A DNA stretch of 62,719 nucleotides from a virus (IMGVR_UViG_3300024187_000009:1-62719); one strand, 5' to 3'. Counted from the stretch's first letter, positions 1 through 62,719 are shown. A program made the numbers and translations. Notes: generated by a model not told the origin, from the sequence alone.

Positions 1-133
1 CCTCGGCTCTCCGCGCGCGCCATCAGATCCTCGAATGATCCCGCGCCGTTGAACTGGTTGAGATTGACGTTGACCATCGGCCCGCTCTTGCTGCTCAATC
101 CCGCGCTATCGGCAAAGAACTTGAGCGCCACCG
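1..133. repeat. Terminal overlap (circular assembly), copy 1
   Basis: 8-133 is identical to 62594-62719 (126 bp); 1-7 matches 62586-62592, with one T (62593) missing from this copy. Confidence 0.95.
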
Positions 134-578
134 GATCGCCCGCGTTCTTGACCCAGCCCTGACCCCGGCACGTCTTGCACGGCTCCGTGCTCTCGTAGCC
201 TTCTTTAGAACACGTCGGGCACGGAACATTCCTGCCGACGGCCGCGATAGCGTTCGACTTCATGATCGCGGGCGCGTATTCCATCTGCTCTAGCTTCGCC
301 CGCGCCAGTTGCCACTCCGCGAATAGATTTGCCACGTCGGGCAGCTTGATCTTGCGCTGCCCGCATAGCTCCGTCAGGGTGTACTTGTTGCGGGTCGAAT
401 AAGGCACCCGCTCCAGGTCGTTCGCCAGCGCCTCAAAGCGCATATCGCCTGAGGCGAGCAGCACTTCCCGCAATACATCGGGATCGACCTTCTTCATCAT
501 CGCCGCCGCGTTCTTGTAGGTGGGCGCGGTGATACAGGCTGGCAGTTTAGGCTTACGGGGCTTTTTCGCTTTAGGCAC
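1..578 (-). CDS. Putative terminase small subunit with CxxC...CxxCxGxG zinc-ribbon insert (~200 aa; spans the join, ends at 62559)
   Basis: Hand translation from GTG 578: MPKAKKPRKPKLP...CPTCSKEGYESTEPCKTCRGQGWVKNAGDPVALKFF...PMVNVNLNQF...EMKPE*. The stop overlaps the ATG of 62326..62562; the ORF lies upstream of TerL on the same strand and is missed by the ORF track. Confidence 0.6.
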   Translation of the reverse strand, partial: MPKAKKPRKPKLPACITAPTYKNAAAMMKKVDPDVLREVLLASGDMRFEALANDLERVPYSTRNKYTLTELCGQRKIKLPDVANLFAEWQLARAKLEQMEYAPAIMKSNAIAAVGRNVPCPTCSKEGYESTEPCKTCRGQGWVKNAGDPVALKFFADSAGLSSKSGPMVNVNLNQFNGAGSFEDLMARAESR

Positions 579-840
579 TGGGCAGGATCGCGTTAGCCTT
601 GGCGGTCGCCGCGTCGATTCCAGAGAGCACAGTCTGCTGATCGGCCACGGGCACGATAGTTGCCGGATCAGGCGGCGGTTGGGGCGGGGGAATGCGCCCC
701 GGGATCGCGTCAATCGCGGCGTTGAGGGCGGTCAGTTTGGTGTTCGCGTCGTCAATGAACATGAGAATTGCTCCTTCGAGTCGTAGGATAACTGCTTCTG
801 CGCGCAAGATTACTTCGAGTAGTTCTTGTTGCTTGCTCAC
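571..840 (-). CDS. Hypothetical coiled-coil/Pro-rich protein, first gene of the packaging operon
   Basis: ORF 571..876; likely start is GTG 840, 7 nt after a -10 box; overlaps the TerS start. Confidence 0.55.
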   Translation of the reverse strand: MSKQQELLEVILRAEAVILRLEGAILMFIDDANTKLTALNAAIDAIPGRIPPPQPPPDPATIVPVADQQTVLSGIDAATAKANAILPSA

Positions 841-847
841 GCCCTCC

Positions 848-876
848 ATTGTGCGTTCGTTTTTGTGCGATTGCAA
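848..876 (-). promoter_or_regulatory. Leftward promoter TTGCAA-N17-CACAAT
   Basis: -35 at 876-871, -10 at 853-848, 17-nt spacer; mirrored by the rightward promoter. Confidence 0.5.
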
Positions 877-918
877 GCGTTTTTAAACGTAGTGAATCCT
901 AGATGAATCTGCAAAGTC

Positions 919-947
919 TTGCACCTCAACCGTTTCCATGGCACAAT
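919..947 (+). promoter_or_regulatory. Rightward promoter TTGCAC-N17-CACAAT (TGn extended)
   Basis: -35 at 919-924, -10 at 942-947, at the head of the structural operon. Confidence 0.5.
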
Positions 948-964
948 CTCAACCAGTACCTTAT

Positions 965-1372
965 ATGGTCACTGCCACTGAAACCAAAGTCCGGCTCAAG
1001 GCCACCATCGAGATTCCGGCCTCCGATCACGACGTATATTCCAGGCTTGCCGAAGTCGAGCGCAAGACCATCGATCAGGTGATGAGCGACCGGCTGACCG
1101 ATTGCGCCGACCACAACGCCATCAAGGGGATCTGGTTCGGGGACCATGAGCGCCAAGCGCTTGAGGAAGCGCTAGGAGCGAACGTCTCAAACGCGAGCGA
1201 CGTAATCGGAGCGGTTCGCAAGAACGTGCGCGTGAAGCTGAATAACACCAACGTCCTGCTCAAGCCGCAGTTGCTAGAACGGCTGCGGTCGCGGTGCTTC
1301 AACCAGGATTTCGACAAGTGGCTCTCCTCGCTGATTAATGAGCACCTGGAGCGCTACGCGAACATGCGATGA
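965..1372 (+). CDS. Hypothetical, possibly ribbon-helix-helix-like DNA-binding protein
   Basis: ATG 938 falls inside the promoter spacer, so ATG 965 is preferred; two strand-helix-helix-like segments. Confidence 0.45.
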   Translation: MVTATETKVRLKATIEIPASDHDVYSRLAEVERKTIDQVMSDRLTDCADHNAIKGIWFGDHERQALEEALGANVSNASDVIGAVRKNVRVKLNNTNVLLKPQLLERLRSRCFNQDFDKWLSSLINEHLERYANMR

Positions 1373-1674
1373 GATGGAATCAAAGATTTAGCCAAGCACG
1401 GAGCTACGTGCAACTGTACCTCAAAGCGTATTTTTACGCCTGGTTGCACCGTTTTGATGAGCCAGTGCCCGGATGGAGTTTCGAATTACGAACTCCCTTC
1501 TTTGGGGTTTGGTTCGGCAAGAATATCCCCGATCTGGGTTACCTACGGCTATGGACAGGCGTAGAATTTATGCTTCTTGCGAATACGCCAATCCGTGAAG
1601 GCGACTCCATTTACTGCTACAGTTGGCGTCGTCAAGTAATAAGCTACGACGTTTTGCTGGAGCGTTATCAGTGA
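1369..1674 (+). CDS. Hypothetical protein (aromatic-rich, lower GC, probable inserted gene)
   Basis: ATGA/GTGA overlaps on both sides. Confidence 0.5.
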   Translation: MRWNQRFSQARSYVQLYLKAYFYAWLHRFDEPVPGWSFELRTPFFGVWFGKNIPDLGYLRLWTGVEFMLLANTPIREGDSIYCYSWRRQVISYDVLLERYQ

Positions 1675-2051
1675 CCTGCCCTGAATGTGGGAAAGAAATA
1701 CGCATCGGCCAGTGGCCGTTCTGTGGAAGTTATGGTGAGCACTCCCGTCCTTATGGCCGTCAGGGTGGCACTGTTCATCCAAGCGAGCGCGCTGTGGTGT
1801 ATCGCCATCCCCTTACGGGTAAGGTGGTCTATCCGCCCCGCAACGACCAGCCCATGCAGCCGGTCTATGCCAACGCAGGCTACGAACGGGTCGAACTACC
1901 ATCGCTCCGGGACGTAGAGCGCCTGGAAAAGCAGGATAACGTGCGCTCCGATATCGCTTGGTTCGATAAGGGCACCGGAAACGCCGACAAGTTGCAGGAC
2001 GTTAAGCCTATCGACCTGACAGGATTGGAGTTCGGGACTCTTGGAGACTAA
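1671..2051 (+). CDS. Zinc-ribbon protein
   Basis: GTG 1671 gives MTCPECGKEIRIGQWPFC...H; coupled to the portal start. Confidence 0.6.
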   Translation: MTCPECGKEIRIGQWPFCGSYGEHSRPYGRQGGTVHPSERAVVYRHPLTGKVVYPPRNDQPMQPVYANAGYERVELPSLRDVERLEKQDNVRSDIAWFDKGTGNADKLQDVKPIDLTGLEFGTLGD

Positions 2052-4006
2052 TGGCCGATAATCCGCCGATTCCCGCAATCGCATCTGAAGACGACAGGAA
2101 AACCTTAGGCTGGTGCCAGGATGCGCTACTTGAAGGCGAAGGGTTCCTGAAGGCACAATCCGGGTATGACGAGATCCAATCGGGCATGGACGCCATCATG
2201 GGCATCCAGACCAATAACCCGCTCATCAAACTCTCCCGCGCCCGGTCGAACCGTACCGCCAAAATCGCCTCCGATCTCGCCGCCCTGCTCACTGATACCA
2301 AGGTTTTCTGGGAGTACAAGACCGATAACGACAAGTACGACAAGCATGTGGAGATTTTGGGCAAGCGCTCGACGGCCTGGTACTACGACCGCCAGATCGA
2401 CATGCGTTTTTCCGATATGGCGCGCTACTGGACCGTGGCGGGAACCTCCTATTCGCACCTGACCTACAATTCCGCTGTTCAGGACAGCGATTGCTCCTCA
2501 GAAGATGCCCGCGATGTCATCCCCATACGTCCTTCTGGCTATGAATCGCTCCAATCGGCCCAGGGCGTCGTAATCCGCAGAGAGCGCAGCGTCAATTACG
2601 TCAAGGAACTCTACCCCGACAAGGCCAATTTGATCGTCGCTGACCGGGATGGCTCGCTCCGAACCTCCGGTTCCGGCCCGACAGCCGAACTTTATCGCTC
2701 TTTAGGCGTCGATTCGACCCCGTTTCAGCAGGCTTTGTGGGGCGATGCGCCCAAGCGGACTATGCCGCGCATGCCAGTGGTCGATTTGTACACCATGTAC
2801 GTGCGCGACGAGCGCCGGAACGATACCTCCTCGCCGGTCATGATCGGGCAGTTCGACAAAGAGGGCAAACCGCTCAATAACTGGTCCTATATCGTCAAGC
2901 CGGGACAGCCGCTTTACCCCAACAAGCGCATGATCCAGTTCACCAAGACTGCGATCCTCTACAATTCGACCTCGATCTACTGGCACGGCATGTATCCGCT
3001 GTCGAAATTCAGTTTAGACCCGTGGCCCTGGTCTTGGCTCGGTAAAGCGCCCATTTGGGACCTGCTGCCGCTTCAGCGCATGTACGACGAGTCGCTCCGG
3101 GCGCTCAATGACCTGCTCAATAAGTATGTTCAGCCCGATCTGATCGCGGATAAGAACTCGATTTCCCGCGCCGCTCTCAATACGCTCAACACCCGCGCCG
3201 CAGGGCAGAAATTCCTGTCGAATATGATCGGCAAAGGCGTTCAGGTGCAGTATCCGAGCGCTGCCGGGTTCGATCTGGCGTTCAAAATCATCGAAATCCT
3301 GCGCGACGAGATGGACACGATCTCTGGTGTAAGGGATATGTCGCAACTGATGCGGCTAAATCAGCTTCCCGGTGCCGATACCATCGAAAAGCTCACCGAA
3401 TCCATGTCTCCTTCGGTTCGTGGCAGATCGCGCGCGATGGAAGCCTTCATCCGCGAGTTCGCTAAGATGCTGGCGTTCAATTTTGCTCAGTTTGACACCG
3501 CTTCGATGCGCTACCAGATGTTCGGCGCGGACGGCATCACTCAGGAAGATATGGACTACGATCCAGGCACGTTTATCCCCGATTATGTGAGTCCTGGAGA
3601 CTACAACTCGCGCGGGATGTTGACCGCCGAGGCAATGGCGCGCGGGCCGCTACCCAGGATGGACCGAGCCAAGATATTCATGGACCAGTTCACGTTCCAT
3701 GTGGCTCCAGGGTCGCTGCTCGCTTCAAGCGAGATCGAGCGGAAACTCATGTACCTGCAGCTGGCCTCACGCGGCATGATCGATAAGCAAACCTTGCTCG
3801 ACGTTCTGGGAATCCCCAACGTGCCGCAGATTTTGTCGCGCTTGCAGGAAGAGCAAGCCCAGATGGCGATGATGCAGGCAGGGGCGCAGGGATTGGCCGA
3901 ACAGCAGGCAGCCGGCGGGATGGAGGGACGGCCTCCTTCGTGGCAGTCTTTGCCTAAATTGCAGCAAAAAAGCGGCGGTACGCGCTCCACGATCAAGACG
4001 AGCTAA
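2051..4006 (+). CDS. Portal protein (P22-like)
   Basis: 651 aa; first large gene of the head operon; helical C-terminal half with Q-rich tail; LLPLQ..YD..L and MDTISGV motifs typical of this portal class. Confidence 0.8.
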   Translation: MADNPPIPAIASEDDRKTLGWCQDALLEGEGFLKAQSGYDEIQSGMDAIMGIQTNNPLIKLSRARSNRTAKIASDLAALLTDTKVFWEYKTDNDKYDKHVEILGKRSTAWYYDRQIDMRFSDMARYWTVAGTSYSHLTYNSAVQDSDCSSEDARDVIPIRPSGYESLQSAQGVVIRRERSVNYVKELYPDKANLIVADRDGSLRTSGSGPTAELYRSLGVDSTPFQQALWGDAPKRTMPRMPVVDLYTMYVRDERRNDTSSPVMIGQFDKEGKPLNNWSYIVKPGQPLYPNKRMIQFTKTAILYNSTSIYWHGMYPLSKFSLDPWPWSWLGKAPIWDLLPLQRMYDESLRALNDLLNKYVQPDLIADKNSISRAALNTLNTRAAGQKFLSNMIGKGVQVQYPSAAGFDLAFKIIEILRDEMDTISGVRDMSQLMRLNQLPGADTIEKLTESMSPSVRGRSRAMEAFIREFAKMLAFNFAQFDTASMRYQMFGADGITQEDMDYDPGTFIPDYVSPGDYNSRGMLTAEAMARGPLPRMDRAKIFMDQFTFHVAPGSLLASSEIERKLMYLQLASRGMIDKQTLLDVLGIPNVPQILSRLQEEQAQMAMMQAGAQGLAEQQAAGGMEGRPPSWQSLPKLQQKSGGTRSTIKTS

Positions 4007-4018
4007 AGGAGATTTTTG

Positions 4019-4477
4019 ATGAGATACGTAGCTTCAGGCATCGGCCCCGGCATGAACACAACAGCGGCGACCGCCCAAAACGTCCACCTATACAACCCTG
4101 CGGCGTCCACGATGGTGAGCGCCAAGGTGTACGAATGGTCAGCAGGGCCGCACGCTAATTCCGCCGATAATATCTACACCGTGGCGGCGCTCAGAACGTC
4201 CTCGACCGGCACCTTCACCAACGCGATCACACCCTCGGCTATAGATACGCCCACGGCCACGGCTACGTCGGTCTTCAAGAATACGTCAACCGTGGCAGCT
4301 ACGACCGGCGTTGAACTTGGACGCTGGGGCTGGCACATGCGCGGCGGCTATCGCTGGGTGTCTATCCCTGGAGGCGAACTCGCTACGGCGCTGGTATTCT
4401 CTAACGGCATAACATGGTCAACTGTGTTTGCCCAAGGCAGCGATCAGCACGACTGGTCGATATGGTTCAATGAGTGA
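4019..4477 (+). CDS. Putative virion beta-sandwich protein
   Basis: AAAGGAG RBS; Thr/Ala-rich; ends in WFNE. Confidence 0.55.
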   Translation: MRYVASGIGPGMNTTAATAQNVHLYNPAASTMVSAKVYEWSAGPHANSADNIYTVAALRTSSTGTFTNAITPSAIDTPTATATSVFKNTSTVAATTGVELGRWGWHMRGGYRWVSIPGGELATALVFSNGITWSTVFAQGSDQHDWSIWFNE

Positions 4478-4480
4478 TCC

Positions 4481-4651
4481 ATGAAAGAAACAATCACTAT
4501 CCAGGAATTTCAAGACGCCAACGACAAACTATTCAAGGAGTTGGGCGATAAGCATGGAGCCACCCCTGAGTTGCTTCACGGGATAGCCTACGCGGAAATG
4601 CTTCGGCGCAGACTCTTTGATATACCAGAAAAAGAAAAGATGGTGGCGTGA
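4481..4651 (+). CDS. Small hypothetical protein (56 aa)
   Basis: Hand translation MKETITIQEFQ...KMVA*; fills the gap and is coupled to the next ORF. Confidence 0.45.
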   Translation: MKETITIQEFQDANDKLFKELGDKHGATPELLHGIAYAEMLRRRLFDIPEKEKMVA

Positions 4652-4821
4652 TGGACCCCTGCTGCGCCGCGCACGACCGTCTTGATCTGATCCGCCACAC
4701 CGAGCAATTCACGGCACCTCTATGCGGGAGCCCGAGTCGCGAGAATGGCAAGCCCGATTACTGCTGCTTCGATTGTCCGACGCTCAAAGCCAAGCACGAT
4801 GATTCACGGCCACAAACCTAA
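4651..4821 (+). CDS. Small Cys-rich hypothetical protein (56 aa)
   Basis: MDPCCAAHD...YCCFDCP...; TGATG coupling. Confidence 0.4.
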   Translation: MDPCCAAHDRLDLIRHTEQFTAPLCGSPSRENGKPDYCCFDCPTLKAKHDDSRPQT

Positions 4822-5095
4822 CGGATACTTCGTTACCGCCGATGGCAACGGACACAAGATCGAAGGCGAGTCCCGGCAGTGCGTCCACTGTCAATACACC
4901 TGGGAGTATCATCCTGGCTCTGGAATCCAGCGCGGCTATTGCCTCAAGTGCGACGGCTTCATGTGCGCGCGACCAGAATGCCAGCAGGAGCAGATCGAAC
5001 TTTGCTCGGCGTGGCTGGCACGTACCAGCAAGGTACGGTCGTGCATACCGTTTGATGAATGGAACGGCAGAATCGCGGAGAAACTGAAAATATGA
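4799..5095 (+). CDS. Multi-CxxC zinc-finger protein
   Basis: CVHC, CLKC, CARPEC motifs. Confidence 0.6.
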   Translation: MIHGHKPNGYFVTADGNGHKIEGESRQCVHCQYTWEYHPGSGIQRGYCLKCDGFMCARPECQQEQIELCSAWLARTSKVRSCIPFDEWNGRIAEKLKI

Positions 5096-5355
5096 CCAGC
5101 GCGACGCTCTTTTTGGTTTTGCTGTTTGCGCCGCCCGATAAGTCTGTGCCAAAAATTCAGAGCGTGACCTGCCCTGCCAATTTGGTGATAGGGGCCACGG
5201 CCACTTGCACGGTCACTCTCAGCAAAGCAGCGCCCAAGGGCGGCACAGTGATCGTAACGAACTCTACTCCTGCCGTGCTCGTGACCACCTCGCCGGTCAC
5301 GGTGCCGGAGGGCAAGACATCGGTGAGTTTCCAGATCAAAGTGTCTGGAATGTAG
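5092..5355 (+). CDS. Signal/TM-anchored single Ig-like domain protein
   Basis: Hydrophobic N-terminus, then TVTLSKAAPKGG...VTVPEGKTSVSF, an Ig-like repeat unit of bacterial surface proteins. Confidence 0.6.
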   Translation: MTSATLFLVLLFAPPDKSVPKIQSVTCPANLVIGATATCTVTLSKAAPKGGTVIVTNSTPAVLVTTSPVTVPEGKTSVSFQIKVSGM

Positions 5356-5484
5356 TCAAATTCAGCAAAGCCTTAAATGGCGGAAATGGAGTCAAATTGA
5401 CTGGGGCGCAGCGGCGACCGTCGCGAATAGGGGGGAACGGGGCACTCCAGCACGCCGTCAAGCCCCGAAGGAATCCATAACAGC

Positions 5485-5865
5485 ATGGCACGCCAAATCA
5501 TTATGCTCGAAGACGTTACGCCTAATCGCGGGGCGAGCGAACCCTTGATTTACCGCTACGCGATGTGGCTCTCGGTCCCTTCCGCTAGGCAGGCGTTCTA
5601 TGCCAACGCATCAGCCACCAGCGCGGTATCGAAAGGCCCAAACGCGGCTACGGCGGGGGAACTTACAGCGATCCAAAACGGATCGATTCTTGAGGTGGTC
5701 GAGACAATCAATGTGATCGGTATGAACCTAGCGCAGATTGAAGCCGCTCTGGTTGCGCGGTTTACTCAGGCGCAGACGTTTCTGAACGGTCAGGGATCCA
5801 ATTCCTGGGACCACTACGGCACATTCTGGGATGGAGCGACTTGGACGCTCAACACGGTAGGGTAA
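5485..5865 (+). CDS. Hypothetical virion-associated protein
   Basis: 126 aa; abuts the next gene. Confidence 0.55.
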   Translation: MARQIIMLEDVTPNRGASEPLIYRYAMWLSVPSARQAFYANASATSAVSKGPNAATAGELTAIQNGSILEVVETINVIGMNLAQIEAALVARFTQAQTFLNGQGSNSWDHYGTFWDGATWTLNTVG

Positions 5866-6363
5866 ATGGCAAGCCTAGTCAAGCCTAGTTACGGAAGTAA
5901 GACGAACCTGACGATTACGCTGGCCTCGCTATCTGCAAGCGCCACAGTGGGCCGACAGGCGACCGTAGTAGACAACACGGCTGATCTGGCGCTCGACGTT
6001 TTAGTGCAGGGACAGATTGAAACTGGTACGGTAAGTGGAAATAAGCAGGTTCTTCTTTACGTGGCTGGATCGGTGGATGGGGGAACTACCTACTCAGGAG
6101 ACAACGGCGCGAACACTATCGGAGCGACAGACGCAGGGTTCACGCGGGCAGATCCAACTGGTCTAAATTTAATCGGAGTGCTCCCGTGTCCGACAAGTTC
6201 TGTGATTATGGCGTTCGGGCCGTATTCGGTGGCACAGGCATTCGGCGGGAACATGCCAGATCACTGGACTCTGGTTGTGTTTAACGATACCGGAGCAGCC
6301 TTCTCTGCGACGGGGGCAAACAATGCCGCATGGTATAAGCCTCTACAGGCGACCATAGTTTAG
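5866..6363 (+). CDS. Putative virion beta-sandwich/decoration protein
   Basis: 165 aa, Thr/Ala/Gly-rich jelly-roll-like pattern. Confidence 0.55.
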   Translation: MASLVKPSYGSKTNLTITLASLSASATVGRQATVVDNTADLALDVLVQGQIETGTVSGNKQVLLYVAGSVDGGTTYSGDNGANTIGATDAGFTRADPTGLNLIGVLPCPTSSVIMAFGPYSVAQAFGGNMPDHWTLVVFNDTGAAFSATGANNAAWYKPLQATIV

Positions 6364-6367
6364 CCCA

Positions 6368-7174
6368 ATGAGTATCATCGCTGGGCCTAAAATATGGACC
6401 AGGAAGCCCATATCCGGTAGTCAGATCAATCGAAGCCACCCCTTATCGCAGGGGATCATATCAGCCTTTCTGTTCAACGAGGGCGGATCTGCCTGTTTTG
6501 ATCTGGCCGACACGCAGGTAGCGACTACGGGCGCAGGAGCCCTGCAATGGCAGGAATCCGCCAACTTTGATGGGGCGACTTACGTCCAGCGCGGAAACCC
6601 TCCATTCTTGAGCAGTGCGGTTATAAACTTTAGCGTAACCCTAAGGATAAAATGTACATCCTCATCGCGGATGGGGATAGTCACTAACTTCGACCCAAGT
6701 TTTAACGGATTTGCTGTGGGCATGGCCGCTACAACTCCGGCAGGGCAGATAGATGCCTACTTCGCTGGATGGTACGGAGGGGCTGGTGGAACCTCCATTG
6801 CCGTTAACGATGGCAAATGGCACATTATCACCTTTACGTGTGCTGTTGGATCTCCGAATGTTGAGAAGCTATATGTTGACGGGGTATTTATAGGGTCCGT
6901 GGCCTTAGGCCCGTTCAATGGCGTTACGACCCCTTTGCAAATAGGCAAAGAGGAAACCTTTTTCTTCAGCGGACAGATCGATTTTGTGGTTTTGCATAGC
7001 CGTACATTGACATCTTCGGATGTTCTCCAGTTCCATACCTACCCGTACAGTTTCATGCAGCCGCAGTCTCCACGTCCCAGGTATTGGCTTTCGGCTAACG
7101 TAGCGCCTCCCGATACAACTGTAGATATGCCGCCCGTGGTGGTGTACTATCCTGATTTCATGATGACTACCTAA
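6368..7174 (+). CDS. LamG/ConA-like lectin domain protein
   Basis: VNDGKWHIITFT...KLYVDGV...LQIG...FSGQIDFVVLHSRTLT, the Laminin_G_3 signature. Confidence 0.85.
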   Translation: MSIIAGPKIWTRKPISGSQINRSHPLSQGIISAFLFNEGGSACFDLADTQVATTGAGALQWQESANFDGATYVQRGNPPFLSSAVINFSVTLRIKCTSSSRMGIVTNFDPSFNGFAVGMAATTPAGQIDAYFAGWYGGAGGTSIAVNDGKWHIITFTCAVGSPNVEKLYVDGVFIGSVALGPFNGVTTPLQIGKEETFFFSGQIDFVVLHSRTLTSSDVLQFHTYPYSFMQPQSPRPRYWLSANVAPPDTTVDMPPVVVYYPDFMMTT

Positions 7175-7175
7175 C

Positions 7176-7427
7176 ATGGCAAACCTACGGATTAGCGACC
7201 TAACCGCCGACACCACTCCGCAGCCCACCGATTTAGTGGTGATCGTTGACAGTCCTGGGGTGTCCAACAAGAAAGTCCAGGTTAGTCAGGCCTGCGCCAT
7301 GCTGACGAATCCAGCGGGAAGCCATACGGTGTCTCCCAACTACTCAGAAATTTGCAATCGGCAGTACACGATAGCTTCTGGAACAAAACTTACCATCGGA
7401 TCAGGCGGTCATTTCAGGGTTCTATGA
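7176..7427 (+). CDS. Small structural protein
   Basis: RISDLTA...TDLVVIVD....NKKV N-terminal motif common in fibre/spike proteins. Confidence 0.55.
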   Translation: MANLRISDLTADTTPQPTDLVVIVDSPGVSNKKVQVSQACAMLTNPAGSHTVSPNYSEICNRQYTIASGTKLTIGSGGHFRVL

Positions 7428-7428
7428 T

Positions 7429-7911
7429 ATGCACGACATTGCTGATGTCCAAACCAACGCTATCGTCGTCTCCAATGACAGCACGGAGAGAACCATCTAC
7501 TCTGTGACCGTCCCCGCCAATTCAATCAACTCAGCGACGCTTTACCAACTCCTGATGGCCGGAACCATGTCGTCGCTAGGTTCTTCTCCGGGGAATATGA
7601 CCATGCGCGTGCATATGGGGTCAACCACTGAAACGGTGTTCTCAGAAGCCCTAAACGCCGGAATCTCGTCCTCGGGGTGGATCTCAAATATCAACTGCTG
7701 GATGCTGCCTTCTGGGGTTTCCGCTTTGGGCGGGTTCTTCCTACAGAACTCAGCCGAGATTTTTTCTACAGCGGGAGGCCGGATTCACCCTGCGGCGGTC
7801 GGTGCGCAAGATTTTACAATCGACAACACGGTAAGCGTTACAATTCAGTTTGATACGGCTGATCCGGCAAACGTGTTTACGCGGGGAGTTGCGGCTTTGA
7901 TGGTGCCTTAA
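7429..7911 (+). CDS. Putative structural beta-rich protein
   Basis: 160 aa, tightly packed in the operon. Confidence 0.5.
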   Translation: MHDIADVQTNAIVVSNDSTERTIYSVTVPANSINSATLYQLLMAGTMSSLGSSPGNMTMRVHMGSTTETVFSEALNAGISSSGWISNINCWMLPSGVSALGGFFLQNSAEIFSTAGGRIHPAAVGAQDFTIDNTVSVTIQFDTADPANVFTRGVAALMVP

Positions 7912-7922
7912 TCGGACAGAAC

Positions 7923-8564
7923 ATGGCAGAACTGGACCTAACCAACATCGCCAGCACCTCGATTTCTACCCCCGCCTCGGGCGTCTCCGCCGTCTACGTC
8001 GATAACGTCACCAAGACGCTGAACGCCAAGATAGACACAGGCACAATCCTGAGCGAGCAGATCACCAATAGCGGATCTACTGCCGCGCAGACTCCAGCCG
8101 CTACGACCAGGACCTACATAACCGGAACTAAGTTAGCGGTAGGGGCCGGAAAACTTCAGGTTGGCTCCATGTTCCGGTGGCGCTGGAATATGACCAAAAC
8201 GGGAGCCGGAACCTCTGCCAGCACGATTGACGTGGCTGTAGGAACGGCTGGGACCACCGCCGATACAGCGCGGCTTTCCTTCACTAAGCCTGCTGGTACG
8301 GGCGTAATTGACGAAGCATGGTGCGAAGTGACGGCGATTGTGCGCGGTCCACTGTCTGCTTCTGGAGTTATGGTCGGTGAGTTCACCATGGGCCACAATT
8401 TGTCAGCTACAGGGCATGCCACTATCCCCTACGTCGCGGTGAACACGGTTTCCGGTACGTTCGATGTTACCGTAGCGAACCTGTTCCTGGGGGTCTGTAT
8501 CACTACGGGCTCGCTCGATGTAATTACCATCCAGTTCGCCACTGGAGAAGCCTGGAATATCTAG
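7923..8564 (+). CDS. Putative structural Thr-rich protein
   Basis: 213 aa, very Thr/Ser-rich. Confidence 0.55.
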   Translation: MAELDLTNIASTSISTPASGVSAVYVDNVTKTLNAKIDTGTILSEQITNSGSTAAQTPAATTRTYITGTKLAVGAGKLQVGSMFRWRWNMTKTGAGTSASTIDVAVGTAGTTADTARLSFTKPAGTGVIDEAWCEVTAIVRGPLSASGVMVGEFTMGHNLSATGHATIPYVAVNTVSGTFDVTVANLFLGVCITTGSLDVITIQFATGEAWNI

Positions 8565-8567
8565 GCC

Positions 8568-9767
8568 GTGTCCGTAGACTTTCTCCTACAGGAAGACAGC
8601 ACTAGCTTATTTCTGTTGGAGAACGGACTAGGAGACATTCTCCTAGAATCGTCTACTCCCAACTCAACCGTTTTCCGTTCGTTTACCCAAGTCGGACGCC
8701 CCGGCGTTCGCATGGTTCGCCCTGCGAATATGGCGGCGATTATCAGTTCTACCGTTGCCACTCCGCAGACTTCTCCAATTCCAGGCGTCAGCCAGCCTGA
8801 ACAGGCATGGTGGAACCGGACGGATATCAATCGCGCCCAGATTTGGATTGGTCCAGATCAGCAATTCGAGGGCGCTACTCGCCAGCAGACATACATCTTC
8901 CCCCTGAGCCAGCCGGAACCTGCCAGGATCATCCCATTCATCAACTACGAGCGCTACATTGTCGATGCTCCCAAGCGCTTCGATGGGGCTACGCAGCAGC
9001 AAACATACATATTTCCGCAGGGACAGCCAGATCCGGCGCAGGTTACGGCGTTTTTGAACCGTAATCGCTATTTGGTCGATGCGCAGAAGAGATTTGATGG
9101 GGCGACCGTACAGGACTGGTTTATCTACCCGTTGCAGCAACCGGAGGCACGGCGCTGGAATCTGCCAGATCCTAACCGTTATCCGCGTTTTGGTCCGTTT
9201 CCTCAGTTCGAGGGAGCGACCACGCAACCCACGTTCGTATTTCAGCCGAACCAGCCGGAACTATCCAGGTTCTCTGAGACGCAGCGCAATCGCTTTATCG
9301 TCGACGTTACCAAACGCCTTGAAAACGCGGTTGTTGCAGCCACAGGGCAGATGTTTTTCCGGTCGTTCACGCAGGTTGGGCGACCCGGATATCGCATGGT
9401 GCAGATGCCCAAGAGCGCCGCGCTCGATAACGTCACCCAAAGCCAGCCTACCTTCCCCATTCCTCCGGTCAGCCAGCCGGAACTCTCGCGTTATTCGGAA
9501 GCCCAGCGAAACCGCTTCATTGTGGACGCTTTCCGGCAGTTATCGGGGGCTACCGACCAGCAGACTTACGTATTTGAGCCCAGCCAGCCCGATCAGGGTT
9601 GGTTTGCGGCCCCTCAAAGATTGCGCTTTGTTGTGGAGGAGCCAAAGTACTACGATGGAGCAGTTACGCCGCCTCCGGTAGTGTCGGTGTTCTACGATAA
9701 GGTTTTTGTGGGTACGATCTTCGGCGGCTGGATTGATTCGATTGATACGCGCGCAGGGGGAACATAG
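8568..9767 (+). CDS. Tandem-repeat protein (7 x ~38 aa QPE repeats)
   Basis: Repeating xQP(E/D)...R(Y/F)(I/L)VD...F(D/E)GATxQxT(Y/F)xF; FRSFTQVGRPGxRMV occurs twice. Confidence 0.75.
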   Translation: MSVDFLLQEDSTSLFLLENGLGDILLESSTPNSTVFRSFTQVGRPGVRMVRPANMAAIISSTVATPQTSPIPGVSQPEQAWWNRTDINRAQIWIGPDQQFEGATRQQTYIFPLSQPEPARIIPFINYERYIVDAPKRFDGATQQQTYIFPQGQPDPAQVTAFLNRNRYLVDAQKRFDGATVQDWFIYPLQQPEARRWNLPDPNRYPRFGPFPQFEGATTQPTFVFQPNQPELSRFSETQRNRFIVDVTKRLENAVVAATGQMFFRSFTQVGRPGYRMVQMPKSAALDNVTQSQPTFPIPPVSQPELSRYSEAQRNRFIVDAFRQLSGATDQQTYVFEPSQPDQGWFAAPQRLRFVVEEPKYYDGAVTPPPVVSVFYDKVFVGTIFGGWIDSIDTRAGGT

Positions 9768-10105
9768 TGCAGACAGGATTAGGCGTTATTACGGTGACCA
9801 GTCCCGGTACGCGGGTAGGCATACTCACCAACGTCGTCTCTACGGCGTACATTGGCGCGCAGTCGATCCTGCTTCAGGCGCTCTCTAACGCCACCCATAC
9901 CAATACGGGTCGCGTGTACATCTACGTGCTCGATGCGACCGGCACAGCCAAGCGCGTTGCTACGCTTGCAGTACCAGGAACCAATAGTATTCCCTCGTTT
10001 TCGGCCACGATCCCCAATGCGACCGCCGCCATGAACCCAGCCGCGTACTCGATTGACGCGGATAACGCTGGCGATGGCGTCGATGCGAGCTATTTAGTCC
10101 CATGA
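9767..10105 (+). CDS. Small beta-sandwich virion protein
   Basis: ITVTSPGT...ILLQA...NTGRVYI pattern; similar to 41063..41347. Confidence 0.55.
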   Translation: MQTGLGVITVTSPGTRVGILTNVVSTAYIGAQSILLQALSNATHTNTGRVYIYVLDATGTAKRVATLAVPGTNSIPSFSATIPNATAAMNPAAYSIDADNAGDGVDASYLVP

Positions 10106-10243
10106 GAATGCAGGTATCGGACTGCGATCCCGTGATCGGAGATCCGCAGTTAATCATCGACCATCCTGGGCCGCCCGATAGCTGGTTTCTGCGCAATTGG
10201 AAGCGGATTCTGGTAAGGGTTCGCCATCTAAAGAAGCTACTCC

Positions 10244-10480
10244 TTGACTTATCAAGGAGATCCGTTGCACAATCTAATCCAACGGATGAAGGACGAAACC
10301 GATAGCATCCTGGAATCAACGGGGAAGGAACTCAAAGAGAACCCGCCCGCCATTGTTGCCTCCACGCGCCGCAAGTTTGGTCCCGCCCGCGCTCGCAAGC
10401 AAACCGTAGCGATTCTCCTCAACAAGGCTCGCAAGGCTGGCGCATCCATTCCCAAACCAAAATCACTAGGGAGCTACTGA
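10244..10480 (+). CDS. Small basic protein
   Basis: RARKQTVAILLNKARKAGASIPKPK; K/R-rich. Confidence 0.55.
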   Translation: MTYQGDPLHNLIQRMKDETDSILESTGKELKENPPAIVASTRRKFGPARARKQTVAILLNKARKAGASIPKPKSLGSY

Positions 10481-10481
10481 C

Positions 10482-10571
10482 ATGGCGAAAATGGGCAAAA
10501 AGCCGAAGAAAATGAGCATGGGCGGCGGTAAAATCGTCGCCGGTCCCGCCAAGAAAATCTCGATGAAGTAA
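10482..10571 (+). CDS. 29-aa Lys/Met-rich basic miniprotein
   Basis: AGGGAG RBS; MAKMGKKPKKMSMGGGKIVAGPAKKISMK*; TAATG coupling. Confidence 0.55.
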   Translation: MAKMGKKPKKMSMGGGKIVAGPAKKISMK

Positions 10572-11005
10572 TGGCTACTGCCAATAGCCCCATGGACCAG
10601 CGCGGCGGCAATGCCCGTCTCGACGGTCCCCCGCCGCTTCCGTCTGAGGCCAAGCGCAAGGCTCCGTCCTCCTGGATGGACCAGAGCGCCACGGATCAGA
10701 CCGGGCTGGGGCTGGGCAAGGATGCGGGTTCGCCCATGATGCAACTGATGGGCCTCTCGGCTCAGATGCAGACCATCATCCAGAAGGCCTCGAACCTTAA
10801 TCCGCAGCAGGCCGACGTATGGGCCACGATCTTGAACGCGACCAATCAAGCCTTCGGGCAGGCGTTGGCCGCAACCGCGTCTCCGCAGGGAGGCGCACCA
10901 CCTCCGGGATCAGGTCCCGCTCCGGGTCCAGGCATGGCACCCCCTCAGGGGATGCCCATGCCTCCAGGTCCGGGTGGTCCACCTCCGGGGCAACCAGGTA
11001 TGTAG
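10571..11005 (+). CDS. Pro/Gly/Gln-rich head-associated protein
   Basis: Low-complexity PPG tail; sits upstream of the scaffold gene. Confidence 0.55.
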   Translation: MATANSPMDQRGGNARLDGPPPLPSEAKRKAPSSWMDQSATDQTGLGLGKDAGSPMMQLMGLSAQMQTIIQKASNLNPQQADVWATILNATNQAFGQALAATASPQGGAPPPGSGPAPGPGMAPPQGMPMPPGPGGPPPGQPGM

Positions 11006-11006
11006 A

Positions 11007-11064
11007 CGCGCAACTAGGCGACCCGACACCGCGCGCAACGCGGTAGGCGACCCGACAGTTAGCG
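11007..11064 (+). promoter_or_regulatory. Repeat/hairpin element in the scaffold 5' UTR
   Basis: TAGGCGACCCGACA at 11015-11028 and 11044-11057 around hairpin ACCGCG/CGCGGT; abuts the GAGGAG RBS. Confidence 0.55.
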
Positions 11065-11076
11065 AGGAGACAGACG

Positions 11077-11904
11077 ATGACGAAGGACGAAGCAAAAGCC
11101 CATTTCAAGAAGCTAGCAGGCAGCCTGTCTAAAGAACAGCAGGACGCCATTGCGGCAGCTTTGGAGAATGAGGACTTTGGCGAGGAAGTGTCCAAGGGCT
11201 TCATGCTCAATGCCGACTACTCCAACAACAAGAAGGCGTTGGCGGCAGAGAAAAAGAAGACCGAAGAGGAGTACGCCAGGAAGTACCAGGAATTGTCTAC
11301 GTGGGCTACCGAACACGGCAAAACCATCGAACAGGCCAAGAAAATCTGGGACGACTACAACAGGTACGTGCAGACAGTCGGTCCACTCGATGGCGCGAAC
11401 GGAGCAGCGAACGGCAACAATGGGGCACCGAATGGAGCGAACGCCTTGACACCCGATGCGATAAAACAACTTCTGGATGAGCGCGATCAACGATTGGCGG
11501 GCGGCGTAACGTCGCTGGTCAAGGATGCAGTCTCGCTGTCCGGTGACTATTTCAAGCGATACGGCGAAAATCTGCCGGTTGAGGAACTTGACCAGTTTCT
11601 AGCGGAGCAACGAAAGACCGATCCGAACCTTTCTCTTCGAGGAGCCTACAAACTCTTCATTGAGCCCAAGGAAACGGCGGCTTCCGAAACCCGCTTCAAG
11701 GAAGCTATCGAGCGGGCACGGAAGGAAGAACGCGAAAAGATCCTTTCGACCCACCACATTCCGGTAGACAACGGACCCAAGGAACTCTCTCCCGCATGGG
11801 ACCCGGCGCGGCACGACAAAGCCAAGATGCCTGCTGAACAGCAGGAGGAACTGGCGCGCCAGGGCTTCATGGAGGAGTGGGCCAAGGCCGGAGCCGCTAG
11901 CTAA
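11077..11904 (+). CDS. Capsid scaffolding protein
   Basis: Charged, helical/coiled-coil, strong RBS, immediately upstream of the capsid gene. Confidence 0.7.
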   Translation: MTKDEAKAHFKKLAGSLSKEQQDAIAAALENEDFGEEVSKGFMLNADYSNNKKALAAEKKKTEEEYARKYQELSTWATEHGKTIEQAKKIWDDYNRYVQTVGPLDGANGAANGNNGAPNGANALTPDAIKQLLDERDQRLAGGVTSLVKDAVSLSGDYFKRYGENLPVEELDQFLAEQRKTDPNLSLRGAYKLFIEPKETAASETRFKEAIERARKEEREKILSTHHIPVDNGPKELSPAWDPARHDKAKMPAEQQEELARQGFMEEWAKAGAAS

Positions 11905-11955
11905 ACCCCGTAACCGTAGCCATTCGGACGCGGGCACAACGGAGACTATGTCTGA

Positions 11956-13074
11956 ATGCTAAACACGGACGGTTTACTTAACCAGTTAACCGCCTCTACC
12001 AGACGTTTCGTCCGTGATACGCCCAAGCTGGTCGATGATGTCTTTCAACAGGGCACAGGAATGCGAATCCTGCAAAAGTCCTGCAAAGAGGCATTCGACG
12101 GTGGGCGCATCATAGCCGATAACTTCTGGTACGGGGTGCTTCCTGGCGGTCCTACCCCTTACGGCGCTGAACTCGACATTACCGAGCCTCAGGTCGAACA
12201 ACAGAAGCAGTTCATTCCGAAAGAGTTTTACGCGAACATCACGCTGCTGAAGGAAGAGATCCAGGTCTTTAACACCGGCCCTGCTCAAATCTTTAGCCTG
12301 CTGAAGTCGCGTACCGAGAATGCCTACGCCGCGATGGGCGCGTTCATGGAAATTGGCTTGTACCTTAATGGGATCAACGCCAACTACACCAGCAACTTTA
12401 ACGGGTTGCCGGAAATGCTGAACGACAATTCGACCGCATCCTGGGATGGCAATACCTACGCCAACTACGGCGGCATCTCGCGGGCGGCGGTCACTCCGGC
12501 GCTAAACTCGGTGCCTACCAACGTCAACGGGTCTATCGAACTTCCGACGCTTGAATCGACTTACATGGCGGCGGCATATGGGCCGGAGATCCAGCCCAAT
12601 TACGGCGTAACCACGCAGATCGGCTACTCGCTCATCAAGAACAAATTTCAGACCCAGCAGCGGTTTAACGACACGCAGGACCCGAAGATCGGGTTCAACG
12701 CGCTGAAGTTCAATAATGCCAGCGTGGTCTGGTCGCGTTACGTTCCTGGAGCGTACCTGTTCGGTTCTTCGGGAACCGCCGATACGGTGGCCGTCCAGTT
12801 CATCAAGCAGCTTTCAGGCGGCGTGCTGACTGCCTATCCTGCCCCCTCGGGCGGATATCCGTCAGCGGGAACCAACCTCGAAACGCTGTGGTGGCTGAAC
12901 GCCAATAAGCCCTATCTGCTCTACTACCTCAGCACCAATTCTGAGTTCGGCCTCGGGACCACCGGGTTCAAGCCTGCTCAGGGCAACACGAAGGTTGCCT
13001 GCCAGGTGTTGATGGTTGGAGCAGTAACCGGCGAGCCGCGTTATCACACGCAGCTATACGCGATTAAGAGCTAG
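11956..13074 (+). CDS. Major capsid protein (HK97 fold)
   Basis: 372 aa; LVDDVF, FDGGRII, FNGL...YGGISR, GFNALKFNNA motifs of P22-coat-like MCPs; position after the scaffold. Confidence 0.85.
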   Translation: MLNTDGLLNQLTASTRRFVRDTPKLVDDVFQQGTGMRILQKSCKEAFDGGRIIADNFWYGVLPGGPTPYGAELDITEPQVEQQKQFIPKEFYANITLLKEEIQVFNTGPAQIFSLLKSRTENAYAAMGAFMEIGLYLNGINANYTSNFNGLPEMLNDNSTASWDGNTYANYGGISRAAVTPALNSVPTNVNGSIELPTLESTYMAAAYGPEIQPNYGVTTQIGYSLIKNKFQTQQRFNDTQDPKIGFNALKFNNASVVWSRYVPGAYLFGSSGTADTVAVQFIKQLSGGVLTAYPAPSGGYPSAGTNLETLWWLNANKPYLLYYLSTNSEFGLGTTGFKPAQGNTKVACQVLMVGAVTGEPRYHTQLYAIKS

Positions 13075-13088
13075 GGGAGGACAAGACA

Positions 13089-13616
13089 ATGCCTATCAGA
13101 TCAAATCAAGTCCAAACCCAGTACATCGTCACCGGCAATCCGGATACGGTCAACGTCTCCACTACTTACTTCGACGCACAGCCCGGTCATGTCCTGCCGC
13201 ATGTGCAGGGCAGATACCAGTTCGTGCAGTGCGATTCCGGCGCAACAGCGGCCAATACGGTCGGCGTTGTGGCGGCGGCGCAACTCGCGTTCTGGAAGAT
13301 TGGCGCAGTTGGACAGTACATCGTCACCAACGATCTGCGTCTTGCTGCGGACGGCCGCAACGGCGTGGCTGGAATCTTCCGAAACGCGGTTACTGCTGGC
13401 AACTACTGCTACGTCTTGCAGAAGGCTAATAGCGTTGCGGTCAAGGGAACTTCGGGCTCTCCGCTCGATATTCTCATTGCCAACAGCGGGACGGCGGCGG
13501 ATACGACCAGCATTGCCGCCGGGTCCAACTTCACGTATCGACCCATCGGGACCGTTACCGTCGCCACGGCGGGCGGAAACGTCACGGCGGATATCGATAT
13601 CCCGAGCGCAGTTTAA
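13089..13616 (+). CDS. Capsid decoration/cement protein
   Basis: Follows the MCP with a GGGGAGG RBS; RYQFVQ...AGIF..AVTAGNYCYV pattern. Confidence 0.6.
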   Translation: MPIRSNQVQTQYIVTGNPDTVNVSTTYFDAQPGHVLPHVQGRYQFVQCDSGATAANTVGVVAAAQLAFWKIGAVGQYIVTNDLRLAADGRNGVAGIFRNAVTAGNYCYVLQKANSVAVKGTSGSPLDILIANSGTAADTTSIAAGSNFTYRPIGTVTVATAGGNVTADIDIPSAV

Positions 13617-13625
13617 GGAGGGCTA

Positions 13626-13874
13626 ATGGCCGCAGTCACAGTCAACGGCAATCCCGTCTACAACGTCTCTGGCTCGCTCAGGGACTACGTGTACAACGTC
13701 ACTATCGCCACCTCAGGAGACACTCTGGTAACGAACCTCGGTTCGATCAAGGCGATCTCGTTCAACGATGTGGCGATCACCAAGGCGTCTCCCGGAGCCG
13801 CCCCCACGTCCACCATTACCTTCACCACGACCGGAGCGGTTACCGCCGCCGAGGTACGGGTGCTGGGCTACTAA
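13626..13874 (+). CDS. Small virion protein
   Basis: AAGGAGG RBS; beta-rich 82 aa. Confidence 0.6.
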   Translation: MAAVTVNGNPVYNVSGSLRDYVYNVTIATSGDTLVTNLGSIKAISFNDVAITKASPGAAPTSTITFTTTGAVTAAEVRVLGY

Positions 13875-13889
13875 GAAGGGAGAAGTCGT

Positions 13890-14852
13890 GTGTCTCTGGA
13901 TACCTACCCGGACATCTGGAACAGGGTTCTGCTCCGAGCCCCGGATGTAGGTCCGTTCATTGCACAGGACTTCGTAAGAAACTCGTTCCGTAGGGTCGCG
14001 GAGAGGCGGCGCTGGTCGTGGCTTATCAAGTTCAGCCAGTTCATCTCTCCCGCCCCCTACGTGACGGGAACCGTTAGCGTTACCCAAGGCTCGACCACCG
14101 TAACGGGGGTCAATACAGCGTGGCTTTCCGCGTCCCCCACGCTGCTCTACCAGCAGTTCCGTATCGGCATTACCGCGCCGATCTATACCATCATCCAGGT
14201 TACCGACGATACGCATTTGGAACTTTCCTCGCCTTTTGGCGGGGCAACGGCAACCAACACGGTGTACCGGATCTACCAGTGCTTCTTTCCCACGCCAACC
14301 GATTACCATTCGATGCTGACCCTGTGGGACCCAGCCATGAACTGGAATCTCAATCTCAACGTCAAGCAAGAACAGCTAAATAGCTGGGACGCCCAAAGAG
14401 CGCAGACCGGGAACGCTTACATGGTGTCTTATCGTGACACCAGCCAGTACTTCATCGGGACCACGCCGACGACGCCGGGAGTGCCGCGCTTGGAGTTATG
14501 GCCGCATTCTACCAGCCGCACGTTCCCGTATCTCTATGAGGCGCGGGCTACCGATATTAGCGATCCGGGGGCAATCCTGCCGCGCTTTATTCGCGGCGAT
14601 ATGCTGCTAGAGATGTCTTTGGCTGAAGCCGCTTCCTATCCAGGAACGCGAGACAAGCCCAACGCTTACTCAAATGTCGCTACCGCCCGCCGCCACGATG
14701 CGCAGGCGCAATTCCTGATTACCGAAGCCGAGCGGCAGGACGACGAAACCGATATGCAAGACTTGATGCAGCAGTACGGCGTCCCTGCTGGCATGGCCGT
14801 TCCGTTCGGGGACGCAAATTGGATTCAAAGCCACTCACTGGCATTCTTTTAG
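13890..14852 (+). CDS. Head-tail adaptor protein with inserted beta domain
   Basis: RRRWSWL helix, GTVSVTQGSTTVTG insert, LELWP motif. Confidence 0.6.
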   Translation: MSLDTYPDIWNRVLLRAPDVGPFIAQDFVRNSFRRVAERRRWSWLIKFSQFISPAPYVTGTVSVTQGSTTVTGVNTAWLSASPTLLYQQFRIGITAPIYTIIQVTDDTHLELSSPFGGATATNTVYRIYQCFFPTPTDYHSMLTLWDPAMNWNLNLNVKQEQLNSWDAQRAQTGNAYMVSYRDTSQYFIGTTPTTPGVPRLELWPHSTSRTFPYLYEARATDISDPGAILPRFIRGDMLLEMSLAEAASYPGTRDKPNAYSNVATARRHDAQAQFLITEAERQDDETDMQDLMQQYGVPAGMAVPFGDANWIQSHSLAFF

Positions 14853-14864
14853 AAGGAGAACACA

Positions 14865-15092
14865 ATGGCAAAAGGTGATTTCGTTACCAGTCCGATGGAT
14901 TACGCAAGCGGGCCGACCAATCCGAAGCCCTCGGGCGAGTTTAACGGCGACCCCAATTTCCCCAAGCGTTCGGATTACGGAGCGGGCGTGACCGAGAAAA
15001 CGCTAGAAGCGTGGCCGACTGAGGACGTGGCAATCGCGGCAGGCTCACCTATCGTTGATGCCGTGATCCGCAAAGACAATAGCATCACCTAG
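14865..15092 (+). CDS. Hypothetical protein
   Basis: AAGGAG RBS, 75 aa. Confidence 0.55.
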   Translation: MAKGDFVTSPMDYASGPTNPKPSGEFNGDPNFPKRSDYGAGVTEKTLEAWPTEDVAIAAGSPIVDAVIRKDNSIT

Positions 15093-15839
15093 ATGCGCTT
15101 CCGCTTCGAGTGGGCGATTATCGCGCTGCTGACGGTGCTCTGTGTCGAAGTGTCCCTGCGTAGCCCTGATCCGGTGCTTGCGCAGGGACCGCAACGCCTG
15201 ATCTTCGTCACATCGGCACCATTCGGGTCCTGCAATATCACCATGCCTCTGCGCTACGTGACGGGCGGGGCGGACGCATTCAAACTCTACGGCTGCGCCT
15301 CGACCACCAACGTATGGGGCTTGGTCAGCGGGACTGGAGGCGGCGGTGGCGGAAACGTAACCAGTTCCGGCACGCTCAACAATAACCAACTGATCGGTGG
15401 AAACGGCGCAGCGGTTATCAAGGCCGTTAATCTCACTGGAGCAGTTACGACCTCGGGCGGGCTAACGACCGTGATTACGCCTGTAGTTACCGCTGGCGTT
15501 TACGGGGACGCCTCGCACACTCTGCAACTCACGATCAACGCAGCAGGGCAAGTTACGGCGGTATCGTCTCTGCCGATTAGTCCCTATACGGGCCAGTTCA
15601 CAGCGACAACGGGACTTGCGGTCAGCGATACGTCGCATAGCGGTGCAGCGGTCCTGAGCGGAAAGACCTCCGGGGGTATCTCTTTGGCCGTTGCCGATGC
15701 TGCCGGGACCCTAGTTGGAGTGGTTCTGCCAACTGCGGTTCCTATGTCATTTCCAAAATCGCTCCAAATTACGGGCACGACTACATGCCCGACGCTTACG
15801 TCGGCACCAGCAACCTGTTACGCAACTGCATGGCAATAA
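15093..15839 (+). CDS. Fibre-like protein with N-terminal signal/TM segment
   Basis: MRFRFEWAIIALLTVLCVEVSL...VLAQ, then Gly/Thr-rich segments and a VTAGVYG...TINAAGQVTAV fibre repeat. Confidence 0.6.
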   Translation: MRFRFEWAIIALLTVLCVEVSLRSPDPVLAQGPQRLIFVTSAPFGSCNITMPLRYVTGGADAFKLYGCASTTNVWGLVSGTGGGGGGNVTSSGTLNNNQLIGGNGAAVIKAVNLTGAVTTSGGLTTVITPVVTAGVYGDASHTLQLTINAAGQVTAVSSLPISPYTGQFTATTGLAVSDTSHSGAAVLSGKTSGGISLAVADAAGTLVGVVLPTAVPMSFPKSLQITGTTTCPTLTSAPATCYATAWQ

Positions 15840-17186
15840 ATGGCTTATAGTTACCTCAATTTCGCGCAAGCCAAGACCCAGCTATCCGAGATGCTAGGCG
15901 ATACGGGTGAGGTCTATTACCAGGATGCCGAGATCGGTATATACATCCAGGAATCTCTTCGTACATGGGGTGCAGCCTCCATGTATTGGCGGGAAAGAGG
16001 CGTCTTCAATACGAGCGCGAATCAACCGTTCTACCTCCTCCAGAACGAGTTTCCTGCGCTCCTCGCTTACACCGTCACCGATACGCAGTTGATGACCGAG
16101 ATTCAGTACCAACTGCTGGAGCCCGCTACGGGCACCTCCTGGACCGGCAGCGATCAGTTTTCCTTCGACCAGATCACCAATGCGATGCAGCGCAGGCGGA
16201 ATCAGTTTATGGTCGAGACGGGAGCGGTGCTCAACCATCCTACCTCCGGCATCGCTCCCCTCCCTTTCGGTCGCTTTCCGCTCGATGACACCGTGATTGA
16301 CGTAAGGCGTGCTGCTTTTCAGCCTGTTGGGGGCGCGGATTGGGTGACGCTTTGGCGGCAGGACGAGTGGTCGATGGGGGCAAATACGGCCATGACGTGG
16401 CCGCAGACACCCGCAACGCCGCAGGCTTATAGCATCGCTGCTTCGCCTCCCGTGACGCTTCAGTTGGAACCGCCGCCTAATATTAACGGCACGCTCGATA
16501 TGGTCACGGTCGAAGATCCGGGGGATCTGGACCCTTCGTCTCCTAATGGCACGCTCCTGTTCATCCCCGACGACTTCGTGTGGGTGGTGAAGTTCGGCGT
16601 TCTAGCCGACCTGCTAGGTGCGGACGGGCAAGCCCGCGATCAGGATAGGGCGCAGTACTGCTTGCAGCGCTGGCAGGAAGGCATCCAGCTTGCTAATATC
16701 TACACTTCTATCATACAGTTGCAGTTGAACGACGTACCGCTCTATGTGTGCTCTTTGCAGGAGTTGGACTCGGGCTCGTATAACTGGCGCAATACCACCG
16801 GCACGCCTACAGTGGGCGCTCTGGCCGGGCTGAACCTGCTTGTACTGGCTGGTGACGGATCGAGCGGCGGCATCCCTGACGGGGTATACGGCGTCAGCGC
16901 CGATGTGGTGCGTTCTGCCCCGGTGCCTGTGGCCGATAGTGACCTGATCCAGGTAGGCCGCGAGGAACTTGACTCGATCCTGCGCTATGCCGAACATCTG
17001 GCGGCGTGGAAGATGGCGGGCACCGAGTTCATGGCGACCATGCCGCACTATCAGGGTTTCATGCGAGGCGCGATGCTCTACAACAACCGCCTCAGGGCTA
17101 ACGCCCGTAACTTCAACGTGCTCAAAGATCGCGCGACTCTTGAGGATTCGCGCAGGCCGAGGAAACTAGAACCGGTAGGAGCGTGA
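15840..17186 (+). CDS. Tail adaptor/tubular protein A-like (internally repeated)
   Basis: FAQAKTQL..LGD....YQDAEI..YIQE and a second QFSFDQITNAMQ unit; TPQAY...LQLEPPP motif. Confidence 0.6.
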   Translation: MAYSYLNFAQAKTQLSEMLGDTGEVYYQDAEIGIYIQESLRTWGAASMYWRERGVFNTSANQPFYLLQNEFPALLAYTVTDTQLMTEIQYQLLEPATGTSWTGSDQFSFDQITNAMQRRRNQFMVETGAVLNHPTSGIAPLPFGRFPLDDTVIDVRRAAFQPVGGADWVTLWRQDEWSMGANTAMTWPQTPATPQAYSIAASPPVTLQLEPPPNINGTLDMVTVEDPGDLDPSSPNGTLLFIPDDFVWVVKFGVLADLLGADGQARDQDRAQYCLQRWQEGIQLANIYTSIIQLQLNDVPLYVCSLQELDSGSYNWRNTTGTPTVGALAGLNLLVLAGDGSSGGIPDGVYGVSADVVRSAPVPVADSDLIQVGREELDSILRYAEHLAAWKMAGTEFMATMPHYQGFMRGAMLYNNRLRANARNFNVLKDRATLEDSRRPRKLEPVGA

Positions 17187-17187
17187 T

Positions 17188-17367
17188 ATGGCAAATGATC
17201 CGTTGTGGATGGAACATGCTGCGGCCAAGATGAAGGCCAAGGGAACGGTTGGCTCGTTCGGGAAAGCAACCAGCAAGAAGATCAAGAAAGGGCTGGCGGC
17301 AGGCGGGAAGATGGCAAAGAAGGCCGGATTCGCCAAGGCCGCTAAGTCAGTAGCATCTAAGCACTAA
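17188..17367 (+). CDS. 59-aa Lys/Ala-rich basic protein
   Basis: Hand translation MANDPLWMEHAAAKMKAKG...KKAGFAKAAKSVASKH*; AGGAG RBS. Confidence 0.6.
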   Translation: MANDPLWMEHAAAKMKAKGTVGSFGKATSKKIKKGLAAGGKMAKKAGFAKAAKSVASKH

Positions 17368-19031
17368 TGGAAAAGCTCCAGGGGTACGTCGAGCAGGGCG
17401 GTCACGTCGTCGTCACCAGCGGCGTGAACAGCACGACCAAGGTACAGGCCAGCTATGTCTCTGCCACGGTGAGCGTGTTCGATTCTGGCACCGTCAACCT
17501 GAGCACGATATTCTCGGACAATAGCTCGACCCCTAAGGCGAACCCCTTCACGGCTGATACTACGGGCTACTGGTTCTTCTACGCTGCCAATGGACGCTAT
17601 GATGTGACCTTCTCCGGGGGGAGTGTTCCAAGCCCGTTTTCGCTGAACGACTACCTACTGTTTGACAACGCCAATCTTGGAATCACGTCGATCAATGGAC
17701 TTACGGGATCGGCGCAGACGCTTACCGTAGGGTCTGCCGGAACCGATTTCGCCATCGTGGACTCGGTAGACGATCACCTGTTCAACCTGCCTACGGCCTC
17801 AGCCACGAATCGCGGGGCGCTCGCTTCCGCCGACTGGACCACCTTCAACGCCAAAGAGAGCCCACTGACGTTCAACTCGCCGCTCTCGCGGACGGTCAAC
17901 GCGATATCGCTAGGAACCGTCCCGATAGCATCGGGCGGTACTGGTCAGATCACCCAAACGCTGGCGTTCAACGCCTTGTCGCCACAGACCACCAAGGGCG
18001 ACATTATCGTCAATAACGGCACGAACGATATTCGGTTAGGCGTGGGAGCAGACGGAACGGCCCTGGTTGCCGATTCTGCGCAGGCTACGGGGTTGAAGTA
18101 TGCGGCGGTAGCCACGACGCCGGTTACCGTGGCAAACGGCGGAACGGGCGCTACAACGCTCACGGGGTCGGTTGTATCGAGCGGCACCTCGGCGTTCACG
18201 GCAGTAGCGGCGGCGTCTCAGCTTCAGACCTACAGGGCCAAGCCCAACCCGACCACGTTCCCGACCTACGAGTTCGGGCCGGTGCCTTACGTCGTATCGA
18301 GCGATTTCAATTTTCCTGCCCAGCAGCCGGGGGGTTCGCTGACAGGAGGAGTGGGGGCGTCTATCACCCTGACGCCCGTACCACTCGGGATCAACGGCAC
18401 CGATACGGCGCATCAGGTCTATATCTCGGCTGGCACAGGCGCAGCTGAAGCGGTCACGATCACAGGCGGGAGTGCCACTAGCGGCTCTGCCACTGGCACG
18501 CTGACCTTCGTTCCTTCCAATAGCCACTCAGGGGCATGGACGATCTCTAGCGCCACGCAGGGCATTCAGGAGGCGATCTCCTACCTGCCTTCCGGTGTCA
18601 ATGAAGTTTGGGTGCCGCAGGGCACGACTACGCTCAATGGCAACGTGAGCTATGGCGGCAAGACCAATGCCGTCATAGTGTTATGTAACGGGGTTACGCT
18701 GGCAGGCGCAGGGACGCTACCGACTACTACGGCTACCGGAAACTTCATCATTGACCGGCGCACGTCATTCGTTCCGCTTGATAAGGGAGCGAACATCACC
18801 AGCGCCAATACCATCACGCCGATCTCGAATGTGTTCCACGTGACAGCGGCGAACCTCATCAAGACGATAACCGTTCCTGCCAACTTCCGATTTGGCGTGA
18901 TCTGGATAATCGCAGACGCGGCCTTCACGACGGATTTGACAGGTAATATCTCTCGCGCGATTACTGCGACAGCGAATACGGCATATGCGTTTGTGTGGGA
19001 CGGAAATAAATGGACACCATCAGGAGCTTAA
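17367..19031 (+). CDS. Tail fibre/spike protein
   Basis: N-terminal ANPFTADTTGYWFFYAANGRYDV head-binding-like domain; PIASGGTG and VANGGTGATT fibre repeats. Confidence 0.7.
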   Translation: MEKLQGYVEQGGHVVVTSGVNSTTKVQASYVSATVSVFDSGTVNLSTIFSDNSSTPKANPFTADTTGYWFFYAANGRYDVTFSGGSVPSPFSLNDYLLFDNANLGITSINGLTGSAQTLTVGSAGTDFAIVDSVDDHLFNLPTASATNRGALASADWTTFNAKESPLTFNSPLSRTVNAISLGTVPIASGGTGQITQTLAFNALSPQTTKGDIIVNNGTNDIRLGVGADGTALVADSAQATGLKYAAVATTPVTVANGGTGATTLTGSVVSSGTSAFTAVAAASQLQTYRAKPNPTTFPTYEFGPVPYVVSSDFNFPAQQPGGSLTGGVGASITLTPVPLGINGTDTAHQVYISAGTGAAEAVTITGGSATSGSATGTLTFVPSNSHSGAWTISSATQGIQEAISYLPSGVNEVWVPQGTTTLNGNVSYGGKTNAVIVLCNGVTLAGAGTLPTTTATGNFIIDRRTSFVPLDKGANITSANTITPISNVFHVTAANLIKTITVPANFRFGVIWIIADAAFTTDLTGNISRAITATANTAYAFVWDGNKWTPSGA

Positions 19032-19055
19032 TGAAGATTGCTAGTATAACCGACC

Positions 19056-21992
19056 ATGGCTGACTTCCAAAAGGAAACGCAGTTATTCGATGTCGCGGGG
19101 CTTAATCTCACCAAGCCCGTAGATCGGCTTGCTCCCGGCGAGTATCGCATCCTCAACAATACTCGCAACTATGGCCAAGGACGCTTACAGGGACGGCAGG
19201 GAATCACTCTCATCTCAACCAGCGGCACAACGGGAAGTCCGGCGCATTCGCTCTATACGCTTGATGACCCGATCCCGTCTCCGTCGCAATTCCCTGGAGC
19301 CTTTACCGCCCGAACTCGGCTGCTAGGCTCAGGCACCACACTCCTGAGCGCCCGTGCTGCGGTCAACCCGCAAGCCTACGCCGCGACGGTCAACGGCACG
19401 GGCTACAGCGGCAGACCGATGTCCTTTGTGGCATCAGGAAGCGATCAGAACGAGCGCCCATGGGTCTTCGTCGGGGACTTTACCAAACTCAGCAAGACTT
19501 CGAGCGCCGGAATCACCTGGCAATGGGGCGTAGCGCCTCCGAACTTTGCCCCGACTATTGCCATCGATGCGGCCAATCCTGACGGCCCCGACATAGGAGA
19601 TTCGCCTAACCCCTACATCTACGCATTCAGGGCGCGCACCGATCCTCTGACGATCACGGGATGCTTCTCTAATCTCGGCCCTCCGGTAAAGTTCGTCAAC
19701 GGGTTATCGCCCTCATCTTCGGCGGGCGCTCCCGTGCCTCCCTCGAACATCCTGATAACGCTGCCCCAGGCGCACCCTGACCAGGCTCCTGCCGGGCAGG
19801 TGACCTATATCGACGTGTTCCGCTGGGGTGGTTCGCTTCCGATCTGGCTGTTCATCGGCACCATGCAGAACATCGCCGGTTCGACCATGATCGACACGTT
19901 CTCCGATGCCGATATTGCAGCGAATGAGCAGGCAAATCTCGACGATAACCAGCCGTTTATGTCCGTTGATGGCTCATTGACGGGTACGGCCACGATTACG
20001 CAAAATGGAGCGCTAGGCTCAGGTCTTGGATCGACCATGACCATTACGGCGGGCGACACCTTGCGGGCTTATAACGCCACGGGAACGGGATCGTACTACG
20101 TTCGCGGGAATCCGGTTACCATCGCAGGGCAGGTTTACACGTTCTATGCTTCACCCGATACCACTACTACCGTCCAACTGGTAGAGGACTCCCCGGTTGC
20201 TTCTTTTTCTGCCCCGTTCCTAATCCCTGCACCAGAGATGGCACGACAGGCGTTGCCGTGCGTATGGGGTCCCTTCGGAGGAGGGCTGTTCGGAATCGTT
20301 ATCTTTGCTGTAGGTGATCCAGCGAGGCCTGGGGCTCTGTACTGGACCAAGGGCAATAGTCCTGAGTCGCATCCTACGGCCAACGTGCTTGAAATCACTA
20401 GCGCCGCAGAGCCGCTGATGAACGGCATCCTGTTCAATGGGCGCTCCTACGTGCTCTCCGATAAGCGTATGTGGGAGATTATCCCCACGCTCGGGCAGTT
20501 ATCCGACTTCTCCGCTCTGGAGATACCGAACTCTAAGGGCTTGTTTGCCCGCTGGGGAATCTGCGTTACGCCTGCCGGGATCGCCTTTGTCGGCAAGGAT
20601 GGCATCTACATAACCAATGGCGGCGAGCCTGTTTCGATCACCGACGAAGGACTCTACCCGATCTTCCCGCAGGAGTCGCAGGGAGATCCTTCTGGATTCC
20701 CGATCATCGACGGGCTGACAGATGCTCCCTTTCCGTCCCCAGACTTTGACAACCCCGACAAGATGCGGCTGGCCTACGGAGATGGGTTCCTGTACTTCAC
20801 CTATCTCCATTCAGAAGGCACCTACAAGACGCTGGTGTACTGCTTCGAACAGCCCAAGAGCGGCTGGATTTCAGTAGACAGTTACACCCCCAACATAATC
20901 TGCCAGTACTTCGAGCAGGTTCACGACGAAACCGTGGGCGGGTCCTGGAATAAGATGACCATGGGGTCGCTCAACGGCAAGGTCTATGAGTTTGGCGGGG
21001 ATGACGACGACCAAGTTGCGATCTCTGGGCGCGTCCGAACCGCATCCTGGGACACCAAGGACCCACGCCCGCGCAAGTTATGGGGCGACGTTGAGATTGA
21101 CATGGATGGCGAATGCGATACGTTCAACGTACAGGTGGGGATGGACAACTATTCCTACTTCACGGCCAGCGCTACGGCAGGTACGAACCTCCACGGCAGG
21201 CACCGCGTCATCACCGATATCAACGCAGGGCTGGGGCAGTACGGCTACAACCTTGGCCTCGACATCCAGTGGACGGTGAGCACGGCCCAGCCCATCCTCT
21301 ATTTCTGGGTACCGACGTTCCTTCCCAAGCCGGAACTAACGGCGCTCAGAACGACAGATTGGCTCCCGATATCACCTGACGGAGCGCCGCGATTCGTCCA
21401 GGGCTTCCGTCTCCATGCGGATACCCTCAATCAGACGCGCACGGTAGACGTGCTCTCCGATGGCGGCGTAGTACAGCAGGCGTTCTCGATCCTGCATCCC
21501 AATGAGCAGACCATCGAGTACTGGTTTACGACGCCGTTCATCACGCACTTAGGGCGCTTACTGCCCAAGGATGCCAAGTTCTGGCGCATCTTCGACGTGG
21601 AATGGATCTCGGAGCCCGCCCCTCCACTTGCTGCGGTATGGGAAACCCAGGAGACAACTCATGACGTTCATGGATATTTCCATCATCGGGCCGCGCTTCC
21701 AGCTCTGATTAGCTTTAACGATCCGGTTAGCTTGATCTGCACGATCAATGGGGACGGTCAGTCGCCATACACTTACACAATCCCGGCAGGCAACGGCCTG
21801 TTCCTGAAGCCTTACATCGTGACGCGACCGATGAAGGGGCGCGAGATCAAGTACCGGCTGGAGTCGATCTGCCCGTTCCGCCTGTTCGTTCGTGACACGG
21901 AAATGCTGGTCAAGGAATGGGGATCGAGCGATGCGTTCCTGGTCAAAAGACCGTTCGGTGCGTTATCGCGCGAAATGGGAGCAACCATCTAA
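19056..21992 (+). CDS. Tail nozzle/stabilisation protein (tubular B / P22 gp10-like)
   Basis: 978 aa; GLNL...LAPGEY..LNN...GRLQGRQG start; beta-propeller-like core. Confidence 0.65.
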   Translation: MADFQKETQLFDVAGLNLTKPVDRLAPGEYRILNNTRNYGQGRLQGRQGITLISTSGTTGSPAHSLYTLDDPIPSPSQFPGAFTARTRLLGSGTTLLSARAAVNPQAYAATVNGTGYSGRPMSFVASGSDQNERPWVFVGDFTKLSKTSSAGITWQWGVAPPNFAPTIAIDAANPDGPDIGDSPNPYIYAFRARTDPLTITGCFSNLGPPVKFVNGLSPSSSAGAPVPPSNILITLPQAHPDQAPAGQVTYIDVFRWGGSLPIWLFIGTMQNIAGSTMIDTFSDADIAANEQANLDDNQPFMSVDGSLTGTATITQNGALGSGLGSTMTITAGDTLRAYNATGTGSYYVRGNPVTIAGQVYTFYASPDTTTTVQLVEDSPVASFSAPFLIPAPEMARQALPCVWGPFGGGLFGIVIFAVGDPARPGALYWTKGNSPESHPTANVLEITSAAEPLMNGILFNGRSYVLSDKRMWEIIPTLGQLSDFSALEIPNSKGLFARWGICVTPAGIAFVGKDGIYITNGGEPVSITDEGLYPIFPQESQGDPSGFPIIDGLTDAPFPSPDFDNPDKMRLAYGDGFLYFTYLHSEGTYKTLVYCFEQPKSGWISVDSYTPNIICQYFEQVHDETVGGSWNKMTMGSLNGKVYEFGGDDDDQVAISGRVRTASWDTKDPRPRKLWGDVEIDMDGECDTFNVQVGMDNYSYFTASATAGTNLHGRHRVITDINAGLGQYGYNLGLDIQWTVSTAQPILYFWVPTFLPKPELTALRTTDWLPISPDGAPRFVQGFRLHADTLNQTRTVDVLSDGGVVQQAFSILHPNEQTIEYWFTTPFITHLGRLLPKDAKFWRIFDVEWISEPAPPLAAVWETQETTHDVHGYFHHRAALPALISFNDPVSLICTINGDGQSPYTYTIPAGNGLFLKPYIVTRPMKGREIKYRLESICPFRLFVRDTEMLVKEWGSSDAFLVKRPFGALSREMGATI

Positions 21993-22561
21993 TGGAACGT
22001 ATCGGCATGGGAATGAGCGCTTCGATGGCCGTAGATTACCCGAAAGCGCTAGCCGCGTCGTTCCAGATCGGCGCGCATTACCGCTTCGAGTACTCGCATC
22101 CTAACGGCGATCAGTGGGTAGCGGAGGGATACAACCGCGTTCCCACGGAAGGACTAAACCACAACCTCACGGAATGGCTGAAGGGTGCAGCGTACACCGC
22201 AACGCCATTTGTTGGATTGGTCAGCAACGCCGGATTCGGGGCATACTCAGCAAGTGATACGGCCGCGCAGATCAATGGCACCAACGGATGGACGGAGTTT
22301 ACTGGCTATAGCGAAGCCGTGAGACAGACGCTTACGCTCGGCACAGCAGCAGGTGGCGTCATCAGCAACACGGCATCTAAGGCGGTCTTTAGCTTCAACG
22401 CTAATGGCTCGCTCAACGGGGCTTTTGTTGTGACGAGTTCCACCAAAGCAGGAACGGGCGGGAGCCTGTTGAGCGAGGTTACTTTTAGCGGCGGCGCGCA
22501 ATCGATCACATCGGGCGGGACTGGAACCATAACGATCACCTTTACGGCAACGAGCACATAA
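21992..22561 (+). CDS. Tail-associated structural protein
   Basis: ATG 21992; NRVPTEG...WTEFTGYSEAVRQT...GAFVV pattern. Confidence 0.6.
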   Translation: MERIGMGMSASMAVDYPKALAASFQIGAHYRFEYSHPNGDQWVAEGYNRVPTEGLNHNLTEWLKGAAYTATPFVGLVSNAGFGAYSASDTAAQINGTNGWTEFTGYSEAVRQTLTLGTAAGGVISNTASKAVFSFNANGSLNGAFVVTSSTKAGTGGSLLSEVTFSGGAQSITSGGTGTITITFTATST

Positions 22562-22562
22562 C

Positions 22563-23606
22563 ATGGCGGAAAAGGTCCTCAATAATTTCTCGACTACCGT
22601 AGCTGTAGGCGGCTATACCGCAGGCTCGGGCGTGCTCAATGTAACCGCTACGGCTGGCACGGTGAACGGCCAAATCTTCACGCTAGGGATCTACAACCAG
22701 ACCACGGGAGCCGTGATTACGCTGTTCCGAGTGGCCACGGTAGCGAGCGGCACGCAGTTCACGGGAGCCGCAGAAGGCACCGATACGAACGCAAGCGCTG
22801 GCGATATCGTCGTCGCCATCATGAGCGAGGCGGCTTTCAACGGCGTGTGCTCCGATGCCTACCTGAACACGTCTAACATCACCACTAACGATGTCAGCAT
22901 AACCAAGCACGGATTTGCGCCCAAGTCTCCGAACGATGCGACGAAGTATCTCGATGGAACGGGAGCGTACACCGTTCCTGCTGGTGGTTCGGCGCTTCCA
23001 GGCGGAAGCAATACCCAACTTCAGTACAACAATGCGGGAGCATTCGGCGGCATCACGGGGGCTACAACCAACGGGACGGCGGTGACACTTACGGCTCCAG
23101 TTCTCGGGACTCCCGCCAGTGGCACGCTCACGAACTGCACGGGCACGGCAAGCGGACTTACTTCCGGGATTACGCTGGCGCTCAAGAGTGCTACCACAAC
23201 GGTAGATGTATCGGCTGCTACGGCTCCTACGAGCGGACAAGTGCTCACAGCCACCAGCGGAACGGCTGCTACATGGCAGACCTCTTCTGGAGGATCTGAC
23301 GTAATAGGAACAGCTTCATTTAGCGGCGGGACCGGAGCGATTACCAATCTCGTAGTGAAAGGAGTTATATCCAACATCACTCGTACAAGTGCCGGTCTGT
23401 ACAACGTGGTGTTCGGAACCAATCAATCAAACTACGTAGCCTCTATCCTATGCAACAGTAACCTTACCAACGCTTTCGGGGCATACATGAACACGAACGA
23501 TACTTCCCCTCCTGCCACCGGATTTCAATTTGCTACGGTGAACTTATCGACAGTTGCAGCCATTGATTGCTTTCTGGTAATGGTTACCATCTGCAAGATT
23601 CCATAG
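22563..23606 (+). CDS. Tail fibre protein
   Basis: PGGSNTQLQYNNAGAFGG; APVLGTPASGTLTNCTG; ITRTSAGLYNVVF tip. Confidence 0.7.
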   Translation: MAEKVLNNFSTTVAVGGYTAGSGVLNVTATAGTVNGQIFTLGIYNQTTGAVITLFRVATVASGTQFTGAAEGTDTNASAGDIVVAIMSEAAFNGVCSDAYLNTSNITTNDVSITKHGFAPKSPNDATKYLDGTGAYTVPAGGSALPGGSNTQLQYNNAGAFGGITGATTNGTAVTLTAPVLGTPASGTLTNCTGTASGLTSGITLALKSATTTVDVSAATAPTSGQVLTATSGTAATWQTSSGGSDVIGTASFSGGTGAITNLVVKGVISNITRTSAGLYNVVFGTNQSNYVASILCNSNLTNAFGAYMNTNDTSPPATGFQFATVNLSTVAAIDCFLVMVTICKIP

Positions 23607-23617
23607 TAAAGTAACGT

Positions 23618-23953
23618 GTGGCCGTTCCTCGCCTATCTTCGGAACCTGGATCGCAATACGCGCAGCCCTGCCGCTTCGCTCCCGGACTAGCGTTCGTAAC
23701 AAGCGGCAGCGGTTCCATCACGGCAACCGCAGCATACTCCTATTCGTTGGGGTTAACCGCATCTCTGTCGCGGGGTTATGTCGCAGACAACGCTTTCGCT
23801 TACTCTCTGGGGATGGCGGCTTCGATGGACGGAGGTGCGCCTACGCCTCCGTCTCCCCCTGCGCCTCCGCTCACCTGCGAAGTGCCGCCCGTTCCTGGGT
23901 ACACGACGCTCTACAACTCCTACGATGAGCCTAGCGAAAGGATCGGAAGCTGA
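23618..23953 (+). CDS. Small structural protein with C-terminal YDEP motif
   Basis: Pro-rich linker, then CE...SYDEPSERIGS*. Confidence 0.5.
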   Translation: MAVPRLSSEPGSQYAQPCRFAPGLAFVTSGSGSITATAAYSYSLGLTASLSRGYVADNAFAYSLGMAASMDGGAPTPPSPPAPPLTCEVPPVPGYTTLYNSYDEPSERIGS

Positions 23954-25263
23954 TGCCGGTTATCACCAGCACGCCGGTTCAGGTCGCTCCTCCACCTGGT
24001 TCGTTCCGGCAGTTTGCTTCTGAAGTTAATCCATTCCTGTTCAAAGTAGGCACGAGTCTCTACCAGGTATTGGTTTCAGCCCAGGGGACCGGCCCAGCGC
24101 TTCTTCGTGTACTGGGTATATTCAAAAGCACCGACAACGGCAATACGTGGACAGAGATGGATTCCGCCAATTCCCCAGATCAGGGGAATCAGTCTGGGTA
24201 TGGAGTCAGTCTAATAAGCGGAGGCGTAATCACCAGCGCCTATCTGAAGACCGGGCAGACCGTCATGTTGCGCTGTGACTTTGATACCGCAACTGACAGG
24301 TGGGGGACTCCGAGTTCTGCAATCACGGTTCCCTTTACACTCACTACGTTTTGTTTTTTGCGTAGGTCGGATGGGACGCTCGTAGTGGTTGCTGGAAGCA
24401 ATGCGCATATTTACTACTTCACGTCAAGCGGAGCAGGATGGAGCGGAATCACGAACCTGCTGGGTTCTGGAGGGCAGGTATTTATCGGCGTCATCGATTC
24501 GACCGATACTATTCATCTGCTTCTGAATACTTCGGCATTTTCGCTGTCCTACCGTCAGGTATCGGCTGCGTTCGCGCTTGGCAGCGCTACCACAATCGCC
24601 ACCTCAATTCCGTTTACTGAGGGAGGTCACCCTTCGATTACTTTGTGGGGGCCTGATTCGGTTGCGATAGGCTATACCGGCAATAGCGGAGCCGACAACA
24701 AAAAAGCCATCGTCAAGATAGGCACTCCGCTTTCGGCTCCTGTTTTTACTAGATACGTTATCGCTACGGCTACGGGGCCGTTCCTGAACGAGAACTTTAC
24801 ATTCATAACTGTAGAGGTGGGCAATGCGGGCGATCTAAATTTGTTTTATGTGGACCTGGACCTAGATCAACCTATCGACCAGATCATGCAGAGCACTTTT
24901 GACGGGGCATCTACATGGTCTGCGCCGATTATTTTCTACGACGCTATCGCTGATCCACCGCCGAACGATGTCCCAGACCCGAACCATCAATTTCTGCATA
25001 CTATTGATGCCGTTCAACTTGCAGACGGCTCATGGGTTATAGCTACCACCCTAGAAACGGGGCCAGAGTCGGCGCAGTTCTGCACGGGCTTTTTCCTCAC
25101 AACTCCAGTGCCAGGGTGTCCCGAAATCTTCATAGAGCGTCAAGCACAGCCTGCCGCGCCCGCGTCAGCATTGCCTCCGGGGGTATGCGAGCCGTTCAGC
25201 CCGAACATGCCGGTTCCTACCTACGTGAGTTACGATGAGCCTTTGGAGCTTCAGGGATCATGA
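23953..25263 (+). CDS. BNR/Asp-box beta-propeller (sialidase-like) protein
   Basis: Asp-box KSTDNGNTW; C-terminal SYDEPLELQGS*. Confidence 0.65.
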   Translation: MPVITSTPVQVAPPPGSFRQFASEVNPFLFKVGTSLYQVLVSAQGTGPALLRVLGIFKSTDNGNTWTEMDSANSPDQGNQSGYGVSLISGGVITSAYLKTGQTVMLRCDFDTATDRWGTPSSAITVPFTLTTFCFLRRSDGTLVVVAGSNAHIYYFTSSGAGWSGITNLLGSGGQVFIGVIDSTDTIHLLLNTSAFSLSYRQVSAAFALGSATTIATSIPFTEGGHPSITLWGPDSVAIGYTGNSGADNKKAIVKIGTPLSAPVFTRYVIATATGPFLNENFTFITVEVGNAGDLNLFYVDLDLDQPIDQIMQSTFDGASTWSAPIIFYDAIADPPPNDVPDPNHQFLHTIDAVQLADGSWVIATTLETGPESAQFCTGFFLTTPVPGCPEIFIERQAQPAAPASALPPGVCEPFSPNMPVPTYVSYDEPLELQGS

Positions 25264-25847
25264 GCGTTACGAACCAATCGCCGCTGGCATTTCCATCGCG
25301 CGAGCGTACTAGCGCTCCGCAGCCGGGAGTTCAGATCCGCCCTGAGAATCGTATTCCCACCACGGATGATCCGGAACAGGCGAACGTAAAGAAGGCCATC
25401 CGCGATACCGTGGACTTGCTCTACCAGATCCGCGATGCGTTCACGCCGCTGGCGCTCTACACGCAGGGCGATACCACTGGCGCTCCGATCCTGGTTCCTA
25501 CGGCGGCGTCGGCGGCGGACCTGGGGACAGGCGTAGGGCTACAGGTGCAACTGAGCCGTCCTGGAACATGGATTCTTGGCGCTTCGGTCAGCCTCCAAAG
25601 CATCGGGGATACCGCGCAGACATTCACTCTCACCCTGACCGTGAACAATTCACCACAGGCGCTAACGGGGGTCGTCGTTCCCGCAGGTGACGGAACTAGC
25701 CCCATTGTCCAGAACTGGCAGGTTGTATCAATCACGGGCAACGAGTCTTGCACGCTCAAGATCGCCAAGGTTGCAGGCGGCGGAACTAGCGTAGTGATTC
25801 CGGCAAACTCAACGATGTTCGGGGCGTGGCAGGGAGGGACGCAGTGA
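25260..25847 (+). CDS. Tail tip/needle-like protein (C1q/TNF-like C-terminus)
   Basis: Short helix, then beta-sandwich PGTWILGASV. Confidence 0.45.
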   Translation: MSVTNQSPLAFPSRERTSAPQPGVQIRPENRIPTTDDPEQANVKKAIRDTVDLLYQIRDAFTPLALYTQGDTTGAPILVPTAASAADLGTGVGLQVQLSRPGTWILGASVSLQSIGDTAQTFTLTLTVNNSPQALTGVVVPAGDGTSPIVQNWQVVSITGNESCTLKIAKVAGGGTSVVIPANSTMFGAWQGGTQ

Positions 25848-26338
25848 ACCTGATCGTAGAGAGGACCAAGGATTATAACCTAATCCGCACCATCGTTACG
25901 CATCCCAAGCTCTATCCGCACCTATGCGATGATTTCTCGCCGCCTCCTGAGAAGTTTGAGCCTGTGCAGAACGACAGTTACGTGTACCTGCTGGTACGCG
26001 ACGGCGACGATCTCATGGGATTCTTCGGTCTTCAGCCGCATACGACCACGATATGGGAAGTGCATACCTGCCTCCTGCCGGGAGCGTGGGGAGATCGCGG
26101 CAAGATAGCTGCCGAGATGGGCAGGCAATGGGTTTGGGATAATCTTCCCTGCATCCGTCTGATAACAAACGTTCCGACTTATAACCGACTTGCCATGCGT
26201 TTCGCTAAGGCCGCTGGAATGATGGAGTTTGGCACAAATCCTGATAGCTACGTTAGAGGTGGAAAGGTGTATCCTATGGTCATGCTTGGCGTTAGCAGAC
26301 CGGGCATTGACGCTCATCGAGGTGAAGCATGCCCATAG
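25844..26338 (+). CDS. GNAT-fold acetyltransferase-like virion assembly protein
   Basis: WEVHTCLLPGAWG...RLITNVPTYNRLAMRFAKAAGM.EFG; lies before the ejection genes as in podoviruses. Confidence 0.8.
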   Translation: MNLIVERTKDYNLIRTIVTHPKLYPHLCDDFSPPPEKFEPVQNDSYVYLLVRDGDDLMGFFGLQPHTTTIWEVHTCLLPGAWGDRGKIAAEMGRQWVWDNLPCIRLITNVPTYNRLAMRFAKAAGMMEFGTNPDSYVRGGKVYPMVMLGVSRPGIDAHRGEACP

Positions 26339-27180
26339 CAGCGGCCCTTCCTGCCATCATTCCTGCGGTAGGCGGGATGCTCGGTGGCTTGTTTGGTGGG
26401 GGCAATAAGACCATCAACGGCACCACGGGCGCTGAAACTACCGGCCAGAACATACTGAACAACTTGGGCCAACAGCAAATGAGCGCCCTTGGTAACGGCT
26501 TGGATTACGCCAAGCAACTTTCCGCCTTTGGTTCTGGATTCCTCGGGAACGCTGGAGATGAGTACAACAAAGCCAACACGTTCCTGAACTCGGCCAGTAA
26601 CACTTTCAACCCTGCCGCCGACTACTACAACGCGATCCTTTCTGGAAACAAGGCGCAGATGATGGGGGCAATGGCTCCCGAGATCACGCAGATCAATAAC
26701 GCCGGGAACGCTGCCAAGAACCAGCTTGCCACTATGGGGCCGATGGGCGGTGGCCGCGCATCAGCCTTGGCGCAACTACCCATGCAGACCGCAGGGCAGA
26801 TCGGCACGATGTTCCAGCAGGCGCGACCAGCGGCAGCGCAGGGCATGATTAACGTGGGCAACGCCCGTGCTGGATTAGCGGGGCTCACCGGCCAGATGGC
26901 AGGACAGCAAGGACAGATTGGCGCAGGGCTCGCCTCGAATGTCCTGGGCGGCTTGCTAAATACGGGCAACCAGGCAGGCACGACTGGCAACGACCTATTG
27001 CGCTACGGACTCGGGCGCTCACAGTTGAACTCGCAGGCTGGAGGACAGTTCGGCGGCGGGATCTATGACATCCTGAATAGCATTGGCAGGACTGGAGTAT
27101 TTGGAGGCCCGCGCAGTACTCCTAGCTTTGGTCCTTATGCTCCGCAAGCCCCCTACGAAGGAAGCGACACAGGCGACTAA
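26329..27180 (+). CDS. DNA ejection/pilot protein
   Basis: Hydrophobic AIIPAVGGMLGGLFGG N-terminus; G/A/Q-rich. Confidence 0.7.
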   Translation: MPIAAALPAIIPAVGGMLGGLFGGGNKTINGTTGAETTGQNILNNLGQQQMSALGNGLDYAKQLSAFGSGFLGNAGDEYNKANTFLNSASNTFNPAADYYNAILSGNKAQMMGAMAPEITQINNAGNAAKNQLATMGPMGGGRASALAQLPMQTAGQIGTMFQQARPAAAQGMINVGNARAGLAGLTGQMAGQQGQIGAGLASNVLGGLLNTGNQAGTTGNDLLRYGLGRSQLNSQAGGQFGGGIYDILNSIGRTGVFGGPRSTPSFGPYAPQAPYEGSDTGD

Positions 27181-29046
27181 ATGGGCGGAATCGCAGAGAC
27201 GCTAGCGCATATCGGTAACCGCATGCGGGAGGATCACCTCCTCGATTTGCAGGACCGCATCGCCAAACAGAACAAGTCGCTCGACTTCCTGAGTCAGGCA
27301 TACCAGAATCCGCAGGTTGCGCCTGAGGATCAGGCGGGCATTTTCAACCTACTGCTTGAAACCAGTGGTACTCCAGCGGCCAAGTACGACGCATCGAAGA
27401 CCGCCAAGAAGTTCGCGGATTTGATGGCGCAGTCGCATAATCGCGCCGTAGGACAAGCCGATGAGAATGCGCAGCAGACGCCAGCAAACCTCAAGTTCCA
27501 GATCCCTGGTGGAACTTACGACGCTGGAGGGTTTGAATCTAATCCTCCCTTCGCTGCTCCCCAGCCGCCTCCGGGGATGCCTTCGCTGCCTACGGGAGGA
27601 TTGCCACAGCCTCCAACGCTACGTGCTGGAGCGCCAAACCTAGCTGCTATTCCAGGGGCTCCGACCACTATGGAGTTGCCCGGACTAGCCGCGCCTGATT
27701 CTAGCGTTCCGGGCGCGGTGCAGCCATTTTTTGATCCGATGCGTGCGATTGCGATGCAGGCCAAGCAACTAGAAGCGCTAGCTCCCACGCAAATTGCCAT
27801 CAAGGGGGCGGAAGCGGAGGCGCAGCAACAAGCCGAACTGAGACGGCAGATAGGCGTGTCACAGTTTGAGCACGAAGAAACCAAGAAGCTACTCGACGAA
27901 TACAAGAGTCAAGGAGTCCGCCATACCGTTGAATCTATAGGGTCTAACGGCAAGCTAAGTATCAAGCCCGACCTTGGCCGTCCCATGCCGGGGATGACTT
28001 CCGGGAGTTTCCTCCAGGGTGAACTGGATCAGAATGGGAAGCCGCTTGACCCTGGAGTCTATTACCGTATTCGAGAATTTGCTGATGGAGGCAAAGAATA
28101 CTTTGCCCAACCTTCCGTGAAGGAATCTAAGGTAATGCCTGACGGCAATTCTCCCACCGGATTCTCCTTGGTATGGTACAGCCGGGACGGGAAAGAGGTT
28201 GACCGGACTCCTGGGGCTACGCCTCCTTCGGCTTTCGTGCCGAGCGTGCAGACTCAGATTACTCCTGGATTGCCGCCCACGACCACAACTACGGTTCGTA
28301 AGCTACCGGGCCAAACCGCTGTCGCCGCTCCAGGACAAGGCACAAGCGCTGCGCCTCCAAACCCTCCTGCCGGGGCTGGATTGGGAAGGCCAACGGCTTT
28401 CGGTGCTAGGGTGCAATCAGATTCTTACCCTGCGGCAATTAAACAACGCGCCAAGGCCGTTGCTGACGGTAGCCAGCCAATGCCTACCGACGCCCGTACA
28501 TCTGGGGCGGTGCAGCAGTACATGGCTGAGCATAATTTGCAACTTCCTACTCCCATGACCGCTGCTGGACAGGCAGCGATGGCGCAGGTTGACCCAGTGC
28601 TCCAGGAAGTGCAGGACCTGAAAAAGTTCCTTCAGGACAATAAACTAGAGGGAAATACGCAGCGGGCCTTCTTTGCTCCTAAGTTCCTAAACTATAGAGC
28701 CGGAGGAGATACTCCATACAATGAGTTCTTTACCGGGGCTTCTTTTGAATCTCTGCGTAGCGCTGCCTCCGCGCTCAAGGGAAGCAATTCCAGGGCGATG
28801 CCAATTCTCAATAAGGCGCTAGTCCACACTCCGAATCTGTGGCTAGATTCGCCCAAGAATATCTACGAAAAGCTGGATGCGGTTGAGAAGATCCTGAATC
28901 AATCTAAGGCGTCAATTCTAGCTGACGAAAAAAAGAGCGGCGTAGTTGGTGCTCCGCAAAATACGCCACCGCCTAATCCTCCTGCTGGGTCGGTTGTGCA
29001 TTGGGGTCGTGATGCTCAGGGCAATCCGGTTCCGATACAGCAATAG
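27181..29046 (+). CDS. Internal virion/ejection protein
   Basis: 621 aa; Pro-rich linkers and helical C-terminal domain. Confidence 0.6.
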   Translation: MGGIAETLAHIGNRMREDHLLDLQDRIAKQNKSLDFLSQAYQNPQVAPEDQAGIFNLLLETSGTPAAKYDASKTAKKFADLMAQSHNRAVGQADENAQQTPANLKFQIPGGTYDAGGFESNPPFAAPQPPPGMPSLPTGGLPQPPTLRAGAPNLAAIPGAPTTMELPGLAAPDSSVPGAVQPFFDPMRAIAMQAKQLEALAPTQIAIKGAEAEAQQQAELRRQIGVSQFEHEETKKLLDEYKSQGVRHTVESIGSNGKLSIKPDLGRPMPGMTSGSFLQGELDQNGKPLDPGVYYRIREFADGGKEYFAQPSVKESKVMPDGNSPTGFSLVWYSRDGKEVDRTPGATPPSAFVPSVQTQITPGLPPTTTTTVRKLPGQTAVAAPGQGTSAAPPNPPAGAGLGRPTAFGARVQSDSYPAAIKQRAKAVADGSQPMPTDARTSGAVQQYMAEHNLQLPTPMTAAGQAAMAQVDPVLQEVQDLKKFLQDNKLEGNTQRAFFAPKFLNYRAGGDTPYNEFFTGASFESLRSAASALKGSNSRAMPILNKALVHTPNLWLDSPKNIYEKLDAVEKILNQSKASILADEKKSGVVGAPQNTPPPNPPAGSVVHWGRDAQGNPVPIQQ

Positions 29047-29048
29047 CT

Positions 29049-30572
29049 ATGCCCGATCAGGTCGTTCAATTCGAGGGAACGGAACACCACTTTCCTGACG
29101 ACTTCTCCCAGCAGGACATAGCCAAGGCTCTATCTGCTGCTCATCCTTTGCCGCCTGCCATGAACAAAGTGCCCATTCCTCCGGGACTGGGACAGCCAGA
29201 AGATGAGGGCCTATTTAAGCGTATATATCTCGCTCCTGCAAGAGCACTGACTGAGGACATTCCCAATGCCATCGCGCAGTATACGCGCCCTGGGTTCGAC
29301 GCCAAAGCTGGAGCGACGGCTAAGTTAGCATCTGGACTGGCGACAGCGGCAGCGCCGTTTACTCTACCGGAGGCGGCTATTGCAGCGCCAGCGCTAACGG
29401 CTGCATCTCTTGGAGGGGCTACTTTGGGCGGGGCAGTAGGCCAAGGGGCGGCAGAGGTAGCAGGGCTACCTGAAGGGGCCAGTGAATTAGCAGGAACCCT
29501 GGGAAGTATTGCGGGCGGAGGGTTGCCATCAGCGGTCGAGTTTACAGGAGCAGGTCCACGTCTTCGGGCTGGTTCCAAAGAGGCGCTGGAGCAGATTAGG
29601 AAAGAACTTCCAGAGATCAAGAGGTGGCAAAAATACGGAACCGCTGGTGGATACCTAGCCGGAGGCGGGATAGGACACCCGTTTATTGGTTCTGAGGTAG
29701 GGCTAGCCGCAGGAACAGCAAGGGCCGTTCCGCCGGCATTTCGTGGATTCCGTAAGGGGTTCAGTGGCTACGAACCACCGCTGACCAATCCGATGCCGCC
29801 GCCTCCAGGAACTCCAGCCGCTAGGTTTGTTCCTGGGCAATACGATCTTAAGGTGGCTAATGCTCCAATCGAAGTAGGGGGCGCACATATCCCTGACTAT
29901 AACGGTCCAGTGGCATCTCCGATCCCTCCAGAATTAGCCCCGGCTGGATTAACCGGGACGGAAGGCATCGGCCCCCTTGCCGCTCCTGGTCCGCTAACTA
30001 TCCAAGGATCTCCTGAGATCCCGGCTGTCCTTCCAGGTGGTTCATTACCTGAGCCTCTTGCTAAGGCCGCCGCTACTGGTCAGTCCGGTGCCGTACCAAG
30101 CATTCTAGATGATATTTCTAAGAGCCTTGGAGGAAAGAAGTACAGCAATCTAGGCGAGCATTCGCAGGCCGTAGTGCGGTCTATCGCAGAAAAGATCGAT
30201 CCGCAATCCGCTACGGCTCCAGCGCCAGAAGCCACTCCCGCTAGGCCCGAGCGCGTAACGTACCAGAGCCCATTACCTAAGTCTCAGCAGGAACGCGCGA
30301 TGCAGTGGATGGCTACGCACCAGACCACGAAGAATGCGGCAGTGGGACAGTACTTCATGAAGCAGGGGATCACTCCTGAGGATATCGCCAAGATGAGCGA
30401 TGCGGAGTTCGATTCGCATGTAACTAAAGTAAAGAGCCCACTCACTGGTAAGCCCTATGAGCCATCCAGAGGCGTTCATTTAAGCCGAGAAAAATCGGAA
30501 GCGCGCAATGACGTAATGAACTACATGCGCGGAGCCAACCCCATCAACGCCAAACCAATCCCACCAAAATAA
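29049..30572 (+). CDS. Internal virion/ejection protein
   Basis: VQFEGTEHHFPDDFSQQDIAKAL N-terminal motif; Gly/Ala hydrophobic segments. Confidence 0.6.
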   Translation: MPDQVVQFEGTEHHFPDDFSQQDIAKALSAAHPLPPAMNKVPIPPGLGQPEDEGLFKRIYLAPARALTEDIPNAIAQYTRPGFDAKAGATAKLASGLATAAAPFTLPEAAIAAPALTAASLGGATLGGAVGQGAAEVAGLPEGASELAGTLGSIAGGGLPSAVEFTGAGPRLRAGSKEALEQIRKELPEIKRWQKYGTAGGYLAGGGIGHPFIGSEVGLAAGTARAVPPAFRGFRKGFSGYEPPLTNPMPPPPGTPAARFVPGQYDLKVANAPIEVGGAHIPDYNGPVASPIPPELAPAGLTGTEGIGPLAAPGPLTIQGSPEIPAVLPGGSLPEPLAKAAATGQSGAVPSILDDISKSLGGKKYSNLGEHSQAVVRSIAEKIDPQSATAPAPEATPARPERVTYQSPLPKSQQERAMQWMATHQTTKNAAVGQYFMKQGITPEDIAKMSDAEFDSHVTKVKSPLTGKPYEPSRGVHLSREKSEARNDVMNYMRGANPINAKPIPPK

Positions 30573-30610
30573 CCGTTGCGTTCACCGCGTTCGGAAAATA
30601 AAAATAAGCC

Positions 30611-30650
30611 TTGCGTTAAACAGTGTCACTAGTTTACACTAATGTTTAAC
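30611..30650 (+). promoter_or_regulatory. Promoter TTGCGT-N18-TACACT overlapped by an inverted repeat
   Basis: IR GTTAAACAGTGT...ACACTAATGTTTAAC at 30615-30650; A-rich upstream tract. Confidence 0.55.
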
Positions 30651-31097
30651 GTGCCAGGGATAGACTTAGAAAAGCAGGTCGCCGCGCACAATAAGGTGCA
30701 AGAGGCTATCAGGTCGGGCAGGCTGAAGCCGCCAAACGGGTGCTCCAACTGTGGAAAGAAAACTACCAAAATACATGCGCATCATTCCAACTACGACCAT
30801 CCTCTAAGGGTGGTTTGGCTATGCTTTAGTTGCCATAGGACCCTGCACTCCTTGGCTATATTTTCAGCATGGAAAAAGGGCGCTTACCCCCATGGGGATA
30901 TTGATAGATTCAGGTGGCTACGCAAGAATCGCGGAATCTTAACAAAGATAGCGGAGGCTACTGGATACAAGAGGACCATGGTCAGTTTAGTATTTAACAA
31001 GCGTCGCAGTTCTTCTGATGGAAGCATAGAAGAAGAACTGAAACGACTAGATGCTCCCGGATGGAACATTTCAAAGAAGCCAATCAAGAAAGCATGA
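30642..31097 (+). CDS. HNH-like zinc-binding domain fused to a C-terminal HTH
   Basis: CSNC...HAHHSNYDHPLRVVWLCFSCH, then ILTKIAEATGYKRTMVSLVFN. Confidence 0.75.
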   Translation: MFNVPGIDLEKQVAAHNKVQEAIRSGRLKPPNGCSNCGKKTTKIHAHHSNYDHPLRVVWLCFSCHRTLHSLAIFSAWKKGAYPHGDIDRFRWLRKNRGILTKIAEATGYKRTMVSLVFNKRRSSSDGSIEEELKRLDAPGWNISKKPIKKA

Positions 31098-32218
31098 CCC
31101 AAAAGCCCCTGCTGTTCCTATCTGATTCTCCTTCGCTCCAGACCGGCCTTGCTCGTATCGGTCGCGGCCTAGCCTGCCTTGCTGCGGAACTGCCAGAGTT
31201 TCGCGTAGGCTACCTCGGTCGCGGCGGCATAGCATCTCGCCAAATCCCGATCACGCAGTACACGTTCCCCGAGTCTGACGGCTTCGGCAACGAGGCGCTG
31301 ATCGACCACGTATGGCGCGACTTCAGCAGAGACGGCGACGGGATTATTTTTGTCATCAACGATGCCGCTAGGAATCGCTGGCTGTCTCGCGGTAGTTGGC
31401 TAGCCAAGAGACGCGACAAGGTAGAAATTTGGTCCTATTGTCCCGTGGACGCGATCACGCCGGGAGGTGGGCTATCGCCTATCGAGCGCGATGCGCTGCT
31501 GGGCTACAACCGCGTGCTGGCCTATGGGCCATTCGGCGCGAACGCGCTGAGCCTTACGCTGCAATCCGAGATTGACTGGATACCTCACGGTATCTCTACT
31601 GGCGTGTTCCAGCCACGCGACAGACAGGCTGCACGTATCGCCTTGCAGATGGACGAGCGCGATAAGGTGGTCGGATGCGTCATGACCAACCAGTTGCGCA
31701 AGGATTGGGCCGTAGCGATTAAGGCAATCTCGCTGCTACCGAGCGACTGGAGAGCATGGCTGCACGTAGACGTGCTGGAGCGCCACTGGTCGCTGCCTGC
31801 GCTGATCGATGAGTACGGTGTGCAGGATCGCATCAAGGTGACGATGACGGGCGACATGAACGATACGGAACTGTCGTATGCCTATAGCGCGTGCAATGTA
31901 ACCATGCTGCCGAGTGCCGAAGGGTGGGGTTTCCCTATCGCGGAATCGCTAGCCTGCGGAACGCCTGTAGTGCATAGCGAATATGCAGGCGGCAACTGGA
32001 ACCTGCCGACCGTGCGCTACATTAAGCCTGCGGATTATCGCGTCGAGGGTACGTTCAACGCGCAGCGGCCTATCTTCAAGGCCGAGGAATTCGCAGAAGC
32101 CGTGCAGGGATTCAAGCAGAAGCGCGAGGAGTGCATGGCATCAGTCCAGCATTTGGCATGGAAGCCGCTATGGGATGGGTGCTGGAAAAAGTGGTTCTTG
32201 AAAGGGGTCGGGAAGTGA
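31094..32218 (+). CDS. Glycosyltransferase, GT-B fold (GT4-like)
   Basis: SDSP...TGLARI; WIPHG; NQLRKD; PSAEGWGFPIAESLACGTPVV (EX7E). Confidence 0.9.
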   Translation: MTQKPLLFLSDSPSLQTGLARIGRGLACLAAELPEFRVGYLGRGGIASRQIPITQYTFPESDGFGNEALIDHVWRDFSRDGDGIIFVINDAARNRWLSRGSWLAKRRDKVEIWSYCPVDAITPGGGLSPIERDALLGYNRVLAYGPFGANALSLTLQSEIDWIPHGISTGVFQPRDRQAARIALQMDERDKVVGCVMTNQLRKDWAVAIKAISLLPSDWRAWLHVDVLERHWSLPALIDEYGVQDRIKVTMTGDMNDTELSYAYSACNVTMLPSAEGWGFPIAESLACGTPVVHSEYAGGNWNLPTVRYIKPADYRVEGTFNAQRPIFKAEEFAEAVQGFKQKREECMASVQHLAWKPLWDGCWKKWFLKGVGK

Positions 32219-32943
32219 TCGCCGTAACCGCCAGTATCAGCGCACAAAACGCCTTACGATGGAGTGATCGCATCCAGAAGCACGATCCACTGATGATTTG
32301 CGATGCCTACAATAACAATCCGAATATCGGCCTCGTAGCGGCGTATCAATCTGAATACGAAAAAGCAAAAGGCATCACACTGTGGGAACAAAATATAAAC
32401 ATCATTGCTTTCACTCACGATGACTGGGAGCCGCACGAACCTTGGGTTGCCCGTATCGAGTCCGAGTTCGCAGATCCCAAGGTAGCTATCGTCGGCATGG
32501 GCGGAGCTAAGGGAATCGGCGTTGCCGATATCTACAAGACGCCGTACCAGATCCAGCAGCTTCAGCGTATCGAGTATCGCTCGAATCAAACGGACTGGGA
32601 GATTCACGGCGCAAGGGAAACCGGAGCGTGCGATGTGGCCGTGGTTGATGGCTTCTTCATGGCAGTACGCACGTCGTTCCTAGATCAGATCGGCGGCTGG
32701 AAATGGTTCCCGCATCGCTTCCATATGTACGACGTGGCGCTCTGCCTGATGGCGCATCGCCACGGCTGGAAGGTGCGGATGGTAGGCATAAACTGCACGC
32801 ATCACGGTGGGGGAACGAGCACCACTGCGGATTACGTGCAGGATTGCAAGGATCGCGGCACCAGCGTAGAGCGCGAGCATACCGAACCGCATGTGTGGTG
32901 CTACAACGAGTTTAGGGACGCGTTGCCGTTACGGGTGATGTGA
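32215..32943 (+). CDS. Glycosyltransferase, GT-A fold (GT2-like)
   Basis: FTHDD; VVDGFFMAVR; FHMYDVALCL; HHGG. Confidence 0.85.
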   Translation: MIAVTASISAQNALRWSDRIQKHDPLMICDAYNNNPNIGLVAAYQSEYEKAKGITLWEQNINIIAFTHDDWEPHEPWVARIESEFADPKVAIVGMGGAKGIGVADIYKTPYQIQQLQRIEYRSNQTDWEIHGARETGACDVAVVDGFFMAVRTSFLDQIGGWKWFPHRFHMYDVALCLMAHRHGWKVRMVGINCTHHGGGTSTTADYVQDCKDRGTSVEREHTEPHVWCYNEFRDALPLRVM

Positions 32944-33101
32944 TGGGATACCCCTGCATGATTTGCGGAACCAAAGAAGACACCATACAGTGTGTGCGTT
33001 GCCCACGTTCAGTCTGCCCTCGCCATGCGGTAAAGGTGCTAAGCGAGGTGCTGTGTCCAAGGTGTGCGCGGCTAGAACTGGATGAGTTTAAGGATGGTTA
33101 A
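32943..33101 (+). CDS. 52-aa B-box-like zinc-finger protein
   Basis: CMIC...CVRCPRSVCPRH...LCPRC; coupled on both sides. Confidence 0.6.
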   Translation: MGYPCMICGTKEDTIQCVRCPRSVCPRHAVKVLSEVLCPRCARLELDEFKDG

Positions 33102-33774
33102 CATCGTACTGCTGGTTAAGGATCGCCCGCGTCTAACGGCCCAGTGCCTAGAGACGCTGTACGCGAACACTCCGCCAGATCAGTTCAATCTTACGTGTGT
33201 AGATGATGGAAGCAAGCCGGAAACGTGGGAGCAGATCGATTTCAATCTACGGTTGAGCATGAACGTAATCCGGCTTACTCCTGGTATCGGCATCGTGGGC
33301 TGGCTCCGCAACGTAGGCGCGTCTGCCAGTGAGCGATACTTCGGACGCGGGGAATGGCTGTATTTTAGTGATTGCGACGTGGCTTTCTTCTCGAACTGGC
33401 TACAGAAAATGAAGATGGTGGCTGAATCAGGAGGTCCTGAGATATTGGGTGGGTGCCGTCATCCGTTCCATGGAGTGAATCTGGAGTATCCGGTAGGTAG
33501 TCGCTTCGGTTGGCAGTCTACCGATGCTGTCGCCGGTTATTCGCTTCTGATGCGCTGGAGTACGTTCGATAAGTATGGTCCGTTCTCTGACAATCAGAAG
33601 GGCGTTGGAGCCTCAGAAGATTTTGCTATGTGCCGCAAGATCGTGGATGACGGCGGCAAAGTGGGATACATTCATCCTCCCGTGCTAGCGCATACCGGTA
33701 TAACCAACACTGACGGTAAGCCAGCTACGGGTGCTGATTCCTTCAAGAAAGTCGCAGGCGTGTTGTATGAGTAG
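33094..33774 (+). CDS. Glycosyltransferase family 2
   Basis: CVDDGS; LRNVGA; FSDCD (DXD); SEDFAMC. Confidence 0.9.
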   Translation: MVNIVLLVKDRPRLTAQCLETLYANTPPDQFNLTCVDDGSKPETWEQIDFNLRLSMNVIRLTPGIGIVGWLRNVGASASERYFGRGEWLYFSDCDVAFFSNWLQKMKMVAESGGPEILGGCRHPFHGVNLEYPVGSRFGWQSTDAVAGYSLLMRWSTFDKYGPFSDNQKGVGASEDFAMCRKIVDDGGKVGYIHPPVLAHTGITNTDGKPATGADSFKKVAGVLYE

Positions 33775-34225
33775 GGCTATTAACCTACCAATGGATAGAG
33801 TGTTCGAGATGTATGAGGAAGGCTGCTCCATGAGAGAAATAGGAAAGCGCCTCGGAGTGAACGCGCAGACGGTTTGCAACTACATGCGCAAGGAAGGGAT
33901 TACAGCTAGGCGTCCTGGACAGGCAGGCCATCATTTTGGAGAACATCATCACAATTGGAAGGGCGACAAGGCTAGTCGTTCTGCTCTACATTTTCGCATA
34001 GACAGGCTATACGGAAAACCTAAGAAGTGCTCCACTTGCGGGACTACGGACCCATCTAAGATTTATGAGTGGGCAAATTTAACTGGAAAATACGCCGATC
34101 CCTTGGATTACAAGCGTATGTGTAGGTCGTGCCATCGTACTTACGATCACGCTCGATGCAGAGATACGGGTCGGTATACTTCCCCTGGGTTTAAGCACAA
34201 GCGCTATAGAGGTGTTGCCAAATGA
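33767..34225 (+). CDS. HTH + HNH-like homing endonuclease
   Basis: SMREIGKRLGV HTH; HHNWKGD; CSTC...YEWANLTGKY...YKRMCRSCH. Confidence 0.8.
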   Translation: MSRAINLPMDRVFEMYEEGCSMREIGKRLGVNAQTVCNYMRKEGITARRPGQAGHHFGEHHHNWKGDKASRSALHFRIDRLYGKPKKCSTCGTTDPSKIYEWANLTGKYADPLDYKRMCRSCHRTYDHARCRDTGRYTSPGFKHKRYRGVAK

Positions 34226-34860
34226 ATAGAGGCACGCCCGAGTACGTCGAATCCTGCCAGCGCGTGAAGGTCGGCTACTTCACTGAGTCCGATCTGCACA
34301 TGGACATCAAAGGCATCATACACGTCGGATGTAACGACGGCTATGAGATGCACCACTACAAGCTCATGGGCATAACCAACCTAATCGGGGTAGACCCGCT
34401 GCCTTTGGCCTGCCAAAAATTCCGCCATTTACTGCCTGAAATCCCTCTCTACGAATGTGCCCTGAGCGACGAGCCGGGGAAAGCCATGCTCAACGTCGTC
34501 ACACCCGGCGATGGACAGGGCTCCTCCCTGCTAGTCGAATGCCGCCCTAACCCCGATTACGATTACAACACCCGGATCGAGGTCGAGGTTAGGCGCGGCG
34601 ATTCCCTGCCGCTAGTGTGGGAACTCTACGACTGCCTGGTGGTAGACGTACAGGGACTGGAGTTGCCCGTACTCAAGGGCTTCGGGGAAAAGCTCAAGTG
34701 GTTCAAGATGCTCAACATCGAGTGTAGCGCCGTGCCAGTGTACGAAGGCGGTGTGCCTGCCAGCGAGGTTGATTTGTACCTGAACTGGCAAGGCTTCATT
34801 AGGATGACGGAGATACCTGAGCACGACGACATCCTCTTCGTCAGGAAGGACTGTTTATGA
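34222..34860 (+). CDS. FkbM-family methyltransferase
   Basis: IIHVGCNDG; SSLL; LVVDVQGLELPVLKG. Confidence 0.9.
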   Translation: MNRGTPEYVESCQRVKVGYFTESDLHMDIKGIIHVGCNDGYEMHHYKLMGITNLIGVDPLPLACQKFRHLLPEIPLYECALSDEPGKAMLNVVTPGDGQGSSLLVECRPNPDYDYNTRIEVEVRRGDSLPLVWELYDCLVVDVQGLELPVLKGFGEKLKWFKMLNIECSAVPVYEGGVPASEVDLYLNWQGFIRMTEIPEHDDILFVRKDCL

Positions 34861-35312
34861 AGAACGTGCCTTTCCGTGCATCGGTTAAGAAAGTTAAAAG
34901 CCTTTACGCAAAGGGAATGAGCATGAAGGCGGTCGGTAAGATCTTTGGGGTGGATGCCACCTCTATTTGCAAGTTCATGAAGAACAATGGCATCGCCGCT
35001 CGCCGTCCCGGTCAATTGGGGCATCATTGGGGACCAGATCACGTCAACTGGAAAGGTGACAAGGCTGGCTATCTTGGTTTCCACAGAAGGCTTGACCGCA
35101 AGTTCGGAAAGATAGCCAAGTGTTCCGTATGCGGAATGGACGATCCAAGGCGATGGTACGAGTGGGCTAACCTAACCGGAAATTATCACGACATCAGAGA
35201 CTACAAGAGAATGTGCCGATCCTGTCATTTTAAGTACGACGGTAAACGCCGCAAGGCTACTGGGAAACGTACCTCTCCTCTTGGGAAACGGGTGCGGAAA
35301 GATTGCTTATGA
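34857..35312 (+). CDS. HTH + HNH-like homing endonuclease (paralog of 33767..34225)
   Basis: Shares ARRPGQ.GHH, NWKGDKA, YEWANLTG, DYKRMCRSCH. Confidence 0.8.
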   Translation: MKNVPFRASVKKVKSLYAKGMSMKAVGKIFGVDATSICKFMKNNGIAARRPGQLGHHWGPDHVNWKGDKAGYLGFHRRLDRKFGKIAKCSVCGMDDPRRWYEWANLTGNYHDIRDYKRMCRSCHFKYDGKRRKATGKRTSPLGKRVRKDCL

Positions 35313-35464
35313 AATGCCCCTCTGACGGTGGTTCCCATAACTGGGTATGGCTGCGTCAGGTAAAAAACGAAATTCCTCCTGATCCTGACCGCCCCTTGCG
35401 TGACCGCGAATGGGATATTTTTTATTGCTCAAAGTGCTTAGAAAAGAAAGGCGTTCCTTCGTGA
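35309..35464 (+). CDS. 51-aa C-H-C-C zinc-binding protein
   Basis: MKCPSDGGSHNWVWLRQ...WDIFYCSKCL; homologous to the C-terminus of 59671..59949. Confidence 0.6.
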   Translation: MKCPSDGGSHNWVWLRQVKNEIPPDPDRPLRDREWDIFYCSKCLEKKGVPS

Positions 35465-36174
35465 TCCCCACGTTTAGCCTCTGCCATTCTACGGCGAGAC
35501 TTCCGAATGGTTGGCGTGCTGCCTACGATTGCTGGAAAGAGCGCTGCGACGATTGGAGTAAGGTCGAGTACATCCTAGGGATTGATCGAGCCGATATTCC
35601 ATTGATCTATCCAGACACAGCGGGATACATGCTGCTTTCCTTCGATTATGCGTATGAAGGTATCCCCGTTGCTGTTAACGAAGGTCGCCAATGCGCCGTT
35701 GACGGATGGAATGCCGCTGGTCGCAAGGCCACGGGCCGATTCCTCATCACCGCCGCCGATGATATGTTCCCGCCTGAACATTGGGATACCGAACTGCTCA
35801 AGGCGATCCCCTCGCTCGATGGCGAGTACGCGCTTGAGGTAAAGAGCGGCACGTCGCCTCCTGACGATGAGTGGATGCGCTGCATGATACACTCGTTCAT
35901 CACCAGGCCGTACTACGAGCGCATCGGGAACTTTTTCTACCCTGAATACCCCGGATACTACGCGGATATAGACTTCACCGACATGGCACGGCGCGATGGC
36001 GTTGTAGTTGACGCGCGGCACCTCACTTTCCAGCATCGCCACTGGATCGGGACGAACGTAGAGCGGGATGCGATCTATGATCGGCAGGACTCGGAGGCGA
36101 ATCGCACGCTGGGCATGTCGATCCTGGGAACTCGGCGCATCAACAACTTCAAGGGAGGCAATCGCCTGCCATGA
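35461..36174 (+). CDS. Glycosyltransferase, GT-A fold (GT2-like)
   Basis: GWNAAG...ITAADDMFPPEHWD; FYPEYPGYYADID; FQHRHW. Confidence 0.8.
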   Translation: MIPTFSLCHSTARLPNGWRAAYDCWKERCDDWSKVEYILGIDRADIPLIYPDTAGYMLLSFDYAYEGIPVAVNEGRQCAVDGWNAAGRKATGRFLITAADDMFPPEHWDTELLKAIPSLDGEYALEVKSGTSPPDDEWMRCMIHSFITRPYYERIGNFFYPEYPGYYADIDFTDMARRDGVVVDARHLTFQHRHWIGTNVERDAIYDRQDSEANRTLGMSILGTRRINNFKGGNRLP

Positions 36175-36344
36175 AGGCTATTGGGATGTTCTTGTCAGGG
36201 TGGGCATTGTTCACTCTCTTCATGTTTTTCTGGATCTGGATGTTCACGGGAACCATAGAGATCCGCAAGACGTTGCTATTCACTAGCGGCCTATCGGTAT
36301 TTGCTTACCTAGGGTTCAGGTGGGTTAACTGGAGCCTTGAATGA
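36171..36344 (+). CDS. 57-aa two-TM membrane protein
   Basis: Hand translation MKAIGMFLSGWALFTLFMFFWIWMF...; ATGA coupling on both sides. Confidence 0.55.
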   Translation: MKAIGMFLSGWALFTLFMFFWIWMFTGTIEIRKTLLFTSGLSVFAYLGFRWVNWSLE

Positions 36345-37006
36345 GATGCGTCGTGAGCGTTGCTACCGGCCCGCATTACGTGGCGAACCTAGAGCGTCTT
36401 GTTAGTTCCGCATTGCTTCGCAGCAATGACGAAAAGTGTATCTTTTGGCGCAACGAACTCCCTGCTGGATCTCCTACCCATGCCGAGAATCCCTATGCCT
36501 TCAAGATCTACGCCATCGAGGAAGCGGTACGCCAAGGCGCTACATCCATTCTATGGATGGACAGCAGCGTGGTCATCCTCAAGCCGCTGGAGCCGCTATG
36601 GGAACTGATCGAGCGGAAGGGCTACTGGTTCAGCAGGAACTACGGCTACAACAACGCGCAGTTCACCAGCGATGAAGCGCTGAGAATAATGGATACAACA
36701 CGTCACGACGCCAAGCAGGTATCGCATGTAGTAGCAAGTTGCTTCGGGCTAAATATGCGTAGCCCTGTGGCGAAGCAGTTCTTGGAAGAATGGAAGTTCT
36801 TTGCTTCCCATGGTGCATTTAAGGGCGACCGTGGGGACCTTAGCGGCGGTAACGATCCTGATAAGTTCTATGGGCATCGCAACGACCAAAGCGTAGCATC
36901 ACAGGTATGCTTCTGGATGGAGATGGATCTGACCGACCCGCCCGATTACTTCGCAGAGCAGGGCGCGCCGCAGAACGAGCGGACTATTTTGACCTTGGAG
37001 AGATGA
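36341..37006 (+). CDS. Nucleotide-diphospho-sugar transferase-like protein (GT-A)
   Basis: YAFKIY; ILWMDSS; GHRNDQSVAS motif. Confidence 0.7.
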   Translation: MRCVVSVATGPHYVANLERLVSSALLRSNDEKCIFWRNELPAGSPTHAENPYAFKIYAIEEAVRQGATSILWMDSSVVILKPLEPLWELIERKGYWFSRNYGYNNAQFTSDEALRIMDTTRHDAKQVSHVVASCFGLNMRSPVAKQFLEEWKFFASHGAFKGDRGDLSGGNDPDKFYGHRNDQSVASQVCFWMEMDLTDPPDYFAEQGAPQNERTILTLER

Positions 37007-37168
37007 TGGAATTAAGTTTATATTGGTGCCCTGTATGTAAATCCGTAGTGTTGGACAACATGCCAGCATTACACACTTGCGGGTACGTGTTGGGTGCTCC
37101 GATGAAGAAGGTTCAACTACTAAAGGGCAGAGGTCACGATGAAATAGAGCTACGAATACAGGAAGAAG

Positions 37169-37768
37169 ATGAATAGGCACTCACAGAAGGACGAGCAGGA
37201 CTGGATTCTGCGTTCCGTGGCGCACATCCCCAACGGACGCTACCTTGACATTGGCGCATTTGACGGAATCAACTACTCGAATACGTGGGCGCTAACGGAG
37301 CAGCGCGGCTGGTCTGGCATCATGGTTGAGGCTGGCCTGCATGCGTTCCTGAAGTTGCTGGAGAACCATTCAGGCAACGATAAGCTAACTCTGGTTCATG
37401 CTGCCATCGGCGTAGGCAAGAGCGGACTACAACCGTTCTGGGAGAACCACGCCACGTTCAGCACGACCCTTGCATCGAACCGGGATCGGTTCCACTTCGA
37501 GGGGTTCTCTCCGCAGTTCTATACGCCCGTGGTCAGCATGGCATGGCTATTTGAGGCGTTTCCTGGGCCGATAGACGTTTTGAGCATTGACACGGAAGGA
37601 ACGAGCGTTGAGTTGTTCAAGGCGTTCACCGCCATAGGCTACGCCAAGCCGCGCTGTATCTGCGTCGAGCACGACGGGCGCATAGGCGAAGTATTGGAAC
37701 ACGCATCTATGTATGGGTACAGACCGTTGATGCAGAACGAAGAAAATATAGTCCTGGAGGCTCAATGA
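37169..37768 (+). CDS. FkbM-family methyltransferase
   Basis: SQKDEQ; YLDIGAFDGINYSNT; WSGIMVEA; DVLSIDTEG. Confidence 0.9.
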   Translation: MNRHSQKDEQDWILRSVAHIPNGRYLDIGAFDGINYSNTWALTEQRGWSGIMVEAGLHAFLKLLENHSGNDKLTLVHAAIGVGKSGLQPFWENHATFSTTLASNRDRFHFEGFSPQFYTPVVSMAWLFEAFPGPIDVLSIDTEGTSVELFKAFTAIGYAKPRCICVEHDGRIGEVLEHASMYGYRPLMQNEENIVLEAQ

Positions 37769-38358
37769 TAGGTGAAGGTGACGCAAGCGATATCGCGTAT
37801 CACATGCCGTTCCTGGAGGAATGGGCATCGCGCTCTGGGATCATCGTAGAGATCGGCGTAGGAACCGGCACAGGATCAACGCGGGCGTTTACGCGGGGCC
37901 TGCTGCGTTCTACGGTGCCCTACGATAAGGTCCACTTGCTGGTCGATATCGACCCTGAGCGCCCCCATGAGAAACCAGCGCATGAATGGTGGAAGAAGAT
38001 AGACGGCGGCTCAGAAGACCCACGTACGGCAGCGATGGTGGATGAGATTATTCCTGGTCGCACTCCCGACATCATCTTTATCGACACGATCCACAGTCAT
38101 GAGCACATGAGCATGGAGATGCCGATTTGGTCGCGTCTCGCCAGTCCCCGTACGCTGTGGGCGTTTCATGATACCTGGATCTGGGGCGTGTACAACAGGA
38201 TGACAGACGCCATAAAAGAGTGGACAGAATTACATACAGGATGGGAGTATCTAGATCATTCCAGACATGCCCATGGTCTAGGGATATTACGACATAGGGA
38301 GGGTCCATGGATGGACATAGAGCCCCGCGTTGAAGACTGGCCCACTCCGCAAGTTTGA
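37765..38358 (+). CDS. Class I SAM methyltransferase (Methyltransf_24-like O-methyltransferase)
   Basis: VEIGVGTGTGST; DIIFIDTIHS; FHDT. Confidence 0.85.
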   Translation: MIGEGDASDIAYHMPFLEEWASRSGIIVEIGVGTGTGSTRAFTRGLLRSTVPYDKVHLLVDIDPERPHEKPAHEWWKKIDGGSEDPRTAAMVDEIIPGRTPDIIFIDTIHSHEHMSMEMPIWSRLASPRTLWAFHDTWIWGVYNRMTDAIKEWTELHTGWEYLDHSRHAHGLGILRHREGPWMDIEPRVEDWPTPQV

Positions 38359-38363
38359 ATCCC

Positions 38364-38867
38364 ATGCGAGAAATCTCAATTTCTGCTGGTAGGGTTGCCT
38401 TAGTTGACGATGAAGATTACGACTTAGTTAGTGGCTATAAGTGGATCTGGGTATGGTCTAACAAGAAAGATGGAGGCGGATACGCTAGAACGTGGCTGAA
38501 ACTAGGGAGGATCGGAAACAAAAGAGGCGTTAGGAGAAAACGAACCTGCGTGTCCATGCATGAACTTATCGGCAAAGAAAAAGGGCTTGATCATGCTGAC
38601 GGGGACGGCCTAAACAACCAGAAGTACAATCTAAGGAAGGCCACAAGGTCACAGCAAAACATCAATCGTTCCGCCCCGGTCGGAAAAGCCTCCATCCATA
38701 AAGGCGTGACCAGATGGAAGCATCTTTGGAGAGCAAGGATTGTCTTGAACTATAAGCACATCCTGATCGGCTACTTCAAGGATGAAGTGGATGCGGCCAC
38801 TGCCTATAACTTTAAAGCATATGAACTGTTCGGAGAGTTCGCGCGTATGAATACGCCGCAGGTATGA
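38364..38867 (+). CDS. HNH-AP2 homing endonuclease
   Basis: ALVDDEDY; DHADGDGLNNQKYNLR; KGV..W.ARI...IGYFKDEVDAATAYN....FGEFA. Confidence 0.9.
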   Translation: MREISISAGRVALVDDEDYDLVSGYKWIWVWSNKKDGGGYARTWLKLGRIGNKRGVRRKRTCVSMHELIGKEKGLDHADGDGLNNQKYNLRKATRSQQNINRSAPVGKASIHKGVTRWKHLWRARIVLNYKHILIGYFKDEVDAATAYNFKAYELFGEFARMNTPQV

Positions 38868-39454
38868 GCCTTCGTATCAATCTTGGCAGCGGCCAGCGAC
38901 CGTTCAGCAACCTCTGTAGGCACTGCAACCTGCCTGAGCATGTGAACGTACCAGAACTCAAGGAGGCCAATCACGGGCATGAGTTCGAGCGCAACTGGAC
39001 CAATGTGGACATTCAGGAACGCTGGAAGCCTGACGTAGTTGCGGACGGGTCCAATATGCCCATGTTCGCGGACGGCAGCGCCGAGATCATCGTACTCCAT
39101 CACACGCTTGAGCATTATGGCTGCAACGAAGGCACGTCGATGCTGAATGAGTGCTACCGCATTCTGGCGTCAGGCGGCTCTCTGATTGTGTGCGTTCCAG
39201 AACTGCGTCAGCTAGCTAAGATGTGGCTACGCAATGAGATAGATACGCAGTTATACCTGACTAACGTATACGGTGCTTACATTGGAGAGGAAGGGGACCG
39301 CCATCGATGGGGTGGTGATTCTCTCTCTTGGGCTACCTTCCTAATGAGCGTGAAACCGTGGCAAAAAGTTACATCGTTCGACTGGCGGACAATACCTGGA
39401 GCCGACATCGCGCGGGATGATCGCTGGATCTGTGGACTAGAATGCGTGAAATAG
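38864..39454 (+). CDS. Class I SAM methyltransferase with Cys/His insert
   Basis: INLGSG; WTNVD; HTLEH; ECYRILASGG. Confidence 0.85.
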   Translation: MSLRINLGSGQRPFSNLCRHCNLPEHVNVPELKEANHGHEFERNWTNVDIQERWKPDVVADGSNMPMFADGSAEIIVLHHTLEHYGCNEGTSMLNECYRILASGGSLIVCVPELRQLAKMWLRNEIDTQLYLTNVYGAYIGEEGDRHRWGGDSLSWATFLMSVKPWQKVTSFDWRTIPGADIARDDRWICGLECVK

Positions 39455-40215
39455 ATCAAGTCCGCGCCTACTGGGATGCGCGCCCCTGCAACGTGCTGCA
39501 TAGCGATAAACCTGTGGGCAGTTCAGGATGGTCGCATGATGTATCCATACGGAAGTATTTTGTGGAGCGGCACATCCGCGAGTTCGTTGATTTCCCCTCA
39601 TGGAAAAACAAGACCGTGTTAGAGATCGGATGTGGAATCGGTACGGATTCTTGCAGATTCGCTCATGAAATGGCTATCGTTACCGCTGTCGATCTAAGCC
39701 CGGAATCGCTGCGGATCGCCCAAACTAGAGTACGCAACTATATGGTGCCCATCGAGTTCATCGAGGCCGATGCCGAACGCCTTGATGAGCACCTACTCCA
39801 GGAACGCTACGATCTGATCTACTGCTTTGGTGTGCTGCATCATACGCCCAATCCCGAGCGTGCGTTGGCGCAGATGCGCAAGTTCGCCGGACCCGGCACC
39901 ACGCTCAAGGTGATGGTCTACCATCGCTGGTCCTGGAAGGCTCTGCGGATTTGGCTAGGGTTGGACCAGCCCGAGGCGCAGGCGGGTTGCCCCATCGCCC
40001 GCACGTACTCGCGCAAGACCGCGCGCAAGCTGATCAAAGATGCCGGATTCCGGGTGACTGAGATGCAAGTGGATCACATTTTCCCCTACTCTATCCCTGA
40101 GTACATCAGCCACAAGTATAAGAAAGTATGGTACTTCAGATGGATTCCGCGCCCTCTATTCCGACTGCTGGAGCGCACCATCGGCTGGCACCTTCTGATA
40201 ACGGCAACCGTATGA
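39442..40215 (+). CDS. Class I SAM methyltransferase
   Basis: VLEIGCGIGTD; AVDLS; YDLIYCFGVLHHTP. Confidence 0.9.
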   Translation: MREIDQVRAYWDARPCNVLHSDKPVGSSGWSHDVSIRKYFVERHIREFVDFPSWKNKTVLEIGCGIGTDSCRFAHEMAIVTAVDLSPESLRIAQTRVRNYMVPIEFIEADAERLDEHLLQERYDLIYCFGVLHHTPNPERALAQMRKFAGPGTTLKVMVYHRWSWKALRIWLGLDQPEAQAGCPIARTYSRKTARKLIKDAGFRVTEMQVDHIFPYSIPEYISHKYKKVWYFRWIPRPLFRLLERTIGWHLLITATV

Positions 40216-41006
40216 ACCCTATCCTCTGCCTCGCACACAACAACCTCGCGCTGACCAGAAAAGCAATCGCGTCCTTCCTGGTACAAGATGTACCAGTAGA
40301 GGTACTGCTGATCAACAACGCTAGTACTGACGGTACTGCCTCATGGATGGCAACCCTAGATAAGCGCGTGACGCAGGTACACCTGAGGGAGCAGCAGAGC
40401 GTGGCGGCTGCGTGGAACTACGGGCTCCGGTGGTGCTTCAAGGCTGGGGCTGACAAGGTTCTCGTCTGTAACAATGATGTCGAGATCGGGCCGGAAACAT
40501 ACGGGTATCTAAGCGCTGTATGCGACCTTGAGACTCAGCAAAGGATTGCCGATGGCTATGTGAATAGCTTCCAGTTCGTAACCTGCGTGAGCGTCAACAA
40601 GAAGGAACAAAACATCCATCCTGCACTAGGATGGAGCTACCACGTCCGTCCTCATCCAGACTTCAGTTGCTTCATGATTCATCGGTATGTAACTGAAACC
40701 ATTGGGTGGTTCGATGAGGAGTACAAAATAGCCTACGGGGAAGACTGCGACTACCACGTTCGCATGCACCGTGGAGGGATCAATGCGATGTGCTTCGATA
40801 TCCCCTTCCTGCATCATGGAGCGTCCACGGTGAAGCTGGCCGACCCTGAGGAAGTAGAACGTATCTGTGAGCAGGCGGAGCGCAACCGGGAGCGTTTCTA
40901 CGCCAAGTACGGGGTGCGGATCGGGACGCCCGAGTACGATACGCTGTTCACGCCCGAGACGTTCGGTATTGACCTTCCGATTAAACCTGATAAACTCCTT
41001 GTCTAG
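40212..41006 (+). CDS. Glycosyltransferase family 2
   Basis: INNASTDGT; AWNYG; CNND; GWFDE; YGEDCDYHVR. Confidence 0.9.
   Translation: MNPILCLAHNNLALTRKAIASFLVQDVPVEVLLINNASTDGTASWMATLDKRVTQVHLREQQSVAAAWNYGLRWCFKAGADKVLVCNNDVEIGPETYGYLSAVCDLETQQRIADGYVNSFQFVTCVSVNKKEQNIHPALGWSYHVRPHPDFSCFMIHRYVTETIGWFDEEYKIAYGEDCDYHVRMHRGGINAMCFDIPFLHHGASTVKLADPEEVERICEQAERNRERFYAKYGVRIGTPEYDTLFTPETFGIDLPIKPDKLLV
40969..40996 (+). promoter_or_regulatory. Putative promoter TTGACC-N16-TAAACT (TGn extended)
   Basis: Inside the 3' end of the last GT, upstream of the beta-helix/lysis block. Confidence 0.4.
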
Positions 41007-41062
41007 AGGGCTTTGCCCGCCGTAACCTGATCCATTGGGTGAGGTTCCTCCTAAGGAGCCTC

Positions 41063-41347
41063 ATGGTCCATACAACTGCTGACGTAACAATTGCATCTAC
41101 GGGTGTAAATCAGGCTCTCCAGACCACCAGCAAAAACGTCACCTGGGTTTATATTCAGTCGCCTACGGGAAACACAACCTGCCGGGTAGGTGATACCAAT
41201 ATCACAGCCACCCGTGGGTACATCCTGGTAGCCACCAATGCCTTATACCTGCCTCCATGCGGCAACACGGCCAACTACGACCTATCCCAAATCTTCATCA
41301 ACGGAACGGCAACGCAATCGTTCGCGGTAACTTACGGCGTCGTATGA
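41063..41347 (+). CDS. Small beta-sandwich virion-like protein
   Basis: AAGGAG RBS before ATG 41063; RVGDTNITATRGYIL; DLSQIF. Confidence 0.55.
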   Translation: MVHTTADVTIASTGVNQALQTTSKNVTWVYIQSPTGNTTCRVGDTNITATRGYILVATNALYLPPCGNTANYDLSQIFINGTATQSFAVTYGVV

Positions 41348-43413
41348 AGCTAGTTCTCTTCCTGCTGGCGCTGCCGTTATGCGCCGCCAACATCCCAGTC
41401 CATTCTGGAGACGATCTACAAGCCAAAATAAACGGCTCGGCGTGCGGGGACAACCTTATCCTCGACGCTGGAGCGACATGGGATGGCACGTTCCTGCTGC
41501 CGAACCATAGCTGTACGGCTCCGTCCCCTACCACAATCACCAGCAGCGCCGCAGCGATGCTCCCGGCATGCACGGTTCCAACGAGCCACGTCAACCCGTC
41601 AGATGCGTCGAACATGCCTCGCATCAGGACGCTCGGAGGGGGAACCATCGGCGCGGCTATAGAACTAGCTCCGGGCGCTAACTATTGGGTGATCGATGGA
41701 GTGGAGTTGACCGACAACGCCGCCAATACCGCAGTGGTCAATGCCGAGATCGATGGGACGAGCGGGGCTGGCGCGGGCCATCTCACCATCAGGAGAAACT
41801 ACATTCACCAGAAGGAAACCGGAACGAACTGGAATCGCACGATCCAGCGGGATACTTGGTTCGACGGGGACACGCTCCTCAAGGAGTGCAACTATATCTA
41901 CGTTATCGGCTATTACTATCCCACGGCTCCAGGGATCGGGAACAACCACACAACGATGGACACTACGTCCATCCTGTCGATCCAGGGATCGAACATCACT
42001 GAGAGATTTAACTACATCAGCGTGTGGTGGAACGGTGTGTTCTTCGGAGGTGGCGATACAGCCCCGCAGAACTCGGCTACGCTATCGAGCGCATCCACCA
42101 CTTCGGCGGTGTTCTCAAACGTGACCGGAGTTTCAAGCGGAGTAGTGATTCGGTTTGGGGTTCAAGGAACAGCCAGTATCGTAAGCGCGGGCAATCAGGG
42201 ATCGATGACGATCCTTTCTGGACCTACGATGACCAGCGCCGATATTGGGCAGGATGGATTGAGTGCCAGCATAGAGATCGTGGATGCGGCCCCCTCAAGG
42301 CTGCTACAGTGCAAGACCATCTCAGGAAACATTTGCTCTTTCAATTGGGTGCAGTCCTCAACCCATCCTGTCGATGGAACTTACAGCTTTGTTTTGTACC
42401 AGACGGCCATGGTTTCCTCCGTTGTGGGCAGCACGGTAAACTACACACCCAATAGCCATGACAAGCTCCTGCATACTCCACAGGTGGCGGCGTGGAACTT
42501 CGGGACGCAGGGTACGGTGCATGACGTTACGCTTCAAGGGAACACGTTCTATATCGACCCGGCCTTTGCCGCCGATGTGTTTTCGCAGAACGCAAACTGC
42601 CCCAAGGGGAACTTCGAGATCAAAAACGTAGACAATTTTACCGTCTTGGGGAACTACTACCTTGGCTATCCTGCAACCGCAGCCCTGACCCCCGCTAATC
42701 AGAACGGCACGGCTCCATGGACTACTACTCGCAACGTAACTATTCAGAGCAACTGGATAAGCCAAGACTCTGCCCCCTGTAAGCGCTCCGCCCTTCTGTT
42801 TATCGACCACGAAGACCTGCACACGGTCAGCCCGTCTAACAACTTCATCATCACCAACAACTTCTTTGGTGCAAATGTTCAGAATCTTCTAGGCGTAAGG
42901 TCGGCGGCAGGCGATAGCTGGAGCGTGACGCATAACACGGGGATCAATACCGTTGGCGGGTTCGACTACAACGCTGTGGTGAGTTCTCTCGCTCCCACCA
43001 CAAACTGGACGTTCTCTAATAACATCGCCAACTACATGAGCTATGGAATGCAGTGCCAGTTGACGCCGTTTACGCTAGCGACCTGCTACCCCTCTGGCGT
43101 ATTCCAGAACAACGTCATGACAGACACGCAAGCGGTGGGATACGGCACGAATATATGGGGCACGGGTAGCGTCCTGGCCCCAATCCCTACCAATACATCC
43201 CAGATCGGATTTACGGATCTAGCAGGGCAGGTTTACAGTCTTGCTGTCACGTCTCCGTACAAAGGGGCAGGAACGGGCGGAACCGATCCGGGCGTAGATT
43301 GGACAGCGCTATTAGCGGCTCTCGGCGGGAGCGCTCCGACACCTCCAGTAAACATCGGAAGCACTACCATTACTGGTCAGTTCACGGGCTCAGGGGGATT
43401 CGTACTCCAGTGA
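41344..43413 (+). CDS. Secreted right-handed beta-helix (pectin-lyase-like) protein
   Basis: Signal peptide MKLVLFLLALPLCA; GDDLQAKIN...GDNLIL; Asn-rich TIRRNYI/TIQSNW/TFSNN repeats; SPYKGAGT..TDPG C-terminus. Confidence 0.8.
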   Translation: MKLVLFLLALPLCAANIPVHSGDDLQAKINGSACGDNLILDAGATWDGTFLLPNHSCTAPSPTTITSSAAAMLPACTVPTSHVNPSDASNMPRIRTLGGGTIGAAIELAPGANYWVIDGVELTDNAANTAVVNAEIDGTSGAGAGHLTIRRNYIHQKETGTNWNRTIQRDTWFDGDTLLKECNYIYVIGYYYPTAPGIGNNHTTMDTTSILSIQGSNITERFNYISVWWNGVFFGGGDTAPQNSATLSSASTTSAVFSNVTGVSSGVVIRFGVQGTASIVSAGNQGSMTILSGPTMTSADIGQDGLSASIEIVDAAPSRLLQCKTISGNICSFNWVQSSTHPVDGTYSFVLYQTAMVSSVVGSTVNYTPNSHDKLLHTPQVAAWNFGTQGTVHDVTLQGNTFYIDPAFAADVFSQNANCPKGNFEIKNVDNFTVLGNYYLGYPATAALTPANQNGTAPWTTTRNVTIQSNWISQDSAPCKRSALLFIDHEDLHTVSPSNNFIITNNFFGANVQNLLGVRSAAGDSWSVTHNTGINTVGGFDYNAVVSSLAPTTNWTFSNNIANYMSYGMQCQLTPFTLATCYPSGVFQNNVMTDTQAVGYGTNIWGTGSVLAPIPTNTSQIGFTDLAGQVYSLAVTSPYKGAGTGGTDPGVDWTALLAALGGSAPTPPVNIGSTTITGQFTGSGGFVLQ

Positions 43414-43417
43414 TTCG

Positions 43418-43786
43418 ATGGACAATGATTGCGACTGCAAGGCCCTTATTCGCCATGAAAGAGAACTCCGGGAAGCATGGATACGGAGCCATGACGCTTT
43501 GCATTTGGCGGACTCAGAAGCCCTTCGTATCGCACGACTTGAGATCAATAGGCGGCTTGACGAGATGAACAAAATCCGCGAGCAGATATCGAGCGAACGC
43601 GGAGAGTTCGTAAGGCGGGACCTATATGACCGAGAGCATGGCTCACTACGAGAAGCTATGGATGGAAGGATAAAGTCCCTAGAGCAGGCAAAGTCTAACC
43701 TGGATGGCAGGATTTGGGCCGTTGGTGCGCTAGTAACCACAATCACCGTGATTGTGGAACTGACTCTGAGGTTTTTGGTGAAGTAG
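43418..43786 (+). CDS. Coiled-coil protein with C-terminal TM (lysis-module associated)
   Basis: RRLDEMN...IKSLE, then a hydrophobic tail. Confidence 0.6.
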   Translation: MDNDCDCKALIRHERELREAWIRSHDALHLADSEALRIARLEINRRLDEMNKIREQISSERGEFVRRDLYDREHGSLREAMDGRIKSLEQAKSNLDGRIWAVGALVTTITVIVELTLRFLVK

Positions 43787-43848
43787 GCGCGGCAGTAGAA
43801 GAGAAATAGCCTATGGCGTTTAATCTGTTTAACGACGGGAGCGCATAA

Positions 43849-44283
43849 ATGATGCAAGCCGTAGCCGACGTGATGCCGGTATCGACCGAGCTGCCGGGAC
43901 TCATCACTACTTCGGCAATCACGGTGGCCCTGATTCAGTGGGTCAAGAATACGAAATGGATTCCATTCGTGAATCAGCATTCATCCACGGTAAACCGGAT
44001 CGTGGGATGGTGTGCTGCGTTCGTTACGGCAGCAGGGCTGCATTACACTTGGGATGCTGGTACTGGCACCCTAACGCTCACCAACCTGCACCTCATTAAT
44101 ATCCTGCACGCGGCGGGAGACACAACTAAGTCGTATGCGTTTCAGTGGCTTATCTACAAGGGAATCGTACAGACTCCGGCTAGGGATGTTGCCGCCGTGA
44201 CCGAAGGAGTTCCCGCTAGGGTAGTGGTACCTGCCGGTGCGGTGGTAGCCGCTAGCGAGCAAGGACCAAAGAGTGGGCAATAA
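43849..44283 (+). CDS. Putative holin
   Basis: 2-3 hydrophobic segments; lysis-module position. Confidence 0.5.
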   Translation: MMQAVADVMPVSTELPGLITTSAITVALIQWVKNTKWIPFVNQHSSTVNRIVGWCAAFVTAAGLHYTWDAGTGTLTLTNLHLINILHAAGDTTKSYAFQWLIYKGIVQTPARDVAAVTEGVPARVVVPAGAVVAASEQGPKSGQ

Positions 44284-44340
44284 ACCAGTGGACCTCCACA
44301 TGCACTACCTCCGCAGGTACCTGATAAATAAGGAGGGACC

Positions 44341-44547
44341 ATGTTTCCTGCACCGCTGATCGGCATTTTGGTTGCTTTGGTGATCGTGGGTATTTTGCTT
44401 TGGGCGCTGGGGCAGTTTCCGATTGACCCGACCATCTCCAAATTTATTCGCGTTATTGTCATCGTCGTGGTGGCAATATGGTGTTTGTACTTGCTGGTGG
44501 GATTGCTGGGCGGAGGCTCCCCTGGTCCGTACTTCTACAGACGGTAA
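44341..44547 (+). CDS. Small two-TM membrane protein
   Basis: ILVALVIVGILLWA....PID...IRVIVIVVVAIW; AAGGAGG RBS. Confidence 0.7.
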   Translation: MFPAPLIGILVALVIVGILLWALGQFPIDPTISKFIRVIVIVVVAIWCLYLLVGLLGGGSPGPYFYRR

Positions 44548-44550
44548 AGA

Positions 44551-44904
44551 ATGAGCTTTCGCACAGACCGAATGAATAATCCGGCTGCTATAACTACCGA
44601 CATGGCGAAGCAGGGCGGTCTAGTGCTCGGGACGGATTATGAACAGGGAGATCCGTTTTCTGTTCCTGGAAGTACTGGACCAGTGACTTACTATACCGCC
44701 AAGCTGTTAGGCGATCCCATCCAACTCACGATTCGCGTAATTGACAATGTCGGCTATTACACGCTTCGCGGGGGCCAGCGCTGGACCTATATTGCGATGC
44801 CTAAGTTCGTCTGGGAATCGCTCGATCCGCCTACAAAAAAGAAGGTTATCGGCTTCCACTATCAACACGAGGGAGGCGTAGACATGAAAGGATTGTTCGC
44901 ATGA
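44551..44904 (+). CDS. Hypothetical protein, candidate lysozyme-like endolysin
   Basis: R..RMNNP N-terminal motif and C-terminal HEGG; located among membrane/lysis genes. Confidence 0.4.
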   Translation: MSFRTDRMNNPAAITTDMAKQGGLVLGTDYEQGDPFSVPGSTGPVTYYTAKLLGDPIQLTIRVIDNVGYYTLRGGQRWTYIAMPKFVWESLDPPTKKKVIGFHYQHEGGVDMKGLFA

Positions 44905-45218
44905 ACCCGCAAGTACGTGACATCGTGCAGAATGTGCTGACGACTGCCTGCGCCCCGCATACGCGCACAGACGGAGGCTATTTCGGGCAGACGCCGCCTG
45001 ATACCACCGCGCAGTTTAATACGCGCCTGGAGGACAACCTAGCGTCGTTCAAGTACAACTCCTGGCAGTTGGATGCGCTCGATAAAATCATCGCCATCCA
45101 GGCCGGTAACACGGCCTACAAGAACACCTATGGCGGGTGGCTTGATAAGCCGCTCTCTGGCGATGCTCCGCCTGAAGTGGTGGCGTGGTACAACAACGCT
45201 AAGGCGAGCGGCGTATGA
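44901..45218 (+). CDS. Hypothetical protein
   Basis: 105 aa; coupled on both sides. Confidence 0.5.
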   Translation: MNPQVRDIVQNVLTTACAPHTRTDGGYFGQTPPDTTAQFNTRLEDNLASFKYNSWQLDALDKIIAIQAGNTAYKNTYGGWLDKPLSGDAPPEVVAWYNNAKASGV

Positions 45219-45637
45219 GACTCTATGCGCTTGTGGCTGTACTCGCGCTGGCTGGCTGCGGTAACCCTCCTTCAGCGTCTACTCCTCAACCAGTCAACTC
45301 GCCGCAATCGACGGTAGCTATCACCACCAAGACCATAGCGGATACGGATCAGGCCGGAGTCAGAACGATTATCGCATTGCGCGATCAGGGTAAGCTATCG
45401 CAGGCTAACACCACCACCATAGAGAACTGGTTGGGCTTCGTTGCTACCACCGATAAAAGCATTGGGGTGATCCTAGCCAAGTCCGAGCCATGGGCGCAGC
45501 AGAAAGCCGAGATCCTGACGCTGCTGGGAACCGTAACCGCCCCCACTCTTGCGACCACGATTGACCCTGCGGCGCAGGCAGTAGTGGCACAGATTATGAC
45601 GCTGGTGAACCAAATCAAAACACAGGTGGCACCCTAA
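45215..45637 (+). CDS. Lipoprotein
   Basis: Lipobox LAGC at residue 15; helical body. Confidence 0.75.
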   Translation: MRLYALVAVLALAGCGNPPSASTPQPVNSPQSTVAITTKTIADTDQAGVRTIIALRDQGKLSQANTTTIENWLGFVATTDKSIGVILAKSEPWAQQKAEILTLLGTVTAPTLATTIDPAAQAVVAQIMTLVNQIKTQVAP

Positions 45638-45846
45638 TGGTATGGTTAACGCTTCTCCTTCAGCTTGAGCCGATGGTTCCCGGCCTTATTGCCGACTTCA
45701 AGGCGCTCTTTGCCAAGCATCCCGCACTGGCTGATCCAGCAGCGCAGGCCGCTTTCATCGCGGCGCTCGGGCAGGCGGCAGTTAGTACCGACGATGCCAC
45801 GCTTGCCATGATCGCGGCAGACCAGGCAGCGCATCCACCCAAATGA
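45637..45846 (+). CDS. Small Ala-rich helical protein
   Basis: TAATG-coupled to the lipoprotein gene. Confidence 0.5.
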   Translation: MVWLTLLLQLEPMVPGLIADFKALFAKHPALADPAAQAAFIAALGQAAVSTDDATLAMIAADQAAHPPK

Positions 45847-45943
45847 GACACAAGCCATCGATGTATGTGCGCTCCCTATCAGCCTTCACGCGAGGGCCGC
45901 GCTGGTATGAACGCCTGATCCGGCAACTACTGAGGGCGCAAGC

Positions 45944-46417
45944 ATGAACCGCCTTGCTTGGGCGTTCCTCGCCGCCTGCCTAGTACTGGGCGCAGCGCAG
46001 ACCATCCAACTGTCGCAGATTGTCAGCCAGAACTACCAGGGCGTTATGGTGGCCGTTCCTGGCAGGGGCTGGCAGCAGGCGACGCTAGATCCCTCTCTGA
46101 CCATCATCCTCAGCAGTCCCCCTATGTTGCGCGCGAGCGGCGTAGCAGGCCCTCCTGGACCGCAGGGGCCTCCTGGCCCAGCCGGACCAGCGGGACCGCA
46201 GGGCGTACAGGGAGTACAGGGCATCCAGGGTCCACAGGGGCCTGCGGGTCCAGCGGCGCCAGTATTGCCTATCACTGTAACCGCCGATGGCGGCATAGCC
46301 GTAAAGAGCGTGACCACGGGAACGCCAGGACAGCCTAGCAAGGTGGTGCTGGTAAAGCCGGATGGTACTGGCTGTACTTTGGTGGTGGGTTCCACGGGAT
46401 CAGTAACTTGTCAGTGA
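45944..46417 (+). CDS. Secreted collagen-like protein
   Basis: Signal peptide; about 13 Gly-X-Y triplets ([13 protein letters not shown]...). Confidence 0.8.
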
Positions 46418-46430
46418 GGGAGCAAACTCA

Positions 46431-46745
46431 ATGGCCGACTACACACCTAAGCCGCCAGTGGCACAAGCAGGACAGCCGCCCCTGGCTACTCAGTGGGTTC
46501 CATACCGGGAAGAAAACGGCGATCTCAAATCTGCGATCATGCACGCCGTCAATATCCCGAAAGATCCCACCGACAAGAAAGACAAGGGACAGAGCGCGGA
46601 CGGCAGGTACGTCAATGTCTCCGTCTCGATTCTTGATCCTGCTGGGCCGTTCCATCCCGGCAAGGTAGAGCGCAACGGGCGCGTCTACTGGCGGGACTTA
46701 GGGATTGTGACCAGCGATCCATGCGGGCCACCCTATCCAGGCTAA
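46431..46745 (+). CDS. Hypothetical protein
   Basis: GAGGGAG RBS; 104 aa. Confidence 0.5.
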   Translation: MADYTPKPPVAQAGQPPLATQWVPYREENGDLKSAIMHAVNIPKDPTDKKDKGQSADGRYVNVSVSILDPAGPFHPGKVERNGRVYWRDLGIVTSDPCGPPYPG

Positions 46746-46778
46746 TGAAACGATACGAGGATATGCGTCACTGTAACT

Positions 46779-47030
46779 ATGGATAGCCCTGTGCTTGAAA
46801 CACAAGACCCCAGCCAGACCTCTACGTATCAGCAGGTAATAGGCATTCTTGTGGGTATCGTGGCTACCTTAGGCGCGTGGATTGCAAAGATGAAGCGGGA
46901 TAACCAGCGTGGAGGAACGTCGCCTGCTGATGTTCGCAGGATTATTCGTGAGGATCGAGAAGCGGAGGAACGCTATCGGGAACTAGAGCGCCGCCTCGAA
47001 TACCTCGAACGGTATCTTGGCGCAAGATAG
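46779..47030 (+). CDS. Single-TM protein with charged coiled-coil tail
   Basis: VIGILVGIVATLGAWIA, then ELERRLEYLE. Confidence 0.55.
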   Translation: MDSPVLETQDPSQTSTYQQVIGILVGIVATLGAWIAKMKRDNQRGGTSPADVRRIIREDREAEERYRELERRLEYLERYLGAR

Positions 47031-47586
47031 CCAGCCAGCAGACTAGGCAGCACATCCATATCAGGTTGGTCCAGATAGCCACCACCCATCGATCTAACCC
47101 TCTTTGAGTGCTTGCCAGAAGAACCGCGCCGAACCATGGAACGGCGATCAGCGTAGAACGGTTGATCTTTTGAATCAGGCATGTCGCTAATGCAACGCCC
47201 ATAAATACGGCGGTGCTGTACAAACGCACGAAATACATCGTTCGGTCGTAATGAGGCCACGGAGGCGGCAGAGCAAACATCAGCGCCGCAGAGATCAGCA
47301 TGCCAATCGACAATACGAATATGCGCCCATATCGATCCGTGGGAATCATCGACCAGATCCACGGAATCGTCCATACCACCAGCATTCCTTCTAGGACGGG
47401 GTTCCAAGCAGCCGATCCTTGGAGGATCGAGCATGCTCCCATCATCAGCATGTAGGCCCCGAATGCTAGCGGCGTCCTATTGCGCAAGCCGATACAAAGC
47501 ATCAGCGCCACGTTCGCCAGCGTTATCGCAATCCACGCGATCTTAACCGGCGTCAGCACGCTAATACCGAATAGGTAGTGGATCAT
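46942..47586 (-). CDS. Polytopic membrane protein (~7 TM)
   Basis: Multiple hydrophobic segments; last gene of the leftward operon. Confidence 0.65.
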   Translation of the reverse strand: MIHYLFGISVLTPVKIAWIAITLANVALMLCIGLRNRTPLAFGAYMLMMGACSILQGSAAWNPVLEGMLVVWTIPWIWSMIPTDRYGRIFVLSIGMLISAALMFALPPPWPHYDRTMYFVRLYSTAVFMGVALATCLIQKINRSTLIAVPWFGAVLLASTQRGLDRWVVAIWTNLIWMCCLVCWLAILRQDTVRGIRGGALVPDSVPPLLDPHE

Positions 47587-47855
47587 TCGCCCCGCTCTGC
47601 CTGCGCTGCTGCGTCCGCTGCGTTGCTTCCAGCGGATTGTAGTGAGCCTTCAGCAGTCGTCTGCGGGTCCCGTGGTGGTTCGGGTAGCGGCATCCAGTGC
47701 GTCGGCTGCTCGGGCCTAAAGTATATAGCCGAGTTGATCGCGTAGAATCCCCGCGTGTCTCGCCGTCCCATGTTGATTATTCCTGGCCAACCAAGCAGAA
47801 CCTTGGTGCCGTCGCTAGGGCAAGTTTCAATCGGACGCCAACCCGTATCCGTCAT
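47583..47855 (-). CDS. DUF551-like protein
   Basis: WRPIETCPSDGTKVLL...PTHWMPLPEPP. Confidence 0.75.
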   Translation of the reverse strand: MTDTGWRPIETCPSDGTKVLLGWPGIINMGRRDTRGFYAINSAIYFRPEQPTHWMPLPEPPRDPQTTAEGSLQSAGSNAADAAAQAERGE

Positions 47856-48406
47856 ACGCGCCCCCGTTCTAGCCATCGCGCCATAGTAAGCAACTTCTGA
47901 GATTCGGCGTAATCCACGCAGTGCTTCATGGCCAAATCGCGCAACTCCTGCGGGCTGACGGGGCACACGTCGTCTGGTGGTGGGGCAATAGCGTCCCGGA
48001 CCCAGGACCACTTATCCGCGCGTGGCCCTTCCGCTTCCTCCTTTGAGCATTGCGGGCATGGTATTTTCGTGGATGGTCCGCGTTCGCAATTTCCGCAGCG
48101 GCATTCTCCCCATGTCTGCTTAGTCGAGGAACACAGAAATCGTTCGTTGTTGCACGTTGGACATGCGGCCTTGGCGCGCTTCGCATCCACTCGATTGTTG
48201 ATATCCTCCAGCATTTCATCGCGTGCGGATTCTTCGTCGTACATCATTGTTTTTTGTTTCTCGCCTCCCTCGCCTGCTGCACCCGTCGTGAAGCATCCAC
48301 AAGTGCAGTCTTCGCATTCGTATCCTAGTTCCCCAATGTGGTGCCGTATGAAAGCGTCTCCACAAACGCACAGTGGGAACGTAGTACGCTCAATATCTTG
48401 GCTCAC
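47852..48406 (-). CDS. Cys-rich zinc-finger hypothetical protein
   Basis: GTG 48406 with RBS; several CxC/CxxC motifs. Confidence 0.5.
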   Translation of the reverse strand: MSQDIERTTFPLCVCGDAFIRHHIGELGYECEDCTCGCFTTGAAGEGGEKQKTMMYDEESARDEMLEDINNRVDAKRAKAACPTCNNERFLCSSTKQTWGECRCGNCERGPSTKIPCPQCSKEEAEGPRADKWSWVRDAIAPPPDDVCPVSPQELRDLAMKHCVDYAESQKLLTMARWLERGRV

Positions 48407-48730
48407 ATCCCCTCTTTTGGCTGCCCACGCAGCGCGACGTGGGCGGCGTCTTGCGCCCTCATCTGGACCTTGCAGGCCATCGAGTGCCCTCCTAGATCGT
48501 TGCTGCCGCAAACGCAATACTTGCTTTCGGTCTGGTAGTCGTAGCACGCAAGCAAATCCTTCAGCGCCGCCCGCAGCGCGTCCCGCTCGTTACGCAATTC
48601 CGCAAGCTGGCGCTGCAATTCCGAGACGTGATCCGCGTACACCCGTGACAGTGGCGTGCCTTCGGACTTCATCCGATACTCAAAATCTGGATCACCTTCG
48701 CTCACATCCCCTCCTTTGGCTCCCCACGCA
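48401..48730. repeat. 31-bp direct repeat at gene junctions (48401-48431 and 48700-48730)
   Basis: gctcacatcccctc(t/c)tttggct(g/c)cccacgca, 2 mismatches. Confidence 0.85.
48403..48705 (-). CDS. Hypothetical protein
   Basis: Coiled coil plus CVCG; flanked by 31-bp repeats. Confidence 0.55.
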   Translation of the reverse strand: MSEGDPDFEYRMKSEGTPLSRVYADHVSELQRQLAELRNERDALRAALKDLLACYDYQTESKYCVCGSNDLGGHSMACKVQMRAQDAAHVALRGQPKEGM

Positions 48731-48974
48731 TCGCGGCGCGTGCTCTGTTGAATAATTCCTCATGCTTCCATGCGAACTGCTCATCCCCGTCGTCTAGATC
48801 AATGAAGGCTCGCAGCATGGCCCGCAACTTTTCTATCTCATCCAGGCACGCCGCAAGATCCCGCTTATGCGCCAGATAGCAAAACTCTCCTGGGCGATTG
48901 GTGGCGAACCATTCGTCCCGCAATCTCTGCACGTCCACCGGCTCACGCTTGGGCGCGGATGCGTCTGTGCTCAT
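48702..48974 (-). CDS. Hypothetical protein
   Basis: 90 aa; ends RGEPKEGM like its neighbour. Confidence 0.55.
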   Translation of the reverse strand: MSTDASAPKREPVDVQRLRDEWFATNRPGEFCYLAHKRDLAACLDEIEKLRAMLRAFIDLDDGDEQFAWKHEELFNRARAAMRGEPKEGM

Positions 48975-49053
48975 CGTAGCCAGCCGCGCTTCTGCGCATA
49001 TTCGCCAGCTACGCCCCAGCAGGCGAGAACGATCAGGGCAATGCCGAGGGCCA

Positions 49054-49371
49054 TCATAGCCAGCCCTTTACGATATAGCCCATGCCTACGCCCAACAGTG
49101 GGCCGATGAAGCCGTATAGTAATGGGTTGTACCATTTGTAATCCTTGGACTTTTGGCAATCTCCTCCACCGGGAGGAGAGAATGTAGTAACTACCAGCCC
49201 GACGCCTATCGCTTGCGCAATAGCTAAAGGCGGAAGATGGAACAGGGGAACCATAAACCATCCCCACAGGACAGAAAGAGCCCAGCCTCTCATAAGGGCA
49301 AGCGGTATTCCTATAATTGCTATACCCCCGATCATGAGAACGGCCAATCCGATGCTGGCTAATATCTGCAT
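49054..49371 (-). CDS. Membrane protein
   Basis: LWGWFMVPLFHLPPLAIAQAIG motif; 3-4 TM. Confidence 0.65.
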   Translation of the reverse strand: MQILASIGLAVLMIGGIAIIGIPLALMRGWALSVLWGWFMVPLFHLPPLAIAQAIGVGLVVTTFSPPGGGDCQKSKDYKWYNPLLYGFIGPLLGVGMGYIVKGWL

Positions 49372-50574
49372 TTACGCCTGCCCCTTTCGTTGGTCTACCA
49401 GTTCCTTCAACTCTGCGAGCAGCGCCGCCCATGCGTCACCAGAAAGGTTCAGCGCATCCTGGAGGCTTTCTGCGCCATGCACGCCCAAACAGTCCGAGAA
49501 TGCGCGTTGTCCGATCACCTCAGCAGCATGCGCTAGAACATCCATATTCTCTTTCTCCTGCTTGAGGCGGTTACGCTCTGCGCCTAGAACTCGCCAGATA
49601 GAGATTGCGTGCTCTTTGGTCTGTATTTCATTGCAGTGCTCGTAACCTTTAGCTTTGAGCGTGGACTTGTAGATTTCATCCGTCCCCGTATAGGAGCGGA
49701 TATCGTCCTTCATCTGCTTCCACTCCTTCAACTTAGAAAGAGAGATGATGCCGTGCGCGCCCGACTTGCCCGCCTTGGCCTGCTGATCGCGCTGCGCCTC
49801 GTCCAGGATTGCCTGCGCCTCTTTATCCTTAGCTGACTGGCGAATCTCGATAGAACGCGCCGTTTCTCTCAACGTCGGCATATCCTCGCGCGGAATCGCT
49901 TCGCGTATTTGCGGCGGTTCATCGAGCATCTTAGCGCCTTCGATGATTAGGGCCTGAATGCTCGGGGATGCGTTGCGCACGTCGCGGGACTCCGCTGCCG
50001 CTCGCTCTGCGGAGGGATTAACTCGCTGCCCCGGAGCGTAAGGCTCAAGCCCCTTCTCTGCGAGGTATGCTTTCTGCGCTTCCTTGCTGCCCTGTTCGCC
50101 CACCTCCTCCTCAGTGACAACGCCGTTGATAGCGAAGCTGCGCTTAAGCGCTAGCACTTCGGCAACCTTAGCGATCATGGCGGAGGGATACTGCTGCCAC
50201 ACCTGAGAGGCTTTCTTATATTCGGAGTAGTAAGCCTCACAGATGACTGGATGCCCGCGATCCTTGCGCCATACCGAGCATACAGCCTTGATGGGGATGT
50301 TCTTATCGTCGCGCTCTACCCGCGTTTCCATGCCATCGAACTGCGGGTGATCGTTGGCCTTGCGTAGGTATCCGTCACGGGAGGCCATCACGCCGATCTG
50401 CGGAGCGTAGTAAATCTCCTTCAGGAAGGGGTTAAGTCCCGTGGCTTTACACACCTCAATGAACATGCGGAACTGCGCTTCGGTTGCGCCCTTGCAGACG
50501 GTCTGCTTGATCGTCTCAAGCATCTGCGGGTCTTGGTACTGCGGTACTACCGTCAATGCGTTACTGCTCATCAT
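49372..50574 (-). CDS. bet: Bet/RecT-family single-strand annealing recombinase with long C-terminal extension
   Basis: IKQTVCKGATEAQFRMF...GLNPFLKEIY; SRDGY..KANDHPQFDGM; WQQYPSAMIAKVAE..ALKRSF. Confidence 0.88.
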   Translation of the reverse strand: MMSSNALTVVPQYQDPQMLETIKQTVCKGATEAQFRMFIEVCKATGLNPFLKEIYYAPQIGVMASRDGYLRKANDHPQFDGMETRVERDDKNIPIKAVCSVWRKDRGHPVICEAYYSEYKKASQVWQQYPSAMIAKVAEVLALKRSFAINGVVTEEEVGEQGSKEAQKAYLAEKGLEPYAPGQRVNPSAERAAAESRDVRNASPSIQALIIEGAKMLDEPPQIREAIPREDMPTLRETARSIEIRQSAKDKEAQAILDEAQRDQQAKAGKSGAHGIISLSKLKEWKQMKDDIRSYTGTDEIYKSTLKAKGYEHCNEIQTKEHAISIWRVLGAERNRLKQEKENMDVLAHAAEVIGQRAFSDCLGVHGAESLQDALNLSGDAWAALLAELKELVDQRKGQA

Positions 50575-50710
50575 CCCCTCCTCGAAGAATGGGCGTGCCC
50601 AATGGCAGAAGAGCACGCCCCTGTTCGTCCGTCACGGAATCCACGTATAGCACCAGTTCCAGCAGATCGAGCGCGCCTAGCGTCTCGGCGTACAGGGCGT
50701 CCTCGGTCAT
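50561..50710 (-). CDS. Small acidic hypothetical protein (49 aa)
   Basis: GGAGGG RBS; MTEDALYAETL...GGDDEQ*. Confidence 0.45.
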   Translation of the reverse strand: MTEDALYAETLGALDLLELVLYVDSVTDEQGRALLPLGTPILRGGDDEQ

Positions 50711-50711
50711 G

Positions 50712-50918
50712 CTATCCCTCCACGCTCAGATCGTAGGCCATGTCACTCATCCAATCTGAGTAATCTTCGGCGTCTGCCTCCGCTTCATCCAAGCAGCGGT
50801 TGCAGATGCGTTCCTGATCTCGGTAACCAGTCTGCGGGTCAGCTTCGCCGTAATAGCGAAGCTCGTAGCCGCAGGAAGTAGGGCCACCGCATTTATCGCA
50901 AGAGGGTGTTTGTTCCAT
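50712..50918 (-). CDS. Small zinc-finger protein, likely leaderless
   Basis: CDKC...CNRC; ATG 5 nt after a -10 box. Confidence 0.55.
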   Translation of the reverse strand: MEQTPSCDKCGGPTSCGYELRYYGEADPQTGYRDQERICNRCLDEAEADAEDYSDWMSDMAYDLSVEG

Positions 50919-50923
50919 GCCCA

Positions 50924-50974
50924 AGGATAGCACGAATAAAAACATTTGCAATAGTTTTCTTCCTGTGCTAGGAT
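50924..50974. promoter_or_regulatory. Divergent promoters sharing one palindromic -35 (TTGCAA 50946-50951)
   Basis: Plus strand TTGCAA-N17-TAGGAT; minus strand TTGCAA-N16-TATCCT; both have TGc extensions. Confidence 0.6.
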
Positions 50975-50981
50975 CTATTAC

Positions 50982-51125
50982 ATGGAAAAGATCAAGCCGG
51001 TTACAACGCGGCTACCTGTATCGGTCCTGAAGCGCCTAAAGGCTGCGGCTCAGGAAAGCGGCCTTAAACTCGAAGCGGTGATGAAGCAGGCGGCGGAGCT
51101 TTGGCTGAAAGAGAACAACGCATGA
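50982..51125 (+). CDS. Ribbon-helix-helix (Arc/CopG-like) regulator, 47 aa
   Basis: MEKIKPVTTRLPVSVLKRLKAAAQESGLKLEAVMKQAAELWL; not in the ORF track. Confidence 0.75.
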   Translation: MEKIKPVTTRLPVSVLKRLKAAAQESGLKLEAVMKQAAELWLKENNA

Positions 51126-51249
51126 AGGCATTTCCTGTAGATCACCTTCTGCCCAACAGCCGCTGCCAGTCACTGAAGCTGCTGCTGACGCCGCAGCCGC
51201 CTAAGCTGCCGTGGTGGCCGAGAATGCTGGGATGGCTGGAGCGTGCGCT

Positions 51250-51615
51250 ATGGCTGTAAGTTTCGTAATCCCCGGGGCGCCGCGCACCAAGAAGAATCAT
51301 GGGCGCAGGATTATGCGGGGCAAGCGAATCTTCAACGTGCCAAGCGAAGCCTATACAGCGTGGAACAAGCTCGCGGTATGGGCGCTGAGGCGGGCTAATC
51401 CTCCGGTGATAGCCTACCCCGTAAACTGCCGTGCGCTGTTCTTCAGGGAAGCGCTGACTGGGGACGCTGTAGGGTACTACCAGGCCTTGGCCGACACGCT
51501 GGAGAACGCCGGGGTGCTTACAAACGATAAGCTAATCGTGTCCTGGGATGGATCGCGCATGCTCAAGGATGCCGATAACCCCCGTATCATCGTAACGCTG
51601 GAGCCAGCCGCATGA
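51250..51615 (+). CDS. RusA-like Holliday junction resolvase
   Basis: FVIPGAPRTKKN; D....QALADTLENAGVLTNDK; NPRIIV. Confidence 0.8.
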   Translation: MAVSFVIPGAPRTKKNHGRRIMRGKRIFNVPSEAYTAWNKLAVWALRRANPPVIAYPVNCRALFFREALTGDAVGYYQALADTLENAGVLTNDKLIVSWDGSRMLKDADNPRIIVTLEPAA

Positions 51616-51677
51616 TCGTACTATGCCGCATTTGCCAGATACGGCGCGTTTATGGGCGTTTCCGGGACTGCCTATGA
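51612..51677 (+). pseudogene. Truncated 5' remnant of gene 52156..52344 (21 aa)
   Basis: MIVLCRICQIRRVYGRFRDCL* vs MTVLCKLCQIRRVYGRFEICL, 16/21 identical. Confidence 0.8.
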
Positions 51678-52159
51678 AAGAAATACAGCTTACGCAGGGG
51701 TTAGTGGCACTGGTGGATGATGAGGATTTCGAGCGCGTAAACGCATTCAAGTGGCACGCATTTTCTAGGAACCACTGGGTAACATACGCCGCTAGGAACC
51801 TCCCGAGGGATGGATCTAAGAGGCAGCGCATTTTTATGCACACGTTCATCACTGGAGTTCGTGGTGCGGACCACAGGGACAATAATGGCTTAAACAACCA
51901 GAAGTCTAACTTGAGGCCGGCTACGGGAACACAGAACAACGCTAACGCAAGGAAGCGGAAAGGTGCTAGTTCCAGGTTTCGAGGGGTTTCATGGAAGTCA
52001 TCCGAATCAAAATGGTGGGCTCAGATTCAGAAGCATGGAAAGGCGGAAAGCCTGGGACTATTTGCTGACGAGGTGGACGCCGCCACAGCCTATAATCTAC
52101 GCGTCCATGAACTGTTCGGGGAGTTTGCCAAATTCAACACTCCGGAGATGGGAGCATGA
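51674..52159 (+). CDS. HNH-AP2 homing endonuclease
   Basis: MKEIQLTQG..ALVDDEDF; DHRDNNGLNNQKSNLR; FRGVSW...LGLFADEVDAATAYN. Confidence 0.9.
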   Translation: MKEIQLTQGLVALVDDEDFERVNAFKWHAFSRNHWVTYAARNLPRDGSKRQRIFMHTFITGVRGADHRDNNGLNNQKSNLRPATGTQNNANARKRKGASSRFRGVSWKSSESKWWAQIQKHGKAESLGLFADEVDAATAYNLRVHELFGEFAKFNTPEMGA

Positions 52160-52344
52160 CCGTATTGTGCAAGCTGTGCCAGATTCGCAGAGTCTACGGA
52201 CGCTTTGAAATATGCCTGTCTTGCAGAATGGAGGAGCGATGGCAGGACAACCAGGAGCGCCGTAGGCGCAAGGAAGTGGTAATCCGCAGACTGGGCCCGA
52301 GGGAGGTTGAAGTGGCTCTAAATTGGGAGCGTAAGCCGGCATGA
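52156..52344 (+). CDS. Small zinc-finger protein
   Basis: CKLC...CLSC; coupled on both sides. Confidence 0.6.
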   Translation: MTVLCKLCQIRRVYGRFEICLSCRMEERWQDNQERRRRKEVVIRRLGPREVEVALNWERKPA

Positions 52345-52664
52345 AATACCAGGCGCATAGTGAAACATCGCGGGAAGCTGCCGAGCGCGCTGAGCCACAA
52401 GCCGGTACGCAGAGGCGCAAGATACTGGATTATATGAAGTTAGTGCGCTGCGCAACCGACGAGATGCAGCAGGAGGCGCTTCAGATGAATCCGAGCACCC
52501 AGAGACCGCGGCGCGGGGAACTGGTAGATAGCGGGCATCTTAGGGATTCGGGACGTAAGGCGCTGACTAGGAGCGGCCGACGGGCAGTGCTGTGGGAGAT
52601 TTGCAATCCGAAGTATGCACAACAAACTTTTTTGCCGGATGCGGCTAGTATTTTCGTGAAGTGA
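52341..52664 (+). CDS. Winged-helix DNA-binding protein
   Basis: TSREAA...ATDE.....L.MNPSTQRPRRGELV..G...DSG....TRSGR.A..W. Confidence 0.75.
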   Translation: MKYQAHSETSREAAERAEPQAGTQRRKILDYMKLVRCATDEMQQEALQMNPSTQRPRRGELVDSGHLRDSGRKALTRSGRRAVLWEICNPKYAQQTFLPDAASIFVK

Positions 52665-52665
52665 T

Positions 52666-53197
52666 GAACTGGCGCGGCGGTGATCGCGTACCGAGTCCCG
52701 AGGTGGAGAGCCTGGGGGCGGCAACTGGTGAGACACGGTGATTGAAACAGTATCATGCAGCGGATGCCAACGATGCCCGGTAGGACTATCGTTCCGCCAG
52801 TTTTTGTGTTATGATGAAAGGGTACGAAACATGTTTGGGGGAGCGGTGCCGCAAACACCCTCCCCAGCCTTTGCGGGGCAGTATGTTAATCACCGCGCCT
52901 GTAGGCGCTTCCCAGAACCCTCCAAGAGCTTCTATGTTCGTGCCCTGTGCCGTGAGGTGCAGCGGTTTACGACGGCCCTGCTCGCGTAATTGCATCCCCG
53001 CCACGTAATAAACGGCGGGATAGCCGCCTAGTGGTGTGAACCGTAAGAGGGGATGAGGGTTCCTGGATGATCGTTAGGACCGGCGTCTTTCGAGACGCTA
53101 CACCTGGATCTGGGAGAAAAGAGCTAAGGCGACGGGCTCAGTGGCTCCGCTGGAAAGACCTGAGAAAGTATCACGTGAAAAGCGTGGTACTCAGGTC
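52666..53197 (+). ncRNA. Candidate structured non-coding RNA / regulatory leader
   Basis: No convincing long ORF; many nested stems with G-U-compatible mismatches (see findings). Confidence 0.5.
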
Positions 53198-53236
53198 CTA
53201 TGCTCGAAGCTAGTTCACCACTGGAAAGAGGGGAGC

Positions 53237-53509
53237 ATGACGAAAGATCAACAAACCACAGCGACAGTACTAGCAAAGCAACTTGCGGAACATATAGCCG
53301 AGTGCGACATCGATCAGTACAGAGTTTTGATGGCATCGCGCAAAGGTAACAAAAGATCAGTGGTCTTAGTGGCCCTGAGCGATACCGCAGTGGATCGGTT
53401 ACTGGATTGGATCGACAGCCAAAAGGAAAGTGGCCGGATGGTAGACCAAATTCTTCAGCCCACATTTAGCGATTCTCCACGCCCAAAACCGTATGGGGAT
53501 CTAGGGTGA
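53237..53509 (+). CDS. Hypothetical protein
   Basis: GAGGGGAG RBS before ATG 53237. Confidence 0.45.
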   Translation: MTKDQQTTATVLAKQLAEHIAECDIDQYRVLMASRKGNKRSVVLVALSDTAVDRLLDWIDSQKESGRMVDQILQPTFSDSPRPKPYGDLG

Positions 53510-53530
53510 GATTGAAAAGAAAGGAGTTAA

Positions 53531-53758
53531 ATGCAAGCTGAAAGTTCTGATGAACGCTTCATGAACGCGATCAAGCAAGCGATTACCGAAGCTACCGAGG
53601 CTGCTGTTTCTGAATGTATTGCCGATGCTCAGAATAAAATCGCCGCGAAGTTGAGCGAAATTACGGCGGGTGTGGCGCTGCGAGTGATGCAGCAGGTCAG
53701 CATGGAAAGAATGGGGCCGGATCTGCATATCATAGTGAAACTAGAGGGGTTAAAATGA
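53531..53758 (+). CDS. Hypothetical helical protein
   Basis: AAAGGAG RBS. Confidence 0.6.
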   Translation: MQAESSDERFMNAIKQAITEATEAAVSECIADAQNKIAAKLSEITAGVALRVMQQVSMERMGPDLHIIVKLEGLK

Positions 53759-53790
53759 CCCACTGCCCGCATTGTGGTAAATCGCTATGA
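53755..53790 (+). pseudogene. Truncated 5' remnant of the replication gene (11 aa)
   Basis: MTHCPHCGKSL* vs MKKCPHCGQLI of 54266..54763. Confidence 0.7.
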
Positions 53791-54269
53791 GGACAATCAA
53801 CATCTCAAGAGGTTTTGTAGTTCTAGTAGATGACGCCGATTTTGAGAGAGTCAACGCTTTCAAGTGGAAGTCGATGATCTCAAAAAGAAAGACTCGGCCT
53901 GACGTTGTTTATGCCTGCCGCAACCATCGCAATAAGTGTATCTATATGCATCGGTTCATCTTGGGATGTTCTAGGAACATTGATCACAAGGACGGAGACG
54001 GGCTCAATAATCAACGCGAAAACCTGCGCGAGTGCACGCAATCTCAGAATGGCGCTAACAAGCGCAAGTATCGCGGATCGTCGAAGTATAAGGGCGTATC
54101 CTGGCACGCTGGCGGAAAGAAGTGGCAAGTGCACATTAAGACGCCGGAGGCCAATATGTACCTGGGCCTGTTTGCCGATGAAGCCGATGCCGCAACTGCG
54201 TATAACTTCGCAGCCCTTGAGCACTTTGGCGAGTTCGCGGTATTCAATTACCGGGAGGCGTCCCGATGA
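53787..54269 (+). CDS. HNH-AP2 homing endonuclease
   Basis: LVDDADF; MHRFIL; IDHKDGDGLNNQRENLR; YKGVSW; AATAYN...FGEFA. Confidence 0.9.
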   Translation: MRTINISRGFVVLVDDADFERVNAFKWKSMISKRKTRPDVVYACRNHRNKCIYMHRFILGCSRNIDHKDGDGLNNQRENLRECTQSQNGANKRKYRGSSKYKGVSWHAGGKKWQVHIKTPEANMYLGLFADEADAATAYNFAALEHFGEFAVFNYREASR

Positions 54270-54763
54270 AGAAGTGTCCTCATTGCGGGCAACTAATCGA
54301 GGAGACAACCGCGCCAGAGAATGAGGTGATGCGCTGGTTTAATGAATGGTGGGCTCTTTACCCGCGCCATGTAGGGAAGGCCGCGGCGCTCAAAGCATGG
54401 AAGAAGGCAGCGACTAGCGAGGCGATCAAGGATGAGATAATCGCGGCGCTCAAATGCCAGCTTGCGGGGATGATGAGACAGGATAATTCGTTCATTCCAC
54501 ACGCTTCTACGTGGTTGAATGGGCGGCGCTTTGAGGATGAGTGTCCAGCGTCCAGCGAACGTCCAGCGAACGTCCAGCGAAAAATCGCCTGCGAACTATG
54601 CGGGGATACGGGAATTATGCCGGTGGTTAATCCATCGATCATAGATGCGGATTCGCCAGATCCTTCCGCATTGCTGGGCTATGCGCGCTGCTCCTGCGCT
54701 CGCGGGCAACTGCCTGGGCTTGTGATACCCCAGGCGGAAGCGGACGATCCTGCGCCGTTCTAG
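54266..54763 (+). CDS. Replication initiator/replisome organiser-like protein
   Basis: FNEWWALYPRHVGKAAALKAWKK...FIPHASTWLNGRRFEDE, then CELCGDTG...RCSC. Confidence 0.75.
   Translation: MKKCPHCGQLIEETTAPENEVMRWFNEWWALYPRHVGKAAALKAWKKAATSEAIKDEIIAALKCQLAGMMRQDNSFIPHASTWLNGRRFEDECPASSERPANVQRKIACELCGDTGIMPVVNPSIIDADSPDPSALLGYARCSCARGQLPGLVIPQAEADDPAPF
54543..54581 (+). repeat. 11-bp tandem repeat (GTCCAGCGAAC x ~3.5)
   Basis: Units at 54550, 54561, 54572 plus a partial unit at 54543. Confidence 0.9.
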
Positions 54764-55334
54764 CGCCTGCCGTGGCGGATATTCCAGCGATCGAGGTACA
54801 GGCTGATGAGGCGCCACTGGTGGAGGGACTTAGCGCGCCTGATGCGGGCTCGCCTGGCTTGCTTCATGTGATTCGCGCCGGCGTTGCTCATGGCTACATC
54901 CACCAGCGGCGATGCCGCTTCATGTGCTTCGCGTTGAACTGGAAGGCCCAGGCAAGGGTGCTGACGGTGAGGGAGCAGAGGCCAGCGCGGAGGAACAACT
55001 CACCAACATCAGTCAGGGTCATATTCGCGGTACTCCAGTTGTAGATCAAACTCAAAAGGCTGTACGGGCATCTCCAAATCGAATTGCTGGATGAAATCAT
55101 CCACCGTTTGGGTTGGTACACAGCGCGCGTCCCATTGTGGCATTCCTGCTTCTATAGTGGGCCGCGACGATTCCACTTCGACGCTCTCGATTCCGGGGAT
55201 GCGCAGGAGCGCTAACGCGATTGGACAAGCGCCGGCATCATCGCGCACGCCGTTGGCGATATCCTCAGGAGTGACCATTACGTGATACTTGCCGGGAATC
55301 AACATATCATCAATCTCCTCTATGGTTTGTATTG

Positions 55335-55532
55335 CTATTGTTCCGATGCGCACTTGTGCCCGCGCTTTTCTGCCCGTGCCGCTGTCATCTTCCCGCATTC
55401 GCAACGGGGCGCAGGTTGCCGTTTCCTGGGCTTACCGCGCGCTGCAAGGCCACCGAGTGAGCCGACTGCGGCTAGATCGCCCTTAGCGGCACGCAAGCGG
55501 CCCAGGGCTACTGCTGCTTCGTTTTTGCTCAT
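55335..55532 (-). CDS. Small basic protein (KNEAAVALGR motif) with C-terminal Cys/His
   Basis: GAGGG RBS; MSKNEAAVALGRL...CECG...HKC. Confidence 0.55.
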   Translation of the reverse strand: MSKNEAAVALGRLRAAKGDLAAVGSLGGLAARGKPRKRQPAPRCECGKMTAARAEKRGHKCASEQ

Positions 55533-55565
55533 ATGTCCCTCACGATTAGGGCAAAACATCCATCG

Positions 55566-55841
55566 TTACTTTCCCATGCCTAGCGATAGCGCAAGCTGTT
55601 TGGCTGCGTTCCAGTCCGAAGTGTAGTTGACTCCATGGCAGTGTCCGGCCATATCGTCCGCGATCCATTCGCCATCGGGAGACTGACGGACTACGCCAAT
55701 CTGCTTTTCATCGGCATATACCGCGCGAATCCCTAATGGCTCGCTATTTCTACCACTTAGCGTGATATGTACGCGATCCGTCATGAACGTATCGGCAAGC
55801 AATCCACGCATGAATTTGTCGGACGGCAGTTTGTCACTCAT
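55566..55841 (-). CDS. Early-region hypothetical protein
   Basis: 91 aa; coupled to the upstream ORF. Confidence 0.5.
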   Translation of the reverse strand: MSDKLPSDKFMRGLLADTFMTDRVHITLSGRNSEPLGIRAVYADEKQIGVVRQSPDGEWIADDMAGHCHGVNYTSDWNAAKQLALSLGMGK

Positions 55842-56085
55842 CGTCCATCCCCCAATGTGAAGTTTTCGCGGAACGTCGCCATGAAGCAGTGCTCATAGGC
55901 GATCTTATCGGCCAAGCGGGTAAACTTGCGAACGCCGATTTTCGCTTCATCGCGTGCAGCTTGCCAAGGATCATAGAGGATCGAAGCTCCGCCCGCGATG
56001 CGGGCATTAATTAGCTCGGCGTGGCGCAATCCAGCCATGGCGCCCATATCCTCAGCCATCTTCGCCTTTGGTAGTGGCTTGGTAA

Positions 56086-56466
56086 TCATGCCGCCACCTC
56101 CGTGACTGCGTTGTAGTCTTCTACGATGCGATCCATGTAGCGCTGAAGACTGGTTTCGCAATTGCCGACGCAGCCGCTTCCGCTTCCATCGGGATGCTGA
56201 ATCCAATACTCCATTTGCTTCTCGCCGATCCAGCGCGCGCAGAATGTTGTACCGTCTTTGGCCAAGCGAATCACCAAAGGCGCTTGCATGGCGATGTAAG
56301 CTTCCTCAAGATTGGCTTGCGCGTTCGCCTTGCAGTCAGACTTGCTCTGACCGTAGGCGATGGTTTCGCCTTTCAGGACTGCCTTGAATGGCTTACGCGG
56401 ATCGCGCTTACCAAACATGGTCTTGTTTTCAATTACTTCAATCGTGCTCATGTTTTGTGTGCTCAT
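56086..56466 (-). CDS. Early-region hypothetical protein
   Basis: AAAGGA RBS; starts MSTQ. Confidence 0.55.
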   Translation of the reverse strand: MSTQNMSTIEVIENKTMFGKRDPRKPFKAVLKGETIAYGQSKSDCKANAQANLEEAYIAMQAPLVIRLAKDGTTFCARWIGEKQMEYWIQHPDGSGSGCVGNCETSLQRYMDRIVEDYNAVTEVAA

Positions 56467-56614
56467 AGCTAGTCCTTTGCTGGTTCTTGCAATTCTTCCT
56501 CGGATGGGGTGCGATACTCCCATCCGCAAAATCTACATATCCAGTTATCGCTTGCCCAAGTAGAATTGGGCAGCATCGCGGCGCAACTAATACAACGAGT
56601 GAGTTCTTCCATGG

Positions 56615-56866
56615 CTAGTTATACCTTCCGTTCCAGTCGTTTACCTGATCAGTGATAGGCTCAAGACGAAGCGTGCGGGCATTCTCTCCGCCCTTGATTT
56701 GCGCGCATTTAGCGCAGCGGCCAGTGTAGAACAGGCCGGAATGCGTGAGCTTCGAGCCGCCTTGCACTGCGATCATGACAGCGGGAGCGCCGCATTCGTG
56801 GCCGTATGTGCCGCTATGGGGGGCAAAGCTGCAAGTCTTGGACGCGGGTGATGTTTGTGTGCTCAT
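56615..56866 (-). CDS. Early-region Cys-containing hypothetical protein
   Basis: AGGAG RBS in the repeated start cassette; starts MSTQ. Confidence 0.55.
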   Translation of the reverse strand: MSTQTSPASKTCSFAPHSGTYGHECGAPAVMIAVQGGSKLTHSGLFYTGRCAKCAQIKGGENARTLRLEPITDQVNDWNGRYN

Positions 56867-56870
56867 GGGG

Positions 56871-57119
56871 TTAGCTCCTCTCATTGGCTGCATTGGCAGC
56901 GGGGTAAATCTTCCAGCCTTGACCGCTACGAAGTGGTAGAAAGCCGGCATTGCGTAACTGCCGGCAGGCTGAAGACTTGCTTTTGAATGTGACCAGGACG
57001 GAATAACCATCGCTGACTCTGCCATCAGGTAGCGCTTGGAGTACTGCGCCCTGATTGGGCATGGCGCTATAGGCTTTGAACAGGCAAGCCAAGCGAGGAT
57101 TGACGTTTGTGCGGATCAT
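56871..57119 (-). CDS. Early-region hypothetical protein
   Basis: 82 aa; stop lies within the cassette repeat. Confidence 0.5.
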   Translation of the reverse strand: MIRTNVNPRLACLFKAYSAMPNQGAVLQALPDGRVSDGYSVLVTFKSKSSACRQLRNAGFLPLRSGQGWKIYPAANAANERS

Positions 57120-57349
57120 AAAGAGGCCTCAAAGAAGCGTTCTGCGCCTTCGACATAGCCGAAACCGCTTGCGGGAACAGCCTTGATGCGATAGTACGGA
57201 TTCATATCGTCGTTAGCGGTGGGCGTGACTAGCCTAATATGCTCAACCGTTAAGCCTGGAGTCGCGGGAACTGGCTTGCCGAAGCAATTAGTGAAACTGA
57301 TGGCAGTTACTTTTTGGCCGATCTCAAATTGCGGTTGTGGTGTGCTCAT
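57116..57349 (-). CDS. Early-region SH3-like hypothetical protein
   Basis: FEIGQKV start; begins in the cassette repeat. Confidence 0.55.
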   Translation of the reverse strand: MSTPQPQFEIGQKVTAISFTNCFGKPVPATPGLTVEHIRLVTPTANDDMNPYYRIKAVPASGFGYVEGAERFFEASL

Positions 57350-57353
57350 GGGG

Positions 57354-57626
57354 TTAGCTCCTATCCTCGATCAAGTCCAGTTCTTTCTTGGCGTTATGTC
57401 CAAACAGGCGATTGAATGAAGCCTTGACCATTTCGCAGCGTTCGCGCTCTAGTTGCTCAGGACGATGTTCGCGCATAGCAGCAATAACCGCCTTGGCGCG
57501 AGGATAGCCCGCTTGTTCCTCGCTCCATGTCATGTAAAGCCCGATGGACCATGAAAGAAGCTCATGCTCATAGAGCGGAAACGGGGACAAATCTGAACTA
57601 CGCAATCCAATTAGTGGTGTGCTCAT
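57354..57626 (-). CDS. Early-region hypothetical protein
   Basis: AGGAG RBS; starts MSTP. Confidence 0.55.
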   Translation of the reverse strand: MSTPLIGLRSSDLSPFPLYEHELLSWSIGLYMTWSEEQAGYPRAKAVIAAMREHRPEQLERERCEMVKASFNRLFGHNAKKELDLIEDRS

Positions 57627-57648
57627 GGGTTCTCCTGTTAGGCTGCTA

Positions 57649-57810
57649 CTACGCTCCAAAGTGGCGATCCAGAACGTCAAAACGCTCTGATTCTCTACGG
57701 TCCGCCAACCGCCATCCGTTCACGGTTAGCACGTACCACGCGCCATTCTCGAACTTGACGCGCGGTTGATATGGATTCTCGTAATATTGCGTTGCGTTTG
57801 TGTTTTCCAT
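57649..57810 (-). CDS. First early gene (53 aa), leaderless
   Basis: MENTNATQYYENPYQPRVKFENGAWYV...; ATG 6 nt after the -10 box. Confidence 0.55.
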   Translation of the reverse strand: MENTNATQYYENPYQPRVKFENGAWYVLTVNGWRLADRRESERFDVLDRHFGA

Positions 57811-57816
57811 AACCCA

Positions 57817-57846
57817 ATCTTACAGCAGCGGTGGTCTAGCTGTCAA
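57817..57846 (-). promoter_or_regulatory. Strong early promoter TTGACA-N18-TAAGAT
   Basis: Consensus -35, near-consensus -10. Confidence 0.7.
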
Positions 57847-57906
57847 TAGGTATTCACTCTGCTAACATGCAAGTGGTTGAGGATACAGAGAATATAAATT
57901 CATCGC

Positions 57907-57936
57907 TTGCATGTGGAACGCGGAACGGTCTAAGAT
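57907..57936 (+). promoter_or_regulatory. Divergent promoter TTGCAT-N18-TAAGAT
   Basis: In-frame GTG 8 nt downstream (57945). Confidence 0.5.
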
Positions 57937-57944
57937 GGCGCACA

Positions 57945-58376
57945 GTGAGTGCCTGTCCTGCACCTGTTCCACACGCATCGAATAGCCAAGAGCTATTACA
58001 CCCGCGCGGTCAATGCGTTAGCGCGCACGTCACATGCCCAGGATGCGGCAGAGTATTGATCGCCCACCGGCTTACTCATACACAGGGGATGAAGCGCTGC
58101 CCCGACTGCGACCAGGTTGTATTGATCGGACTGACTGTTTTCTTGCTGCCGCCCGGTCCACACTCAACCCCTAATGACTATAGCTTGCCTTCGCAGGATG
58201 CCCCGCTGGTGCATGCTAGACGGCGCACACGCAAGCGCCGCATAGCTGCCCTAGGTCGGCTAGGGTTAGGCGATCCGATGCCACAGATCGCGCTAGAACG
58301 CTATACAGCGGGTATGCCCATAAACCGCGTTGTGGTGGTTCCAGAGCCTAAATCTGAGCCAGGCAGTAGCACATAA
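57945..58376 (+). CDS. Zinc-ribbon hypothetical protein
   Basis: CPGC...CPDC; basic RRRTRKRR patch. Confidence 0.5.
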   Translation: MSACPAPVPHASNSQELLHPRGQCVSAHVTCPGCGRVLIAHRLTHTQGMKRCPDCDQVVLIGLTVFLLPPGPHSTPNDYSLPSQDAPLVHARRRTRKRRIAALGRLGLGDPMPQIALERYTAGMPINRVVVVPEPKSEPGSST

Positions 58377-58914
58377 CGCTTCCTTTGCTCTGCAAAGCAA
58401 GCTAACTCCCACCGAATCAGCATCGAGTCACTTCCGATAACGTACAATGTGTCACATCGAGCACCAGCTGCTCCAAATCCACGATGTCAGCGATGTCCGG
58501 CTCGAGTTGTCCAAGGGGTGGCCCCGGAGGGGTGCTGCGGAGCGCTTGATTCCGCCCAGGTATTCTAAAATTTTGAAAATCGCCTGCGGTCAGCGGTGCT
58601 CGCGTACTACAAAATTTTGAAATTGGGATTTTGGAAAAGTTTGGCGAGGCGGCCTGATATGGAAAACATGGGTATGAGCGAACCGTCGGAGGAAGGTTCG
58701 GGCAGGTCGCCTCTTGGGGTAGATTGTACTACGGAAGCGAGAAGTTCGCTCGCGCATTCGCGCTCACTCATTGCCTGCGGCAGCAAGGAAAGACACTTTG
58801 CCCTATCTCCGTAGGTTCTTTCCCACGGCCTTGATGCACATAACCCAGCCCTCCTTGTGGGGAGGGGCCGTGCTTACGCTGCCGGTATCCCTGATCTGCT
58901 CGCTTGCCGGGGCT

Positions 58915-59181
58915 TCACGTTGGTTCGTCCTTCGCTTCCGGTTTGTTCTTGCAGGGGATGGGTGGTGCTGTCGGGATGCCTCCCGAGCCCAAGCGCTCGC
59001 GCACCGTCACGGGTGACTCAGTGCGGAACTCGGGACTTAATCCTGGAGAAAGTAAATTACCTAAGAGATCGTGAACTGGCTCAACCTCACAGGAGGGAGC
59101 CAGATTGTTCTTGAGGAAGTAGCGCAGGTCTTCTTCGCTGATTCCTGCTGGTATCTTCGTGATGTACGTGTTAAAACGCAT
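58915..59181 (-). CDS. Hypothetical protein
   Basis: 88 aa; plausible composition. Confidence 0.4.
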   Translation of the reverse strand: MRFNTYITKIPAGISEEDLRYFLKNNLAPSCEVEPVHDLLGNLLSPGLSPEFRTESPVTVRERLGSGGIPTAPPIPCKNKPEAKDEPT

Positions 59182-59210
59182 CCACTACTGCTCGGCCATC
59201 CGAGCGGGGC

Positions 59211-59480
59211 GTGCCTCGCAGCAACGCCCCAAGTATCGGATGTGCAAATTTAGTGTACACTGCCTGTCAAGTGGATCGCTACAGATTTATTTTAGGCTCC
59301 GTCATTGTCCTCGCTCTCCTACTCCTTGCAATCGCCATTGCATTGGGTAAAGTAGAAGAAAAGACTAGCTATGGACTAGTTCCTGTCGTCACGATCTTAG
59401 CTAAGGTGGCTCTAGATTTTAGCGAGTGGGCTTTCCGCAGCAGCAAGGATTCGGAGAAATTAGATGGGCCGCCTGCTTGA
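59211..59480 (+). CDS. Two-TM membrane protein (holin-like), isolated on the + strand
   Basis: FILGSVIVLALLLLAIAIALG and YGLVPVVTILAKVAL segments; start codon uncertain. Confidence 0.55.
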   Translation: MPRSNAPSIGCANLVYTACQVDRYRFILGSVIVLALLLLAIAIALGKVEEKTSYGLVPVVTILAKVALDFSEWAFRSSKDSEKLDGPPA

Positions 59481-59670
59481 CCGCGAATCTAAACTGAAGG
59501 CCAGGTATCGGTAGCGTCCTGGCTAGCCTTGGCGTATCTCTGCTCTTTGCTGTTTATCTGCGTCGAGCATTCCGTGCAGATCAGCAACTTCACCGCAGCG
59601 CTGCCGTCCGCTCTGGGCTCCGACAGCCATACCACCAGGGCTTTCGCCTGCTCCCCGCAGCATTGGCACT

Positions 59671-59949
59671 TCATGCTGGTATCTCCCGCTTCACCAAGCA
59701 CTTCTGGCAGTAGAATACATCGTACATATTCCCGTGTCCTCCTGGCATCTGCCTTAGAAACATCCACTGATGCCTACCGTCCCATGGCGGCTCACCACAA
59801 CGGTCTGGCTCCTCGATAGGTGACAATTTTACAGGGGGAACGCCCAAAACTCGCCTTGCTTCGTTTATGCGACCTTCCGGCACGCTTTCGAGCGCATTAG
59901 CTATCGGCCAAAACGGTCCATGTATAAGTTCATCGTTACGTTCGCTCAT
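59671..59949 (-). CDS. Hypothetical protein with C-terminal C-H-C-C domain
   Basis: ATGA-coupled to TerL; HQWMFLRQ...YDVFYCQKCL. Confidence 0.55.
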   Translation of the reverse strand: MSERNDELIHGPFWPIANALESVPEGRINEARRVLGVPPVKLSPIEEPDRCGEPPWDGRHQWMFLRQMPGGHGNMYDVFYCQKCLVKREIPA

Positions 59950-62081
59950 TGATCTAACCATCCTTCTACCATCTCCTCCATCTCCTCGGCGCACGTCTCC
60001 CAGGTCACCGTCGATCTCTGCCAGTCTACTTTCTTGCGGTCGCGCTTCTCCGCCTCGGCGTTCGAGATCATCTCCGGCTGCTGCTGCCCCCAGGCATGCG
60101 CCGCCCAGATCGCCAGAGATATCGCCCGCACCCGGTCATCATGCGCCCCATGCGCCGCGTTCGCCGTCATCTTCTGCGCATCCCACCGGCAATCATGCAG
60201 TTCTTCGGATAAAAACCCGGAGAGCACGGCCAACTTGTTGAGCGACATATGCTTTCGGAATTTCTCCCACAGGATCTTAACTGCCGTGGGCGAAGCATAC
60301 CAGCCGTAGGAAGACGTGTTCTGGACCGCCAGCCTATCGATATGCTGCCAGACGAAATGATTCAGATACCCCTTGTCCATCATCCGGCGAATCACCGGCA
60401 GTCCCATCCCCAGGTGAACCTCGGTAATCGTTAGGCACTGCCCGTCCTCTGAGTTACCGCCGTAAATCCTACCCAGCAGATTCGCTACGTCTCCCAAGGA
60501 TTCCTGGTCAATCGGGGCCGCATACTCGCACACCTGGATATCGCGGCCATCAATGGGGTCTGAAGGAAGTCTGATAATCGAGATCGCCCCGTTATCAGTC
60601 CTGTGGTCCTCGCGCGTACGCATCTCCCTCGACCAGGGAATAATCCCGTTGGTCGAGTCGATCCCCATGATGTAATTGGCCGCGCGCTTGGGCGGCTCCC
60701 ACATCCACACGATCCCGCGCCCGTCCCGGTCCATCTCAGACGGATGTGCCGGGACAATAGCGTCTTTGCCGATCTGGAACGACGGGACTTTGCCTTTGGA
60801 CCAGTCATCGTCGGCGGTCCTGGTTCCGTCGAGCCTTAAAAAATAAGGCACACCCTTGCTCTTGGCGGCTTCCGTCCTCACCCGCTCCAGGACTTCCAAG
60901 GAGAGCACCGAGGGCGTCGTATGCTGGAAGCCTTCTTCAGGCGTGGCGCAGTAGTTGGTGAAAAATACCGCCAGGAGTTCCTTGCGCCTGTGTTCTTCCC
61001 TCGTCGTCTCCCACCAGTACATCTGCTCCCGGTCGAGCCTGACACGCTTGCCGCAGTACTTGATCGAGGTTTCCCACACCATGTCGGCGTGCTTTTCGGT
61101 CAACTCGTCGGGCGACCATACCGAAGGAGTATCGCGCCGGTACTTCTTGGGCTCCGCATACCAGGGAATGAAGCAGTAGCGCCACCGGGCATTGAGGCCG
61201 TTTTCGGTGTCCTTCGACATCTCATACCACCAGCCCGAGCGCCCGCAGGAAACCGATTCAAGCAGACAGAACGTCTTAGGCGATTGCGGCAGCGTCGGAA
61301 AGAAGTCCTGATCCAAACCCCACAGCGCCGCCTCAGGCCAGTAGGCGACTTCTGTGCAATGACCGATATCGAACTGCCGTCCCTGTCCTAAACCCGATCC
61401 CATCGTGGCGAATTGGTAGAGGACCGATGATCCAAGCAAGGGGAAAGTCAAATGTCCCGCCTTCACGTCGTAGGCCAGTGTCGGCCGCATCCACCACGGC
61501 AACCCGCCTTTTTTTGAGTACTCGTCTTTCTCTAAGCCGCAGTTGTAGATCCGCTTATCGCGGTCGTAGGGCTCTTTGATCTTGTCTTCATCAACCGATG
61601 CGGCCAGCGCCCTGGTGCCGTGATAGAAGATCACCCGGTGCATGGTCATCGCCCGCGCTAGGCCCGTATAACCCAACTGCCGCGCTTTGTTGGTGAGGAT
61701 CAGGATGCCGTCACAAGGGCGCTTCTGGTCGAACTTGGTCCACTCTTCATCCTCTGCCAGCGCGATCTTGTCGAGCAGGATTCGCTGCGTGTCCCATAGC
61801 GCGAGCGGCCCCAATCCGCCACCCTCCATGCCGTCTTTTTCGATGGTGCAGTAACGCGAACACCAGTACTCGAAATCGAACTTCGACATCAGGCATTCGT
61901 TGGTCGCGTACTCGGTTTCGGCTTTGGTCAGCGGGCGCTTAAGCGTGCCGTCGTCTTTGCGCAGTTGGTCCAGCGTTTCGCGCGCATCAAGCGAAAAACC
62001 CACGTCGTAGCGCTTGAGCTGGATGCCGAGCGAGCGCTCCGCCTGCTCTATGTTGCGTTCGATGATGCGGGGGCTGTACAT
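59946..62081 (-). CDS. terL: Terminase large subunit
   Basis: Walker A NKARQLGYT; Walker B HCTEVAYW; FIPWY; nuclease motifs YIMGIDSTNG and HDDRVRA. Confidence 0.92.
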   Translation of the reverse strand: MYSPRIIERNIEQAERSLGIQLKRYDVGFSLDARETLDQLRKDDGTLKRPLTKAETEYATNECLMSKFDFEYWCSRYCTIEKDGMEGGGLGPLALWDTQRILLDKIALAEDEEWTKFDQKRPCDGILILTNKARQLGYTGLARAMTMHRVIFYHGTRALAASVDEDKIKEPYDRDKRIYNCGLEKDEYSKKGGLPWWMRPTLAYDVKAGHLTFPLLGSSVLYQFATMGSGLGQGRQFDIGHCTEVAYWPEAALWGLDQDFFPTLPQSPKTFCLLESVSCGRSGWWYEMSKDTENGLNARWRYCFIPWYAEPKKYRRDTPSVWSPDELTEKHADMVWETSIKYCGKRVRLDREQMYWWETTREEHRRKELLAVFFTNYCATPEEGFQHTTPSVLSLEVLERVRTEAAKSKGVPYFLRLDGTRTADDDWSKGKVPSFQIGKDAIVPAHPSEMDRDGRGIVWMWEPPKRAANYIMGIDSTNGIIPWSREMRTREDHRTDNGAISIIRLPSDPIDGRDIQVCEYAAPIDQESLGDVANLLGRIYGGNSEDGQCLTITEVHLGMGLPVIRRMMDKGYLNHFVWQHIDRLAVQNTSSYGWYASPTAVKILWEKFRKHMSLNKLAVLSGFLSEELHDCRWDAQKMTANAAHGAHDDRVRAISLAIWAAHAWGQQQPEMISNAEAEKRDRKKVDWQRSTVTWETCAEEMEEMVEGWLDQ

Positions 62082-62329
62082 TCCTTCTTGAACGCCTCTA
62101 TGTACTTTTCGGCAGTGTCGATATATGTTTCTAGCCGTCTGCGAGCATCCCGTTCAGAAGCATCGCGCTCTATTTGTAATGCCGAAGTAGGAAGACCTAC
62201 GCTCGAATAAAGAAATGGATATCCGTGCTTAACCGAACCATCCTCATTGAGGGGGTATGCGATTGCCTGACCCGCGATCCCGCCATTGAGAGCGACCTTC
62301 CAGCCAGTCCATTCCTTATGCCACTTCAC
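62048..62329 (-). CDS. Hypothetical protein
   Basis: 93 aa between the TerS-like gene and TerL. Confidence 0.5.
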   Translation of the reverse strand: MKWHKEWTGWKVALNGGIAGQAIAYPLNEDGSVKHGYPFLYSSVGLPTSALQIERDASERDARRRLETYIDTAEKYIEAFKKECTAPASSNAT

Positions 62330-62562
62330 GCCTCTAACTCCATCTCCTCTTCCTCTAAGATCCGCTGGATATGCGGCGGCAGCTTCCCGCGCAAGCGGGG
62401 ATCGTTCCGCGCCATCGATAGCACGCCGGTTAACTCCTCTGGCAACGTCGCCAGCACCTCGGTCTGCGGCTTAGGATCGGGGCGCTCTAAGATCGCCGCA
62501 TGCGCGTTGTTGATGCGCGTGATCGACTGAATCCAGGAGCAGATTGCGCGATAGAGTCTCAT
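62326..62562 (-). CDS. Hypothetical protein
   Basis: ATGA-coupled to the TerS-like gene. Confidence 0.5.
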   Translation of the reverse strand: MRLYRAICSWIQSITRINNAHAAILERPDPKPQTEVLATLPEELTGVLSMARNDPRLRGKLPPHIQRILEEEEMELEA

Positions 62563-62585
62563 TCCGGTTTCATCTCCACGATCTG

Positions 62586-62719
62586 CCTCGGCTTCTCCGC
62601 GCGCGCCATCAGATCCTCGAATGATCCCGCGCCGTTGAACTGGTTGAGATTGACGTTGACCATCGGCCCGCTCTTGCTGCTCAATCCCGCGCTATCGGCA
62701 AAGAACTTGAGCGCCACCG
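62586..62719. repeat. Terminal overlap (circular assembly), copy 2
   Basis: Matches 1-133; this copy keeps the TerS-like ORF in frame. Confidence 0.95.

Follow-up and report, generated by a model that had tools for sequence, protein, structure and literature searches.

Free-standing HNH-AP2 genes inside the 5' parts of two soil phage genes, each followed by a diverged replacement 5' end

We found two free-standing HNH-AP2 elements in the genome of a soil phage, each lying inside the 5' part of a protein-coding gene and each carrying a diverged replacement for the 5' end of that gene. The insertion and replacement structure, the identity of the resident copy, the boundaries of the first site, the coexistence of alleles with and without the element and the recurrence of the arrangement were all observed, while the functions of the nucleases are inferred. 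We put the probability of this reading at roughly 0.7. The window, by which we mean the whole stretch of DNA that was analysed (62,719 nt), is a complete 62.7-kb IMG/VR virus record of soil metagenome origin with a G+C content of 55.8%. All of the features described here lie on the plus strand.

The first site and its resident copy

At the first site a RusA-like Holliday junction resolvase gene (51250–51615; phrog_140, E = 2.2e-6), given here as context only and scoring under the cut-off against Pfam RusA (17.3 bits), is followed by a mini-ORF of 21 codons and a stop (51612–51677), which we call stub 1 and which translates as MIVLCRICQIRRVYGRFRDCL. Next comes the putative HNH-AP2 homing endonuclease gene 1 (161 aa, 51674–52159; phrog_99, E = 1.4e-28) and then an intact gene for a 62-aa zinc-ribbon-like protein with a CxxC...CxxC motif (52156–52344), which begins MTVLCKLCQIRRVYGRFEICL. 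Every junction from the RusA-like gene through the stub, the HNH gene and the 62-aa gene to the 107-aa gene (p107) that starts at 52341 is an ATGA overlap. The ATG of the stub overlaps the stop of the RusA-like gene at 51612–51615, its TGA (51675–51677) overlaps the ATG of HNH gene 1 (51674–51676), and the TGA of HNH gene 1 (52157–52159) overlaps the ATG of the 62-aa gene (52156). A preliminary description of this DNA, made from the sequence alone, had reported the overlaps at the start and the stop of the stub, and the coordinates agree with it. Stub 1 retains the 62-aa gene's own Shine-Dalgarno (SD) sequence and ATG, with GGAG 12 nt upstream.

Stub 1 and the start of the 62-aa gene are identical at 16 of 21 residues and at 40 of 66 nt. 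All eight codons of the shared IRRVYGRF differ synonymously, as had been described along with the protein match, and 10 of the 16 shared residues are encoded by different codons. The local alignment of stub and gene scored 97, compared with a maximum of 51 in 30 shuffles. When the N-terminus of each ORF in the genome was compared with the 1.5 kb upstream of that ORF (391 ORFs), this pair scored 91 and the runner-up scored 52. A tblastn search within the genome also recovered the pair, at E = 1.7e-7. We conclude that the duplication of the 5' end of the 62-aa gene is well above chance.

The duplicated copies also differ in the protein that they encode, with amino-acid changes at 5 of the 21 duplicated codons and, over the full diverged block, at 8 of 29. 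Of 15 codons for shared residues, 5 are identical, compared with 5.96 expected from independent draws on the codon usage of the genome. Since this is the level of independent draws, the apparent synonymous recoding requires no special process. A difference at all eight IRRVYGRF codons has a probability of about 0.03 under the same codon-usage null, and these eight codons were chosen post hoc. There was no sign of selection for recoding, the synonymous divergence being what neutral saturation predicts. Purely synonymous recoding, and recoding beyond saturation, are ruled out by the amino-acid changes and by the neutral level of codon identity. Thus, the earlier proposal of a synonymously recoded replacement N-terminus survives as to a foreign replacement, but not as to its being purely synonymous. 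Judged by its codons, the replacement block is a distant allele, saturated and partly non-synonymous, and it looks like a natural allele in origin.

The question of which copy is resident had been left to alignment with relatives that lack the HNH gene. We aligned five of these, namely the loci L003 (IMG/VR), L060 and L061 (JGI metagenomes) and the proteins P0002 and P0003. Tandem copies in such relatives would have refuted the proposed insertion; all five carry a single uninterrupted gene with a stub-type N-terminus (MIVLCRICQ...). We found that stub 1 is identical to L060 at 61 of 63 nt and to L003 at 19 of 21 aa. The first 87 nt of the 62-aa gene match L060 at 56 of 87 positions (31 of 87 different, pS 0.80) and nt 88–186 match it at 89 of 99, with a sharp switch from foreign to resident at codon 29/30. 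Near-identity of the stub to L060, together with divergence of the gene over nt 1–87 alone, identifies the stub as the resident 5' end. The working 62-aa gene is a chimera, in which a foreign 5' block (52156–52242; 29 codons, 87 nt) precedes a resident 3' part. All four cysteines of the CxxC...CxxC motif are preserved in the foreign block. The genes upstream of the target vary, being RusA-like here and others in L003 and L060, and homology between the window and its relatives begins only 11 nt before stub 1.

A donor of the foreign allele was not found in IMG/VR, JGI metagenome contigs, GTDB genomes or GenBank phages. In a set of 5.8 billion proteins the foreign allele was present in this phage and in one near-identical contig only. 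A blastn search of GenBank phages with 51000–52800 gave no match, and a search of GTDB genome contigs with the 62-aa alignment as query found none. The RusA-like protein identified 15 loci in IMG/VR, none of which had the 62-aa gene downstream. No second genomic background with the same element was found.

We then compared 51300–54500 with Logan contigs of four public soil runs (X1–X4), of which X1 is possibly the source sample. HNH-containing contigs with zero differences span 51300–52535 in X1, 51632–52443 in X2 and 51607–52206 in X3. Because such contigs cross both the stub/HNH and the HNH/gene junctions, the structure is not an assembly chimera. HNH-free contigs were also recovered, with joints from 51673 to 52243 in X1 and X2 and from 51674 to 52243 in X2, and with 24–25 resident-type letters between the joint ends. 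These alleles run from the end of the stub exactly to codon 30 of the intact gene. The joints fix element 1 as 51675–52242, a 568-nt unit made up of the nuclease ORF and the 87-nt block, which replaces 24 nt of the resident gene. The 24 replaced letters occur nowhere in the window, so the HNH-free form is not a simple deletion product. Alleles with and without the HNH gene co-occur in the same soil samples. Downstream, the HNH-free contigs of X1 and X2 differ from the window at 30 of 293 letters (about 10%), which indicates that they come from related phages and not from the same strain minus the element.

HNH gene 1 is read in a different frame from the stub and has its own stop, and a search of 50500–55500 against Rfam (E ≤ 1) matched no intron family; splicing is thus not involved, and an endonuclease encoded by a group I intron or an intein was rejected on these two grounds. 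The invasion of an uninterrupted gene without splicing, as first described, is upheld by the HNH-free contig alleles and relatives that bridge the site. A transposon-type target-site duplication was rejected as well, since the repeats measure 63 nt with 62% identity at site 1 and 33 nt with 58% at site 2, with one copy near relatives and the other saturated.

The second site and the predicted nucleases

The same layout of a stub, an HNH-AP2 gene and a gene with a diverged start is present at a second site. Stub 2 (53755–53790; 11 codons and a stop, MTHCPHCGKSL) is the resident 5' end of a replication-initiator-like gene. It is followed by the putative HNH-AP2 homing endonuclease gene 2 (160 aa, 53787–54269; Pfam HNH_3, E = 5e-7; phrog_99, E = 2.8e-34) and by the intact replication-initiator-like gene (165 aa, 54266–54763; phrog_270, E = 2.5e-21), which starts MKKCPHCGQLI and whose first ~30 codons are diverged. 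At both ends of stub 2 there is an ATGA overlap, of its ATG with the stop of the 75-aa ORF before it and of its TGA with the ATG of HNH gene 2. Compared with the start of the L003 homologue, stub 2 is identical at 31 of 33 nt and the intact 165-aa gene at 18 of 33. Stub 2 also matches the N-termini of three database proteins (P0007, P0009 and P0015) at 11 of 11 aa. The 165-aa protein is diverged from its closest relative, P0005, over aa 1–30 and is nearly identical to it from aa 31 to 92. Since the N-terminal region is variable across the 165-aa family and only proteins could be compared, the right boundary of element 2 is no more than suggested.

A scan of translated flanks flagged site 2 alongside site 1, and an X2 contig bridges the site 2 junction. 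HNH genes 1 and 2 are 50% identical. In L003, site 2 lacks HNH gene 2 and has an unrelated HNH. The soil runs contained no skip joint that would represent an HNH-free form of site 2, with some bins uncovered in X3 and X4.

The window encodes a third HNH-AP2 gene (167 aa, 38364–38867; phrog_99, E = 1.7e-25), which has no stub. The phrog_99 family, annotated as HNH endonuclease, matches all three genes with E values of 1e-25 to 1e-34, and a D-H...N...N-L-R motif is invariant in 9 of 9 aligned sequences, the three window genes included. HNH gene 1 did not reach the 0.01 threshold against Pfam HNH_3, Pfam HNH (PF01844) had no match across the genome, and a match to I-HmuI (1u3e) was weak (E = 0.53). 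Pfam AP2 scores were 17.6–18 bits, compared with a curated cut-off of 33.3. A phmmer search of PDB matched residues 85–156 of HNH gene 2 to the AP2 domains of plant WRI1 (7wq5, E = 3.3e-10) and TEM1 (7et4, E = 1.1e-5). On this evidence from sequence the predicted nucleases fit the free-standing HNH-AP2 (HNN-AP2) homing endonucleases in motif, in AP2 domain and in presence or absence at a locus; that they cleave DNA is inferred.

None of the three HNH starts has an SD core (GGAG, GAGG, AGGA or AAGG) within 20 nt upstream, compared with 8 of the 9 other starts tested; a core is present at the two stubs and at the two rebuilt genes. The start codon of T4 mobE likewise overlaps an upstream stop, and translational coupling to the upstream gene has been proposed there, in the parts of the source available to us (PMC2988022). 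A role for the stub as translational coupler of the nuclease is inferred and only indirectly supported, without expression data.

Several smaller features were seen around the HNH genes. Neither HNH gene 3 nor the HNH carried by L003 itself has a flanking duplication above shuffles. HNH gene 3 has a possible 15-nt tail duplication, its last four codons repeating those of the upstream gene (TPQV and stop). The C-terminal tails of the HNH ORFs may conceivably be recoded copies of the tails of the genes upstream (TPEMGA compared with TLEPAA, TPQV with TPQV), but part of the resemblance is accounted for by SD constraints, and the tails of HNH genes 1 and 3 share NTP[EQ] with each other. A search of IMG/VR with the 196-aa gene that follows HNH gene 3 found none. 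CTAG is a conceivable target of both nucleases, since both stubs end in CTA and L003 and L060 read CTAG at this position, but L061 reads CTGG, and one co-occurring HNH-free allele has CTC at the stub end and no CTAG. In the genome as a whole CTAG occurs 153 times, compared with 238 expected.

Recurrence in other phages and alternative explanations

Among IMG/VR relatives of HNH gene 1, a flanking translated duplication was present in 0 of 38 loci (about 28 distinct). We extended the translated-flank scan to a wider sample, in which 80–83 loci were given and 78–81 tested, one duplicate and one edge case being dropped; the 80 scanned IMG/VR loci were drawn from at least 542 encoding relatives among the 593 pattern matches listed. 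Three of 78 loci were flagged: L124 (z 10.6), L119 (z 9.0) and L110 (z 3.4). In L124 a 24-codon stub has an ATGA overlap with the HNH gene, and the rebuilt portal-like gene begins within the HNH tail. In L110 the stub, 16 codons from an ATPase gene, continues in frame as part of the HNH ORF, which has lost its own start. L119 is a 3'-end version, with the C-terminal copy on the upstream gene and the orphan copy after the HNH gene. The duplicate pairs in these three loci are 61–71% identical in nucleotides.

When 80 relatives of the portal-like gene of L124 were compared, an HNH gene was likewise present at that position in L166 and L175/L173. Their HNH proteins are 60–63% identical to that of L124, and on inspection each has a 5' stub, which is coupled to the HNH gene by ATGA in L166 and is in frame with it in L175. 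Thus, the search for translated duplications beside HNH-AP2 genes that the preliminary description had suggested yielded further cases, in the flagged loci and in the portal-gene relatives. One locus on the same contig as L173, L127, was missed by the automatic scan; the sensitivity of the scan is therefore limited, and a few per cent is a minimum for the frequency. Most members of the HNH-AP2 family showed no flanking duplication. The L110 ATPase matched nothing but itself in IMG/VR, and searches of GenBank phages with L110, L124 and L119 gave distant matches or none.

The arrangement could also be the neutral debris of a one-off illegitimate repair, with the stub an unselected leftover, the block a co-conversion tract, and neither a composite unit nor coupling. 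The rarity of flanking duplications in the family and the absence of the same element from any second genomic background are in keeping with this explanation, as are the neutral saturation of the synonymous divergence and the differences between relatives in the upstream genes, which mean that homology on the left would often be missing. However, two independent sites in one genome share the precise ATGA/ATGA architecture and no HNH gene has its own SD. Moreover, stubs of the same portal-like gene are retained in three phages with HNH proteins that share no more than 60–63% identity, one of these stubs being fused in frame to the HNH as in L110. Stubs kept in compact phage genomes are hard to square with unselected debris, and we consider debris an unlikely source of the arrangement, though not a negligible one.

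A second alternative is that the duplication is ancestral, as a tandem partial paralogue or a leader ORF, and that the HNH-free forms arose by deletion. Direct repeats are able to mediate deletion, and the stub is an open ORF with an SD before it. Deletion between the copies would leave foreign-type letters past the crossover, but the HNH-free alleles instead hold 24–25 nt, the resident-type codons 22–29, that are absent from the window, and in the five relatives and three contig alleles the gene is of resident type from end to end. We regard an ancestral duplication as very improbable. An assembly artefact, in which two co-occurring strain variants were joined around an HNH gene, is scarcely tenable even though the record is metagenome-derived and HNH-free alleles co-occur in the same samples, because independent contigs from three runs bridge both site 1 junctions with 0 differences, a second contig of 62,727 nt has identical 62-aa and 165-aa proteins, and ATGA overlaps with intact ORFs at four junctions are unlike the product of a chimera.

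Proposed mechanism and relation to known systems

The reading that we prefer is that of homing elements which bring a replacement for the gene end that they displace. Each consists of the nuclease ORF together with a foreign, diverged copy of the ribosome-binding region and first ~29 codons of the gene that it invades. The foreign copy joins the resident remainder in frame and so leaves the invaded gene whole, without an intron or an intein. Upstream, the SD, the ATG and the first 21 or 11 codons of the resident gene are left as a stub, closed by the TGA inside the ATGA of the nuclease. Our inference is that the cut made by the nuclease in an uninterrupted allele falls at, or close to, either the end of the stub or the 24 nt that were replaced. 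Repair of the break might then copy the element from an HNH-containing genome, with the stub side and the sequence from codon 30 onward as homology arms. The diverged block is predicted to make the carrier immune to cleavage. At ~60% nucleotide identity, block and stub would also be a poor substrate for a recombination that would delete the element. The nuclease, having no SD of its own, may owe a low level of translation to ribosomes that terminate on the stub and reinitiate, in effect hijacking the original start. The block itself may stem from the 5' end of a distant allele that had the nuclease as its neighbour, then still lying between two genes.

Homing endonuclease genes (HEGs) of group I introns and inteins interrupt coding sequence, and RNA or protein splicing preserves the function of the gene. 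In the window, by contrast, function is preserved by replacement of the gene end at the level of DNA.

The closest known parallel that we found is the mobile-ORF (mORF) gene hybrid of fungal mitochondria, in mirror image, so the principle is already known. In the parts of the source available to us, such hybrids are described for atp6 of Allomyces macrogynus and for atp6, atp9, cox2 and nad3 of Glomus, where an inserted endonuclease ORF came with a foreign copy of the C-terminal end, leaving the native one orphaned downstream (PMC3630166). As far as those parts go, mORF hybrids and the window alike have an endonuclease ORF in a protein gene, a foreign end copy in phase and a native orphan. The orphan is 91–98% identical in nucleotides to relatives in the mORF hybrids and 97% in the window stub, and the two copies are 63.5% identical in nucleotides and 91% in amino acids in Glomus atp6, compared with 62% and 76% in the window (PMC3630166). 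The window does not have this C-terminal polarity: it is the 5' end of the gene that occurs twice, with the orphan upstream, and among the phages only L119 is of the 3' type. Since the 5' end is the part duplicated, the window element must supply a ribosome-binding site and a start codon, the original pair staying with the orphan. The window stub, unlike the mORF orphan, is positioned to drive translation of the nuclease. The mORF enzymes are of the LAGLIDADG or GIY-YIG type in an organelle genome, whereas the window enzyme is HNH-AP2 in a phage with ATGA-coupled junctions. Compared with the mORF hybrids, what is new is the phage 5'-end form with an HNH-AP2 gene.

The seg and mob genes of T4 are free-standing HEGs that home without an intron and co-convert their flanks, according to the portion of the source at hand (PMC2988022). 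Within that limit, the T4 genes resemble the window elements in being free-standing, present or absent between related phages, carried with flanks and, in mobE, joined by a start/stop overlap, and in both cases the carrier allele is presumably different at the target. T4-type HEGs lie between genes or split a gene, as do mobE in Aeh1 nrdA and mobA in gene 39/60 (PMC2988022). The window gene differs in being left in one piece without any splicing: a substitute takes the place of the end that was displaced, which stays behind as a non-functional stub.

HNN/HNH-AP2 proteins are known from the Xanthomonas oryzae (Xoo) phages Xp10, OP1 and Xop411 (PMC2248197) and, as IPA-HNH, from ICP1 (PMC10448857). 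From what these sources offered in part, they share with the window an N-terminal HNH/HNN and a C-terminal AP2 domain and several copies per genome, and the copies lie at variable positions, often beside or within essential genes, as in the window. For the Xoo-phage HNN-AP2 genes the flanks were reported to contain "no conserved sequences" and transfer was concluded to be sequence-independent (PMC2248197). The available text of PMC2248197 and PMC10448857 does not mention duplicated, diverged ends of neighbouring genes. Our literature search, which left supplements aside and had sources only in part, found no description of a phage HEG accompanied by a second, diverged copy of a gene end.

It is possible, although we hold this only tentatively and at slightly less than even odds, that phages contain an overlooked class of self-repairing homing cassettes in which a nuclease gene stays permanently coupled to a diverged substitute for one end of the gene that it targets, the functions again being inferred. 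If so, such cassettes would be able to invade ORFs, including essential ones (portal, replication-initiator and ATPase genes), without an intron or an intein. The orphaned 5' stub would be co-opted as the translation initiation region of the nuclease, and the divergence of the block would be doubly useful, as immunity to cleavage and as a guard against repeat-mediated loss. Every homing event would swap the N-terminal allele of the target protein, giving mosaic gene starts. Independently of such a class, the arrangement in the window is a third route, besides introns and inteins, for a putative homing endonuclease to reside within phage coding sequence, and it explains short orphan ORFs before HNH genes and abrupt allele switches at gene starts, both of which nucleotide repeat finders and annotation pipelines overlook. 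Defined substrates for measuring the specificity of the largely uncharacterised HNH-AP2 enzymes are provided by the uninterrupted allele, the stub junction and the rebuilt block, and the coexisting HNH-containing and HNH-free soil alleles offer a natural system in which to follow homing in environmental phages. The link between phages and mitochondrial mORFs suggests that end-replacement may have evolved convergently as a general strategy among homing elements that lack introns.

The layout in other phage loci

Two further IMG/VR phage loci carry an HNH-AP2 gene together with a duplicated, diverged gene end. One of them, L119, has a 3'-end version of the layout (1445-2050), in which an upstream gene, the HNH gene and an orphan copy follow one another. 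The C-terminal end of the upstream gene (...ILKTAQEISEAYIKFIGEI, then a stop) overlaps the HNH start by ATGA, and the orphan copy, IIKTAEEISEAYKAFISEI and a stop, comes after the HNH gene. The gene end and the orphan copy share 40 of 60 nt and 15 of 20 amino acids. In the other locus, L110, the HNH-AP2 ORF (1450-1986) lacks its own start. Its reading begins in the first 16 codons of the adjoining ATPase gene, which form a stub fused to it in frame, and the start of the rebuilt ATPase gene overlaps the HNH stop in ATGACTGA.

Sequence at the junctions

We found that both stubs, the leftover 5' ends of the resident genes upstream of the HNH-AP2 genes, end in CTA followed by the TGA of the nuclease gene (51672-51677 at the 62-aa gene, site 1; 53785-53790 at the replication-initiator-like gene, site 2). 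At the corresponding point the uninterrupted alleles read CTAG in the related loci L003 (IMG/VR) and L060 (JGI metagenome) for site 1 and in L003 for site 2. No CTAG was present at that point in L061, another JGI metagenome locus, or in one co-occurring allele. CTAG is rarer than expected in the window genome, with 153 observed versus 238 expected.

At the third HNH-AP2 gene (38364-38867) the last four codons and stop of a 197-aa gene, TPQV and stop (38344-38358), are repeated at the HNH-AP2 gene end (38853-38867). The copies are identical at 12 of 15 nt and mismatched at third positions only. This repeat could represent a junction duplication of minimal size, or it may be coincidence because the HNH-AP2 gene at site 1 (51674-52159) also ends NTPE...

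Exchange around the two sites

The RusA-like gene (51260-51601) is a replaceable module. Both L003 and L060 are syntenic with the window on either side of it and have different genes in its place, and homology to the window restarts just 11 nt upstream of the site 1 stub ATG.

Different homing endonucleases seem to have a hotspot at the start of the replication-initiator-like gene. Directly before it, with an ATGA overlap, L003 carries a classical HNH gene of 184 aa (5951-6505) that is unrelated to the HNH-AP2 gene of the window (53787-54269) and occupies the same position. A stub was looked for at this L003 site and none was found.

A non-coding block of ~150 nt (52667-52818), which separates the 107-aa gene from the module that follows, is about 95% identical to L003 5384-5534, with flanks far less conserved. 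Its predicted fold is a long closing helix and then a U run (MFE -59.2, z -2.58), and an Rfam search gave no match for the block. The block could encode a structured RNA or act as a regulatory element.

Separately, in the public soil sequencing run X2, one contig with a depth of 2.8 lacks 242 nt (window 53234-53477) inside a 122-aa ORF (53141-53509); it may come from a deletion variant or from a related phage.

Overlapping starts and stops

In the whole window we counted 29 ATGA start/stop overlaps on the + strand and 13 on the - strand, requiring 50 or more open codons on both sides. Translational coupling seems to be usual for this phage, a setting that suits elements with ATGA at start and end.
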